In this document: positions 1 to 64,000 of the stretch, in pieces
Position numbering within the stretch: position 1 is the stretch's first letter
Layout: the number at the start of each line of letters is the position of its first letter
NCBI GenBank assembly: GCA_028534125.1
Contig: CM052816.1
Span: forward strand, 22,012,001-22,076,000
Direction: 5' to 3'
From: Lama glama
Taxonomy: Eukaryota
DNA length: 64,000 nucleotides
Program-made: the position numbers and the translations under genes
Notes under the pieces: model-generated
Database searches by the model: none
What the model was told of the DNA's origin: nothing
What the model saw: the letters and a program-made list of their open reading frames with translations, nothing else

Positions 1-225
1 ATTGAGGGAGAGAAGGGAGGATAGGAGATTCTAGGCCTGATTTGTGGAACATTTCAACAGTTAAAACTTGAGGAGTTGAGAACTAGCAGAGGAGACTGAG
101 AATTGGCCTTTCAGAATAGTAGGAGGAAAAGCAAGAGAGAGTACTTTTTGAGGTGAGCCAAGTGAAGAAAGTATTTTAAGAAGATAGGAGTTTTTGATCA
201 GTTATGTCAAATGCTGCTGATTATG
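1..225 (-). mobile_element. L2 (LINE2) fragment
   Basis: Purine-rich degenerate sequence (gaactagcagaggagactgagaattggcc, gtcaaatgctgctga) typical of antisense L2. Confidence 0.5.
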
Positions 226-2561
226 TAATAAATTGATGTAAAATAAGAAAATAATGAATATAAAATAGAACATAAGGATAACTAAAAAGAAGAAAAAGCA
301 AGGTTTTTTAGAAGTTCATTGGAAAGAAAAATGAGTTCCTAATGGGGAGATGTTTCATATGCACTGTGTCTTACAGGATGTATAAGCTTTTATAAACATA
401 AAGCTTTGAAAATTGGAGATAGTAGGATAGCAAGAAAAACTGATAACCTTGCCACCCAAAGATAACTCATTAACATTTGCTGAAAGTTTTATCAAGGCCT
501 TTTCTATGCGTATTATATTTTGACTTAATTGTGATTGTGCTGGATCCATATTGTTTGAATTATGTGCCTATTTTGAAAATGTCATCATTGTTAACATACA
601 TTTCTCATGTCATTATAAATGGCTCTTAATTATATTTTAGTGGCTTTCCTTCATTCAAGTAATTTTTATATTAGGCCATTTCCGCTTTTTCACAATTATA
701 GCTACACTATAGTTAACATCTTGATGAATTTTCCAGACTATATTTTAGAAGAGAATCTTGTGAATCAGTGGGTATTACTAAAGTTCTTAATCCCTGTGAC
801 AGTATGTGGAAGAGAAAGGATACAAAAAGGAGTAGTGAGAGGTATGGCTAGCAGAGTTAATGGGGACCGGGTCACAAAGAATCTAGAATGCTTGCCAGAA
901 GTTTTGACTGCATTTTTAAGGCTGTCTTCCAATTTTGCTTTAAGAATATTATTTGACAGTATGTTTAAAAGAAACTAGTAAAAGAAACTAGAGATGCAAG
1001 GCTAATTAGAATGGTCCAGAAAGCAGAGGATAAATTTCAGTAACTTAGTGGTGCCTGAGGATTGTCTGCCTCTAGGGAATACACTTTATTATTCACATTA
1101 AATCTGTTAAAAGACAGATAGATCATTAGTAGTATCTTTTTACTGAACAAATGAATAAAATCCGTTTTCATTTACTTTTTTAAGAAGTTCAGTGCTGGTG
1201 ACATTTTCTTCAGTTTGCTACTGTCTCTTTGGAAGTCTGTTGTTGCCAAAGTCAGTACATGTAATATTTAGCTAAGTGGCTGAACTGACATTTGAGTTAC
1301 TGGGAGAGGTGTTTAAGCCTTGTATGAAATTTGAAATAGTCAGGCACTAGAGAACTCATTAAAGGTGACTTTTTAAATGTTTTAATGCTTTGATCATTGT
1401 GCAACCTAAAGTGCACGTTGCAGTGCTTATTTAGTTGCCTGAATGTTCAAGTGTAACATCTCATTTCTTACAAAAGTAGAAAGATAAAGCTGAATGAATG
1501 CTTTCATATAAATGAATAGAACTTAATTTTAAAAGGTCTACAGTTAATTAATCATAGAATATAGTAAATACTGAACCATCCAAATAAGTTACCTTCTAGG
1601 GCCAATTTTCAAACTGTCATTTATTTATTTTTAAGGAAAAGATATGGATTTTATTTCTGAGCACTGTTGGAATTATTTTGAAGTCTTTGCTACTTTTTGA
1701 GATGTATAACATAATTAAAAATTTTATTATTGATGAAACTAAGGAAGAATACTGCTCAATTCTAGCTGAAGAATATTTACTTCTTTATAAATTTGGGAGT
1801 CTCTCAACAGTTTGTAAAAAACATAAAGTGTCACTTTTAACCTATGAAGCTTTTGGATGGTTGTGAACATGATTCTGGCCTGAAGTAGTCTAACCTTCTC
1901 TTAAATATATGTTAAAATTTTTAAAAATCAATTTGTAATTACATAAGTAATGCAAAATTACATTCTCTTGAAAAAGTCTAAAAAATTGCAAAGTTCTTTC
2001 TGATATCCATGTCCTAATCCTGATCCCCTTTTCATCTGCCTAAAAGCAGGGCTTCTCAAACTTGGCTAAATACGTTTTTAGGAAGGTAAAAATTACTTGT
2101 AACTTGTTATATCTTTCAGTAGAATCTTTTTATTGTAGATTTTAAAAAAGGATTTATTTAACAAAACTATTATCTATGAAATATGAGCAAAAACCAGGAG
2201 CTGCTATTTTTGAATTATCACTGTATGTTGTTCTGTTTGGGGGGAAAAAAAGCAGTTTTGTGTAACCCAGAAACTGTCAACATCAGTTTCCTTGTGTGTT
2301 GACATTCTGTGGTTTGACAGTTACAATAGGAGGCTTAACATTTGAAAATTTTCAGTTTTGTTATATTAATTAATGACTAAAGTTGCAAAGAAAAAGGAAA
2401 GAAAGCCACCATAAATATGTGTGGCTTCTTTATAACTATCTAGATAAGAATGGTGGTAGTGTCGTGGAAATATGTGACTTTGTCGTTCACTTTTTTTTTT
2501 GTTTTGTTTCCATATTTTGCCCATAATCAGTGTAAGAATTAACTATTTGGTTGCTTTCAAG

Positions 2562-2647
2562 GCTATGAAAATGAGCCGGAGATCAGCTGATGCCAGTCAG
2601 AGGAGTTTGGCATATAATCGAATAGTTGATGCCCTAAATGAATTCAG
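2562..2647 (+). CDS. FNIP1: FNIP1 internal coding exon (human exon 11 equivalent), [28 protein letters not shown](R)
   Basis: Acceptor ttgctttcaAG|GCT, donor TTCAG|gtacat; 86 nt; translation matches recalled FNIP1 and joins in frame (AG|A = Arg) to the exon at 15782. Confidence 0.95.
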
Positions 2648-3696
2648 GTACATATTCTCCAGCTTTTCATAATATAGAGTTGTTTCACAGTGTGCACAGG
2701 AAGATTTATTGATTTTCTTTACCTTATCCTAATAAAAGTTTAATTCTTTAAATTTCTCTGTCTCATAGTCAAATCAGGGTGTAATTCAGTAGGCCAGTGG
2801 CTCCTGTTCTACTAAATATCAAAAAATGCTTGGAATTCAGGCACATTTGGGAGCAATCCATGGTATGGTTTTTAGCATTGGGCAGTTACCTAAGCAAATA
2901 TGACCAGAAGCGACCCTTGTTTTAGCAGAAATGTACTTTGTCCTTTCTTGGGCTTCTAGATGTAAGGACTGGTTAAGTGTTGTTTAACCAGTAATAGTAA
3001 TCACAGGTTCTTAGATCTATGGAATACAAGGATACATGGATATAGGGAATAGGAACTTGATATTCCATATAGCGCTGTTGTTTAATCCTTTCTCTAGATA
3101 TGGCAAAGCAAATAGTATTTCCTCTGACAGGATTTTCTAGCACAACAAAACTTGTGCCTGGAGCTTTAGCAAGTGGTATAATGGCACTCTAATTATGGCA
3201 AGGAAACATATTATGTGTGAACTTATGTTGGGAATTACACTACGTGACTGATGAGTGTCTCCCTCAAAGAGATTCATTTCAGGTTTCCTTCATCCTCTCA
3301 TCCTCTCGGTGTTTCCTCCTTTAGACTGGAGAAATAGTATAGCACATAGGGCAGGAACTCAGACGTGAGTATCTGACAGGCCTTGTTCTAACCTGACTCT
3401 GCCTTTTCCCACCGCTGATGACCTTGGGCAGATTTCTGTTAGCATTTTTGACCCTTAGTTTTCTTGTGTACAGTCTGTAAACTCAATTTAGTAATAATCT
3501 AATAGATTGTTGTAAGGATAGAGTGAGGTAATGTATGTAAACTACTTAACAGAATGCCTGACATCAATGACAGCACTATTTTCTATGACAAATATAACCT
3601 ACAGCAGTGCTTCTCAAAAGTCATTCACAACTTACCTTTACAGTTTCGCCAAATCTGCATATCATTTATGCCATTTAAATTTGTTTCTCTTTGAAG

Positions 3697-3780
3697 TTGT
3701 GCTGTACACCAGAAATTGACACAGCATTGTAAACTTACTATATGTCAATAAATATATATAGATGAAAACAAACAAAAAAT
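3697..3780 (+). mobile_element. Very short 5'-truncated young L1 3' tail (camelid type)
   Basis: gctgtacaccagaaattgacacagcattgtaaac...caataaa plus A-rich tail; same motif at 28320-28380; flanking direct repeat TGTTTCTCTTT at 3682-3692 and 3785-3795. Confidence 0.7.
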
Positions 3781-6700
3781 CTAATGTTTCTCTTTAAATT
3801 GACACTCTTTTATAGCTAAATAAGTATATTTCAAAATGAAACTTTATGTATCATTACCCTAAATGGAGAATCAATATCCTTTGCTATAATGAAGCTATAA
3901 AAATGAATGTATAATAATTAAAATTAAAAGTATGTATCTGCGTACCACCTAAGGTATAGTATCATCAGTTGTCCATATACCTCACTTTTGTTCATTGGCT
4001 AATGGTATGTGGTCCCTTATTGGGTCAGGGATCTTCTGGATTGTTTTTTTTTTTTTTTTTTAAATATGAACTATTATGTTTTGAAGCGAAAGCCTGTTTT
4101 AGCTTGTGATATTGCAGGATTGCTGTGGTGAAACTGTAGGCATGTCATATATATACTTTGTAATGAAGATGACTAAGGAGTGGTGTATTAAGTAAATTTG
4201 ATAGTAAGAGAAAACTCATGTTTGTTTTCAGCTTTGCTCCTTTTTTATTTTTTATTTTTCTCATACTGTGTTAAACCACACTGAAAATAAATCTGGTATT
4301 CTTTTTTAAACTTTCTCTCAAAAGGAGAGATTTCATTGCCTCAGCAATTTTCTAGAAACTTTGAATTTACAAAATAACTTATTTTCCTGATTATAGAAGG
4401 TTTTTGTGTAATTTTTAAGTTGGAATTACAGATAACTGTTAAATAGAGATTGTATGGTAAAAATAACCTAAATTGATATGGAATATTTTATCATATTTGT
4501 AGTTTCTTTAAATTGAAAAAGTTTACTTTATGGCTGTTGTGTAATATTATCTGCTACATTCAGTTATTAAGAAGAAAATTTGCTAGTCTTTCATCTTTTA
4601 TTATAATTTTTAGGGTAAAAGACATTAAAAGTGACTTTATATATCTTGCTTTTTTATGCAGTAAACACAGTAGTTACTGAAAATGTAGAGAGAAACATAT
4701 TAGAGAATTCAGTTTCAACTTATTTCATTTTTTGTCTTGGAAGGAAATAATTTACACAGGTAAAAATTATATTAGAGATGATATTTCTGTCATATATGTA
4801 TGTTAACATATTCACTTTAGATCTTCCCTAAGTTATCAAAAGAAGCATGCAAGCAAATTGTACAGTATTTTAAAAGAATTTTATTGAGGTAAAAGAAAAA
4901 CGTAACATTAAATTTAACATCTTAACTATTTTTGAGTGTATAATTTAGTAGTGTTAAGTGTATTCACATTGTGTAACAAATCTCTTTAATTTTTTCAACT
5001 TGTAACATTAAGACTGTATACACTAAACACTAATTTAGCAACAGTATTTTTAATCAGTGTGTTCCTTTATTTCATTGGCATCTTCACTCTTAATTTATAT
5101 GTGAATGATGTGCAAAGTTATTCATGATTTTATTTGTTTATACCTGTACCTTAAGAATTCAGGTTACCATATTTCAAGGTGCCACTCGTGATTAAATCAA
5201 GTTTTATATACACAAAAGTTTCTTTTAGATGAAATGTAGAGGAAATAAAGTACATTTCCTTAATATTTCTGGAGGGAAATTTGAACAAATTTAATTATCT
5301 CACTTTGACTGATTGGCTGTTTATTTTATCCACATAACGTCTCAATTTATATAGATGTCTGTGTGTTTCTCAGTTTACATAGATGTCTTTGTGTGTTTAA
5401 TGTGAAAGCTCAAAATTTGATAATTTTCTGAACACAAGGTGATAGAAGTAATTTTAATGTCAGAATATTTAAGATCAGAATTCCTTTGAAGTATATTTTT
5501 TATATATAAATGTTAAGATACTTTTGCACGATTCAAGAGGTAAATTATACTGAGTTGCTTAAACCAAATGTTAATGATTTAGGCTGCATTAGATAAATTT
5601 CCTATCAGTTCATTTGATATTTCAGTAAGTGTCATACAGTTAAAAAAAAAAAAAGGACACATTAGCATCAATATAAGTGCTTTTCTATTTTCTCAATGTT
5701 GAATAAAATTAACTGAGACCAGATTAATTACAGGTGACAGAACTCCAGCCAGCACATTTTATTTGGCCTCTTTTTTTGACAAACATTTGAACCTCTAGAC
5801 CATTAAGTCAGACAAACACTGTCTGGTTTGCCATAAGCTGTATCTCTCCTAGTTGTATTAACCCATGTATAATTTTGTACCTGCTTGGCCTCTGAGGATT
5901 ATTAAAGTTTAGACTTCTGTTTTAGGGGTTGGTGATTTATATCCATTAATCTAGACCTCATTATCTTTTAGTCTGTAAATTCAGTCTGATTCTCTTGCAT
6001 TTTTCTGAAATTACCCATGTTTGTATCTCTGGAGTCCCATACAGGCTGAATAATGAATAATCTTTATCTTTTCTTCTTGAGTTGGAAATGGGGGTGAAAG
6101 GCAACAAAACAAGCTGCCAGAAAAGTAGTAAATTCTGGGACATAGTTATCTATTATATCCTCTGTTTCTTGGCCACTCTGTATTATTAAGAGTATAAATT
6201 GCTTAATTTCACAAATTTTATGTATGTATATATAAAAATATATACATATGTAGATATATGTGTGTATATTTACACATTTAATTAGTAGACTTAATGCTAA
6301 CAGTTTCAGATTTACAGAAAAATTGACCAAACAGTTCAGAGAGTTTTTCATATAGCCCTCTCCCCTAGGTTTCACTGCTGATTAACATATTGCATTAGGG
6401 TGGTATATTTGTTATAATTAGTGAACCAATATTGATATATTATTATTAACTAAAGTCCATAATCTACATTGAATTCCATTTTTTTATTGTACATTTGTAT
6501 GGGTTTTGACAAATGCATAATGTTACGTGTCCACCATTACAGTATCAGACACGATAGTTTCACCATTGTAAAAATCTCCTGTGCTTCACTTATTCATTCT
6601 TTCTCCCTTCCTGCTAACACCCTGGCAGCCACTGGCCATAGTATGTACCCTTTACAGACTGGTTCCTTGACTTAGCAATATGCAATTAAGTTCTTCTACG

Positions 6701-8932
6701 TCTTTTTGTGGCTTAATGGCTCACTTATTTAAAAAAACTCACTGTATTGTATCACATTTTGTGGATATACTACAGTTTGTCCATTGACCTGTTGAAGAAC
6801 ATCTTGATTGCTTACAGCTTGTGGTGATTATGCATAGAGCTTTTCTAAACATTCATGTATGGGGTTTTGTGTGGACTTAAGTTTTCAGTTCAACTGGGTA
6901 AATACCTAGGAGCATAACTGCTATAGATGATCACAAAAACTGTGTTTGGATTTGCAAGAAAGTGTCAAATATTCTCCTAAAGTGACTGTACCATCTTGCA
7001 TTCCCACTAGCAGTTAATAAGAGTTTCTTTTGTTCCATGTGCTTGTCAGCATTTTATATTGTGAGTTAAAAATTTTTTTTGTGCCATTCTGATAGATGTA
7101 TAGTGATCTCATTGTTTCAATTTGCAGTTTCCTAATGACATAAGATGTTGAGCATCTTTTCAAATATTTATTTGCCATCTGTATATCTTTCTGGGTGAGG
7201 TATCTGTTCAGTCTTTTGCCCATTTTTAAATTGGCTTGTTGGTTTTCTTACTCAGTTTTTGTTTTATTTTATGTATCGATCCTTTGTCAGATCTGTGTTT
7301 TGTGTATATTTTCTTTTAGTCTGTGTCCTGTCTTCTTATTCTCCTAGTATTTTTCACAGAGCAGAGTTTTAAATTTTATTAGAGTCCAACTTAACAATTT
7401 TTTTTCCTGAATAGTGCCTCTGGTGTTATATCTGAAAACTCATTACTTAACACAAGATTGTTTAAATTTTCTCCTTTATTATGCTCTAGATGTTTTATGA
7501 TTTTGCATTTACATTTATGTCTATAATCCATTTTGAAATTTTTTGTGTGTGAAAGCTATAAGGTCTTTGTCTAGATCCATATTTTTGCATATGGGTGTCC
7601 ACTTGTTCCAGCATCATTTGTTGAAGAGACTATCTTTATCTTTGCTCCATTGTATTGCTTTTGCTCCTTTGTCAAATACCAGTTAAGTTTATTTGTGGGG
7701 CTCTATTTTTGGTCTCTTTTGTTCTGTTGATCTACTAGTTCTGTTGATCTACTTGATCTGTTGATCTACAGTAGAACTTTTACCAGTATCATACTGTCTT
7801 GATTACTGTAGCTTTATAGTAAGTCTTGAAGTCAGATAATATGAGTCCTCCAAATTTCTTTTCCTTCAGTGTTGTGTTGGTTGTTCTGGATTATTTGCCT
7901 CTCCAAACTTTAGAATCAGTTTGTTGATATCCACAAAATAGTTTGCTGGGATTTTGACTGAGATTGAATTGAATCTGTAGATTAAATTGGGAAAAATTGG
8001 CATCTTAGCAATAGTGAGACTTCCTGACCATGAACATGAAATAATTTTCTATTTGTTTAGATAGATCTTATTTGATTTTTTAATCTAAGTTTTGTAGTTT
8101 TCCTCTTATAGATTTTGTACGTTTTAAAAAGATTTATACCTAAATATTTAAGGGTTTTTTTTATTCATTAATATTAATGATACTTTGTTTATAATTTCAA
8201 ATTTCAACTGTTTATTGATGGTGTATAAGAACGAAGTTGGCTTTTGTATATTAACCTTATATCCTGCAACCTTGCTGTAATTACTTATTAACTCCAGGAG
8301 TTTTTTGTTTCTTGTTTTGTCACTTTCTTTAGATTTTCTACATAAGCAATCATGTCATCTGTGAATAAAGACAGGTTTATGTCTTCTTTCTTAATTTGTA
8401 TACCTTTTATTTATTTTACTTGCCTTATAGCCTTAGCCAGAACTTCTAGTACAATGTAGAAAAACAGTGGTGATAGGGGATATCCTTCCTTTGTACCAGA
8501 TCTTAGTGGAAAATTTTCAAGTTTTTCATCATTGAGTAAGAGGTTAGATTTCTTATTGATACCCTTTTTCAAGTTGAAGAAGTTCTCCTTTTATTCCTGG
8601 TTTGCTGAGAGTTATTAATTATTGGTTCAATTTTTAAAATATGTATAGGACTATTCAAGTTACCTATTTTTTCTTAAGTGTAGCTAGTTTTCTGTGTTTC
8701 AAGGAATTGGTTTGGTTCATCTAAGTCATCTAATTTGCAAGCCTAGAATTATTCATATTTCTTAATTATCCTTTTAATGTCCATTGATCAGTAGTGATAG
8801 ATTCCTCTTTCATTTTTTATGTTAGTAGTTTGTGTCATTTCTCTTTTTTCTTGATTATCTTGAATATACAAGTTATCGGTTTTATTGATTATTGATCTTT
8901 TCAAAGAACTGGATTTTGTTTTGTTGATTTTT

Positions 8933-9054
8933 TTTTTTTTTGGTTGGGGGAGGTAATTAGGTTTATTTATTTTTAGAAAAGGTACTGGGAAATGAACCCA
9001 GGACCTCGTGTATGCTAAGCATGCACTCTGCCACTTGAGATATACCCTTCCCCC
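8933..9054 (-). mobile_element. tRNA-derived SINE (camelid Vic-1-like) nested in L1
   Basis: Reverse complement resembles the SINE at 21425 (A/B boxes, CTTAGCAT, cctaattacctccccc, poly-A); TSD TTGTTGATTTTT at 8921-8932 and 9055-9066. Confidence 0.85.
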
Positions 9055-9191
9055 TTGTTGATTTTTAATATATTGATTTTCTATATTTTATTTCAGTGAT
9101 TTTCTATTTGTTTTCTCTTACTTGCTTTAGTTTTATAGTTTATCTTTCTCTAATTTCCTAAAGTTAAAGCTTAGATTATTGCCTTTAGAGC

Positions 9192-9246
9192 TTTCTTTTG
9201 TCTTTTCTTTCTTTTCTTTCTTTTCTTTCTTTTCTTTTCTTTCTTT

Positions 9247-9321
<75 letters not shown>
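9192..9321 (+). repeat. (TTTC)n/(TTTTC)n microsatellite
   Basis: Directly visible tandem repeat; it accounts for the spurious KERK-rich ORF 9185..9430. Confidence 0.95.
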
Positions 9322-9887
9322 CTAAAATCACATCTATTAAGTCAGTAAAATAGAAGGTTCTAATTCCTGTAGTATTTAAGCTAGCTTTGATTTTTTTCTT
9401 TCTCTGTCTCTCTTTTTTTTTTTTTAACATTTTTTATTGAGTTATTCTTTTTTCTTTAATATATGCCTTTACTGCTAAAAAGTTCCCTCCAAGGGCTACT
9501 TTTGCTACATCCCACAAATTTTGTTAAGTTGAATTTTTATTTAATTCAAAATATTTTTAAATTTTTCACGAAATTTCTTCTTTGATCATATGTTATGTAG
9601 AAGAGTATTGTTAAATCTCCAAGTACTTCGGGATTTTCCACCTATTTTCCTTTCATTAATTTCTAGTTTAGTTTCATTGTGGTCTGAGAGCATATATTGT
9701 GTGATTTCTTTAAATTTCTTTTAAATTTGTTGACATGTGTTTTAAGGTCCAGAATATGGTTTATTTTGGTGAATGTTCCATGTACCCTTGAGAAGAATGT
9801 ATGTTCTTTTGTTTTGGGATGAAGTATTCCACAAATGTCAGATCTAGTTGACTGTTGGTACTGTTCAGCTCAAATGTATCCTTACTA

Positions 9888-10167
9888 AAAGGCTCAAACT
9901 TTCAGTCATAAGGTAAATAAGTTCTGGGGATGTAATATAGTATGGTGACTATAGTTAACAATACTGTATTGTATATTTGAAAGTTGCTAAGAGAGTAGAT
10001 CTTAAAAATTCTCATTGTAAGAAAAATTTTTTTTATAACTTAGCAAAGTGATGTTAACTAAACTTATTGAGGTAATCATTTCACAATACATGCATATATC
10101 AAATCATTAGACATTTTAAACTAATACAATATCATATGTCAATTATATCTCAATAAGCTTGGAAAAA
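9888..10167 (+). mobile_element. L1 3' end (L1MA9-like), sense orientation, inserted into the older L1
   Basis: ataagttctggggatgtaatat...gttgctaagagagtagatcttaaa...caattatatctcaataa, a typical L1MA 3'UTR. Confidence 0.8.
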
Positions 10168-10271
10168 GCCAAACTATTTCTTACTGATTTTCTGCCTGCT
10201 GAATATATATCATTTTCTGATAGAGGAGTGTTGAAGTTTCTAACTGTGATACTGTATTTACCTGTTAGTTT

Positions 10272-10595
10272 TATTTTCCAGTTTTTATTGAGATATAATT
10301 GACATACAGCACTGTGTAACTTTAAGGTATTCAGGATAATGATCTCTCTTACATACATCATGAAATGATTATCACAATAAGTTAGTGAACATCCATCATC
10401 TCATATAGATACAAAATTAAAGAAATAGAAAAAATTATTTTTCTTGTGAAGAGAACTCTTAGGATTTACTCTCTTAACAACTTTCAAGAAATATTCAGCA
10501 GTGTTGATTGTATTTATCTTGTATGTTACCTCCCTAGTACTTATTTATCTTACAACTGGAAGTTTATATTCCCTCTCCCCACTCCTCGTCCCCTA
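10272..10595 (-). mobile_element. L1 3' end (L1MA-like), antisense
   Basis: ttttattgagatataattgacatacagcactgtg... is the reverse complement of an L1 3' terminus. Confidence 0.75.
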
Positions 10596-10675
10596 GGCCT
10601 TTCAGTTTTGGCCTTACATATGTTGATTCTCTCTTGTTAATAAGTACATACATGTTAAGGATTCTTATGTCTTCA

Positions 10676-11200
10676 GTCATTGCCAAGACAGATGTCAAGG
10701 AGCCCACCCCTTATGTTTTCCTCTAATGTTATGGTTCAGGTCTTGTGTTCAAGCTTTTTAATCCATTTTGAGTTGATTTTTGTGTATGGTATAAGATGGC
10801 AGTCCAGTCATTCTTTTACATGTGGCTGCCTAGTTTTCCCAAAACCGTTTATTGAATAGGTTATCCTGTCTCCATCATATATTCTTCCCTCCTTTATCAT
10901 AAATTAAGTGGCCATACATGCATGGATTTATTTCTGGGCTCTCTATTCTGTTCCATTGATTTATGTGTCTGTTTTTATGCCAATACCATACTGTTTGGAT
11001 TACTCTGGTTTTGTAATATAGTTTGAAATCAGGACGCATGATACCTCCAGGTTTGTTCTTCTTTCTCATGATTGTTTTGACTATTCAGGATTTTACCTGA
11101 TTCTATACAAATTTTAGGATTGTTCTGTTTCTGTGAAAAATGCCATTGAAGTTTTGTTAGTTGCATTAAATTTGTAGATTGTTTTGGATAGTGTGAGCAT
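10676..11200 (-). mobile_element. L1 ORF2 fragment
   Basis: ORF 10875..11069: [47 protein letters not shown], an L1 ORF2 segment. Confidence 0.9.
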
Positions 11201-11870
11201 GGTTTTATTCGAGTTGTTTAGCTGACTTTGGACTAGAATTAATATAAATACATGTTTTGAACAATTCTCTTTGCTTGGTTACCTAAAAGAATCCTGCAGT
11301 ATTTTTTTTTTAAGTTCTACATTTTGTGGTATTACAAAGCAATACATGTTTGCCTTTGCACTTTGAGCTGTATCTTGCATTATTGGATTACAGTTTCTTT
11401 TTTGCAGTCACAAGCTTTGTGGCAGAAGGTCAAGAATCCTTATTTGAGCTCTGAGGAAACATTATAGATCCAGTTAAGGTTACCAGAATAGTAAATAATG
11501 TCATAAGACTCATTCCTGGTAGAATACTGATCTTGCTCTTAGGTTATATTCACCATTTTTATTTAAAATTTTTTTGTGTTAAACATTTCTGAGTTAATTG
11601 CTGTGATATAGGGTAGTATGAATGGCCTAGCCTTAAATTTTTAATATTACTTAGAATTTACAACATGTATGAGTTATAAAATAATTGTAAATATATGTCC
11701 TGATTGTGTACCTTCCCTTGTTGTATTAATTTGATTATTTTACTTCAGTCACTGGGCAAATCTGAAAGACTGTATAAAACAGTGAAGCATTCATACAGTA
11801 TTTAAAAAATACTTTATAAACTCTTAGAGTTTTTACTAAGAGGTCTATCTGTAATATACTTTTAATATTA

Positions 11871-12518
11871 CAATTGATCCTTATTATTTACAGAGTCTGT
11901 ATTTGTGAAGTCACCTACTTGCTAAAATTTATTTATAACCCTTAAGTATACCTACAGTGCTTTTATGATCATTTGTAGACATGTGCAGAGCATTGAAAAT
12001 TTTGAGTGTCCTGACACACACATACCCACATGAGGTCAAACAAGGCAGTGTTCTGCCTTCTTGTTTCAGCTCTCATTCTGTAAAGAAGCGTCCTTTTCAT
12101 GATCTGTTTAGTGCCACTTTTTTTTAAAGCACTTTTTTACTTTTTCTTTGTGATTTTGCTATGAAAAATGGCCCCAAAGCATAGTGCTGAAATGCTATCT
12201 AATGTTTCTAAGTGCAGAAAGTTGTGATGTGCCTTAAAGAGAAAATACATGTGTTAGGTAAACTTTGTTAAAATGTAAGACATAGTGCTGTTGCCTGTGA
12301 ATTCATTGTTAATGAATCAACAGTATATTAAATAAGGTGTCTTTAAAGAGAAACCCACATGAAACAAGATTATGTACTGATGTATTGTCAGAAATGTGAC
12401 CAAAGGCTCACAGGAACCTAATCCCATATTTTTCCCTAGAAACAGTGAGTGATTGTTTACTAATTCAATATTTGTGTTGACTTTATGGAACATTATTGCA
12501 AATAATGAGAATCTATCA
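11871..12518. mobile_element. TcMar-Tigger DNA transposon relic (Tigger4/Zombi-like)
   Basis: Start caattgatccttattatttacagagtctgtatttgtgaagtcacctacttgctaaaatttattt, end aaataatgagaatctatca; degenerate terminal inverted repeats flanked by TA. Confidence 0.7.
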
Positions 12519-14750
12519 TACTTTATTTTAAAATTAAGTGATTATTAAAAATTGCAATTAGCCGATTTTTAAAGTAGGTGATTGTTTGAAACTGGATGAT
12601 TAATGAATTTTGGGTAGTTGAGAAGAGGAAGGAAATGATTTACAAGTATACGGAAGCCCCAAAACCCAGAAAAGTGGGAAGTATGTTTGGTTAGCATTGC
12701 TGTGTGACAGAAATGAAGTCCTTGAATTTTTACTTGGACTTCATGTGTATCATACAGTGAAAATCAAATCATGTCACAGTTCCCTTCCAGCTAAAAGAAT
12801 CTTTCATTCTCTAGGAACAGACCAAGAAAAATAAAGGGTCAAATGATTGGAAACAATAGCCCTTCTTACCATTAAAGGGTAGAGTATAATAATCCTTAAA
12901 GGGGGAGGAAAGCACTGTTAGTTCTAGGTTGTTAATGACAACATAGAGTTGTATAGAGTAAGAAGCACTATTGCATAATTAATTTTTTTGCCTTCTTTGC
13001 ACTTGATATACTTAAAGTTCAAAGATACACAAGGTCATGTTACATATCCTTAAACGGTAAAACACTGAAGTTAATGTCCTCAGTGGGCCACGGTGATAAG
13101 GCTCTCGCCCATGTCACAAAGACTTGTAGTAGAGACTAATATGCTGACGAAACTCATGGAAAATCAGTTGATCAGCTCATTCCTTTAATCAAAAAGTTTC
13201 TTTTAATCAGAATATATTCTCGTGGTCAAGAAACAAAAAATATACTGAAAGTTCTGATAATGAAAAATAAATGAATCGTTTTACCTCTCCTATCCCCATC
13301 CTGAATTCCCAAGAACATTCTCTTTTAACTCTTAAAATTTCTTTTTGTTATTTACCTCCATATTATTATATAGTATATTTAATGCAGCTGTTTCTTGGTT
13401 TATCAGTGGTAAAGCATATTTATCTTCCGTCATGAATTGATACCTGCCCTTTAGTCCTTTAACTTTTCAGTATAGTTCTAGCACTATCTTGTCTGTCAGC
13501 TCTAGTACATTGTCTGCTTTCTCCGATAATTTATTTTCCTCTCGCTTGAATCTATTTTATGAGAAACTGAGACCCCTGGATTGATCTTTTATGTCTGTTT
13601 TCTTCCATGTTTTCCTTTTTCTGAAAGTATTATTTTCTGTTTCCTCTGGAGTCATTTTGTGTGTGTGTGTTTCTGTCTTTCTGTTCGTGTCCCTTTCTCC
13701 TTGGAGGCTTTCCCTGTACATCAATATTTTGGTTTCTCATTTAGAGTTGAAAAAGGCACCAAAATGTAGATTGGGAGCACAGCCTGGAGAATCTCACTTT
13801 AGGGCTTGTTTTCTTTTTCACTCCCTGAAGGAGCATGTTTAAACATTATTTCCCCCTCATTGCTACTTCTGCCATGAAGTTTTAATGCCACAAGATTTAC
13901 TGTGTATCTGTTTATGTACTGTGAAAGATTCAAATTATCAGAAGGGTTTAGGGATGTCATTTCTCTGGGCTGGTCATTCGCAACATCTGCTCTCCTATCT
14001 AGTTATTCTGTGGGAAAATGGGGTAGAGGTAGGGGACGTCAACCACTAATGGACCTTGAATTAGTCTCTCAGTTTATAGCTCTATATAAGGCCTGCCCTC
14101 TGTTTTACCAGGCACTTGTGAGTCCTGAGACCCTTCCTGCTTTATGGGTGCAAATCTGCTCCTTTTTGTACATGTCCCCCTCTGTAAGCACTGTAACCCA
14201 TTATGTTTCTCTACCTTGCTACTTCAGTTGACATTCTTCGCTATGGTTTGTCTTCTAGAATTTTATTAAATTTTTAATTTTAATTTTCACTAAGGTTCCT
14301 CCTCAGTTCTGTTTGTTGTAGTGGTTCATTTGTTTTCAAATTATTAAGTGGTGTTCAGTTGGTGTATCAGAACTGAAAGGATAAACATTTGTGTTTAATT
14401 TTCCATCCAATCTGGACATCCTTAATAGTTTTTAAAAGTAAGCATTTCCATGTATCTCTAGTTTATATTCTAGTTGTATTTTTCTCTGTAAGATAGCATT
14501 AATTTTTTTCTTTCTTTGTATCTATTTATTTATTTCTAAGTTCTCATCCATTGTTTTATGCCTTACCAAGAACTCATTACTGTAACCTGTATTTGTCACT
14601 TTTATTTATTGTAATATGTATACCGGGTTGAGACTCAGTTTAGCTTGTACAAGCAGGAGAATTCTTTTCCTTTTTTAGATTTTAGGTGTTAGAAAATTAT
14701 ACTGAGGTATGTGTTAGACCTTCATGGAGATCTCCAAGCACTTTCTAGAG

Positions 14751-14957
14751 CTGCACTCTCTATGTAATCTAGTAGCCATTAGCTTCATGTGGCTATTTTA
14801 ATCAATTAAAATTAAATCAAATATAAAATCCAGTTCCTCAGTCACATTGGCCACATTTCAAGTATTCCATAACCACATATGACTAGTGGCTATCAAGTTG
14901 GACAGCACAGATGTAGAGCATCCCCATCATTGCCAAAAGTTCTGTTAGACAGCACTG
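14751..14957. mobile_element. hAT-Charlie MITE (MER3-like)
   Basis: tagccattagcttcatgtggcta...ggccacatttcaagt...ggacagcaca; 8-bp TSD TTCTAGAG at 14743-14750 and 14958-14965. Confidence 0.8.
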
Positions 14958-15781
14958 TTCTAGAGAGTAGAAAGTAGGACACCGCTCTGTAGCTTCTGAG
15001 CAACTGACTAGTTTCTTAAGCCCCAAGTTTACAGGAGTTGCTTATTCTGGTGAGTGTATAAGATTTCACTGAATAGATATCAACTTAAAAGGAAAAGAAC
15101 TGACGTCTTAAAGGTATCCTTAATGCCTTTAGGAAAGAGTGCAAGTCACAGGACTAGCTGTTATCTAAAGGAATGCAAGAGAGACAGCCAGAATTGCACT
15201 GTCATAATGATGCAATAATCTTCTTTTGTGTTGATTCAAGGAAGAATGTCAGAACATTGAGAGTCGTAAAATATAGTATGCATATAGTGTCCTCATCATC
15301 CTTTAGAGCTTTACTAACGAGCCTCAGCATAGGCAAGAAAATGATGACAATAAACTATTGTTTTGAGTGGGTACGTGGCTAAACTATTACCCCATTTAAA
15401 GTATTTTTCTTTGTTGTTGATTATTTGCAGTTTATTTAAGTACAGCTTATACCTTAGAAATGTAGGGCTGAAAGGGGCTCTGAAAATTATATAGTCTTAT
15501 GCTTTCATTTTACAGGTAAGGAAAACTGATGATTAAAGTAGAGAAATAATTTACCTGAAACCACACAGCCTTTGAGCCATTGTCAGACCAACACATTTGA
15601 GTTCATGTACAAAGCATTTCCCTTGATGCTGTGCTGATGACAAAGAAGGAAAGATTTGATTCATTGTCTCTTCTCAAAAGCTTTAATAATCTAGATGTGA
15701 GACCCAAGCCGACAACATAAACTTTTAACAGTCTGTAATTCTGGAAACTATGAATTTCATAATATGTTTTTCTCTTTCTAG

Positions 15782-15928
15782 AACAACAATTTGTAATCTT
15801 TACACAATGCCACGAATTGGAGAGCCTGTGTGGCTTACAATGATGTCGGGGACTCCAGAAAAGAACCAGCTTTGCCATCGTTTCATGAAGGAGTTCACCT
15901 TTCTAATGGAAAATGCTTCCAAAAACCA
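15782..15928 (+). CDS. FNIP1: FNIP1 coding exon (exon 12 equivalent), [48 protein letters not shown](Q)
   Basis: tttctctttctAG acceptor, CA|gtatgg donor; 147 nt; lies within ORF 15750..16001; recognised FNIP1 sequence. Confidence 0.96.
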
Positions 15929-16799
15929 GTATGGCTTATTCTATTTATCTGTCAGTCTAAGCTATCTTAACTGTATTTTAGCTATTATTTACTGTAACTA
16001 GACATCTAGATTATGATCAAACTTAATTACAAAAGTGAAAGAATTAACCGTTATCTTTAGAGTTATTTCATATTATTAATAAGCAAAACAGAGTTATAAA
16101 AGATAAATAATAGATAGGGTGTAAAAAAAGGCCAAAGAAGCTTATGAATGAAAAACAGTAGAAATGTCTTTAATTGTGTTAAATTAAAATTCCTGACATC
16201 TTACAGAACTCTCTGAGGCTTCTTATTTTTTTATGAATTATATCCATATATTCAGTTTCATTCTATAGAAAAGAAGTTGAAAAATACATAAGGAAGTGTC
16301 AGGATTCCAGTAACACATTTGTAGTATGATACTTTATCATATTGTTTTCTTCTGGTCATTCCTCAAATTCCTGGAATCCAGATGAGTTTTATTTTTTATT
16401 CTCTTTAATGGTAGACAGTTTTCCTAATACTTTCCTTCATTTTCCATTCAGTAATTTGGAAATGTATAGACATACTGGTTGATTCATTAATATATGTGTG
16501 TATTAAACACTGAAAAGAATCCATAGTTTTTCAAGTAAAGTGGCATTTTTATTTTGTAATTATGGTTAGAAATAGATCCTTGTGAATGCTGTCTTTGTTT
16601 TAAAGTTTTTTCTTTTAACTCCTACCTAACCAAAATATTTATTAACTTTCATTTTTATCCTGGTGATAGACTGATACTTTCTTCTCTTCTTTTTTGTGCT
16701 GTTTGGCCAAGTACTCTCCCTGCTTTACTCCGTCACTGCATTTTGCCTAAAGTTTTATGAAAGGAGATTAGAATCTGATAGGATGCATTTTGTTTTCAG

Positions 16800-16969
16800 A
16801 TTCTTGCCAGCACTCATTACTGCAGTTCTGACCAATCATCTTGCCTGGGTTCCGACAGTCATGCCAAATGGACAACCACCTATAAAAATATTTTTAGAAA
16901 AACATTCCTCTCAGAGTGTGGACATGTTGGCAAAGACTCATCCATATAACCCACTTTGGGCACAACTGG
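16800..16969 (+). CDS. FNIP1: FNIP1 coding exon (exon 13 equivalent), [56 protein letters not shown](G)
   Basis: ttttgttttcAG acceptor, CTGG|gtatgt donor; 170 nt; conserved FNIP/Lst4-type DENN-core motifs [11 protein letters not shown] and [11 protein letters not shown]. Confidence 0.97.
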
Positions 16970-17859
16970 GTATGTGTTCTGAAAACCCTTACATTATGCA
17001 TTATATTTAGACTTTTGTGTCGAATTATTTTATAGCAAAAATAAATATGAAGAAATTAAGTGCTCTGTTTTCCTTCCTTTGTTCTAAAGTACCTCTTCAT
17101 TACTTGTTCTTTCATGTCTGCTAAATTGTCTTATCCCCATCTTATGCCTGATTATCATTCCTTGTAGTTCAGGAACTGCAGCTAGAACAAGAGGAGCAGG
17201 ATGATGGCTGATTTACTAGTAACTTCAAGGTCTTCAGGGTGTTTTGTATTAGATACCTTCCTGGAAAGAATGAATGAACAAAGTCACCTGTAATAGCTAG
17301 AATAACCTGGTTAACTGAGAAGCAGTCATTGAGGTTTCTATCATTCCACTTTTGTTTGTTTGCTGAGTAATTTTTGAAAATGTTTCCCTTAGTGCTAGGC
17401 CCTCCACTAAATAAATAGGTAACAGGAGAGAGGAATTAGTTGATGAGTTGACAGTCATTAGGAAGGCAGTATAGCATGGTGCTTATATTTAAGCACAAGC
17501 TATAGAGTTAGGCAGACCACGTTTGAATCATAGTTTCCTTATTTATAAGTGGAGATAGTAATAAATGGTACATCCTTCATGAAGTTGTGAAAATTAAATG
17601 AGATATTTACAGTACTTAGGACAGTGTCTGGTAAATGTAGTTGCTGTTACTTTTCTTACTCTATTGCTGTTTGGTTATGGGGGAGGAGTGTGATGAGCAC
17701 ATTTCAGTGATCTGGTAGAAACCTTAACTTCCCTTAGGTTCTGGTGGTGAGTGAGCTTGCCAGGCAGATTGTCATGTGGCTTATTGATTCATATAACCAG
17801 CCTCCCTCCCTCATTCCTACCCTGTCTGTTTCCTCCCTTACTCTCTTTTTTCCTTCCTT

Positions 17860-18275
17860 CTGCATAATTGAGGGATAATTGACATATAGCAAACACATAT
17901 ATAAAGCATAGAACCTTCTAAGTTTTGATAATATATATAAAATATATATACCTCTGAAACCATCACCAGAATCAAGATGGTGAGCATATTCATCACTACA
18001 AAAGTTTCTCATGCTCTTTTGTAATCCCTCCCTTTTATTCCTCCCTATTCTGCCTATTTACTTTCCCTTATTATACTCAGCCGCTGGTCTGCTTTCTGTA
18101 ACTATAGATTGGTTTGCTGTTTCTAGAATTTTATATAGATGGAATCATAATACTGTGTGCTTTTTTTGGTCTGAATTCTTTCATTCAGCATAATTATTTT
18201 GAGGTTCATCTGTGTTATCTGTATTAATAGTTAATTCCTTTTTAATGCTGAGTAGTATTTCATTTTATAATATTA
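17860..18275 (-). mobile_element. Old L1 (L1ME-like) 3' fragment
   Basis: gaaaccatcaccagaatcaagatggtgagcatattcatcac...ggaatcataatactgtgtgc...tcattcagcataattattttgagg. Confidence 0.65.
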
Positions 18276-19712
18276 AGTTACCTTTTTTCAAATCAAGTAA
18301 TTCAGTAGTCCTCTTTTAAATTTGAACGTTTCAAATCTGTTTTCAGTTCTATAATCATTTATTGAATGTACAGTATACTTAAGGCTCTGGGTAAAGCTCA
18401 CTGGAAGGTGTAAAGGTGAATGATATCTAGTCCTTGCCTTTAAGAAGTGACAGACTTATACTGTACATAAAATATATGTGGACAATAACGATAATTCAAA
18501 GGAACTATGAGAGAAATGAAAAACTCAGTGGGAGTTCAATTAGGGAAGCTTCCTTTGGACTGGCAGAGACACGGAGGGAAGGGAAAGTATATAGCACTAT
18601 TAAAGGGGTCAAGGTATTGAAAGTACTGATCATATTCAGGGGTCCTATTTAAGTAGTCCCACTTTAAGTGGGACTTAGGGTGACTAAAGGTGAAAAAGGG
18701 TAACTATCAGAAGATAAACCTGAAAGAGTAAAGTAGAACCAATCATGAAAGACTTACCATGCCATCCAGTTTCAATTTATTCCGTAATTAGTGGGAACCT
18801 TGGGAGTAGTTTTGAACAGTGACATGTTGGTACTAAATCCAGTTCCTTAGCCAGAAGAGAAAATTTATCATAATACTGTCTATACCATATTATTTGAGAC
18901 TTATTTATGTTTGTTCCTTTAAAAAGTGTGTCGTTTTTGTAAAGTAAAAGTAGAGGTTTTTAAATGTGTCTAGTGACAACTTGCAAAACTTGAATTAAAT
19001 TTAATTATTTTATGTACTCCATTTTTAAGTGTGTTTTAGCACCAGTTTCTTTGTTGGTTTAAATTTGAGCTACAGCATAAATACAGAAATGACATTAATT
19101 ACTCCTAGGTCCTCCCTTCCCCCTTTTTAAATGTGGTGGCTCTTCATGTCTCGTATGGATACAGAAGTGACAGTGAATCACATGGCTGAACATGTCGCCC
19201 TGTTTTGTTTATCCTGAGTATCCAACCCTGTCAGGAATGAAATGGAAAATGAGTTTTTAAAAACATGGGAGCTACTGTGGAGTCTTGGGTAGGGGAGCAA
19301 CAGATGAAGTTCAGGAATATGATTTAAATCAAGAAACAGTAAGTGTGTGATGTGACTGCTCTGTTCCACTCTACTCCCTGCTTCAGACAGTACTTCTCCA
19401 TCTAGGTGAAGTGCTTTGCAAGGGGACTGGCACAGAGCATATTCTTGGTAAATGTGACTTTCACAGCTAACTGTTTGCTTGTGGTTTCAGAACCACTGTA
19501 GCTGCTTAAGGAGGAAGCTTGAAAGCCCTTTCTCTCTGGTTAAGACCATTCATTTCATCCTACTCTCCTGAACAGTCACTCATTTATTAAGGAACTAAGA
19601 GTGAAATCTAAACTATCCCTCATACAATAGGAGTAGGTTTCTGATAATTGAAAATAGCCTGCTTGGCTGAATCTGTAGAAGATGTGTCCATAAACTGATT
19701 TTTCCATTTCAG

Positions 19713-21126
19713 GAGACTTATATGGTGCTATTGGCTCTCCTGTACGGTTAGCAAGGACTGTGGTAGTTGGCAAACGACAAGATATGGTCCAGAGGCTGCT
19801 TTATTTTCTTACTTATTTCATAAGATGCTCTGAACTTCAAGAAACCCATCTTTTAGAAAGCGGAGAAGATGAAGCCATTGTTATGCCAGGCACAGTAATT
19901 ACTACCACTTTAGAGAAAGGTGAAATCGAAGAATCTGAGTATGTGCTAATCACAATGCATAGAAACAAAAGCAGTTTGCTCTTTAAAGAGTCAGAAGAAA
20001 CAAGGACTCCTAATTGTAACTGTAAATATTGCAGTCCTCCACTGCTTGGGCATAATATAGAGAATGTTTCACAACAAGAGAGAGAAGATATTCAAAACAG
20101 CTCTAAGGAGCTGCTAGGAATTTCAGATGAGTGCCGAATGATTTCTCCTTCTGACTGCCAAGAAGAAAATGCTGTTGATGTTAAACAGTACCGAGATAAA
20201 TTAAGAACTTGCCTTGACACCAAGTTAGAAACAGTTGTTTGCACAGGCTCTGCTCCAGTAGACAAATGTGCATTGTCAACGTCAGGCTTAGAGCCAGCAG
20301 AGGAAACATGGCAAAGTGAGGAATTGCTGGACACGGGTGATCACACAGGTAAAATGTTGAGATCCACGGGAATGGTTGTAGAAAAAAAACCTCCAGATAA
20401 GCTTGTGACGGCTGCATTTTCTTGTGAGGCAACCCAGACAAAAGTTACTTTCTTGATTGGGGATTCTATGTCACCTGACTCAGATACTGAGCTCCGGAGT
20501 CAGGCAGTGGTGGATCAGATTACCAGGCATAACACCAAACCACCGAAGGAAGAAAGGGGGACTGTTGATCAGCATCAAGAACCTAAACAAACAGTGAAAT
20601 CTGGAGAGCCTGATACACCGAACATAGTTTCTGGAGAACCCTGCGAACTTCCCTGCTGGAATCATTCAGACCCAGAAAGCATGAGCTTATTTGATGAATA
20701 TTTTAATGATGATTCAATTGAAACGAGGACTATTGATGATATTCCAGTTAAAACAAGTACAGACAGTAAAGAATACTGCTGTATGTTAGAGTTTTCAAAA
20801 AGATTGTGTACAAAAAATAACAAACAGAACAATGAATTTTGTAAATGTGTAGAATCAGTTCACCAAGACTCATGTAAAACCTGCTTTCCTCAGCAAGACC
20901 AAAGAGATACACTCTCCATGCTTGTCCCCCATGGGGATAAAGAGAGTTCAGAGAAAAAAATTGCTGTGGGAACTGAATGGGACATTCCAAGAAATGAAAG
21001 TTCAGATAGTGCCCTCGGGGATAGTGAAAGTGAAGATACAGGTCATGATATGACTAGACAAGTAAGCAGTTACTATGGAGGAGAGCAAGAAGATTGGGCA
21101 GAAGAAGATGAGATACCTTTTCCTGG
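19713..21126 (+). CDS. FNIP1: FNIP1 large coding exon (exon 14 equivalent): DENN segment, Cys-rich FEM1B degron, acidic linker and CK2 phosphoserine cluster [14 protein letters not shown]
   Basis: tttttccatttcAG|GAGAC acceptor, CCTGG|gtaagt donor; 1414 nt of open frame (ORF 19760..21130, 456 aa); starts [43 protein letters not shown]. Confidence 0.98.
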
Positions 21127-21424
21127 GTAAGTAGGAAGTTTTAACCTGTTATAAACCTTTTATAAATATGAACCATTCTTTTGTTTAGCTGACCTCTGAA
21201 AGTTGTTAGTAGTTAATAGAAGAGATCTTTGTCCTGGACATACTCTCTTTTATTATCTTGTGCTCTTACTTATAAGGATTAAAAGGCATCCACAGGCATC
21301 CCAGAAAAGCTTTTTGAAGGCATTAGAGAAAAGTTATGTTGGTGCTTGGGAGACCCCTTAGTGCTTAGAAGTTTTCAAGCCGTTTCAGAGCTAATTATGC
21401 CCCCCTAAAAGAATCTACGCTGTA

Positions 21425-21566
21425 GGGGGTAGTTATAGCTCAGTGGTAGAGTGCCTGCTTAGCATGCCCAAGGTCCTGGGTTCAACTCCCAGTACCCCCA
21501 TTAAAAATAAATACATACATAAATACATACATACCCTAACTACCTCCCCCTCAAAGGAAAAAAAAA
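21425..21566 (+). mobile_element. tRNA-Ala-derived SINE (camelid Vic-1-like)
   Basis: A box TAGCTCAGTGG, B box GGTTCAACTCC, CTTAGCAT loop, (ATAC)n linker, cctaactacctccccc and A tail; partial TSD AAAAGAATCT on both sides. Confidence 0.88.
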
Positions 21567-22081
21567 GAATCTGAGCCTGAGCCTGGCAACTAGGAAGAGG
21601 TAATCACTGAGAGAAGGTAGAAAAAAGCTGTTAGAAGTAAGTTTGGAAATGAGAGGAAAGCATAGAGTGTGTACTCTTGGTCAAGAATACAAGGAGAAGA
21701 TTCATACTTGAGAAATGTTGTATACCAGGCTTTGAGTTTGTGAGTTACTTATACTTTGTTTTGGATGATGGTTTCCATAATTTGATTGTATTAAGAATAT
21801 GTTACATACATAAAGAACAGCATTCCTTAAGTCTGTTTTGAAAGATTTATGCTCACCTCATTATAAAATTGTTCATCAGACCTTTTTTGGATAGGAAGGA
21901 TTAGTTAGTGGTCTGATTGAGCCCTTAAGCCAGTTTTATTCAAGGATGGTTTTACTCTTAGTATATTTTGTAGAGATGATGGTATTGGAAATATGTACTA
22001 GTAGAGTCCAAATGTTTTCTAATTGCTAAAATATATTTATTTACTAATTAGTTATGCCTTCTTTTGGAACTTTTCTTCCAG

Positions 22082-22250
22082 GTCAAAGTTAATTGAAGTG
22101 AGTGCTGTTCAGCCCAATATTGCCAACTTTGGGAGGTCCTTGCTGGGTGGCTACTGCTCGTCTTATGTGCCTGACTTTGTTCTTCAAGGAATTGGGAATG
22201 ATGAGAGGCTCCGTCAGTGTCTTGTGTCAGATTTGTCTCATGCTGTGCAG
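22082..22250 (+). CDS. FNIP1: FNIP1 coding exon (exon 15 equivalent), [56 protein letters not shown]
   Basis: ttttcttccAG acceptor, CAG|gtgagt donor; 169 nt; FNIP C-terminal motif [11 protein letters not shown]. Confidence 0.97.
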
Positions 22251-22544
22251 GTGAGTGACCTTCACTGCTCTTAAATTTATTTAGGATGAACTCTGTTTAC
22301 CAGTAGATCCCAGAATTGCCTTCTGTTTTTGGTCACACTTTGTTGGCTAACATAGTCATTGTTCTTTGAATCCATCTCTTTATACATAATAACCTGCATG
22401 TTTGTACCTGTTACCGTGAAAGCAAGTAGAGAGTTTGCAGAATCTATCGAAATGGAAATCTGAAAACACAGAAAATACTGTATCTATTCATCGATGTTCA
22501 TCACTAGATTATTTATAATATCAAAAAAGTTGCAAATGCTTCAA

Positions 22545-23345
22545 TGTGAATGAAATTATTTTTCTTGCTTGTATATAGAAGTACAATTGATTTTGGTGTA
22601 TTCTTCTTGTATCCTGCCTTGTATCTTTTATTAGTTCTCATAGTTTTTGTATGTATTCCTTAGGATTGTCTGCATATATGCTCATATTATGTTAATAGAC
22701 AGCTTCACATCTTCCTTTCCAGTCTGAATGCCTTCGTTTTCTTTTTCTTGCCTAATTGTACAGGCTAGAACTCTGTCAGTACAGTGTGGCGTAAAAGTGC
22801 TGATAGAGCACATTTCTGTCTTGTTCTTTATCTTAGGCAGGTAACATTGAGCCTTTCATTATTAAGTATGATGTTAGCTGTAGAATTCTTGAGATGCTTT
22901 TCATCAGGTGGACAAAGTTCCTTCCTATTCCTAGTATTTTGAGTTTTCTGTCCCCCTCACCGCCACTCCCTTAAATCATGAGTAAGTGTGGGATTTTGTC
23001 AAATGCTTCTTGTGTCTATTGAAGTGATCACGTTGTATTTCTTATTTAAACTATTAATGTGATAGATTACATTAATTGATTTTAGATGTTAAACCAATCT
23101 TTGTATTCCTGGGCAGGAAATCCTTCTTGTTCATGGTTTATAGTACTCATATGGCGTATGAGTTAATTTTTGTATATGGAATAAGATAAATGGTCCAGTT
23201 TCATTCTTCTGCAGTGTGGCTGTGTAGTTTCCCCAGCACCATTTACTGAAGAACTGTCCTTTCTCCATTGTGTATTCTTGAGTCCTTTGTCATAAATTAA
23301 TTGAGCATATATACATGGATTTACATCTGTGTTCTCTAGTCTCTG
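22545..23345 (-). mobile_element. Degraded L1 ORF2 fragments, antisense
   Basis: attaagtatgatgttagctgtag, cttcctattcctagt, ccagcaccatttactgaag are L1 antisense motifs. Confidence 0.7.
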
Positions 23346-24009
23346 TTGCTCATCGTTTAGAATAACTTTTTTTCTCTTATTGTTCTAAATAACATTGATA
23401 CTATTGCTGTGTTTTATGAATTTAAGGTTATTTCTGTAGGCTAAATTCCCAGAAATGAAGTTACTAGCCAATTGTTAAGGTTAGGACTATTTTCATGTTC
23501 TTGTTGCATGTTTGGTAGTTTCTTCTCCAAAAGGTGATGCTAGTTGGAACAGCAATTTGTAACATCCCTAAGATCTTTGTTCCCTTTGTGACACTAAGGG
23601 GTGTCTCTCTCTCTCTCTCTTTTTTTTTTTTTTCTAAGATAATTGAAGAAAACTGGCTAGTTTTGAGGAAAGCACACTGACGTTGATTTGGTACCTTTTG
23701 AGTTTAAAAGTGCAATTTGCAAGGCCATGTTTGAACGCCTAGCAGGCAACTGAAAAATCAGGTTTTGTGACATGGTGGAGATATGGGAATATCTGCTAGA
23801 GAGGAAATACTTGAATATTTGGGACTTTATGTATTGAAATTCTGGAAATGCCTAGGAGAAAAAAGGGGCTGGTAAGATTGTGGTTAAATTTGTATTGTAG
23901 AAGTTACCAAACTCAGAGAAAAAAGTGTTTTAAAAAAATAAAACTTTTGATTTACTGCTTCTTTCTCATATTTATACACTTCCTATTTTTATTTTTATTT
24001 TATTTTTAA

Positions 24010-25850
24010 CACATATATTGTGGTATGATTCCTGTACAGTAAACCACACATACTTCACATGTACAATCTGATGAATTTTGATAGATGTGTATACACCAGT
24101 GAAACCACCACCACAGTCGAGGTAGCTATAACATTTCCATCACTCACCAAGAGGTGCAAATTTTGAATTCCCAATTTATCCCTTCCCACCCCTTTTACCC
24201 ACTGGTAACCAAACCATAAGTTTGTTCTCTTGAACAAATGACTGTGAGTCTGTTTCTGTTTTGTAGATACATTTTTTTTTTTAGATTCCACATATAAGTG
24301 ATATCATATGGTATTTTTCTTTCTCTTTCTTTCTTCACTTTGGATATTCTGACAGTCTCCAGATCCATCCATGTTGCTGCAAATGGCGTTATTTTATTCT
24401 TTTTTATGGCTGAGTAGTATTCCAGTATGTGAGTGTGTGTGTGTCTGTGTTTATGTATGTGTGTGTGTGTGTGTACACACACACACCCCCCAAACCTTTA
24501 TCCAGTCATCTGTTGATGGACATTTGGGTTATTTCCATGTCTTGGCTATTGTAAGTAATGCTGCGGTGAACCCCGGGGTGCTTGTGTCTTTCTGAATTAT
24601 ATTTTCCTCCAGATATATGCCCAGGAGTGGGATTGCTGGATCATATAGTGAGTCTATTTTTAGTTTTTTGAGGAATCTTTATACTGTCCTCCATAGTGGC
24701 GGCACCAATTTACATTCCCATCAACAGTGTAGGAGCGTTCCTTTTTCTCCACACCCTGTCTGGCATTTATAATTTGTGAACTGTTTAATGATGTGGCCAT
24801 TCTGACTGGTGAGAGGTGATATCTCATTGTAGTTTTGACTTGCATTTCTCTAACAATTAGTGATGTTGAGCATCTTTTCATGTGCTTGTTGGCCATCTGT
24901 ATGTCTTCTTTGGAGAGATGTCTATTTAGATCTTCTGCCCATTTCTTGATTGAGTTGGGTTTTTTTTGATGTTAAGCTGTATGAGATATTTGTATATTTT
25001 GGAAACTAGTCTCTTTGTTGGTCACATCATTTGCAAATATTTTCTCCCATTCTGTAGGTTGTCTTTTCATTTTGTTGATGCAAAAGCTTGTAAGTTTAAT
25101 TAGATCCCAATGTATTACTTTTGCTTTTATTTCCATTACTCTAGGAGTTGGTTCTAAAAAAAATATTGCTTTGATTTATGTCAATGTATTCTTCTAGGAG
25201 ACTTATGGTGTCTGGTGTTACATTTAGATCTTTAATCCATTTTGAGTTTGTTTTCTGTATATAGTGTTAGAGAATGTTCTAATTTCAGTCTTTTACAGGT
25301 AGCTGTCTAGTTTTCCCGGCATCACTTACTGAAGAGACTGTCTTTTCTCCATTGTATATTCTTGCCTTCTTTGTCATAGATTAATTGACCATAAATGCGT
25401 GCAATTATTTCTGGACTTTCTATCCTGTACTGTTGATCTGTATGTCTGTTTTTGTGCCAGTACCATACTGTTTTGATTATGGTAGCTTTGTAGTATAGTC
25501 TGAAGTCAAGGAGCATGATTTCCCTCAGCTCTGCTTTCCTTTTTCAAGACTATTTTGGCTATCTGGGGTCTTTTGTTTTCCATACAGATTTTAACATTTT
25601 CCATTCCAGCTCTGTAAAAAATGTCATCGATAATTTGATAGCGATTGCATCGAATCTGTATATTACCTTTGGTAGTATGGCCATTTTAACAATATTGATT
25701 ATTCCAGTCCAAGAACACTGTATATCTTTCATCTGTTTATGTCACCTTCGATTTCTTTCATCAGTATCTTACAGTTTTTGGAGCACAGGTCCTTTACCTC
25801 ATTAGATAGGTTTATTCCTAGGTATTTTATTCAATGGTAAATGGGATTAA
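24010..25850 (-). mobile_element. L1 3'UTR plus ORF2 C-terminal part, antisense, containing a (TG)n/(CA)n tract at ~24428-24486
   Basis: ORFs 24195..24482 (YYSAIKKNKITPFAATWMDLE), 24660..24896 ([28 protein letters not shown]) and 25322..25516 are L1 ORF2 pieces. Confidence 0.92.
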
Positions 25851-26302
25851 TTAATGCCTGACAGGCTGGGATAGTTAGCACAGAATCTTATCATTGACTT
25901 GTTCATGTGAATTCCTGTCTTATCTGTTTTAAAAATATTTAGCTCTTTCAAGGTAAAAACATTTTCTTTCAGTTTCCTCGTACATAGCTAGTACTCAACA
26001 AACTTGTGGCATGAACGAATGAATGAATAATCAAAAGACTGGTGAAAGTTAAATTCTAGATTAAAGGATACAGAGTTCTGGTAATGATTTGCTACCTATG
26101 ATGATTTCTGTAAGATATCTAAGGGTGTTTGTTATTGAGTTACTTTACTATTTCATTCTCCACTGTTAAGGATTCTTTGGCAGCAGCTCTCAGAATTTTG
26201 CATTCTTTTTTTTTTCTGTTTTTGTTTAGTGTCTCTCCTTGCCTCATTTCATTAACATTATCTTAGAAAACTGTATTTTAAGATTAATTCTTTGTTTTCC
26301 AG

Positions 26303-26500
26303 CATCCAGTATTGGATGAACCAATAGCAGAAGCTGTCTGTATTATAGCAGATATGGATAAATGGACTGTTCAAGTCGCCAGTAGCCAGAGACGAATGAC
26401 AGACAATAAACTGGGAAAGGAAGTATTGGTTTCCAGTCTTGTTTCCAATCTGCTTCATTCCACTCTTCAGCTATATAAACATAACTTGTCTCCAAATTTT
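26303..26500 (+). CDS. FNIP1: FNIP1 coding exon (exon 16 equivalent), [25 protein letters not shown]...[10 protein letters not shown]
   Basis: tttgttttccAG acceptor, TTT|gtaagt donor; 198 nt, phase 0-0. Confidence 0.97.
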
Positions 26501-26585
26501 GTAAGTATGTGTAAGACTTGAATTAATAATTTGTGCCTACATGGAATACCACTGTTAGCTTCATCATTGTTTTCCTGAAAGAAAG

Positions 26586-26948
26586 GGTTATGGACTGAAC
26601 GCGTTTCCCTAAAATCAGTGTGTTGAAGCCATAACTCCTCAGTGTAATATATTTAGAGTTGGGCCTTGGGAAGGTAATTAGGGTTAGATTAGGCCATGAG
26701 AGTGGGACTCCCATGATGGAATTAGTGGCCTTGTGAAAGAGGAAGAGAAAGATTGTACTCTCTCCACCATGTGAGGACACAGAGAGGAGGCAGCCATCTA
26801 CCAGCCAGGAAGAGAGTTCTCACTGAAACTCAGCCATATGGGCACCCTGATCCCAGACTTTGAGCCTCCAGAACTGTGAGAAAATAATTCTGTTATTTAA
26901 GCAATTGAGTCTGGTATTTTATTATGGCAGCTTAAGCTGACTAAGACA
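26586..26948 (+). mobile_element. MLT1A-like solo LTR (ERVL-MaLR)
   Basis: Starts (t/g)gttatggactgaa, ends gctgactaagaca; internal cctccagaactgtgagaaaataa; 5-bp TSD GAAAG at 26581-26585 and 26949-26953. Confidence 0.85.
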
Positions 26949-27239
26949 GAAAGGGATGTATATATGTGAATATAGTCTGTGATTTCAGCAGCCAGAACTT
27001 AGTGCCTGACTTAGTATCATGTAAGGTATGGACATACAATATCCCCAAGCTTTGTGCAGAATGTCAGTGCATTCTAGATCCTCATTATCATGTCAAGACT
27101 TTGAATGATCCCTCTTTGTAACACTGGTAACCTCTTACTGAACACACCATTTCCAGCTTCCAGGGTTCTTTCTTTTTCTTGTTAGGAGAACCATAATATA
27201 GCATAGTTAAAAACCTTTGTAGACAAACACGGTAAGGAT

Positions 27240-29385
27240 CAGATATGACAAACCCACAACTGACATTATACTCAGTGGTGAAAGACTGAAGGTTTACCTG
27301 TAAGAACAGGGACAAGACACTGGATGCTCACTCTCACCACTTTCCTTCAACATAGTATTAGAACGTCTCCTAGCATTATAACTCAATAAAAAAATGTTAA
27401 AAAAAGAAAGAAAATCCTAGCAGCGCTGTTAAGAAAGAAGAAGAAACAAAAGGCATCCAGATTGGAAAGGAAGAAGTAAAATTATCCCTTCTTGCAAATA
27501 TGATCTTATATGAAGAAAACTTAAAGATTCCACCAAAAAAACCCGACACAGCTAATAAATGAATTCAGCTAAGTTGCAAGATAACAAATCAGCACACAAA
27601 GATATTTGCATTTCCATATGCTAGGAATGAACAGCCTGAAGAGGAAATTAAGGAAGCACTTAATTTAATAGCCACTTAATAGCATGCAAAGAATAAATTA
27701 CTTAGGAATAAATTTAACAAAGGAGGCAAAAGACTTGTACACTGAAAACTGCAAAATATCTCTGAGAGAAATTAAAGACATAAATAAATGAAAAGACATC
27801 TCATGTTCATTGATGGGAAGACTTGGTATTTTTAAGATGATACCAAGTATGAAGTTGGACTCCCACCTCCTAATTTCAAAGCTTAAAGAGTGACAGTAAT
27901 CAAAATAGTGTGGTACTAGCATAAGGATAGACACAGACCAACAGAATATAGTATCCCCCAAATAAACCCTCACAAATATGGTCAGTTGATGTTTTGGACA
28001 GGAAAGCCAGGACTATTCAAAGGGGAAAGGAGTCTTTTCAACAAATCATGCTGGAAAACTGAATATCCACATGCAGAAGAATGAAATTGAGTCCTTCCTT
28101 TATACCATATACAAAAATGAACTCAAATTTAAATGTAAACTTAAACAAACCTAAACTTAAGTACTAAAACTATAAAACTCTGAAGAAAACATAGGGGACA
28201 ATCTTCATGATATTGGATTTGGCAGTGATTCCTTGGAATTGACATCAAAAGCACAGGCAGTAATCTATAATGAAAAAATATGAAAATAAATATATGTATG
28301 TACATGTATGACTGAAACATAATGCTGTACACCAGAAGTTGACACAACATTGTATATAAATTGACTCTACTTCAATAAGAAATAAATTAATTTTAAAATT
28401 AAGTAAATAAGCACAGGCAACAAAAGTAAAACAGATAAACTGGGACTTCATCAAACTAAAAAGTGTTATATACCAAAGGACATTGTCAACAGAGTGAAAA
28501 AAAAAAAAAAACAAAACACAGAACAGGAGGAAATATTTGCTAATCATATATCTGAAAAGAAATTGTTATCCAGAATTTATAGAGAACTACAATGCAACAG
28601 CAACTAAGAAACAACTCATTGAAATTGAAAAATAGGCAAAGGACTTGAATAGACATTTCTGTAAAGAAGATATACAAATGGCCGGTAAGCACGTGAGATG
28701 TTCAACATCATTCATTAGTCATTAGGAAAATGCAAATCGAAACCATGGTGAGATACCACTTCACACCCATAAGGATGGATATAAGCAAACAAGACTCAAA
28801 AATAACTGAGTATTGGTGAGGGTGTGGAGAATCTGGAACCCCTGTGCGTTGCTGGTGTCAATGTAAAATGGTGCAGCTACTGTGGAAAACAGTTTGGCAG
28901 TTCCTCAGAAAGTTTACCACTGTACTGTCAAGTGATCCAGCAAGTCTCCTTCTAGGTTTACACTCAAAACAGTTGAAAGCAGGGACTGAAACAGTTATAC
29001 TGTAATGTTCACAGCAATATTATTTGCAGTAGCAAAAACTGGAAATAACTCATGATCATAAATGTGGTGTAATACGTGATTGAAACATTATGCTAAGTGA
29101 AATATGCGAAATACAAAAGGACAAATATTGTATGGTCCCACTTATATGAGGTACCTAGAACAGGCACATTCATAAAAACAGAAAGTAGATAGAGGTTACC
29201 AGGGGCTGGGGAAGGAGGAAGTGAGGGGTATATTGTGTACTGGGTACAGAGTTTCTGCTTGGGGTAATGAAAAAAAATTCTGGAAATGGATAGTGATGAT
29301 GGTGCACAACATTGTGAAAATATTTAATGCCACTGAATTGTATACCTTAAAACGGATAATATGGTAACTTGTGTTTTACATATGT
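27240..29385 (+). mobile_element. Old L1 (L1MB-like) ORF2 3' half plus 3'UTR, sense orientation
   Basis: gacaaacccaca...aaaggcatccagattggaaaggaagaagtaaaattatc...atagacatttctgtaaagaagatatacaaatggcc...gccactgaattgtatacc. Confidence 0.88.
28260..28408 (+). mobile_element. Young short L1 3' tail nested in the older L1
   Basis: actgaaacataatgctgtacaccagaagttgacacaacattgta; perfect 11-bp TSD AAGCACAGGCA at 28249-28259 and 28409-28419. Confidence 0.85.
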
Positions 29386-30271
29386 ATATATGTGTAATAA
29401 ACTATGTACATATACATTAGTTATATAATATACATGTATTTTGTAAATATTTTATTCTTCACTTGAGGCATTTTCAGCCTACATGTGCATTATAGTACAA
29501 ACTATACACCACAAAACATTAAGTGTGCCAACAAATCCATTCATTTGTGGTTTTTTCAAGAAGAAAATGGATTTTTATTAGGAGCTGTAACAGCTGATTT
29601 TCATTGGAAAGGAATACTCTGCATGAATTTAGTGTTTTAACACCTGTACTGTCATGTCTTTTCCTCAAACATATATAGCATCAATTAACATGAAAAATCA
29701 CTTATTTTAGTAAATTGAGCAAGTTAATTGACAATAAACAAAATGTATATGTTTCAGTTTTTAATGTGCCAGCTTATAAACATTTCTTTTCTAGTGAGGA
29801 CTATAGAGCATTCTCTGTGAGCCGTTAACAAACTTTTTTCTTTTGGTCTTGACAGGATAATGCGGCCTTTCCAATGTAAATACATGTCTAATGTGTTATA
29901 TAAGAGTCGTATCTACCAAATTTGAAATATGGATTGTGGTGATAGTTGCACAACATTTCCAATGTAGTTAATGCTTCTCAGTTGTGCAGTTAAAATGGTT
30001 AATTTTATATTTAAAATAGTAAATTTTATCTTATGTGTAGTTTACCACGTTTAAGAAAAAAAAAACCTGTAGAACCTAAATCTTTGATATGAGCTAGAAA
30101 AGGGTGTACATTTCTTTGGCTAAAATCACGTGCTTTAAAAATGTGCTCCAAATGGTAGTTTATGTTGGAATAACTACATAATTGAATTGTCAGATACCAT
30201 GCTTTGGAATTTGCCATTACTTAGAGCTACGCACTTTCTGACCTGGTTCTTGGTTCCCTTTCCACCTGCAG

Positions 30272-30387
30272 TGTGTAATGCATCTTGAAGACCGGTTACA
30301 AGAGCTGTACTTCAAGAGCAAAATGCTGTCTGAGTACCTGAGAGGGCAGATGCGTGTCCATGTCAAGGAGCTGGGAGTGGTTCTAGG
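30272..30387 (+). CDS. FNIP1: FNIP1 coding exon (exon 17 equivalent), [38 protein letters not shown](G)
   Basis: ttccctttccacctgcAG acceptor, CTAGG|gtatgt donor; 116 nt; in frame with both neighbouring exons. Confidence 0.97.
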
Positions 30388-32224
30388 GTATGTTCCTGTT
30401 TTCTTTCCTAGCTTTGGTTTTTCATTGCACTGTCTTTAGGCAAGGAATATTCTTCAGAACTGCCTTTTTTCCTTTTAAGTGTTTCCTCTTGTTAGAAGCT
30501 GTACATTGTTGTCATCTGGATTGCTCTATGCCATATAAAAGCAGATACTTGTCCTCCAGTGATCTGAAAGGCATTGTCTCTTCTGCCAGTAAGTTGAGAA
30601 TATAGTCAGATAAAAGTGAATTAAAATCTAAATTTTTGCATTAGAAAAAACCCAGTCAATATTCATCTTTATTTATTAAATATATTATAGACTTATCATT
30701 CCCAGCATCTGCCCTGCCATATAAATGAGCTGTTTGTAGTAACGGCACTCTGGATAGAAGTATGTTATCTGAATAGTGTTACTCCTTCCTCACTGTGTAT
30801 ATATTATTTCTTTATACTGTGCAGTTATTCCTAGGAAGAAGCTAGTTATCTAAAATGCTTACTGGAGGATGAACAGGAAATTGGTGAGAGACATCGTATA
30901 GCCTCTTTATTGTATTTTGTGGTCACTTTCCTTATGTTCTGTGGTGACTTTTCACATGTGTTTGTGTGTGTATATGAATTGTTTCTTGAAATGCTGGTTG
31001 AATAAAACAAGCTAGAAGCATCAGTGAGTGGCTACTGTCTGTCTGAAGCCAGATTAAATTCTTTCATTAATGTTATTCTTTATTGAGAGTGAAAATAGAT
31101 GATTCTCAGTAATGCCTTTACTTTTCAAAAATTTAAACTAATTTTTAAGTAATATACATATAACCAAAGTGTACAGTGCATTTTGTTATAAAATGAAAAG
31201 TAAGTTGTATTGTCTTCTCCCCAACTTCCAGTCCTCATCCACACATAGTTAATGGATTGTTTCTTCTTACAGCATTTTTAAAATATATGTACTCTATCAT
31301 TGTGCAGCTTGCCTTTTAATAGATCTTGAATGTTCATTAAAGCACATAGTGCACATTACTGATCTGTATCATTTTTAATGACTGTATTGCATTCCATTAT
31401 TTGGTGGAATTTAGATTATTTTCAGTTTTTTGCTGTTACAGATCAACACTGGAATAAATATAAATCTTTGAAGTCTGTAGGATAACTTCTTTGAAGTAGA
31501 GTTTTTGGTTAAAGGGCATGTGTATTAAATTGTTGATAGATACTGATATTTATTTTGACATAGTAATAGTAAATGCTATCCAGAAAGTACCAGAATAAAT
31601 TCTCACAAACAGTGGGAAGCCTACTCTTCCTATGACTCACTGTAACCAAACTTTTTAATCTTTGCTGAGCTACTAGCTAAAAAATGGAGTCTGATTTTAT
31701 TCAGGTTTATTCTCTAACCATGAGTAAGTCTGCATGACTTTCCCTGTATCTAATGGCCATTTTTCTTTTCCGGTAAATTTTTTGTGGTAGGATGTATTTT
31801 TAAGAAGCTACCATTACTTCTTCCCAGTACATCTTGTTATAGATACACTTGTATCCAAAACAATATGTGTGCACTCTATTATTTTGTCATTATACTGTGT
31901 AGTATTTATTAGACATTGTCCCTTGCCCTGATGCATGGTCTATCAGCAGATCAGTGAGATGGTTTTCTAAATCCATGACTTCGTTATCATTGGGTTCAGA
32001 ACCTTTCTTTTAAAAAAATCTTTAGTTATGGTTTTTACTTGCTGAAAAATGTCTAACTTTCATTCTCTTCGGTTCTCTTACCCTTTTTCCTTTTAGCTAG
32101 GGTAGCTTACTTAGGTCCTTGATTGTTGACATATAGTGACTTTACAGGTAGCCATCATTGCCTATAGAACTCATGTACTGGGTACAGAAAACCTGAACTG
32201 AGTTTTTTTTTTTTTTAATTTCAG

Positions 32225-32303
32225 AATTGAATCCAGTGATCTTCCTCTTCTGGCTGCTGTAGCAAGCACTCACTCGCCATATGTTGCTCAGATACTCCTT
32301 TAA
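32225..32303 (+). CDS. FNIP1: FNIP1 terminal coding exon, [25 protein letters not shown]
   Basis: T-run aatttcAG acceptor; TAA stop at 32301-32303; recognised FNIP1 C-terminus. Confidence 0.97.
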
Positions 32304-35020
32304 CATAAAGGCTGTTAGAAATTAACTTCCGTGGAAAGTTGAATAGAAACCAAGGAAGCAGTGACAGCATGCATTTATGGCATTTTTTTTTCCTCTGTTA
32401 GAATCCATCTAAATGAGTCAGTCGCCTGAGTATCCTTCATTGCAGTGCATATTGTATGATCATTGGATGGCTTTTTCCTTTTGATTGGACTTTTGAATGG
32501 CAGTAGATTTTTAACCAGGTGAAACTAAAAACAGGATAAATAATTTTGGGGAAAAGCATTTGAAGAAGCCAAAGTGTAACTTAAGAAATTTCTACAAAAT
32601 GAGTAATTGAGGCATTTCATATGATCACTACAGTGTTGCCACAGCTCATAAGTACCAACAGATGTCTCATGATTAAATTACTCAAAATAGACATTCATTG
32701 GTTTTAATTCTTTATTTCTAAGGTACAGAGATCTGTAAAACCTTGATTATTTGTTGTTTTGTTTTTTAGTTCAAAATAGCTAATTTCTAGGTATTTCTTG
32801 AAGTATTTTAAACAGCTTGTTAATTATAATAAACTCAGAATAATGCATATAAATCTGTGTTATGTTATCCATCCAAGTGTACATATGTATCTATTTTTTA
32901 AAAAAGCAGAGGTAGAAATATGAGATTGGTAAACACAACTTTTAAAAAATATTTTAAATTAGTACTAATTGATTCTGATGTTGAAATACTACTTTCTGGT
33001 GATTTTTCTGTTTCACACACCCTAAAATATAAGTAAAGCAAATCTTTTTTTTTAAGGCTGAGGAATATAGATTCCCAAAATAAGAATACTACTTTATACC
33101 ATTTGTTTTGTTTATAAGTATAAGCCAATTCTTAAAAATGTTAATATTTACATGTTTTCATCTAATTTAATAAATTAAAATTAGAATTAAAAATTACACC
33201 AAAGCATTGGCAAAAATAATACTATTTAAAAGTGCTCAGGTAGTCAAGGCCTTTGCTTTTGGTATCGGCCCTTCTTGAACTCATAGGAACTGAGTATTTG
33301 TTTCAGTGCTTCATAATTTTCAGTTTACACTAATAGAACTCATTAACTCTTAAAATTATTCTCTTTTCTCTAGTAGCTCCTCCGTCCCAAAAGCTAATTT
33401 TTTTCAAAGATTTTAACTTTTCATTTGTTACTGTTTTTGTATATACTGTAGAGTGTTTGTTGCTTATGAGAAAGGCTAATATGGAACCAAACTCTTGTAA
33501 GTAATTAATGTAAATAGGAAGATGGGTAGATAAAGTTTTCAATATGCTCTACTACCTCAGTTTACTTAAAATACTACATTATAGTTTATCCTTTACTTAT
33601 CTGGTCTAAGATACTTTTAACTCTAGAAGTGAAGCTGGTTTCTGCTTTCATGAACCATTTTCATCATAATTAGTTTCTTAGCTTAAAAAAGAAGACCACT
33701 TGCTCATTCTGTTACTGAGTACATTTAGTGTATAAATGCATCCATTCTTGGTGTTCAAAATTTTCAGTAATTAGGAAAATTTCTGTGGTTTATTAGTCTT
33801 TGACCTTGAATTTATAGCACTGGGTAATATTTTGCCTTGCTCTTTATGTATCAAAGGAATCTCCAAATAGACTAAGAAGAAATGGTTATTTTAATAGACT
33901 GTAAACCTGAAATTGGTGTGCCTGCAGTTTGGCCCCTGTGTCCTAACGGCCAGTCCAAGTTAGTACCTGAGTCTCCCATGGATGACTTGCTGTCAAAAAA
34001 GTGTTCATGGATATATTTTCTTTGGCTTAATTTTTTTATTCCATTCACTAACAAAATTCTTCTTTCTTCTGTTGTTTGGAATTCTGTGAATCCATCCCTT
34101 TGGCAGAATTCATAATATAGAAAAGATCAGATGTGGGCCATTGTATATCATTTTTATTGTGATTCAGAATATGCAGCAGGTAGACAATGTCTATTTTTGT
34201 GTTTTTTTAATTAATCACCAAACTATTCACAGTCCTCCTATCACAGAGATATCTTTGAAATCTCTAATAAATTACCATTTAGGAAATCTAGTCTTTAATA
34301 AATAGATGGCTCATGCTACTGTTATTCTTAAAACTAAGCTTTGCTTGGAAGGAAAAGGCCTATAGTTTCTTATGGAATCATTAATCCTTATAGGATTCCT
34401 GAGTTTTATAATTTCCAATTCTTCTGTAATTTCTTCTTCCTTCATCATAGTCATTCTTTCATTATACAAAGCCCAAGGAATGAGCTGCTACTTTTGTAAA
34501 GTGTGGTCATTAGGATGAATGTGAAGAGAGTTTTGGCTTGTTTGAAATAATTTTTTCAACTTCTTACGGTACAGATATGTGTTATATATTTTAAAAACAT
34601 GTTTGTTGCAACAGGAAGTGAAAAAGGGATCTTTTACATCATAGATTTAAAACTAATTTTTCCTGTATATAAACTAATTGGTTTGATTTGAAATATTCCT
34701 GGCTTTTATTAATATGTCTTAATTTTGAGTTTGAAAATGTTAAGTGCAATAAACATACTAGCACAGATTTCCTTTTGTTGCAATTGGCATACACTGGGGA
34801 TGATCACTTTTTGAAAAAAAAAAAAGATTTACCCAATGTGTCCTTTGGTAGATGTCTTGTAAGACTGTTATGCTTTCTCTAAGTTATTTAGATGGTGGGA
34901 GACATAAAATGTAAATACTTGTTTCTTGTTCTGTATACATTTCTCAAATGTACACCTGTATTATAATAACCTCCCAGTTCTAGGGGATATTTGTGCAATA
35001 AATACACATGTCAATTTGAT
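32304..35020 (+). other. FNIP1: FNIP1 3'UTR (~2.7 kb, AU-rich, no recognisable interspersed repeats); 3' end approximate
   Basis: Follows the stop codon; AATAAA at 34748-34753 and 34997-35002, the latter followed by GT/T-rich sequence; MIR-like sequence resumes after ~35200. Confidence 0.75.
34997..35002 (+). terminator. Probable distal FNIP1 polyadenylation signal (alternative at 34748-34753)
   Basis: AATAAA with upstream TGTA elements (e.g. 34910, 34933, 34949) and downstream GGGTGATATGGTCTTTCTTT. Confidence 0.65.
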
Positions 35021-37734
35021 GGGTGATATGGTCTTTCTTTCACATGTTAATAAGGTATATGTAACATCACGGACTCCAGTGCCAGCCCACCTGTGTTCTT
35101 TTCCCAAGTAGGACACTCCTAGGCATGTGACCTTGTTCAAAATGTTCTTCTCTTATCCTAAAGTTCCATTTGTCCTTTTCTAATCCTAAATTTCTGTATT
35201 GGTAATTTACTAGAAACTTCTTTATGAGGTTGTTGTAAGAATCAAGTGAAATAATGAATGTCAAGAATTTATCTCAATGCTTGGCACCTTCCAAATGCTC
35301 AGTAATTTGGAGGTGCTACTATTACTAGGTCATCTGTCTAGCCTCTTCTCTACAGCCCCTATCTATTCTGCAGTGCGGAGAGTTTAACATATATCTTTTG
35401 AGTTATAGTAACAAAAAAAGTATGGTATATTTTTACATTTGAGCTAACTTTCACAATGACAAATTGAAAATTTCCTTAAATGTTTTTATTAAAACTGAAA
35501 AATCATTTAAGACAAGAAGAAGCCATGTAAACTTGTTAAGAACACTGTATCTTATACAAATTGCTACTGACTTTACAATTAAACAAAAGTCGGCCAGTTG
35601 GTTTGGGTTCTAATCCAAATTTGTTCATTGATTCACATGTCACTCTGAGCAAGGCTGTTTTCTTCATCTGCATTGTGGGGAAGTCATCAATCCTTAGCAC
35701 CTGCTCTGCAGCAGCAATTCAATCCTGAATAGGGCTTTTGGGAAGGTGCCCTACTCAGTCTAGGTTGATTTGGGCAGTATTATGCGAAGAGGCAGGATTA
35801 GGCCAATGGCTATTTTTGCAGTGCCTGTTTTTTTTTTTATATCATTTTACATTTATCACTCTTAAGTTTGACCAGAGAGACGAAGTGCACTGTTTTAAAG
35901 CAAAGAGGAAGTACCAAGTATTTGGGAAGCATTTATCAGATATTTTAGAGGTTTAAAATTGGTACCTGTGTTTATATGTGCTGTTCCTTGATAAACATTT
36001 AGTAAAATCTTGAAATATTTCTGAGAGGCACAAATTTTGCTAGGGAGAAACTGAAATACAGAGAATTTAACCTGAGGTCATATAGTTTTTCCTAGCTCAG
36101 ACCAGAATGGTTTTCAACTAGGATGTGCTGACAAACATAAAATACCTGAGATTTAAGATTCAAGACTTCCCTAAAGAAAAGAAAATACAAGCAGTCCAAA
36201 AGAGATTTTTAAAGAATACGTGAAACTCCCATGTGTCAGGAGAACTTCGGTGGGGTTTTTGGTCATAAAGCATATGCTCAGGTCAGAGGCTTCTTTCTCG
36301 CCCATGCCCCAAGGCTTGGTACCCTTACAACATGTCCTTTAAAAGGGACTCTTCCTGGTAAAATTATCAGCCTAGACTGATCCCTCCATCACTTTGCAGA
36401 GAGTGCTCTGTCTGGGCTAAGACTGGTCAGACCTTCCACAGATATACCTGTATTTACTCTAAGGAGAGTATTCAGTTGAAGAGGCTTGAGATTTCTTCCT
36501 TTCCAAGTGACTATTTTAACAAGGACAGTTCAAAAACGTGTCTTTATATTCATCTCAGTGTGCAAAGTAAGATTACTGATAAAGGCAGTGTTACCTAAAT
36601 TGTCTCAAGGGGAATAATGTTGAAGTGTTACGTAAATTTATGGAAGATATTGCTATTTCCTGAAGAAACTTTGCCACTTTTATGTCACACATTTGGTCCA
36701 GCACTCACAAGTTAATATCCTTTGCTATGTTACAGGGGCTGGAATTAAGATGGGTCTGACTTGTCCAGAACTTGAATTAGTTTAGTTTTCAAATCTGGTC
36801 ACATATTAGAAACACCTAGGTAGCTTTTGAAAAGTGTTAATTTCTAGACTTCACCCTCAAAGATTCTCATTCAGTGATAGAAGCTGACCTGGATTTGGCC
36901 CAATAAGTGCTCTTACTTTTCTACTAGTCGTGAGTGACTCAGTCTCCCAGCATACCCTAAATCTCAATTCTCTACCCCATTTCAGGTGCTATTTAAACCA
37001 CTCCCATCTTTTTGTTGATTTGCTGCTGTTCTACCAAGATGGCCAGATGATCATGTCTGCCTAACGAGCATTCAGTTTTACATAATACAACAGTTGCCTA
37101 ACCAGACATCTTTCTTTGCAATTGGAGAGCAATCAAGTGCCTTTCAAACAACAAAATCTCCTGTTAATCACTTAGTCCTTAGATAGTTCCATTTGTTCAT
37201 TCAGCAAATACTAATTGAGCACCTCTTATGTGCTAGGCACGGATCTGGGTGCTGGGGACACAGTAGTAAATAACACAGACTTTCTCATGGGGTTGACATA
37301 TTTCCTGCTGTCTGGTTGTGGTGACTATGACAAAAATTAAGGTAGGGTAAGGAATTAAGCCACTTTTATGTTTTAAGACTTAACAATGTTTTTATTTTCC
37401 TAGGATTTAATTACTCTCATTCAGAACCGTTACATTTTCCTTTCAGATTCAAGTTGATGCTGGGGAGTTCTATCCTGGAGGTTGGCTTTTCCCTGAAAAT
37501 AGTTCCTAGAGCTTTCAGTGTTTTCATTTTTTTCAACTTACCAGAGCATAATAAGGGATTTTAAAGGACAAGATAGATTTTGAAAATATGCATAAACTTA
37601 GACATGTAAAGTTACAGTAGATATTAATATACTGTTTTTTACTGTTGCTATTTATGATAAAGCCCATATTAGTAAGTTATTTTTGTATACTTAATTCATT
37701 TTTCCTTGTTAAGTATTATATAAAATGAATAAAT

Positions 37735-38310
37735 ACACATGAACATAACCATCACTTAGGTCAAGAAGTAAATCATTTTCAGCAACTCAGAAGCCCCCAT
37801 CTCCATGTGCCATATCCTGATCATAATCCTCTCCCTTCTCATTTTTATAACAACCTGACTTTCATGAACATTTCCTTGTTTTCTTTTTATAGTTTTACTT
37901 CTGTGTATGCATTCCTAAGTGGTATACTTTAACTTTACTTGTTTGAGTTTTGCATAATTATGCTCCGTATTTTCTGTTTTCCTTTTTTTTCTGTCAGCAT
38001 TATGTTGGAGATTGATTCATGTGTTATGTAGCTGGTATTCCACTGAAGGAATATTCAGCAATTTTCCCATTCTATAATTGATGGACATTTGGGTTATTTC
38101 CAGTTTTTTGCTAATATGAAGAATGATCATTTTTGGTTCATCTTTTCTGGTGTACCTGGGTATTCTTTGGGACATATATCAAACGGTGGGCTTGCTATGA
38201 AAGGGTATGTTAAGTTTCAGCTTTACTAGATAACTTTCCCCTCAAGCGTTCCCACTTAAATGGCAGTTTCTGAGAGTTCTGTTTTTCCATGTCTTCATGA
38301 ATACTTAAAT
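37735..38310 (-). mobile_element. Old L1ME-like fragment in the FNIP1-RAPGEF6 intergenic region
   Basis: accatcacttaggtcaagaag...gatggacatttgggttatttccagttttttgcta. Confidence 0.6.
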
Positions 38311-40276
38311 GTGTTTCTGAATAGTTCTAATTTTTTTAAAAGGTATTAATTCTTCAAACTTGAATTTCTGCTTTAGAGAAATCACTTTCTAGAGGTAAAA
38401 TAATAGAAATATCAGAGTGCTTGGATTGTGCAGGCAACATCCTAAATGCTTCACATAAATTATCTCATGTAATCTTAAGAGAATCACAAAGCAATAGGTC
38501 TTCCCATTTTACAGATAAGGAAACTGAAGTTCAAAGATATTAAATAACTTCAAGTCATTTTACTGGAAATGGTCTATTAAAGACAAAAATACAGATTTTT
38601 GCCCCTAAAGCCCAATTTTATGGTCATCATGCTTTAATTCCTTTACACTCTTTTCAAAATATTCATGTGACTCTGGAAATATCCTTGAAAAATGGAAGCG
38701 ATAACGTTTGTAATCTTACACAGACTTTTGGGAGGAAATGTTTATAAACACATAAAATGAAGAAAATGGGTCATTACAATTCCCTGTGATCTATTGGCAG
38801 ACAGTTTTTCCAGAGTGGATGAGTTGCAACTTCCCTGGTAAGATTTTTGTTCTATACTCAAAAAGGAAAAGTGCTAGTATCATGTTGTAAACTTCAAGTA
38901 TGGGCAAGCTGAATGACCAACGGAAAAATAAACCCTTATTAAGGCCTTATTAACATCAGCGATCATTACCAGGTCCCAGAAACAGTGAATGTTGCAGCCT
39001 GAACTCTCCTTTCCCTTTTGTTACTCTGAAATATAATTTTCTTACCATGTCATTAAAAAATTAATGTGAATAGTGTCATAATTGTAAATAACCGAGTTAT
39101 TTAGTGAACCGATTGCTGTGAGAAATACTAAGCTGTATCTAGATGTAAGCTGAGGGAGCTTAAAATAGAGTGGAAAGGACGTGCCTATGTGGCTCCAAAG
39201 TAAGGAACTGGGGGACTGGTGCGGCCCATCCATAAGCTAATGAGATGGGGAGTGAAAAGAGTTGTTTTAGGACAATGGATTCTGGAATTCTGTCAGTTAG
39301 CTTAAGTCTTCTGTTTTTCTTAATAAGTAAGGGGCCAGTAAATAATTGCAAATTTGCCTTTTTCGGTCTGCTGGGAAACAGACTAGTATGTAAAATGCAG
39401 TGAGAAAGCGGTCACTCCTGAGTCCAGGCAACCCGAAGGCCCGGTGCCTGGAAAGGGGATGGGCGGAGGGAGGGCTGCCCTGGGCACTGGTTATGTGAAC
39501 GCAGACCACACTGACTTGGCGAAAGAGCGGTAAACGCGCTTTCTGCAGGCAAGGCGGCTGCCCACCCCGTTCAAGGCCGCGAAGCTGCGATTCTTCAGCC
39601 CTGATGTCCAGACGTCCGTCTTGGACAGAGCAGGTACTTCTTAGGAGGCCTCTTCCACAACAGATTCATTTTATTAGAAGACACGCAGGGAAGAGAGTGT
39701 ATGAACTTCCTTGTTTGCCGAATGGCAGCTTCGATTTCCGCAAGTTCTCCAAAGGAGGGGTGTCGGACTTGCAGATATGGAGCCCGGGCCCGGGCGTGGG
39801 CACGCCCGGAGCTTCTGGATTTTAGCACAAACAGAACTCTCCACCGACAACGCCTTCCTTACCGTTCAGCACCTAACAAGCTATTTTTGCTCAGTACTTC
39901 ACGGCGAGTTTCCGGCCCCTCGAGCCGGAAGCTGAAGCTGCGGAAACCGCAAATCCGAGGCGGATCCCGTGCCAGGTGATGTCTCGCGACGTGTTTTTAA
40001 ATCTCACGAAGGGCTGGAAGAGGCTTAACAGCACCGCCCCAGGTTTTACGTCATCGCGGAGACACGCCCTTAGGCGCTCGTTTGCGTGCTCGCGCGTGCT
40101 GCGCATGCGCACTCTCACTCCCCCGCCCCCGCGCGGGCTTTCCTCTGGCCAGTCGCGCGTGGGTTGAGGCCCCCGGCGGGCGTTGCGAAGGTTTGTTTGC
40201 CAGAGAGCGGTCCCCGCCGCATATCGGAGTTCCCTTCTTCAGTGAGGGGAGGAGAGGGTGCAGACATACTAGGTGA

Positions 40277-40300
40277 ATGGGCTGTCGCGTGGGCTTCTAA
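40277..40300 (+). promoter_or_regulatory. Short upstream ORF (MGCRVGF*) in the presumed RAPGEF6 5' leader
   Basis: ATG GGC TGT CGC GTG GGC TTC TAA, ending 37 nt before the main ATG; functional only if the TSS lies upstream of 40277. Confidence 0.5.
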
Positions 40301-40337
40301 GGCCAGGCTGGGGAGCGCGGCGGCCGGGGCCGGCACC

Positions 40338-40406
40338 ATGAACTCACCGGTGGACCCCGGCGCTAGGCAGGCGCTGAAGAAGAAGCCGCCCGAACGGACG
40401 CCAGAG
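40338..40406 (+). CDS. RAPGEF6: RAPGEF6 (PDZ-GEF2) first coding exon, MNSPVDPGARQALKKKPPERTPE
   Basis: ggcaccATG (A at -3); GAG|gtaagg donor; recognised RAPGEF6 N-terminus; FNIP1-RAPGEF6 tandem synteny. Confidence 0.95.
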
Positions 40407-41571
40407 GTAAGGCCGTCCGACCACGGCGCGCTTCCCGCCGTTCAACAGACAGCGTCCCTCTGTCCGTCCGTAACTTTTGGCGACAGCCCCCTTGCCAGAG
40501 CTTCGCACCTGCTGCCTGGGTGTCTATTTTCTACGTCCCTGACCCTGACCTGGGCCCTTCTCGCGGGCGGGGTGACGACTGCCGTTCCTGCTCGCGATGC
40601 CGCCTTCCCCACACACCCGTCCTTGCTAGTGACTAGGAAGTGTTTTCTACACGAAAGCACCATTACTAAATCGTATTTCCTCAGGGTAAAATACGGGTCT
40701 CGGAGTGAAATTGCTCGTAGGTAGGGAGGCTGTGAAAAACGAGGTGGAAATTTAAGTGAACTGTTAACAGCCATGTTATTAAGAAATAACTTCTCTTTAA
40801 AGTTCCTTGAAATACTGTTCAGTTACCTAAAGAACGATAAAAAATTTCAAGGTCAGTTTAAAACTGTATCCAGTCAGATGATGAATTCTGGTAGAGAATT
40901 ATGCGTATTTGAAGATCAGTTCTGGAGGTAGTTTTTCAGATTATGTCATTGGGAAATTTTGCAGTATTTTGTGCTTGGATCCAAAACTTGCTGCATTGGG
41001 TTAGCAGTAATGGCATCAGCTTAAAGGATTTGACTTGACCTGAAGGCTGTTTTTCAGGCACATAACTAAACCCTGGTAACTTTGTATGCCCCTGTAGAGT
41101 GTTTAGATTTGGGGTAACTATATATTTGGACAAGTTTCCATAATAAGTGGTATGTTTCCTAAACCAAAAAGCAGAAACTTAACAACAATCTGAATGGATT
41201 GTTGGACTTGTATGTAATTGCAGTAAATGAAAGGAAATGTTTTGCTTAGTTCTTCCTGACTCACTTTTGAGTTTTTCAGATTTACAGTGGTTTGCATAGC
41301 AGGTGTCAGAAATTTAGGCGGACCTTTTATGACATGGCATTATTCAAGCTACAATTGTAGCTGATGGGTCAAACTTTATTATTGGAGATCCTGGTCTTTG
41401 CATAGTAACAAATCAAATTCTTTCATTTTCGACGGTCCCCATTTTGAGACCTGCATTTAAAATCTCATGTGTCTTCATTTCCCTGTAATTGTTAAAGTCA
41501 TTGTGAGCTCATTGAAGGCATTCACTTTGAACAGGTGAATCTGCTGTAGTATTTATGTCATTAGAACATAG

Positions 41572-41700
41572 GAGAGGAAGGTATAGCCCAGTAATAGAGT
41601 GCATGCCTAGCATGTACAAGGTTCTGGGTTCAATTCCCAGCACCTGCAGTCAATCAATGAATACCTATTTACGTCCCCCCAAAAAATTTTAAAAAGAAAG
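41572..41700 (+). mobile_element. Diverged tRNA-derived SINE (Vic-1-like)
   Basis: ggtatagcccagtaatagagtgcatgcctagcatgtacaaggttctgggttcaattcccagcacc...tcccccc plus A tail. Confidence 0.8.
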
Positions 41701-42189
41701 TAAGTATCATACAATGCTTATATGTAGGTTTTACTTTTAAATGTTGCTTATGATAAAATTACATTTCAATAGGAAAATATTACTTCTCTTTAATAGCAGA
41801 TTTATCTAGTTTGAAATTGTCATTGAGCCTTAGAAAGTTTTCTGAACGGTTCACAAAGTTATGTTGGCCAGTGTGTGCTGTGTTAAGTACTTTATCTTGT
41901 TTTACTGGAACAACAGCATTGCTTAAGGAAATGCTAAACAGCTGCCCACAACAGGCTAGAGCTGTGACAGGTAGCAGCATAACCTGTCACCTACTTGATT
42001 CATTGGCAATACTTTTGAATGAGTGTAGAATTTGTTTGGGGTACAGAAGTATGAATAAAGAAGTGGTAACTTGAATCCTAGTGATAATTTATTTGTGATA
42101 AATAATTTGATGAAATTCTCACAGGGTCATTTCTGTTTTCAGAAGATCCTTACTCTTTTAGTTGACTCTTAAGGGTCTCTTAAAAGTAA

Positions 42190-43500
42190 ATGTGTTCAAC
42201 AATTATTTATTGAAAGGTTACCAGTTCAAGGGACTATTTTGTGCACTAGGATGTATCAGTGAAATAGGCCTGCACTAATGGTGTTTACATTCTAGTAGAA
42301 TGGGGAGGCTAGAAAGCAAGTAAATATAATAAACAAGTATATACTTGTATAATTATGTTAGCTGATAATTGCTAATAAGAGAAAAGAACAGGATAAAGGA
42401 ATTGGAAGCAAGGGGCAAAGGCTGGGTACAGTTTGAAATAAAGAGAGCTGGTGTTGTGTTGATTGAGATGAATTTTGATGAAAGTCTTGATTCTTGTGAT
42501 AGAATTAGCCAAGAGATATACAAGGAAAGAGCTTTCCAAGTAGAATAGTCATTGCAAAGGTCCTAAGATAAGAGCATGCCTGGTGCATTCAGGAAACAGC
42601 AAGGAGCTCTGAGTGACTGGAGAAGAATAGTAAGTCAGATGAGGTCAAAGAGACGATAGTGGTGGTATAGGATGGAGCATATCATGCAGGATTTTGTAAA
42701 TCATAAATTCTTTGACTTTTATTTTGAGTGAAAGAGAGTTTTGTTTTCTGCCAAAATGCTTTAAAGCAGAGGTGTCATATCCTACTTGTAAAAGAATCCC
42801 CTGATTGCTTGCTGAGTTGAGAATAGCGTAGGAGCAAGGATAGAAATGGGACCATCAACTAGAGGCAATCACATTAAAGCAGGAAAGAGATGTTCATAAC
42901 TCAGACTAAAGTGATAGTAATGCAGATGGCAAGAAGTGGTCAATTATGGAAATATTTTGAAGGTTTAGCCAACAGGATTTGCTTAATGGATTAGATTTAT
43001 GTTTTGAAGGAAAGAAGAATGGAGCATAATTTCACAGTTTTTGTCCTGAGCAACTGGAGTGTTGGAGTTACCATCAAAGAGAGTTTGAGCTGCCACCAAA
43101 GAGAGAGAGAGACAAAGCTGCAGGAGGAGGGGAGTGGATCAGAAATTCAGTTTTGAACATGTCACATTTGAAATGTCTATTAAAAATGTTGAGTAAGGAG
43201 TTGCAAATACAATTTATCATTATTTCTAGAGAGAAGTTTGAGTTGGATAGAAATTTTATAGTCATTACCTTACAGATAATGTTTAAAGTCATGAGACTAG
43301 ATGAAATTACCAAAGTAGTAAGTGTACATGGGAATAGAAGACGACCAAAGACAATGCCCTTGGGCGCTTAGATCACTATAAGGTCAAGGGAGAAGAGCAG
43401 AAACCCGCAAAGGAAAATGAGTAGGAGTAAAGAGTGCAGTGGAAGAAAAACCAAGATAGAGTGGTGGTGTCCTGGAAGCTAAGTCAGTAAAGTAGAAGGG
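42190..43500 (-). mobile_element. L2 element (~1.3 kb), antisense
   Basis: Begins ttcaacaattatttattga (reverse complement of the L2 3' end); ggcctgagcaactgg-like and cagttttgaacatgtc-like L2 motifs. Confidence 0.75.
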
Positions 43501-46500
43501 GATAACATTCATTTATTCATCTTATTTTCCCTTGAATACCTGCTAGAGTACAAAGCATTGTGAAAAAATATACAAATAGATAAGAATCAATGTCTTATAA
43601 TCTTGTAATCAGATGTTTGCATCATACAATTAATGAATAAAGAAGTCTCCTGTTTGTTTCTTGGACAAAATTAATGGTTTCTTTATTTTGAACCATCTGT
43701 TGTCCTTACATGAAACTATCAACTCAAGCATTATCCAAGGGAGCCAGACACTGAGAATGGAAAGTTTTGTAAAGTATGCCATTTAGAACTGTGTTCTAAC
43801 ACAATTTTTACTTTTCTGGCCATTTCTCCTACTTCGTAGATTCAGCTTCCGCAGCTCATTGTCTTTCTTGAACTAGTTCTCTGATTTCCTTTTCCACTTT
43901 ACAGAGTTTTTTTTTTCCTTGGAAAATTTTAGACTTAAGTACTCTTTGGGAAGCTGAGTGCTCTAAAGCAACCGAAGCCGTTAAGGTACTCATTTTGAGT
44001 CGTTATACCAAAATTAGAGATGCCACAGTCAAAATTGAGACCTTGAATTTGGCTTTTTCTCAGCTCAGTCCCTATTCAGTGCCATCCTTTCTCTATAGTC
44101 TTTCTTTTTTACCTCAGAGTGAGCGCCTTATTTTTCTTATATTTCCCTCTCTAAATGCTTAATGCCGTGCTTTGCACATATTAAATGATCAGTAAACATG
44201 TTAAACACAACAAAATTTAGAATTAATTTGTAAAGTCCTCGTATTAAAAAGATAATACTTTGTATTCATTAGAACTGCTGATTCTGTCCATTTTGGGTGG
44301 TCTCATTCAGCAGCTTGGCTTCAGTTAATTTTTATAGGCTGATGCCTAGGACCATCTTACTCTGTTTCATGTGCTTCAGATCCATGTATCTAAGTCCTAA
44401 ATTATCCTCCAGGTTCTTCAATCACTAGTCCTAAATTGAAGCCATCATCATTCCTCTTCATTATTCTGCTGCTGACTGCCCCAGTTGCTCAGTCCAGAAA
44501 TTCCCCATGCTTTCTTCCTTTCTGTATCTAACTGTCCACTAAACCTTGTTGGATTTTTCATGTTGAATCACTCTCTACTTCTTCTCTCTAGCTCTGTTAG
44601 CTTGGTTCAGACTAAAGTCATTTTGCCCCTGAGTTTTTCACTTCAGTCATTTTATTGTCATATTGTGCTGGAGTGATCTTTCAAATACTCAGATCTGGTC
44701 ATGTACTATTCCTGCTCAGAATTTAATTATTTCCCACTGCCTAGATAGGTTAGCAATAAGTGTTATCACCCAAGTCATTTTTAAGAGTAAAAAGTGCTTT
44801 TAATATTTATGCTAGGATAACAAGTTAAAGAAGGACTGTATCAAGCAAACTGAGCTGTGTGGTTACCTCACCCAGATGATAATGTTAATTTGTAAGATGT
44901 TAATGTCCATTTAGTTAACAGATGATATGTGACACACAATACTAAAAGCTGAGGTTGTAGAGACAATTTGAACATGGTCCCTATTTTTCAGTGACTTAAA
45001 ATATTAGTGAAATGTTAAGGTAATTAGTGAAAAGGGTATGGATAGGGCACCTTGGGACTGTAAGTGGAGAAAGGAAAAGCTTCTTGGGGAAGCATTAAGT
45101 AAAATCTTAAATATTGTGAATAGCTGTCTGGATGTTATCCAGAAGGGAGGTCATTCCAGGCAGAGAGCAACAGGAACAGAGGCACTAATGGTGACAAGCC
45201 AGGTACATTTGTAGAACAAGAAGCCAATCTGTAAGTCTAGAACATACATTCTCAGTGGGGTGATATCACTGAAGGGACAAAACTTGGAGTTTTTTTGGGG
45301 GGGATAAAAAACTTAGGTATTACTATGATTTGTGTAGTAATACTTATACAGAACTCATCCCTACCTGATAAAGTCTTATTCCTTAATATTTAATTGGAAG
45401 TGGGGTGTGCTTATGAAAAAAATGTCTTAAAATACTCTTTGGGAGGGATGTGATAATGAAAAATGGTTGCAAAACACTGGGCTAGTGTATGGGGTATTTG
45501 TTATGTGTGTGAGGGTTAGTACATGGTGTTGGATGTTAAATGTTGAAGCTGGATATAATAGCAGGTTTGGATCATTTCAGGGATTTGGACTGGATCTTAT
45601 AAATAAAGGAGAACCATTGAAGGATTTAAAGCCTAGAAATAAGATCAGTTTTACAAAGATTACCCTGTGGGTGTTGTTGAAGATATAGGGTGGGTGGAGG
45701 AGGGGGAGGCTGTGGGGAGAGGTGCAGGCCAGCTACACCAGAGGCAGGGTTGTTTATAGTAGGATGAGCAAATAACATTTTGTCCAAACCAAGATACTTT
45801 TCTCTATGAAAGGTAAGACTATTAATGGTTCTATCAGGATAACAGGGAAACTGGGAGATACGGTCCTGGTTATAGGAAACAAATGCAGTGGTCAGAAGTG
45901 AGATAAGACAGCAGAATATGTGATAGTGAGAGAGAGAGGAGGTAGAATTGGCCCAGCATGGTCACTAATTAGATTGGGAGTGTATACCTTCCACCAGACT
46001 TTTTTTTTTTTAACTTTGAAATTGATTGTAATACACATACAATGAAGTCCACATATTCTTAAATGTATAGACAGCTTAATTTTCACAAATATATTTAGCT
46101 GACACCCAAATCGTGATATAGAATATTACCAGCACTCCAGAAACTCTCCCTTTACCCCTCTTAGTCAGTACTCTTTCCCAAAGGAAACTGTTATGACATC
46201 TTTTACCATAAATTTGTTCTGTTTGCTTTTGAATTTCGTTTGAGTGGAATCAAACAGTGTGTATTCTTTCCAGCAACCAAGAGTACTGTGAAACTATCTT
46301 GGTTCTTTGCATTTTACCTTTGGATTGGAGTTTGAAACTCCTCTCTTGGGTTTCCGTGATCTTCATTCATATCCTTTATACCATGACTCACCCTTTTGTC
46401 TACCCTTTTGGATTGGCCACTTCATTCTGTTGAGGCCTACTCTTGGTATAACTGACTCTCAGCTGCAGATGATGCACTTCAGGCCAAGATAACACTCTAT

Positions 46501-46599
46501 CCTTAATGTTAATGTTCTTCTCAAGCTTTTGCGGTAGTGCTGGGGCAAGTCTGCGGAACTTCTCTGTCTTTGCTTTCTGGGGACAGACTTGGATTGGGA

Positions 46600-47220
46600 A
46601 TAAGAGCGAGGCAGAAGTTTAGGTAATTTCTAAATTTCTCATTTGGGTAACTGTAAGAGTACATTATTAAAGAGCAGGATTAGGGTAGGAGGATAATTCT
46701 GTTTTAGTAAGGGTATGAGACTCCCTACAGGGGATACAGAGATGTTCAGTAAGCATTTGGAGCTTCATATCAAACCAGGTTATGAATCTGGGTTGGCCTG
46801 AGAGTATATATAGCATATGAGCCCTAGGTGAAGTCATGGGATTGGTAGGAATGCTAATGGTGAAAAAACCGTGGAATACAAAGGCAGACCCTTTGGGTGC
46901 TCTGATACCAAAAGGCTCGGGGAAGGAAAAGAAAACTGCCAAAGAGAATGAAAATAAATTGTTTATAGAGGGAGGAAGAGAACAGAAGAGTGTTATTAAA
47001 GGAGGGAATTTTGGAAAGAAATCCCTAATCATTAATGTCAGATACTGGAGAGTTCGGGAAAAGTGAGGATAGATAAATTCTTTGGGTTGCTTCCATCAGA
47101 ATGATTTCAGTGAATTGAGGAAAGAGTCTGATTGCATAGATTAAAGATAGTAACTAGACCCAAGAAAGTGAAGGCAGCAAGTATACTGTTTCTGAGTTTG
47201 GCTCTGATGGGAAGTGGAAA
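46600..47220 (-). mobile_element. L2 fragment
   Basis: Purine-rich degenerate L2 antisense sequence similar to 43100-43500; explains ORFs 46667..47032 and 46836..47066. Confidence 0.55.
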
Positions 47221-49318
47221 GATGTAAAGTCCTCTACGATGTTCTGCGTAGCATTCTAACGTTACCACCCCTCACCCCCAAACACAAGCATCTTAACTAC
47301 TTATAAATATCTTAACACAGTACTTTTCAACCTAGGCTGTATATGTTTCTTAACCTAGGAAATTTTTTTGATGCCCAGGCCCACCTTTCATTTCTTGAGT
47401 TAGAACCTTCTGGAATGGAGTGTTAAGCATTGATATTTATAGAAAATTCCCTAAGTAATGCTGATTTATAGTCGGAGATTACAAGCATTGTCCATTGTGC
47501 TATATTTTCCTGTCTGTGTTTTATACAGGATGGAAAAGTGTGGAGCAGTGTTTACTGCCCTGAAATTTTGCATTTGGACAAGCCTACTTCATATCTGGGC
47601 TCCAGCACTGAGAATTTGAATGACCCTAGGAAAGTCACCTAACTTCTCTAAGACTGAATGTCTTGGGGAATTGTTACGTGGACTGAATGACATAATATAT
47701 GTGAAGTATTAAGCGAAGTGACAGTTATAATGAGTACTCAATGAATGATGGCCGCTCTTATTGGCTTGCTGTTTCTTTTGACTGGAACACCACTAGGCAA
47801 ATACAGACTCCTCACTGAAGTCTCATTTCCCCCTCCCCTCTGTGTTCCCAGGATACTTTGCATCTTCCTCCACCTTAGCTATTACTGTACTGTGTTATGA
47901 TTACTTGCATGTTTGTCTCTCTGGCTGGACTGTAAGCTCCTTGAGGACAGTGAATGTATTCTTATCTCCCAGTTCCCATCATGCAATACTTGGTACTTAG
48001 TAGGTATCCAAATATGTGTAGGGTAAATGACTTTAAAAAGAAAAGCAGTGTGAAAAGTACTGTTCGTCTTGCTAGTAATGATTTTTATTGATCTAATATT
48101 TGAAGTGCTGGGATAAAGAGACTGATGAAGTTTGACACAATGGCAAAGTTTGCTATTAATATTCTTATTAAAATATGAATAATATACAGTTACTATAAAG
48201 AAACTGTGTTTTACCTGACACTTCTTCAGAGATGATTCAAATAGAGGAACTTCAGCCATACCTTGAAACAGGAACTTCTTTTTTTATATGGGTTTGAAAC
48301 ACACTTGCAGTTTTAACTGCAGTGCCAGTTCTAACTTTTCAGTGTTTTTATCAGGATGGGTTAAAACTTTTGCTAGGCAGATACTTCATGCTCAGCCAAA
48401 TGTTAATGTAATTTCCCATTTACAATCCAACAAACGTTTTTTGAAAAAAAAACTAGCCTATTTTTTGTTACTAAAGTTAAAGAGGGAGCTAGGACTGAAA
48501 GAATAAAATTTAGAATTTTTAAATTATTAATTTATTTCAGAATATAGGATAATAGTCTTTAAATGTATACTTGTAGAGGTTTTTTTCTGAATTGGTGAAA
48601 GAGCACCATTGTAGTTGGAATCATTTTTGAGTGAGTCACTGTATGCATCCCTGAGGGTGGCAGAACAAAGGTTCTGTTGTGCTTTTCTACAGCAGATGCA
48701 CATTCAGAGGGTTCCTTGGAAAGTAAAAGAACTTATTTATGCTTCTCGGGCCCTCTGACCTTCATTTGTAAACCCAACTGGATAGAAAGGAATACCAGAT
48801 CTGGATGGGGCCTTTATTAGACAACTTCTCTTCTAGGCACCTCCTTTTACATGTATTGAAGATTCCTAACTTGTGAAAAAACTGGCCATTCACCATAAAA
48901 TTTTGTTTCTGAGAGATGAGGAGCATTCCTGAGGGAGAATTCTGCAAAGAGAAGAAGCAGCCAGGCACGATGAACTAGACAAAGTCATATTCTTAGAAAG
49001 GAATATGTGATTGTGAGCTCTATAATACTGTGGTTATCGTTTAACTTTACCTTGAACCAGCCTGTGTAAATTGAGACCTGGCTGTAAATAAAAACTGAAT
49101 GAGCCACTTTATTAAGAACTTGAAGTTATGGAGGCATAAGCAGTCCCTATTTGATGTTCTCCACTACTCAACATTCTCTACTACTTTGCCATAAACTGAA
49201 ACTTTGGCAGCTGTAGTGCTTCAGACTTTGACATATGGCAGAGACAGTGGGGTTCATTGGACAGGACATTTAGCATAGTAGAAGTAACAGCACTGCCTAG
49301 CATGTGTTTGTGAAAATG

Positions 49319-49358
49319 CACACACACACACACACATGCACACACACACACACACACA
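49319..49358 (+). repeat. (CA)n microsatellite, interrupted once by TG
   Basis: Directly visible. Confidence 0.95.
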
Positions 49359-49959
49359 CCCTATTCCCCAAAATACTTTTATCTGGTGGGGTCAAGAGCT
49401 AGTGAAATGGGTTGCATACCGATAAAGGAACTGAGCTCCACAGAGAGAAACTATCTTGCTCAAGGTCATATGATTCATCAATGACTTCCTCAATCCTATA
49501 GCACCCCACTGCTTTCTCTTTATCAGGGCAGTCAACTTTAGGTTCTGTCTTAAGCTTTGAACTTTTGTTTCTTTACTGACATGTATATGGAAGCCTAATA
49601 TTTTCCTAAATAAATGTCTCTTGTTTAATCTTGTTTGTGCTAGATGAAGTGCTTTGAAGTGCCTGAGTCAATTTAATGGAAGTTTATAATTCTCAAGTTT
49701 TATGTAGAGTGAGAAAAGGTCTGCCTGACATGTGATTTCTTATACCATTTTGTTTTGTAACTGTTATTTTCAGAGGATGGTAGCCTATTTTAGTTTGGTT
49801 TCCTTAAAGTATTTAACTAATATAAAAAGGCTTCATCTAGTAGATTTTTTAGAAAAGAGTTTTTATAACTGTCACAAGTGCCACCTGAAGTTTAGATTTT
49901 TTATGAGCTCCTTAAATGACTGTGTGAGACAGAGTTGAAAGTATACTTTTTCTGTGGAA

Positions 49960-50750
49960 GACTGCCTAATGTGTATTACGTGCTAAACATTTTTAAAGCA
50001 CTGTTTTTAAGTGCCAGGAATAAAAGATTAAAGTTCTTTCATTAGGGGAGCAAATAGGCAGATACACAGAGAATTAAAATGCAACCTGGTGTAGTACTGT
50101 GATAATTGGAAATACCAGGTCCTCGGGAGTTTGTATAAGATCTGCTGGGAATGAGGAGTAAAGGGTAGGAAGGTGTCATTCACATTGTTTTAGAAAAGGG
50201 AACCCTGACTTGAGTATAGATTAGGACATATACAAGTTAGGTGAAGAAGGGACTATATGTATTTGCTGAAAAGGGAACAGCATTAGCCAAGGCCACAAGA
50301 TGAGCTAGGCATGAACATGCTAGATGTCTGAGTAGCTGGAACATTGGGACAAGAGTGAATAGTACAATAGATGAGGCTGGAGGCATGGTCAGGATCTAGA
50401 ACATAACGGACTTTGTTCTCCTTGTTAAGGAGTTTGCATTTTCTTTTTAGAAAGACCATTCTGGCAGCACTCTGAAGAATGGATTACACAGGGTCCAGCC
50501 TAGAGGCAAGAAGGCCATTTTCTGTTACACAGTGAGAAATAATGAATCCCTAAATTACTTCAGTTAAGAGGATGAACAGAGATGTTTAGAAAGTAGAATT
50601 GACAGATTTCTTGCTAGAGCTGTTGAAAGTGAGTACTATTACCTAAATCAGGGAACCTAGGAGTAAGACACAGCTAGGGGTAGAGATAATCAGTTTAGCT
50701 TTGAATATGTTGCACTTGAGATACTGATGGGTCACTCAGGTGAAAGTGTA
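49960..50750 (-). mobile_element. L2 fragment
   Basis: tagatgaggctggag, ttagaaagaccattctggcagc, agtagaattgacagattt motifs. Confidence 0.55.
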
Positions 50751-52999
50751 GGTTGTTTATTTCTTCTACATTTACTAGCTGGTATTTGGTATAGAAGAAC
50801 TTTCCCCTTTCCTCTCTTTTCTTTCTCTAAAAAAAATCAGTGTGGTTTCAAAGATTATTTTTGTATTTTTTAATATTGTCATTATTCTTTTTGATTATTA
50901 GATTGCCCCAAATTTAGCCAGTGGGATCTCTTTCAAAGTCAGCTCCTGTGTTCTCTTGGCATGACCTCATTAGTCTTTACAAATACTTTCTGGCTCAAGA
51001 ATATGTTCCAGGCTTATACTTTCCTTGCCCTAGTACTGAAGTCAGCCATTTATCTATAGAACTCTGGTTCCTTTTAGTGGGAAGTGATGTTTAGAATTCA
51101 CAATCTGGGCTCCTGGCTCCAGGTGTGGTAACTGTTATATAGCTCTTTACTGCCATTTTGTAGAATAGATTTACAAGGATGAGGAAACCAATGGAATGGA
51201 ATTCTATCTTTAATGTATGGGCTTTTAACTTGGAGATATTGTTGAAAATCTTTAAAATAGCTTTAATAGTCTGCTGAATATAACTTAACTCTTGTTTTGT
51301 AATTTTACAATACAAACATATAAAACATAATACTAACATTTATTAACTTTTACCAAGTGATAGTGTCTGTGCTGCACACTTAATAGGCATTATTTTATTT
51401 TATGTTCAAAAGGAAGTAATTTATCATGCCTTTTGTACAAAAAGTAAAAATTAAGGAAAAATTTTAAAAATTAATAAAAAATTTTAAAAATTAATAAAAA
51501 TTAAGGAAAAATTAGTAACTGATAAAGGCAGACTTTGAGCCATGGCTGTCTCCAGTGTGCAAGTTTTTAACCACATTGTTAGGCTAAAGGCAACCCAACA
51601 ATGATTTGGAGAAGATTCTTTAGCATAAATTTTCATCATAGAACCACAAGTGCAGAATATGTGTATCTTGGAATTGAATCTGTACTGACTTGAGAGATTT
51701 TTTATTGTTAAAATTCCTAGGACAATAAGTAAAATACCGTGATTTATGAGTGTTTTAGATAATTGATGTTGTATTGAAAGTTGAACATGATAACTTAAGC
51801 ATATCATAGATAAAAATTTCAGTAGTTTCAGACTTTGAGAACCAGAACAATTCAGAATTGCTCCAAGCATCCTAATTTGAGTTTTCCAAGTTTTGGTTGT
51901 GTTTCTCAGCATGTGCAGAACAGCAGTCTGCAGAATTGAGAGCTGAAGTTGCTTTGAGCAGCACAGTACTGGGTACAACATTGAGGAAGAGAATAGAAAT
52001 CCCAATTTGCTTGATTAGATGTGTATACTTAACATAATCATTAATTCCTCATACATACAGAGCTGTAAATACTAATTTAATATTTCATTTAACAGTGAAA
52101 TTGAAAAGCCATAGAATATACCTAAAATGAGTGCAGTAGATATGGATTGTTTGAAGGACAATTTGTAGGTGTTCTCACTCACCTCTGCTTGCCCACTTTC
52201 ACTTATGTTGACTGGCTGAGAGGGTATAGATGATCAATTTTAGGAAATACTGAATCATCACCACTTCCTCACTTTTTTTTTTTTTTTTGCCGAAGTGGAA
52301 CCTATTATTTTATTCCCTAATCCTGATTTGGTGTTTGTTCTTCTAATACCCCTGGATAATTTTGGCAGTATTTTATTGCAGTTACAGTAAGTGGTTGGCT
52401 GATTTAGGTGTTACTGATCTGGAATGTCATGACTTGTAGTTTTTCCATCTTCCTCATGACTTCCCTCTTTCATGCTGAATAGAGAAGCTTTCAGGTGCAC
52501 ACTGTAAATAATTAACATTGCTTTGAATATAGCATTTAAATTTTTTACTACTGAGAAATATCTTTAAGACTTCCAACCTGTGTGTGTCAGGGTTGTTTGT
52601 TTGAGCACTGTATAATGGCTTTTACCTATCTTGGACATATCAAGAGCCTACTAGACAGTATGGTACCTTAAGTGTGTCTCAGAGATAGTTTGTACAGAAA
52701 CTACAAGAAACTCCTTTCTGAGACCATCATTACACAGTCAACAACTATTTGCTGTTGTTGTAAGCCAAATGCCATAACCACCCACATATAAGAGATTTAA
52801 TCAGTTTGCTACTACAGTCATACTTTGTTCTGGGAGATTATTTTCTGTCCTTTCATAAATGCTGGGCATCTTGTGACTGTCAAACAAGGTGTATTGAAAG
52901 GAACAGGATTTACTAGATATCGCAGTGCTTGTGTTCTTCCTCATTAATAAGTTATCAGCCAAATAACCCAGCCTGGCATAGATCCTGCCTATAAACTTG

Positions 53000-53160
53000 T
53001 TCTAAACTTTAGTATGCATCAAAATCACCTGTAAGACTTGCTAAACAGCAGGTGGCCATGCCCTACTCCCAGAGATTCTGATTTCCTAGGTCTGGGATGG
53101 AGTGTGAGTATTTACATTTTTACCAAGTTCCCAAGTTATGCTGATGCTGCTAGTATCAGG
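53000..53160. mobile_element. MER5A-like hAT MITE (related copies near 36785-36900 and 47320-47490)
   Basis: ttctaaactttagtatgcatcaaaatcacctg...cccagagattctgatt...aagttcccaagttatgctgatgctgct. Confidence 0.7.
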
Positions 53161-53676
53161 GCCTCTCAGAGTTGTTACTTACAGCAGGAGAACCCAATTC
53201 TGGCCAATTTAAAGAAAAGGAATTTATTATAAGGATAGTAGGTAGCTACAGAATTGCTGGGAGTGCTGGAGAAGTAGACTTGGGACTAGTAGCAGCCATG
53301 ATCCATACTTCTTACCACATATTTGGTAAGGATACTACCACTGCTACCTAGCACTGGACCCAATGGATGGCACAGCTTGCAGTGATGACCACCTATTCTG
53401 TACAGTGCATATGTTGACATACCCTGCTACTACCACTAGCTGCCAAAGTGGATTCTGTATAGTATCTACTTGCTATCACTGGATTAAAAATCTGGGATGG
53501 ATGTATCTGATTGGTAATGCTTGAATCATTTGTTCATGCCCTAGTTTTACGGAAAGTTGGAAAAGTGAAAATCTGGTGTGTTCAGTTTCCATCAAAACTC
53601 ATCAGTTGAGTTATTCCCCAAAGAGGAGTTCATTCATGGCTTGACTTCCCTGGTAGATATTTTTGACCAAATGCAT

Positions 53677-53885
53677 TAGGAGTTGACAGAATTTTGCCTG
53701 GGGGCCAAATTAGCTTACTAGGTATTTTGTAAATTAAGTTTTGCTGGAATGTATCCACATTTTTTTTGGTTGTTTTCATGCTACAAAGGCAAAGTGAATT
53801 AGTGGTTGTGACAAAAACCGTGTGGCTGAAAAAACCTAGGATATTTATTTTCTGACCCTTTATAGAAAAAGCTTGCCGATCCCTG
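53677..53885. mobile_element. MER58A-like hAT-Charlie MITE
   Basis: taggagttgacaga...ggccaaat...ctgaccctttatagaaaaagcttgccgatccctg. Confidence 0.75.
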
Positions 53886-55529
53886 GTAGGACTGATGCTG
53901 AGACTTGTATTCAAGTCCCTGTGGTCACCATTTATAGATGCTGTTGGAGAGTTACCTGTTTATAAAATGACCACACTGTCCCTTGGAAATAAGATTGAAG
54001 ACAAATAATGGGACAAATTTTCAGATATTTGAAGAAGGGCTTTTAGAATCTAGAGTTCCTAAACTCTGTCATCCTCTCTTCAGGCAGAAAACTAGTGAGC
54101 CACATTCATATTTTAAAACTTATGAATTACATTCTTACTGAGACTTTGAAAAGTGAATTCCTAATTCTTTGTTAACTATTTGTAGCATCATTAATGATGT
54201 ACCAAAGATGTCTTCTGACTTGAAAACAGAGTAAATTAGGTGACATAATTCAGTCGAGAATCTTGGAAATTTCTGGGCTCCTTGACTCCAGCCTACCTTC
54301 ATTTGGCTTGTCAAGTTATGAAACTTCTAATTCTGTTTGCCATGATATAACCTTTGTTACAGTTTCCAGAACTTGTTTTCCACTAAAACAAGATTGTCTT
54401 GATGTCAAAATAACAAGCACATTTCCATAGGATAGGCATTTTGTGAGTATCTGGCCAGGTTATGATGACTCTTAACTCATGGGGTGGGGCTCCAGCAGCT
54501 GTGTTTGTAGTATGACCACACCTACCCTAGCCATTGTTTTGGAAGTCCTAGCTCATGTATTAAAACTAGGGAAAAAGAGAAAAAAGTGCATTCATAGATT
54601 GGAAAGGAAGAAATAATGCTGTTCTTATTCACAGAAGCTTATGTAACTGTATATGTAGAAAATCTAGAAGAATCTACAAATGAGATTTTTTAAGGTTTGT
54701 AGTATACACGTTAAACTTATCACAATCAACCTTCAAGTGATATTAAACTGTTTCACATATAAGAACCTTACAGTATACTTTCACTTTTACTTTCTGGCCT
54801 TTGTTCTCTTGTTGTGATGCATTTCACTTGTGCATGTATAGTAAACCTCTTAATATGTTGTTGCTTTTGCTTTAAAGAGTTAATTATCTTTTAAATAATT
54901 AGAAAAAATGATATTTACCTTTGTAGTTCCCAGTTTTCCTCATTCCTTTGTGTATATCCAGATTTCCATATGGTATTGTCCTCTGTTATGAGGGACTTAT
55001 AACTTTTTTTTTTTGAGCACCTCTCTGATGATTAATTGATTTGGCCTTTGTATATATGAAAAATATTTTGCCTTCCTTTTAAAAAGATATTTTGACTGGG
55101 AATAATATTCTAGATTGATAGTTTTTTTTCCCCCCATTTGTGACTTTAAAGATATTTCTACAGTATTATCTGGATTGCTTTGTTTCTGACTAGAAGTGTT
55201 TTGTGATTCTGATTATTCTCAGTGTGTAATTTATCTTCTTCCTCTAGCTGCTTTTATAATTTTTTCTATCATTTATAAGCAATTTGATTATTATATACTT
55301 TGCTGTTTATTTCATATTTCTTCTGCTTGAGTTTTGTTGAGCTTCATGGATGCATGAGTTTGTAGTTTTTAATCAAATATGGAAGATTTTCCTGTATTCT
55401 TCAAAAAATCTTTTTTTATTGTTCATCTTCCCCACAGTGACTCCAATTATGCTTTTGTTAGGCTGCCTGAAGTTGTTCCTCAGCTCACTGGTGCTCTCTT
55501 CAGATTTGCCTTTTCCCCCCTGTGTTTTA

Positions 55530-58500
55530 TTTATTTATTTATTTTAAAAATGGGGAAGTATAGCTGATTTACAATATTTTATTAGTTTCAGGGGTACAAC
55601 ATAATGATCCATTATTTTTGTAGTTTATACTCCATTTAAAGTTATTAAAATATATTGGCTGTATTCCCTCTCCTGTATGTTACATCCTTTGTGTCTTTAG
55701 TAGTTTGTATCTCAATCCCCTATCCCTATCTTGCCCCTTCCTCCTCCTCCTTTCCACTGGTAACCACTAGTTCGTTCTCTATATCTGTGAGTCTCTCTCT
55801 GTTTTGTTATATTAATTTGCTTAGTTTAATTTTTAGTTTCCACATGTAAGTGATACAGTATTTATCTTTCACTGTCTGACTTATTTCACTAAGTATAATA
55901 CCCTCCAGGTCCGTCCATGTTGTTCCAAATGGCAAAATTTCATTCTTTTTTTAAGGCTGAGTAGTATTCCATTGTGTCTGTATGTATACACATACATAGA
56001 TACACATACCATATCTTCTTTATCCATTAATCTGTTGATGGACACTTAGGTTGCTTCCATATCTTGACTACTGTTAATAATGCTGCTATGAACATTGGGT
56101 GCATGTATCTCTTCAAATGAATGTTTTCATTTTCTTCAGATGTAGACCTAGGAGTGGAGTTGCTGGATCTTATGGTAGTTCTATTTTTAGTTTTTTTGAG
56201 GAACCTCCATACTGTTTTCCATAGGGGCTGTGCCAGTTTACATTCCCTTTCCTTATTAGGGCTCCCCTTTCCCCACATTCTTGCCAGCATTTGTTATTTC
56301 TGGTCTTTTGGATGATAGCCATTCTGACTATGTGAGAGCAAGAAAATATATAATTGTTGTTTTGATTTGCATTTCTCTGATAATTAGCATTGTTGAGCAT
56401 CTTTTCATATGCCTGTTGGGCATCTGTTTATCTTTTTTGGAAAAACTTGTCCTTCATGTCTTCTTCCCTTTTTGTAATTGGGTTATTTGTTTCTTTGATA
56501 GTGGATTGTATGAGCTGTTTATGTTTTGGGTATTAACCCCTTGTGGGTCATATCATTGCAAGTATTTTCTCCAATTCAGTAGATTTTCTTTTCATTTTTG
56601 TCAGTGATTTCCTTTGCTGTGCAGAAGCTTTTATGTCTACTTAGGTCACATTTGTTTTTTTTTTATTGTTTCCTTTACCATAGGAGACAGATTGAAAAAA
56701 ATTATTGCTGTGATTTATGTGAAAGTGTGTTATGCTTATGTTCTCTTGTAGAAGTTTTATGGTTTCAGGTCTTTCATTTAGGTCTTTAATCCATTTTGAA
56801 TTTATTCTTGTATATGGTGTGAGGAAATGTTCTAATCTCATTCTTTTACAGATAGCTGTTCAGTTTTCCCAGCACAACTTACTGAAGAGATTGCCTTTTC
56901 TCCATTGTATATTCTTCCATCCTTTAGCAGAGATTAATTGGCCATAGGTATGTGGGTTTATTTCTCAGCTGTGTATTCCATTTCATTGATCTAGTTGCCT
57001 TTTTTTTTTGACCCAGTACCATACTGTTTTGATTACTCTAGCTTTGTAGTATAGTCCAGAGTTTGAGAGCATAATACCTCCAGCTTTGTTCTTTTTTCCT
57101 CAAGATTGCTTTGGCTATTCAGGTTCTTTTGTGGTTCCATATAAATTTTAGAATTTTTTCAAGTTCTGTGAAAAATGTCATGGGTATTTTGATAGAGATT
57201 GCATTAAATTTATAGATTGCTCTAAGTTGCTTTGACATTTTAATAATACTAATTATTCCTGTCCATGAGCACAGGATATCTTTCCATTTCTTTATATCGT
57301 CTTCATTTTCCTTTATCAGTGTTTTATAGTTTGCATCATATGGGTCTTTACCTCCTTGGTTAAGATTATTCCTAGATACTTCATTATTTTTCATGTGAGT
57401 TCAAACAGGGTTGTTTTCTTGCTTTCTCTTTCTGATAGTTTTATTATTAGTGTATAAAAAGGCAATGAATTTCTGTATATTATTCTTGTTTCCTGCAACC
57501 TTACTGAATTCAAGTATTCTAATAGTTTTTTGATGGAGACTTTAGAGTTTTTTATAGAAAGTGTCATGTCATCTGTAAAGAGTGATAGTTGTACTTCTCC
57601 CTTCCAGTTGGATGCCTTTTATTTCTTTCTCTTGTCTGATTGCTATGGTTAGGACTTCCAATACTGTGTTAAACAGAAGTGGTAAGAGTGTGCATCCTTG
57701 TCCCAGGTATCCAAGGTGCTGGAGCAGAAGTCTTGGGGGTTTGTCTGAGCCATTCTGTTTCCTCTAAATCTGTGCTCTCCTCCCTTCCAGCATCGGCACC
57801 TTCACCTCAGAGGGGAGCAGTGCTGGAGCAAGAGAGGCCAGATCAGGCACTCAGCGTGGATTGAGGCGCATGTGACAGTAGTCCCAGCATACCAGAGTTC
57901 TAGACCATTCCTGATCTGCTGCCCCTATGAATGCCAGTAATGGTTATCCTCACCCCATTCAGATGTAGTACTGGGTCTGAGCTGGCTCTGTCTGCCACAA
58001 CTACACACTCTATTTGACAGTGGCAGCCTTTACCCTTGTGGGGAGCTGAACCATGGGGCAAGAGAGGCTGAAGCAGCACTCAGCATGGGCCAGGGTGAGC
58101 ACTGGGCGGTTGCAAGAAACCAGCTAGAGTCTCTGGCAATTTCAGTTGCTGCTTCTGCCTATTTTCGGGAGCATGTTCGTGCTCTTTCTTCATTAGCAGA
58201 GTCTAGGTTTCTCACAGTTCCCCTACGGTCCCACTGGTTTTCAAACCAGCTAAGGGGACTTGTCTTCCTAGTGTTATACCCCGGCAGGATTTTCCAATAT
58301 GTGGTTCAGACCCTCATTCTTCAGGGAGGATCTCTGAGCCCATGCAGTCCTCCTTCTTTCTGTGTCCCCTCCTCGGGGCACAGGTCCTAACATGATTGCT
58401 TCTCCTCTCATCTTACCAGACTGCATATGGATCTTTCTTTACAGTCTTGTTTGCATAAGAGTCTTTCTGCCAGTCTCCAGTTTGTTTTCAATGAGAATTA

Positions 58501-58587
58501 GTTCACACATAGATGTATTTTTGATGTGTTTATGGGGGTGGTGAGCTCAGCATCCTCCTACTCCACAGTCTTGATCTCCTCCCCTCC
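55530..58587 (-). mobile_element. Internally deleted L1: 5'UTR (~57702-58587) joined to mid-ORF2 through the 3'UTR and A-rich tail (55530-57701)
   Basis: ORF2 pieces in ORFs 56027..56290, 56641..56841 and 57119..57394; on the minus strand the 5' end reads GGAGGGGAGGAGATCAAGACTGTGGAGTAGGAGGATGCTGAGCTCACC, resembling a laurasiatherian L1 5' terminus. Confidence 0.8.
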
Positions 58588-59146
58588 ATTTCTTCCACAA
58601 TGTATTTTATCGCATCCAGTTTATTTTACATTTCAGATATTTTTGTTTTCATCTTTGGAATTTTTTAATGTCCCTTTTTATATGGTTAATTTTCAAACAT
58701 AAGGAACATAGCTTTAATAAGTTTTAAATGTCTTTTCTGTATTAATTCTGTTAGCTGATAATTCCTGACTTGGTTTTGATTGATTTGTTTCCTCATTATG
58801 GGTCATTTTTTCCTGCTTCTATGCATGACTGGTAATTTTTGATGGAATACCAGAGATTGTGAATTTTACCTGTTTATGTGCTGGGTATTTTTCATCTGTA
58901 AATATTCTTCTGAGACACAGTTAATTAACATGGAAATGATTTGATCCTTGTGGTCTGTTTTTTGAGCTATGTACGTAGTGCCAGAGTAGCATTTAGTGCA
59001 GCTTCAATTTTGCCCCAGTACTGAATCCAGAGCCTTCTGAGTACTCTACTAAATGCACTGTGAATTATGAGATTTTCTATTCTCCCTCGTGCCAGCAGGA
59101 ACTCTTCCTGTCCTTGTGTGGGTTTGGGGTATTGTTCCCTCTAATC

Positions 59147-59357
59147 CAGGAAGTTTAAACCTCAGAATTGTTTACATTTTGGCCCAGAGAGTTCTTTATT
59201 CTGGGGCCTTGTCCTGTGTATCTGTTTAGCAGCATCTCTGGCTTATAGTCACTTGTTGCTGGTAGCACCCTCCCCTCCAAAAATTGTGACAGCTGCATGT
59301 CTCCAGACATCACTGTGTCAATCCTGGGGTAAAATCAGCCCTGGTTGAGGACTACTA
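59147..59357. mobile_element. MER20-like hAT MITE nested in an older L1 relic
   Basis: tttagcagcatctctggc...tgtctccagacatcac...ctggttgaggactact; 8-bp TSD CTCTAATC at 59139-59146 and 59358-59365. Confidence 0.85.
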
Positions 59358-62108
59358 CTCTAATCTTCTCGGATGGTTTTTTTCCCTGGCTTTAGATATT
59401 TCTTCATGTGCATGGCATGATCAGCATTCAGCCTAAGACTCAAGTGGGACCATCTGTAGATTTTCAGAACATAGTTTCTTTCTGTGTAGTGTGTGCTTTC
59501 TCTTTCCTGCTCTGCAAACTCTGGCTACCTTCTTTTCCCCAGATGGTCAGCTCCTTCTCAACTCAAGATACTACCTGGCAGTAAAACGTGATAATCATTT
59601 GAATCACCTAGTTTGTTCCCCTTGTCTCAAATGTCATTATCTTTTTTTCCTGATGTCTTACCTTTTGAAAAATGTTTCATGTATTTATTATGTTTTTTAG
59701 TTGTTTTAGGTGGAAGGTAAGTCCAATCCCACTTACTCCATCTTGTCTGAAAGCTGAAGTCTCTCAACAGTGCTTTACTTTTTGTCTTACAATGTATCCC
59801 AAAGTACTGGCCTTAGAGCCCTCATAGTTTCTCACTTTCTAGACTATGAGTGTGTTACCAAGGACTCCAGGGTACCAGCCACCTCTTTCTCATTCTTTTG
59901 TTCATTCTGTGGATTCAGCAAGATATGTATGTAATGGGTCAGGTGGTCTAGATGTCTTCAGTTTATGACAGAGACTGAGAGTTAAAATAGCCCTTAGGCA
60001 AAACCATAAGTTTACATTGTCCTATGAGAATGCAAATTGCATCTTGTTCTCTTTCATAAATGAATTAGAAAAGAATACATTCACCAGATGAATACCTGAG
60101 GCTTAATTAATCAGTTCGAGTAACAATATTATGTCTGCAACTGCTACTGTGCCCAGGGCTAAAATTTGGTTAAGCATGTGGCAATCTTTAGTCTTTTTTT
60201 AGGATCCATCTGTTTTCTGCAGATGATATGTGATAAGAACTGTCAACCCTGTATACTTTCAAGTCCTTACTGGTGGCACTAGTCTTTGCTATTTTTTGCT
60301 CCTCTTGGAGCAATACTGTCTTATTTACTCTCTTGTTCTGGAGAATAGAGCAATTTCACAGGTTTCCACCTGGCTTTTCCCACTGTGACCACTTTTACCA
60401 CAGAAGCCTTGGATCCTTTGTGGTGGTGGTTCTAACTGCCAGGTATTTAAATTCTAGTTATGAACTCGTTAAGGGGAAAGAGACTCTTAGGTGGGTCTGC
60501 AGGCTCAGTGAGCTCACTATGAGCCAGATTTTGCCAGGAATCTTATTTATTACCTCAGTTCAGAAGGTTTTGGCTAGGATTTTGTTTCTTTGCCTTACAG
60601 AACCTCGCTAGGGTTATTCTCTTAGTTCCATTCATCTGGTAGCTGGTGTGGTCTAAGAAGGCATCACTTCCATATCTGGAGCCTTGGTGCTGTTCCGTGT
60701 GGCCTTTCTCTCTGTGATGCTATGTTGGACTTCCTCACAACATTGGCGGGTCTTAGGGAGTTTGAATCTTAGAAGGTAAATAGCTTCACTTCTGCCACAT
60801 TCTTTGGGTCAGAAAAAATTACAGGACCAACCCAGATTCATGAAGGGGCACCTAGATTCCAGTTTTTGTTGAGGGAGTGACATGGTCCCATTGACAGTAT
60901 ATGGGATAAGAAATATCATTGTAGCCCTCTTTGGGAATACAGTTAGCCGTATCACTGTTTCATCTGTTGTCTTACAGAATTTTATAGAACTTTCTTTGAT
61001 CTGTGGACTCTTGCTGTGGTTTCCTCTTTTAATCTATTCATCCCTTTATATACTTAAAAATCTTTTTTGCTGTTATTTTAGTAAGAATTTAGCAGAGATA
61101 TGTGTGTTCTTGAATCCATCACTGGTAGCTGTAATCTTTTGAGTCAGAAATTATTGCTGTTTTTCTTACTGCCTCCTGGTTGTCTTAGTAGCATGTTGGG
61201 AAAAAAAGTTGTCTTGGGTGTCTTCTTTTTCTCTGTGTCATTTGATAATTTCTCTTGGCCAGTCATATATCAAAGAGGGAGGGTAGTGTTTGGGAGCCCT
61301 GGTTTAGACGTTATTCCTTACAAGAAAATAAAGAGGTACATTTTATGTAGAGAATTTAAGCTTCTTTCTAATCACCATGCACCAAGATTCTGTGATAAAA
61401 TGCTCTTTTCTGTAAGGAATGTGGACTGCTCCTACATTCTCCTTTTGCTATGCCACTATTCTTAGCCAAGTTTATACTATATTAATATACTATATTAACC
61501 TGTTTTTTTAATGCATAATTATCTGAATGAGGGCTAGAGAAAGATTCCCTACCTTTTTCAGAGAGTAAACAGTCAGATTCTCATTGGACTTCTGTTTGGT
61601 TTAGTGATAGATTAATATCACCTTGAGTTTCTTGAAATAGAGATTTTTTTTTAGAAATTCGTATTTTAAGAGGAATCTTGACAGACTGAGTTATCTTCAG
61701 AGGAGGTCAGCTAGGATGCTTACAGATGTAGAACATACAGTTTTTGAGACTATGTTATCCAGAGAGGAGAGAAAAACTTAAAATATGATACTGTTTCAGG
61801 ATACTTAAGAAAGAAAGGTTACATCTGTTTAGAAGTGAAATAGACTTTCCTGTAAAATAATGAGTTTTTTATTTCTAGCATTGTTTGAGTAGAGGTCCTC
61901 AGCCATGCTGAAGAGAGGGGTTCCTGTGTGAGTTGAGGGAACTCTTCTCTATCTTTTCAGATCTCTTGTAATTCAGAGATTTTGTGACTAGTCCATAGTT
62001 AACAGTTGTGTCATTAATGGTTGTTTGCTTAAAATCAGAACTGTTGACTGTCATTATATTTTTTAAAGTACATTTGAAAAATAATCTAAAATATTTTCTA
62101 TTCTACAG

Positions 62109-62179
62109 GATTTAAATACTATTTATTCTTATCTTCATGGAATGGAAATATTATCAAATCTCAGGGAACATCAGCTTAG
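62109..62179 (+). CDS. RAPGEF6: RAPGEF6 coding exon 2, DLNTIYSYLHGMEILSNLREHQL(R)
   Basis: ttttctattctacAG acceptor, TTAG|gtaagt donor; 71 nt; continues exon 1 in phase 0. Confidence 0.95.
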
Positions 62180-63311
62180 GTAAGTGTGATGCTGTGTTTA
62201 AGAGCATATGCTAAGGAGTTCCTCAAATGAGTTTTGATAGATACTTGCAGGGGCCAGATGATTTGGGGGTTTTTGTAGGCTAAGCATAGAAATTGGCATT
62301 TTCTCTCCCAGTTTTTCTTGGCCATGGGACCTTGAGCAAGTCTTAACATCTAAGCTGCAGTTTTGTCTTCTTTGGGAATAATAAGATTACCTTTGTTATA
62401 GCATTTTGAGGATTAAATGAGAAAATCTAAAGCAAGGCACAGTGCTCAGTATGTGCTAGCCAGTGAAAACAAAACTGTATTTTTTGTAGTTCCTATCGAT
62501 ATTTATTATGTCAGATACTTAAGATGCACATGGCATACTATAGTGTTGTATTAAAGTGGAAGGAGCAGCACTCTTGATTTGGTATAAGCTCCCATGAACA
62601 AGACCCATAAACTTTCTGCACCTCATTTTTCTATTCTGTAAGATGAGTTTTTTCTCCTGCTACTTTATATTGTTGTGGTTATAGTTGTAAAAACTCTTTT
62701 GAGTGCTGCAAAGCACTGTTGTAAGTTTTCATAATATTTTAATTAAAATGTGTTTTTCTTCCATGACCACTTTTTCTGACTGTTCTTAAAGTTTCTAATT
62801 ACGGACCAGATTACTAAAATATAATTGTTGGGATTTATTATTTTCTGTTTTCTGTATAATTGAGATGTTAGTATATGTTAAATAAGCATATCAAGAGGAA
62901 GAAAACTGAAAATTAGAGCAGTAGTAATAATAAAAATATTTTTTAAATGCACGCAAATTTGTATCTATTCAACAGATTTTTGTGTCTTTGTGTGTATGCC
63001 CTGGCCTGTAACTGTTCTTTACCATAAGGATTCATTAGTGAATCAGACACATATATATTCTTCTATAACAAAAAAGAACATTATTTAGTGTGAATTGACA
63101 GGTTATAGAACGTATATAAGAGTATTATACTTGTTGCCCCTTAATATTCACTGCTACTTTTGAAAATAATTACTGCATTTAGTGTGTATATTTTTAAACT
63201 CTAGGGAAAAATTTAGTGGTAGATCTGATCATTTTCTGTGGTGATTATAGCAATTTTGAAATAATTTAAGGTAAAATCTTTAAATTTTTTATTTTTTAAA
63301 AAATGTGTTAG

Positions 63312-63368
63312 ATTAATGTCTGCAAGAGCACGCTATGAGAGATACAGCGGCAATCAAGTTCTTTTTTG
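63312..63368 (+). CDS. RAPGEF6: RAPGEF6 coding exon 3, LMSARARYERYSGNQVLF(C); gene continues beyond the window
   Basis: gtgttAG acceptor, TTTG|gtaagt donor; 57 nt; in frame (AG|A = Arg); N-terminal cNMP-binding-like region. Confidence 0.93.
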
Positions 63369-63464
63369 GTAAGTATTTCTATAATTTGCTTAATAATGTT
63401 TAAATTTGGATTTTAAGCATTGAAATTCATTTGATTCTGGAATAGTTTCTGTAGAGGAGATTGA

Positions 63465-64000
63465 AATACAGTCATAAACTGTGAAATATACATAGAGCTC
63501 ACAAAAGATGTACAGTGTAACAGGTTTCATAAATATATACACCTGTATAACTACTACCCAGTGAATATGTAGAACATTTCATCTCTTCAGAAGGCTCTTG
63601 TCACCTCTCTTGGAAGGGTAATCTAGTTCTAATGTCTATCACCATAGATTGGTTTTGCTTCTTTTTGAATTTCATATAGACAAAAATCTTTTGGTCAGGC
63701 TTTTTTCACTTCACAAATGTCTGAGATTCTTCTATGTTTTTGTATTCATTCTTTTTCATTGCTTTATAGTATGCAGTTACATGAAAGTAACATAATTTGT
63801 TTATCCTTTGCTCTATTAATTGATATTTGGGTTGTTGCCAGTTTTTTCCTATCATAAATAGTAAGTTTCTGAACATTTTGTTCATGTCTTTTTGTGTCCT
63901 TTGATTCATTCCTCTTAGGAATATTCCTAGGAATGAAAGGATTGAAAATGCATGTGCTCAAATTTAAGAGATTCTAACATTAATAGAATCTAACATACGT
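63465..64000 (-). mobile_element. Old L1ME-like 3' fragment
   Basis: cctgtataactactacccag...gatatttgggttgttgccagttttttcct; ORF 63706..63909 is weakly L1 ORF2 tail-like. Confidence 0.6.

Follow-up and report, generated by a model that had tools for sequence, protein, structure and literature searches.

The reductive-stress degron of FNIP1 is an element of 30 residues, 562-591 in mouse numbering, through which the protein is bound by FEM1B. A Lys-Tyr pair within this element has a role in the FNIP1–FEM1B complex, and His587 is reportedly among the zinc ligands in the mouse/human degron, as Manford et al. are said to have described in 2021. Published accounts term the three degron cysteines 'invariant' (PMC12026037), place zinc at the FNIP1–FEM1B interface together with FEM1B Cys186 (PMC12612594, PMC11719315), assign the zinc-binding motif to degron residues 579-585 (PMC10943247), and locate the His at 587 within a Cys/His-rich zinc site of the mouse/human complex (PMC9098119). 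Public records already contain the gene and its degron as well as the camelid sequence; within the literature searched, we found nothing on variation at position 587, on camelid FNIP1 or on the testing of degrons with Arg or Pro at this position. Here we describe the camelid form of the degron, in which proline occupies position 587, and discuss it in the context of the residues that other tetrapods carry at the same site.

The DNA analysed here, referred to as the window, is a stretch of 64,000 nucleotides from a camelid outside the genus Camelus, and it carries a normal, intact camelid FNIP1 gene. With an exon that is 98% and not 100% identical to the Camelus protein, the animal is, by elimination, probably a South American camelid. 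A search of the window for open reading frames placed the exon with the degron inside a single open frame of 478 codons (19694..21130). This exon encodes 472 aa that align with residues 507-978 of Camelus FNIP1 isoform X1 (P0278), its ends being set by protein alignment and not by splice-site analysis. P0278, which comprises four accessions from C. dromedarius and C. bactrianus ('n=2 Tax=Camelus'), was found as a member of a 90% cluster whose representative is the narwhal; it is identical to the exon at 464 of 472 residues (98%) and differs at the remaining 8. The first 43 residues of the exon match Pfam FNIP_M (E 3.8e-16) and constitute the end of that domain, and the full-length best matches of the exon, among the best 120, are mammalian FNIP1 proteins with 81-93% identity. 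Comparison of P0278 with the window by tblastn recovered eight open FNIP1 exons between 2562 and 32300, which cover approximately residues 373-1164 and are 97-100% identical to Camelus. The features of the locus are listed below, with exon residues numbered as in P0278 and degron residues as in mouse; the placental rows are those of the alignment described further on.

2562..2648, plus strand: FNIP1 exon, approximately residues 373-401 (tblastn, bounds approximate)
15780..15932, plus strand: FNIP1 exon, residues 401-451 (98% identical to Camelus)
16798..16971, plus strand: FNIP1 exon, residues 450-507 (98% identical to Camelus)
19712..21127, plus strand: large middle exon of FNIP1, 472 aa, residues 507-978
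19961..20050, plus strand: 30-residue FEM1B-binding reductive-stress degron, residues 562-591 (PDB matches 7roy_G, 8je2_H, 9j64_J)
20015..20032, plus strand: degron core C580-N-C582-K583-Y584-C585, TGT AAC TGT AAA TAT TGC (translation)
20036..20038, plus strand: CCT, Pro at the position of mouse His587 / human His615, the variable fourth-ligand site (translation)
20051..20053, plus strand: CAT, His592, just past the 30-mer; Gln in 67/71 placental rows (translation, 71-row alignment)
22083..22250, plus strand: FNIP1 exon, residues 979-1034 (100% identical to Camelus)
26300..26509, plus strand: FNIP1 exon, residues 1034-1103 (97% identical to Camelus)
30272..30388, plus strand: FNIP1 exon, residues 1101-1139 (100% identical to Camelus)
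32226..32300, plus strand: last coding exon of FNIP1, residues 1140-1164 (100% identical to Camelus)

The degron-bearing exon is present as a single copy in the 2.35 Gb genome to which the window belongs. A genome-wide search returned one second match only, a FNIP2-like exon (C2:107264288-107267548) that covers residues 1-85 of the FNIP1 exon with 66% identity; this paralogous match ends right before the place of the degron. The single genomic copy and the eight open exons together rule out that the stretch represents a pseudogene or a paralogue. In a protein tree the window's exon is positioned within Laurasiatheria and outside every sampled order, on an end branch of 0.035 that equals the median of 0.035; the camelid branch of this exon is not accelerated. 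Some of the database records for the gene carry unexpected labels: UniRef FNIP1 entries of Propithecus, Prolemur and the Myotis cluster are titled 'Rap guanine nucleotide exchange factor 6', and a Cervus FNIP1 record has a fused RasGEF_N domain, both of which are probably read-through annotations with a neighbouring gene.

The closest described counterparts are the mouse and human degrons in complex with FEM1B (7ROY, 8UY3 peptide 562-591; 8JE2, 9J64), to each of which the camelid element is identical at 28 of 30 residues. The match of the window's 30-mer to the crystallised peptide (7roy_G, also 8uy3) has an E value of 4e-16, and the differences are confined to His>Pro at peptide position 26 and Val>Leu; with respect to human FNIP1 (8je2_H residues 590-619) they are confined to Ile>Thr and His>Pro. 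The camelid form keeps all three degron cysteines, encoded at 20015-17 (TGT), 20021-23 (TGT) and 20030-32 (TGC), as well as the Lys583-Tyr584 pair and Pro588, whereas Pro replaces the only His of the mouse/human peptide (587/615) and a camelid His, His592, lies just outside it. The substrate-side His587 is a feature that the window shares neither with mouse nor with human; it is likewise absent (Arg, Pro or Leu instead) from 38 of 71 placental rows, and it consequently marks the human/mouse form and not the family. An earlier, sequence-only reading of this locus had named the gene as FNIP1 and the element as its FEM1B reductive-stress degron, which the match to 7roy_G/8je2_H corroborates, and had thought of a camelid as the source, which the comparison with Camelus bears out. 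It had also placed CCT (Pro) at 20036-20038 within the 30-mer at 19961-20050, numbered the replaced His 587 in the degron and about 615 in the full-length human protein, and described all Cys and the KY pair as kept; these points agree with the exact translation, the PDB alignments and the codons at 20015..20032, respectively.

To place the camelid Pro in a wider context, we used a placental set of 71 rows, made up of 61 species from the best 120 matches, nine named cluster members and the window. Each species is represented by one row, and felids, mustelids, squirrels, Peromyscus, macaques, manatees and Sorex by one species per group; the rows dropped carry the same residue at the site as the relative that was retained. 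Position 587 is occupied by Arg in 33 rows, His in 31, Pro in four, Cys in two and Leu in one, and the best 120 FNIP1 matches, isoforms included, give a comparable picture (Arg 62, His 50, Cys 4, Pro 2, Leu 2). With an entropy of 1.50 bits over the 71 rows the site is the most variable within 562-591 and ranks 21st among the 472 columns of the exon. The surrounding residues are C582, K583 and C585 in 71/71 rows, and C580, Y584 and P588 in 70/71. Arg587 is found in hoofed mammals and whales (pig, peccary, donkey; right, grey, rorqual and beaked whales; dolphins), in carnivores and pangolins (dog, fox, cats, meerkat, seals, stoat, pangolins), in bats (horseshoe bats, leaf-nosed bats, Molossus) and in elephants, manatee, an elephant shrew, sloth, anteater, capuchin, two lemurs and pikas. 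His587 is found in macaque, tarsier, aye-aye, two lemurs and all 19 rodents, as well as in shrews, moles, hedgehog, fruit bats, Myotis, narwhal and Rhynchocyon. Rows added beyond the 71 show Arg587 in deer and bottlenose dolphin and His587 in the black rhinoceros. Neither the best 120 matches nor 150 representatives nor 74 near-length matches included a marsupial or monotreme FNIP1.

To judge by this alignment, the fourth ligand position of the FNIP1 degron is evolutionarily labile across placentals. The His had initially been taken as conserved; the orthologues carry it in fewer than half of the rows and show it to be the most variable residue of the 30-mer. The prospect that Pro is widespread at this site across mammals had been raised as well, and here the outcome is mixed, in that a residue other than His is indeed widespread but Pro itself is not. 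Outside the camelids Pro587 occurs in two bats, Miniopterus natalensis and Saccopteryx leptura, in which it arose independently and in different surroundings. In M. natalensis the sequence reads CSPALLGQ, with Ala at 588 and no His592, unlike camelids. S. leptura (P0072) has the Pro-Pro pair but lacks His592, and Phe replaces its first Cys (580); as the only one of the 71 rows without C580, this species is a candidate for a truly weakened degron. A departure of another kind is seen in the tenrec Echinops telfairi (P0123), where His replaces the Tyr of the Lys-Tyr pair (CTCKHCSCP).

The direction of change was reconstructed by Fitch parsimony on the accepted ordinal tree. On the 71 tips the site requires a minimum of 16 changes, and the nodes of Scrotifera, Fereuungulata and Euungulata all come out as Arg. 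An extended analysis that added deer, rhinoceros, dolphin and six non-placental outgroup rows favours Arg over His at Fereuungulata by three steps against five and at Euungulata by three against four, with 18 steps in total and three origins of Pro. The placental root is ambiguous between R and H on the 71 tips, and R is ahead by one step when the outgroups are included. Camelid Pro587 therewith most likely replaced Arg and not His, and the single CAT>CCT change that had been proposed gives way to Arg>Pro, which the Arg at the ancestral nodes favours. Because the camelid ancestors would already have carried Arg, which does not bind zinc, no ligand was removed on the camelid branch. In the genetic code, CGY (Arg) alone is one base away from CAY (His), TGY (Cys), CCY (Pro) and CTY (Leu). 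The camelid step would accordingly be CGY>CCY, as derived from the code alone, and the CpG in CGY would favour repeated mutation to His and Cys. A pattern scan of metagenomes for host FNIP1 codons yielded two loci, both of them fortuitous, with TAA in place of the variable codon and without any similarity to FNIP1.

The partner protein was located in the same genome with a short FEM1B motif, which was back-translated and gave one match:

C15:24902248-24905276, positions 201-1826, minus strand: FEM1B locus, 552-codon frame (540/542 identical to human FEM1B)

Over residues 86-627 this FEM1B is identical to the human protein (8wqa_D) at 540 of 542 positions, and His185, Cys186 and His218 are all retained. 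The sequence-only reading had suggested a check of this H185/C186/H218 region for compensatory changes, and none was found within residues 86-627. The two differences from human FEM1B are Ile/Val near 270 and Ser/Pro near 429, and the protein is far more conserved than the degron-bearing exon of FNIP1 (~90%).

Which degron, then, does the camelid element resemble most in its presumed working? Most other Laurasiatheria as well as Afrotheria and Xenarthra, including pig, deer, whales, donkey, dog, cat, pangolins, elephants, manatees, sloth and others, possess an Arg-type degron, which has CxCKYC and Pro588 and, as in camelids, no metal-binding side chain at 587. The two differ in that the Arg type combines Arg587, charged and flexible, with Gln592, whereas the camelid form combines Pro587, in a Pro-Pro pair, with His592. 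Most likely, the three Cys and the Lys-Tyr pair allow the camelid degron to function as the Arg type does. In its reduced state camelid FNIP1 would still be recruited to CUL2-FEM1B via zinc, coordinated by the three cysteines in reduced form together with the ligands that FEM1B contributes, in the manner of Arg-type mammals. One zinc site would then have its fourth position filled by water or a different donor, or would be weaker. From the intact state of the residues kept across placentals and the unchanged FEM1B we infer that recruitment and degradation persist. It is quite probable, on the sequences compared here, that nothing about the arrangement is specific to camelids and that any difference from the His-type degron is shared with Arg-type mammals. 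This does not make the position functionally irrelevant, as non-ligand variants at 587 may bind FEM1B more weakly; moreover Pro-Pro, conformationally tighter than Arg-Pro, could differ from the Arg type beyond what the sequence reveals.

Three other explanations of the camelid residue deserve consideration. That CCT stems from faulty assembly or sequencing, or that the stretch is a pseudogene or paralogue, has a vanishingly small probability: the string CSPPLLGH is identical in the window, in C. dromedarius/C. bactrianus (P0278) and in C. ferus (P0306), the eight exons are all open and closely match Camelus, and the exon has no second copy in the genome. In addition, of 24 sequencing runs that a search brought up, 22, from 13 studies, contain the stretch or part of it (17 with at least half of the sampled words), although such word shares do not show the base itself. 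Among the cluster members examined, no open reading frame derived from camelid sequencing runs (Logan) was found that could represent a further individual. The agreement between independent records of at least three Camelus species and the window's genome indicates that Pro587 is no assembly error, which upholds the earlier view of the Pro as genuine, and by the same comparison it is fixed, family-wide and old in camelids. Being common to Camelus and to the non-Camelus lineage of the window, the Pro predates their split, which one source dates to more than 11 million years ago (PMC13751797), and on this evidence it would also predate any desert or high-altitude specialisation of camelids. This age bears directly on the proposal that camelids lost a conserved zinc-binding His and gained a rigid Pro-Pro that retunes the redox threshold of FNIP1 for desert or high-altitude life. 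The Pro is certainly genuine, fixed across camelids and rare (4/71 rows), and the mouse/human His belongs to the Cys/His-rich zinc site (PMC9098119). Against these points stand not only the age of the change but also the missing conservation of the His (31/71 rows), the Arg found in all sampled near relatives except narwhal and rhinoceros and at the ancestral nodes, and the presence of Pro587 in two bats without shared ecology. Nor is there any excess of camelid changes in the degron. In the exon, the window and Camelus have ten derived residues in common that ten Laurasiatherian outgroups lack; one of them falls within the 30-mer, where 0.64 would be expected, and one more just after it. Evolution focused on the degron in camelids is rejected on this count. 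With a variable site, an Arg-bearing ancestor and an unchanged FEM1B, the premise of the retuning proposal fails, and we consider it improbable.

The derived residue just after the 30-mer leads to the remaining explanation, in which camelid His592 (LLGH instead of LLGQ), situated five residues beyond 587, becomes the fourth zinc ligand and Pro587 and His592 together make up a rewired degron. His592 occurs in four of the 71 rows, namely the window, Camelus and two pikas, and the pikas are likewise ligand-less at 587, where they have Arg; that two camelid changes lie five residues apart adds to the appeal of the idea. However, 34 other rows are ligand-less at 587 and have Gln, not His, at 592; residue 592 is moreover outside the 562-591 peptide, which suffices for binding; and with ten derived residues among 472, about one pair within five residues is to be expected by chance, according to our estimate. 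A relocated ligand is for these reasons very improbable. The two pikas with His592 and Arg587 have a further His at 589. The reading that we prefer remains that of a camelid degron equivalent to the Arg type.

Beyond the placentals the site has a longer history. Fifteen non-placental tetrapod rows (P0308-P0322; 51-67% identity), those named being from Jacana and Agelaius (birds), Chelonia (turtle), Varanus and Lerista (lizards) and Engystomops (frog), include 12 that match C-x-C-K-x-C-x-C-P and one that has Ala at the site; the other two are frog rows in which a Cys within KKCQCCQCP is aligned at the site. This four-Cys form, CSCKYCKCP in Jacana, Agelaius, Chelonia and Varanus, CRCP in Lerista and KKCQCCQCP in Engystomops, has the same spacing and following Pro as the camelid degron, with Cys at 587 in 12 of 13 motif-matched rows and Ala in one, whereas placentals including camelids replaced the Cys. 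Lungfish, sturgeon and teleost-like FNIP1 rows lack a motif of the CxCKxCxCP type in the alignments examined, and the degron element appears to be a tetrapod invention. Taken together, these alignments portray site 587 as an old metal-ligand position, occupied by Cys, that was relaxed in placentals, with the His of human and mouse as one later state. Three rows that are sauropsid-like and bird-like (P0310, P0312, P0313) have Asn in place of the Tyr (CSCKNCKCP).

A more far-reaching interpretation, to which we attach a low likelihood, is that site 587 acts as an evolutionary rheostat: with Cys in birds, reptiles and a frog and at least 16-17 switches between Arg, His, Cys, Leu and Pro among placentals, the ligand-less lineages would bind the zinc of the interface in another way and hence sense reductive stress at a different set-point. 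If this were true, about half of the sampled placentals would differ from human and mouse, the species in which the pathway was defined, and camelids, with their Pro-Pro and His592, would represent one extreme of a so far undescribed natural series.

Irrespective of that interpretation, the change in camelids provides no handle on their desert or altitude physiology, the residue replaced in Arg>Pro having been no zinc ligand already. The wider relevance concerns the choice of model species. Roughly half of the placentals sampled lack His587, among them pig, dog, cat, donkey and whales, and in sauropsids and a frog Cys takes its place; if site 587 affects affinity, results obtained in model species may not transfer quantitatively to mammals without the His. 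The natural allelic series of Cys, His, Arg, Pro and Leu could furthermore show how many substrate ligands a zinc glue needs. A minor observation concerns P0151, a short open reading frame of 69 aa that is similar to the degron region and contains many changes of the Thr>Ile and Pro>Leu/Phe kind (…SCNCKYCSYLFFG); to all appearances this is a piece of a degenerate mammalian pseudogene that derives from FNIP1.
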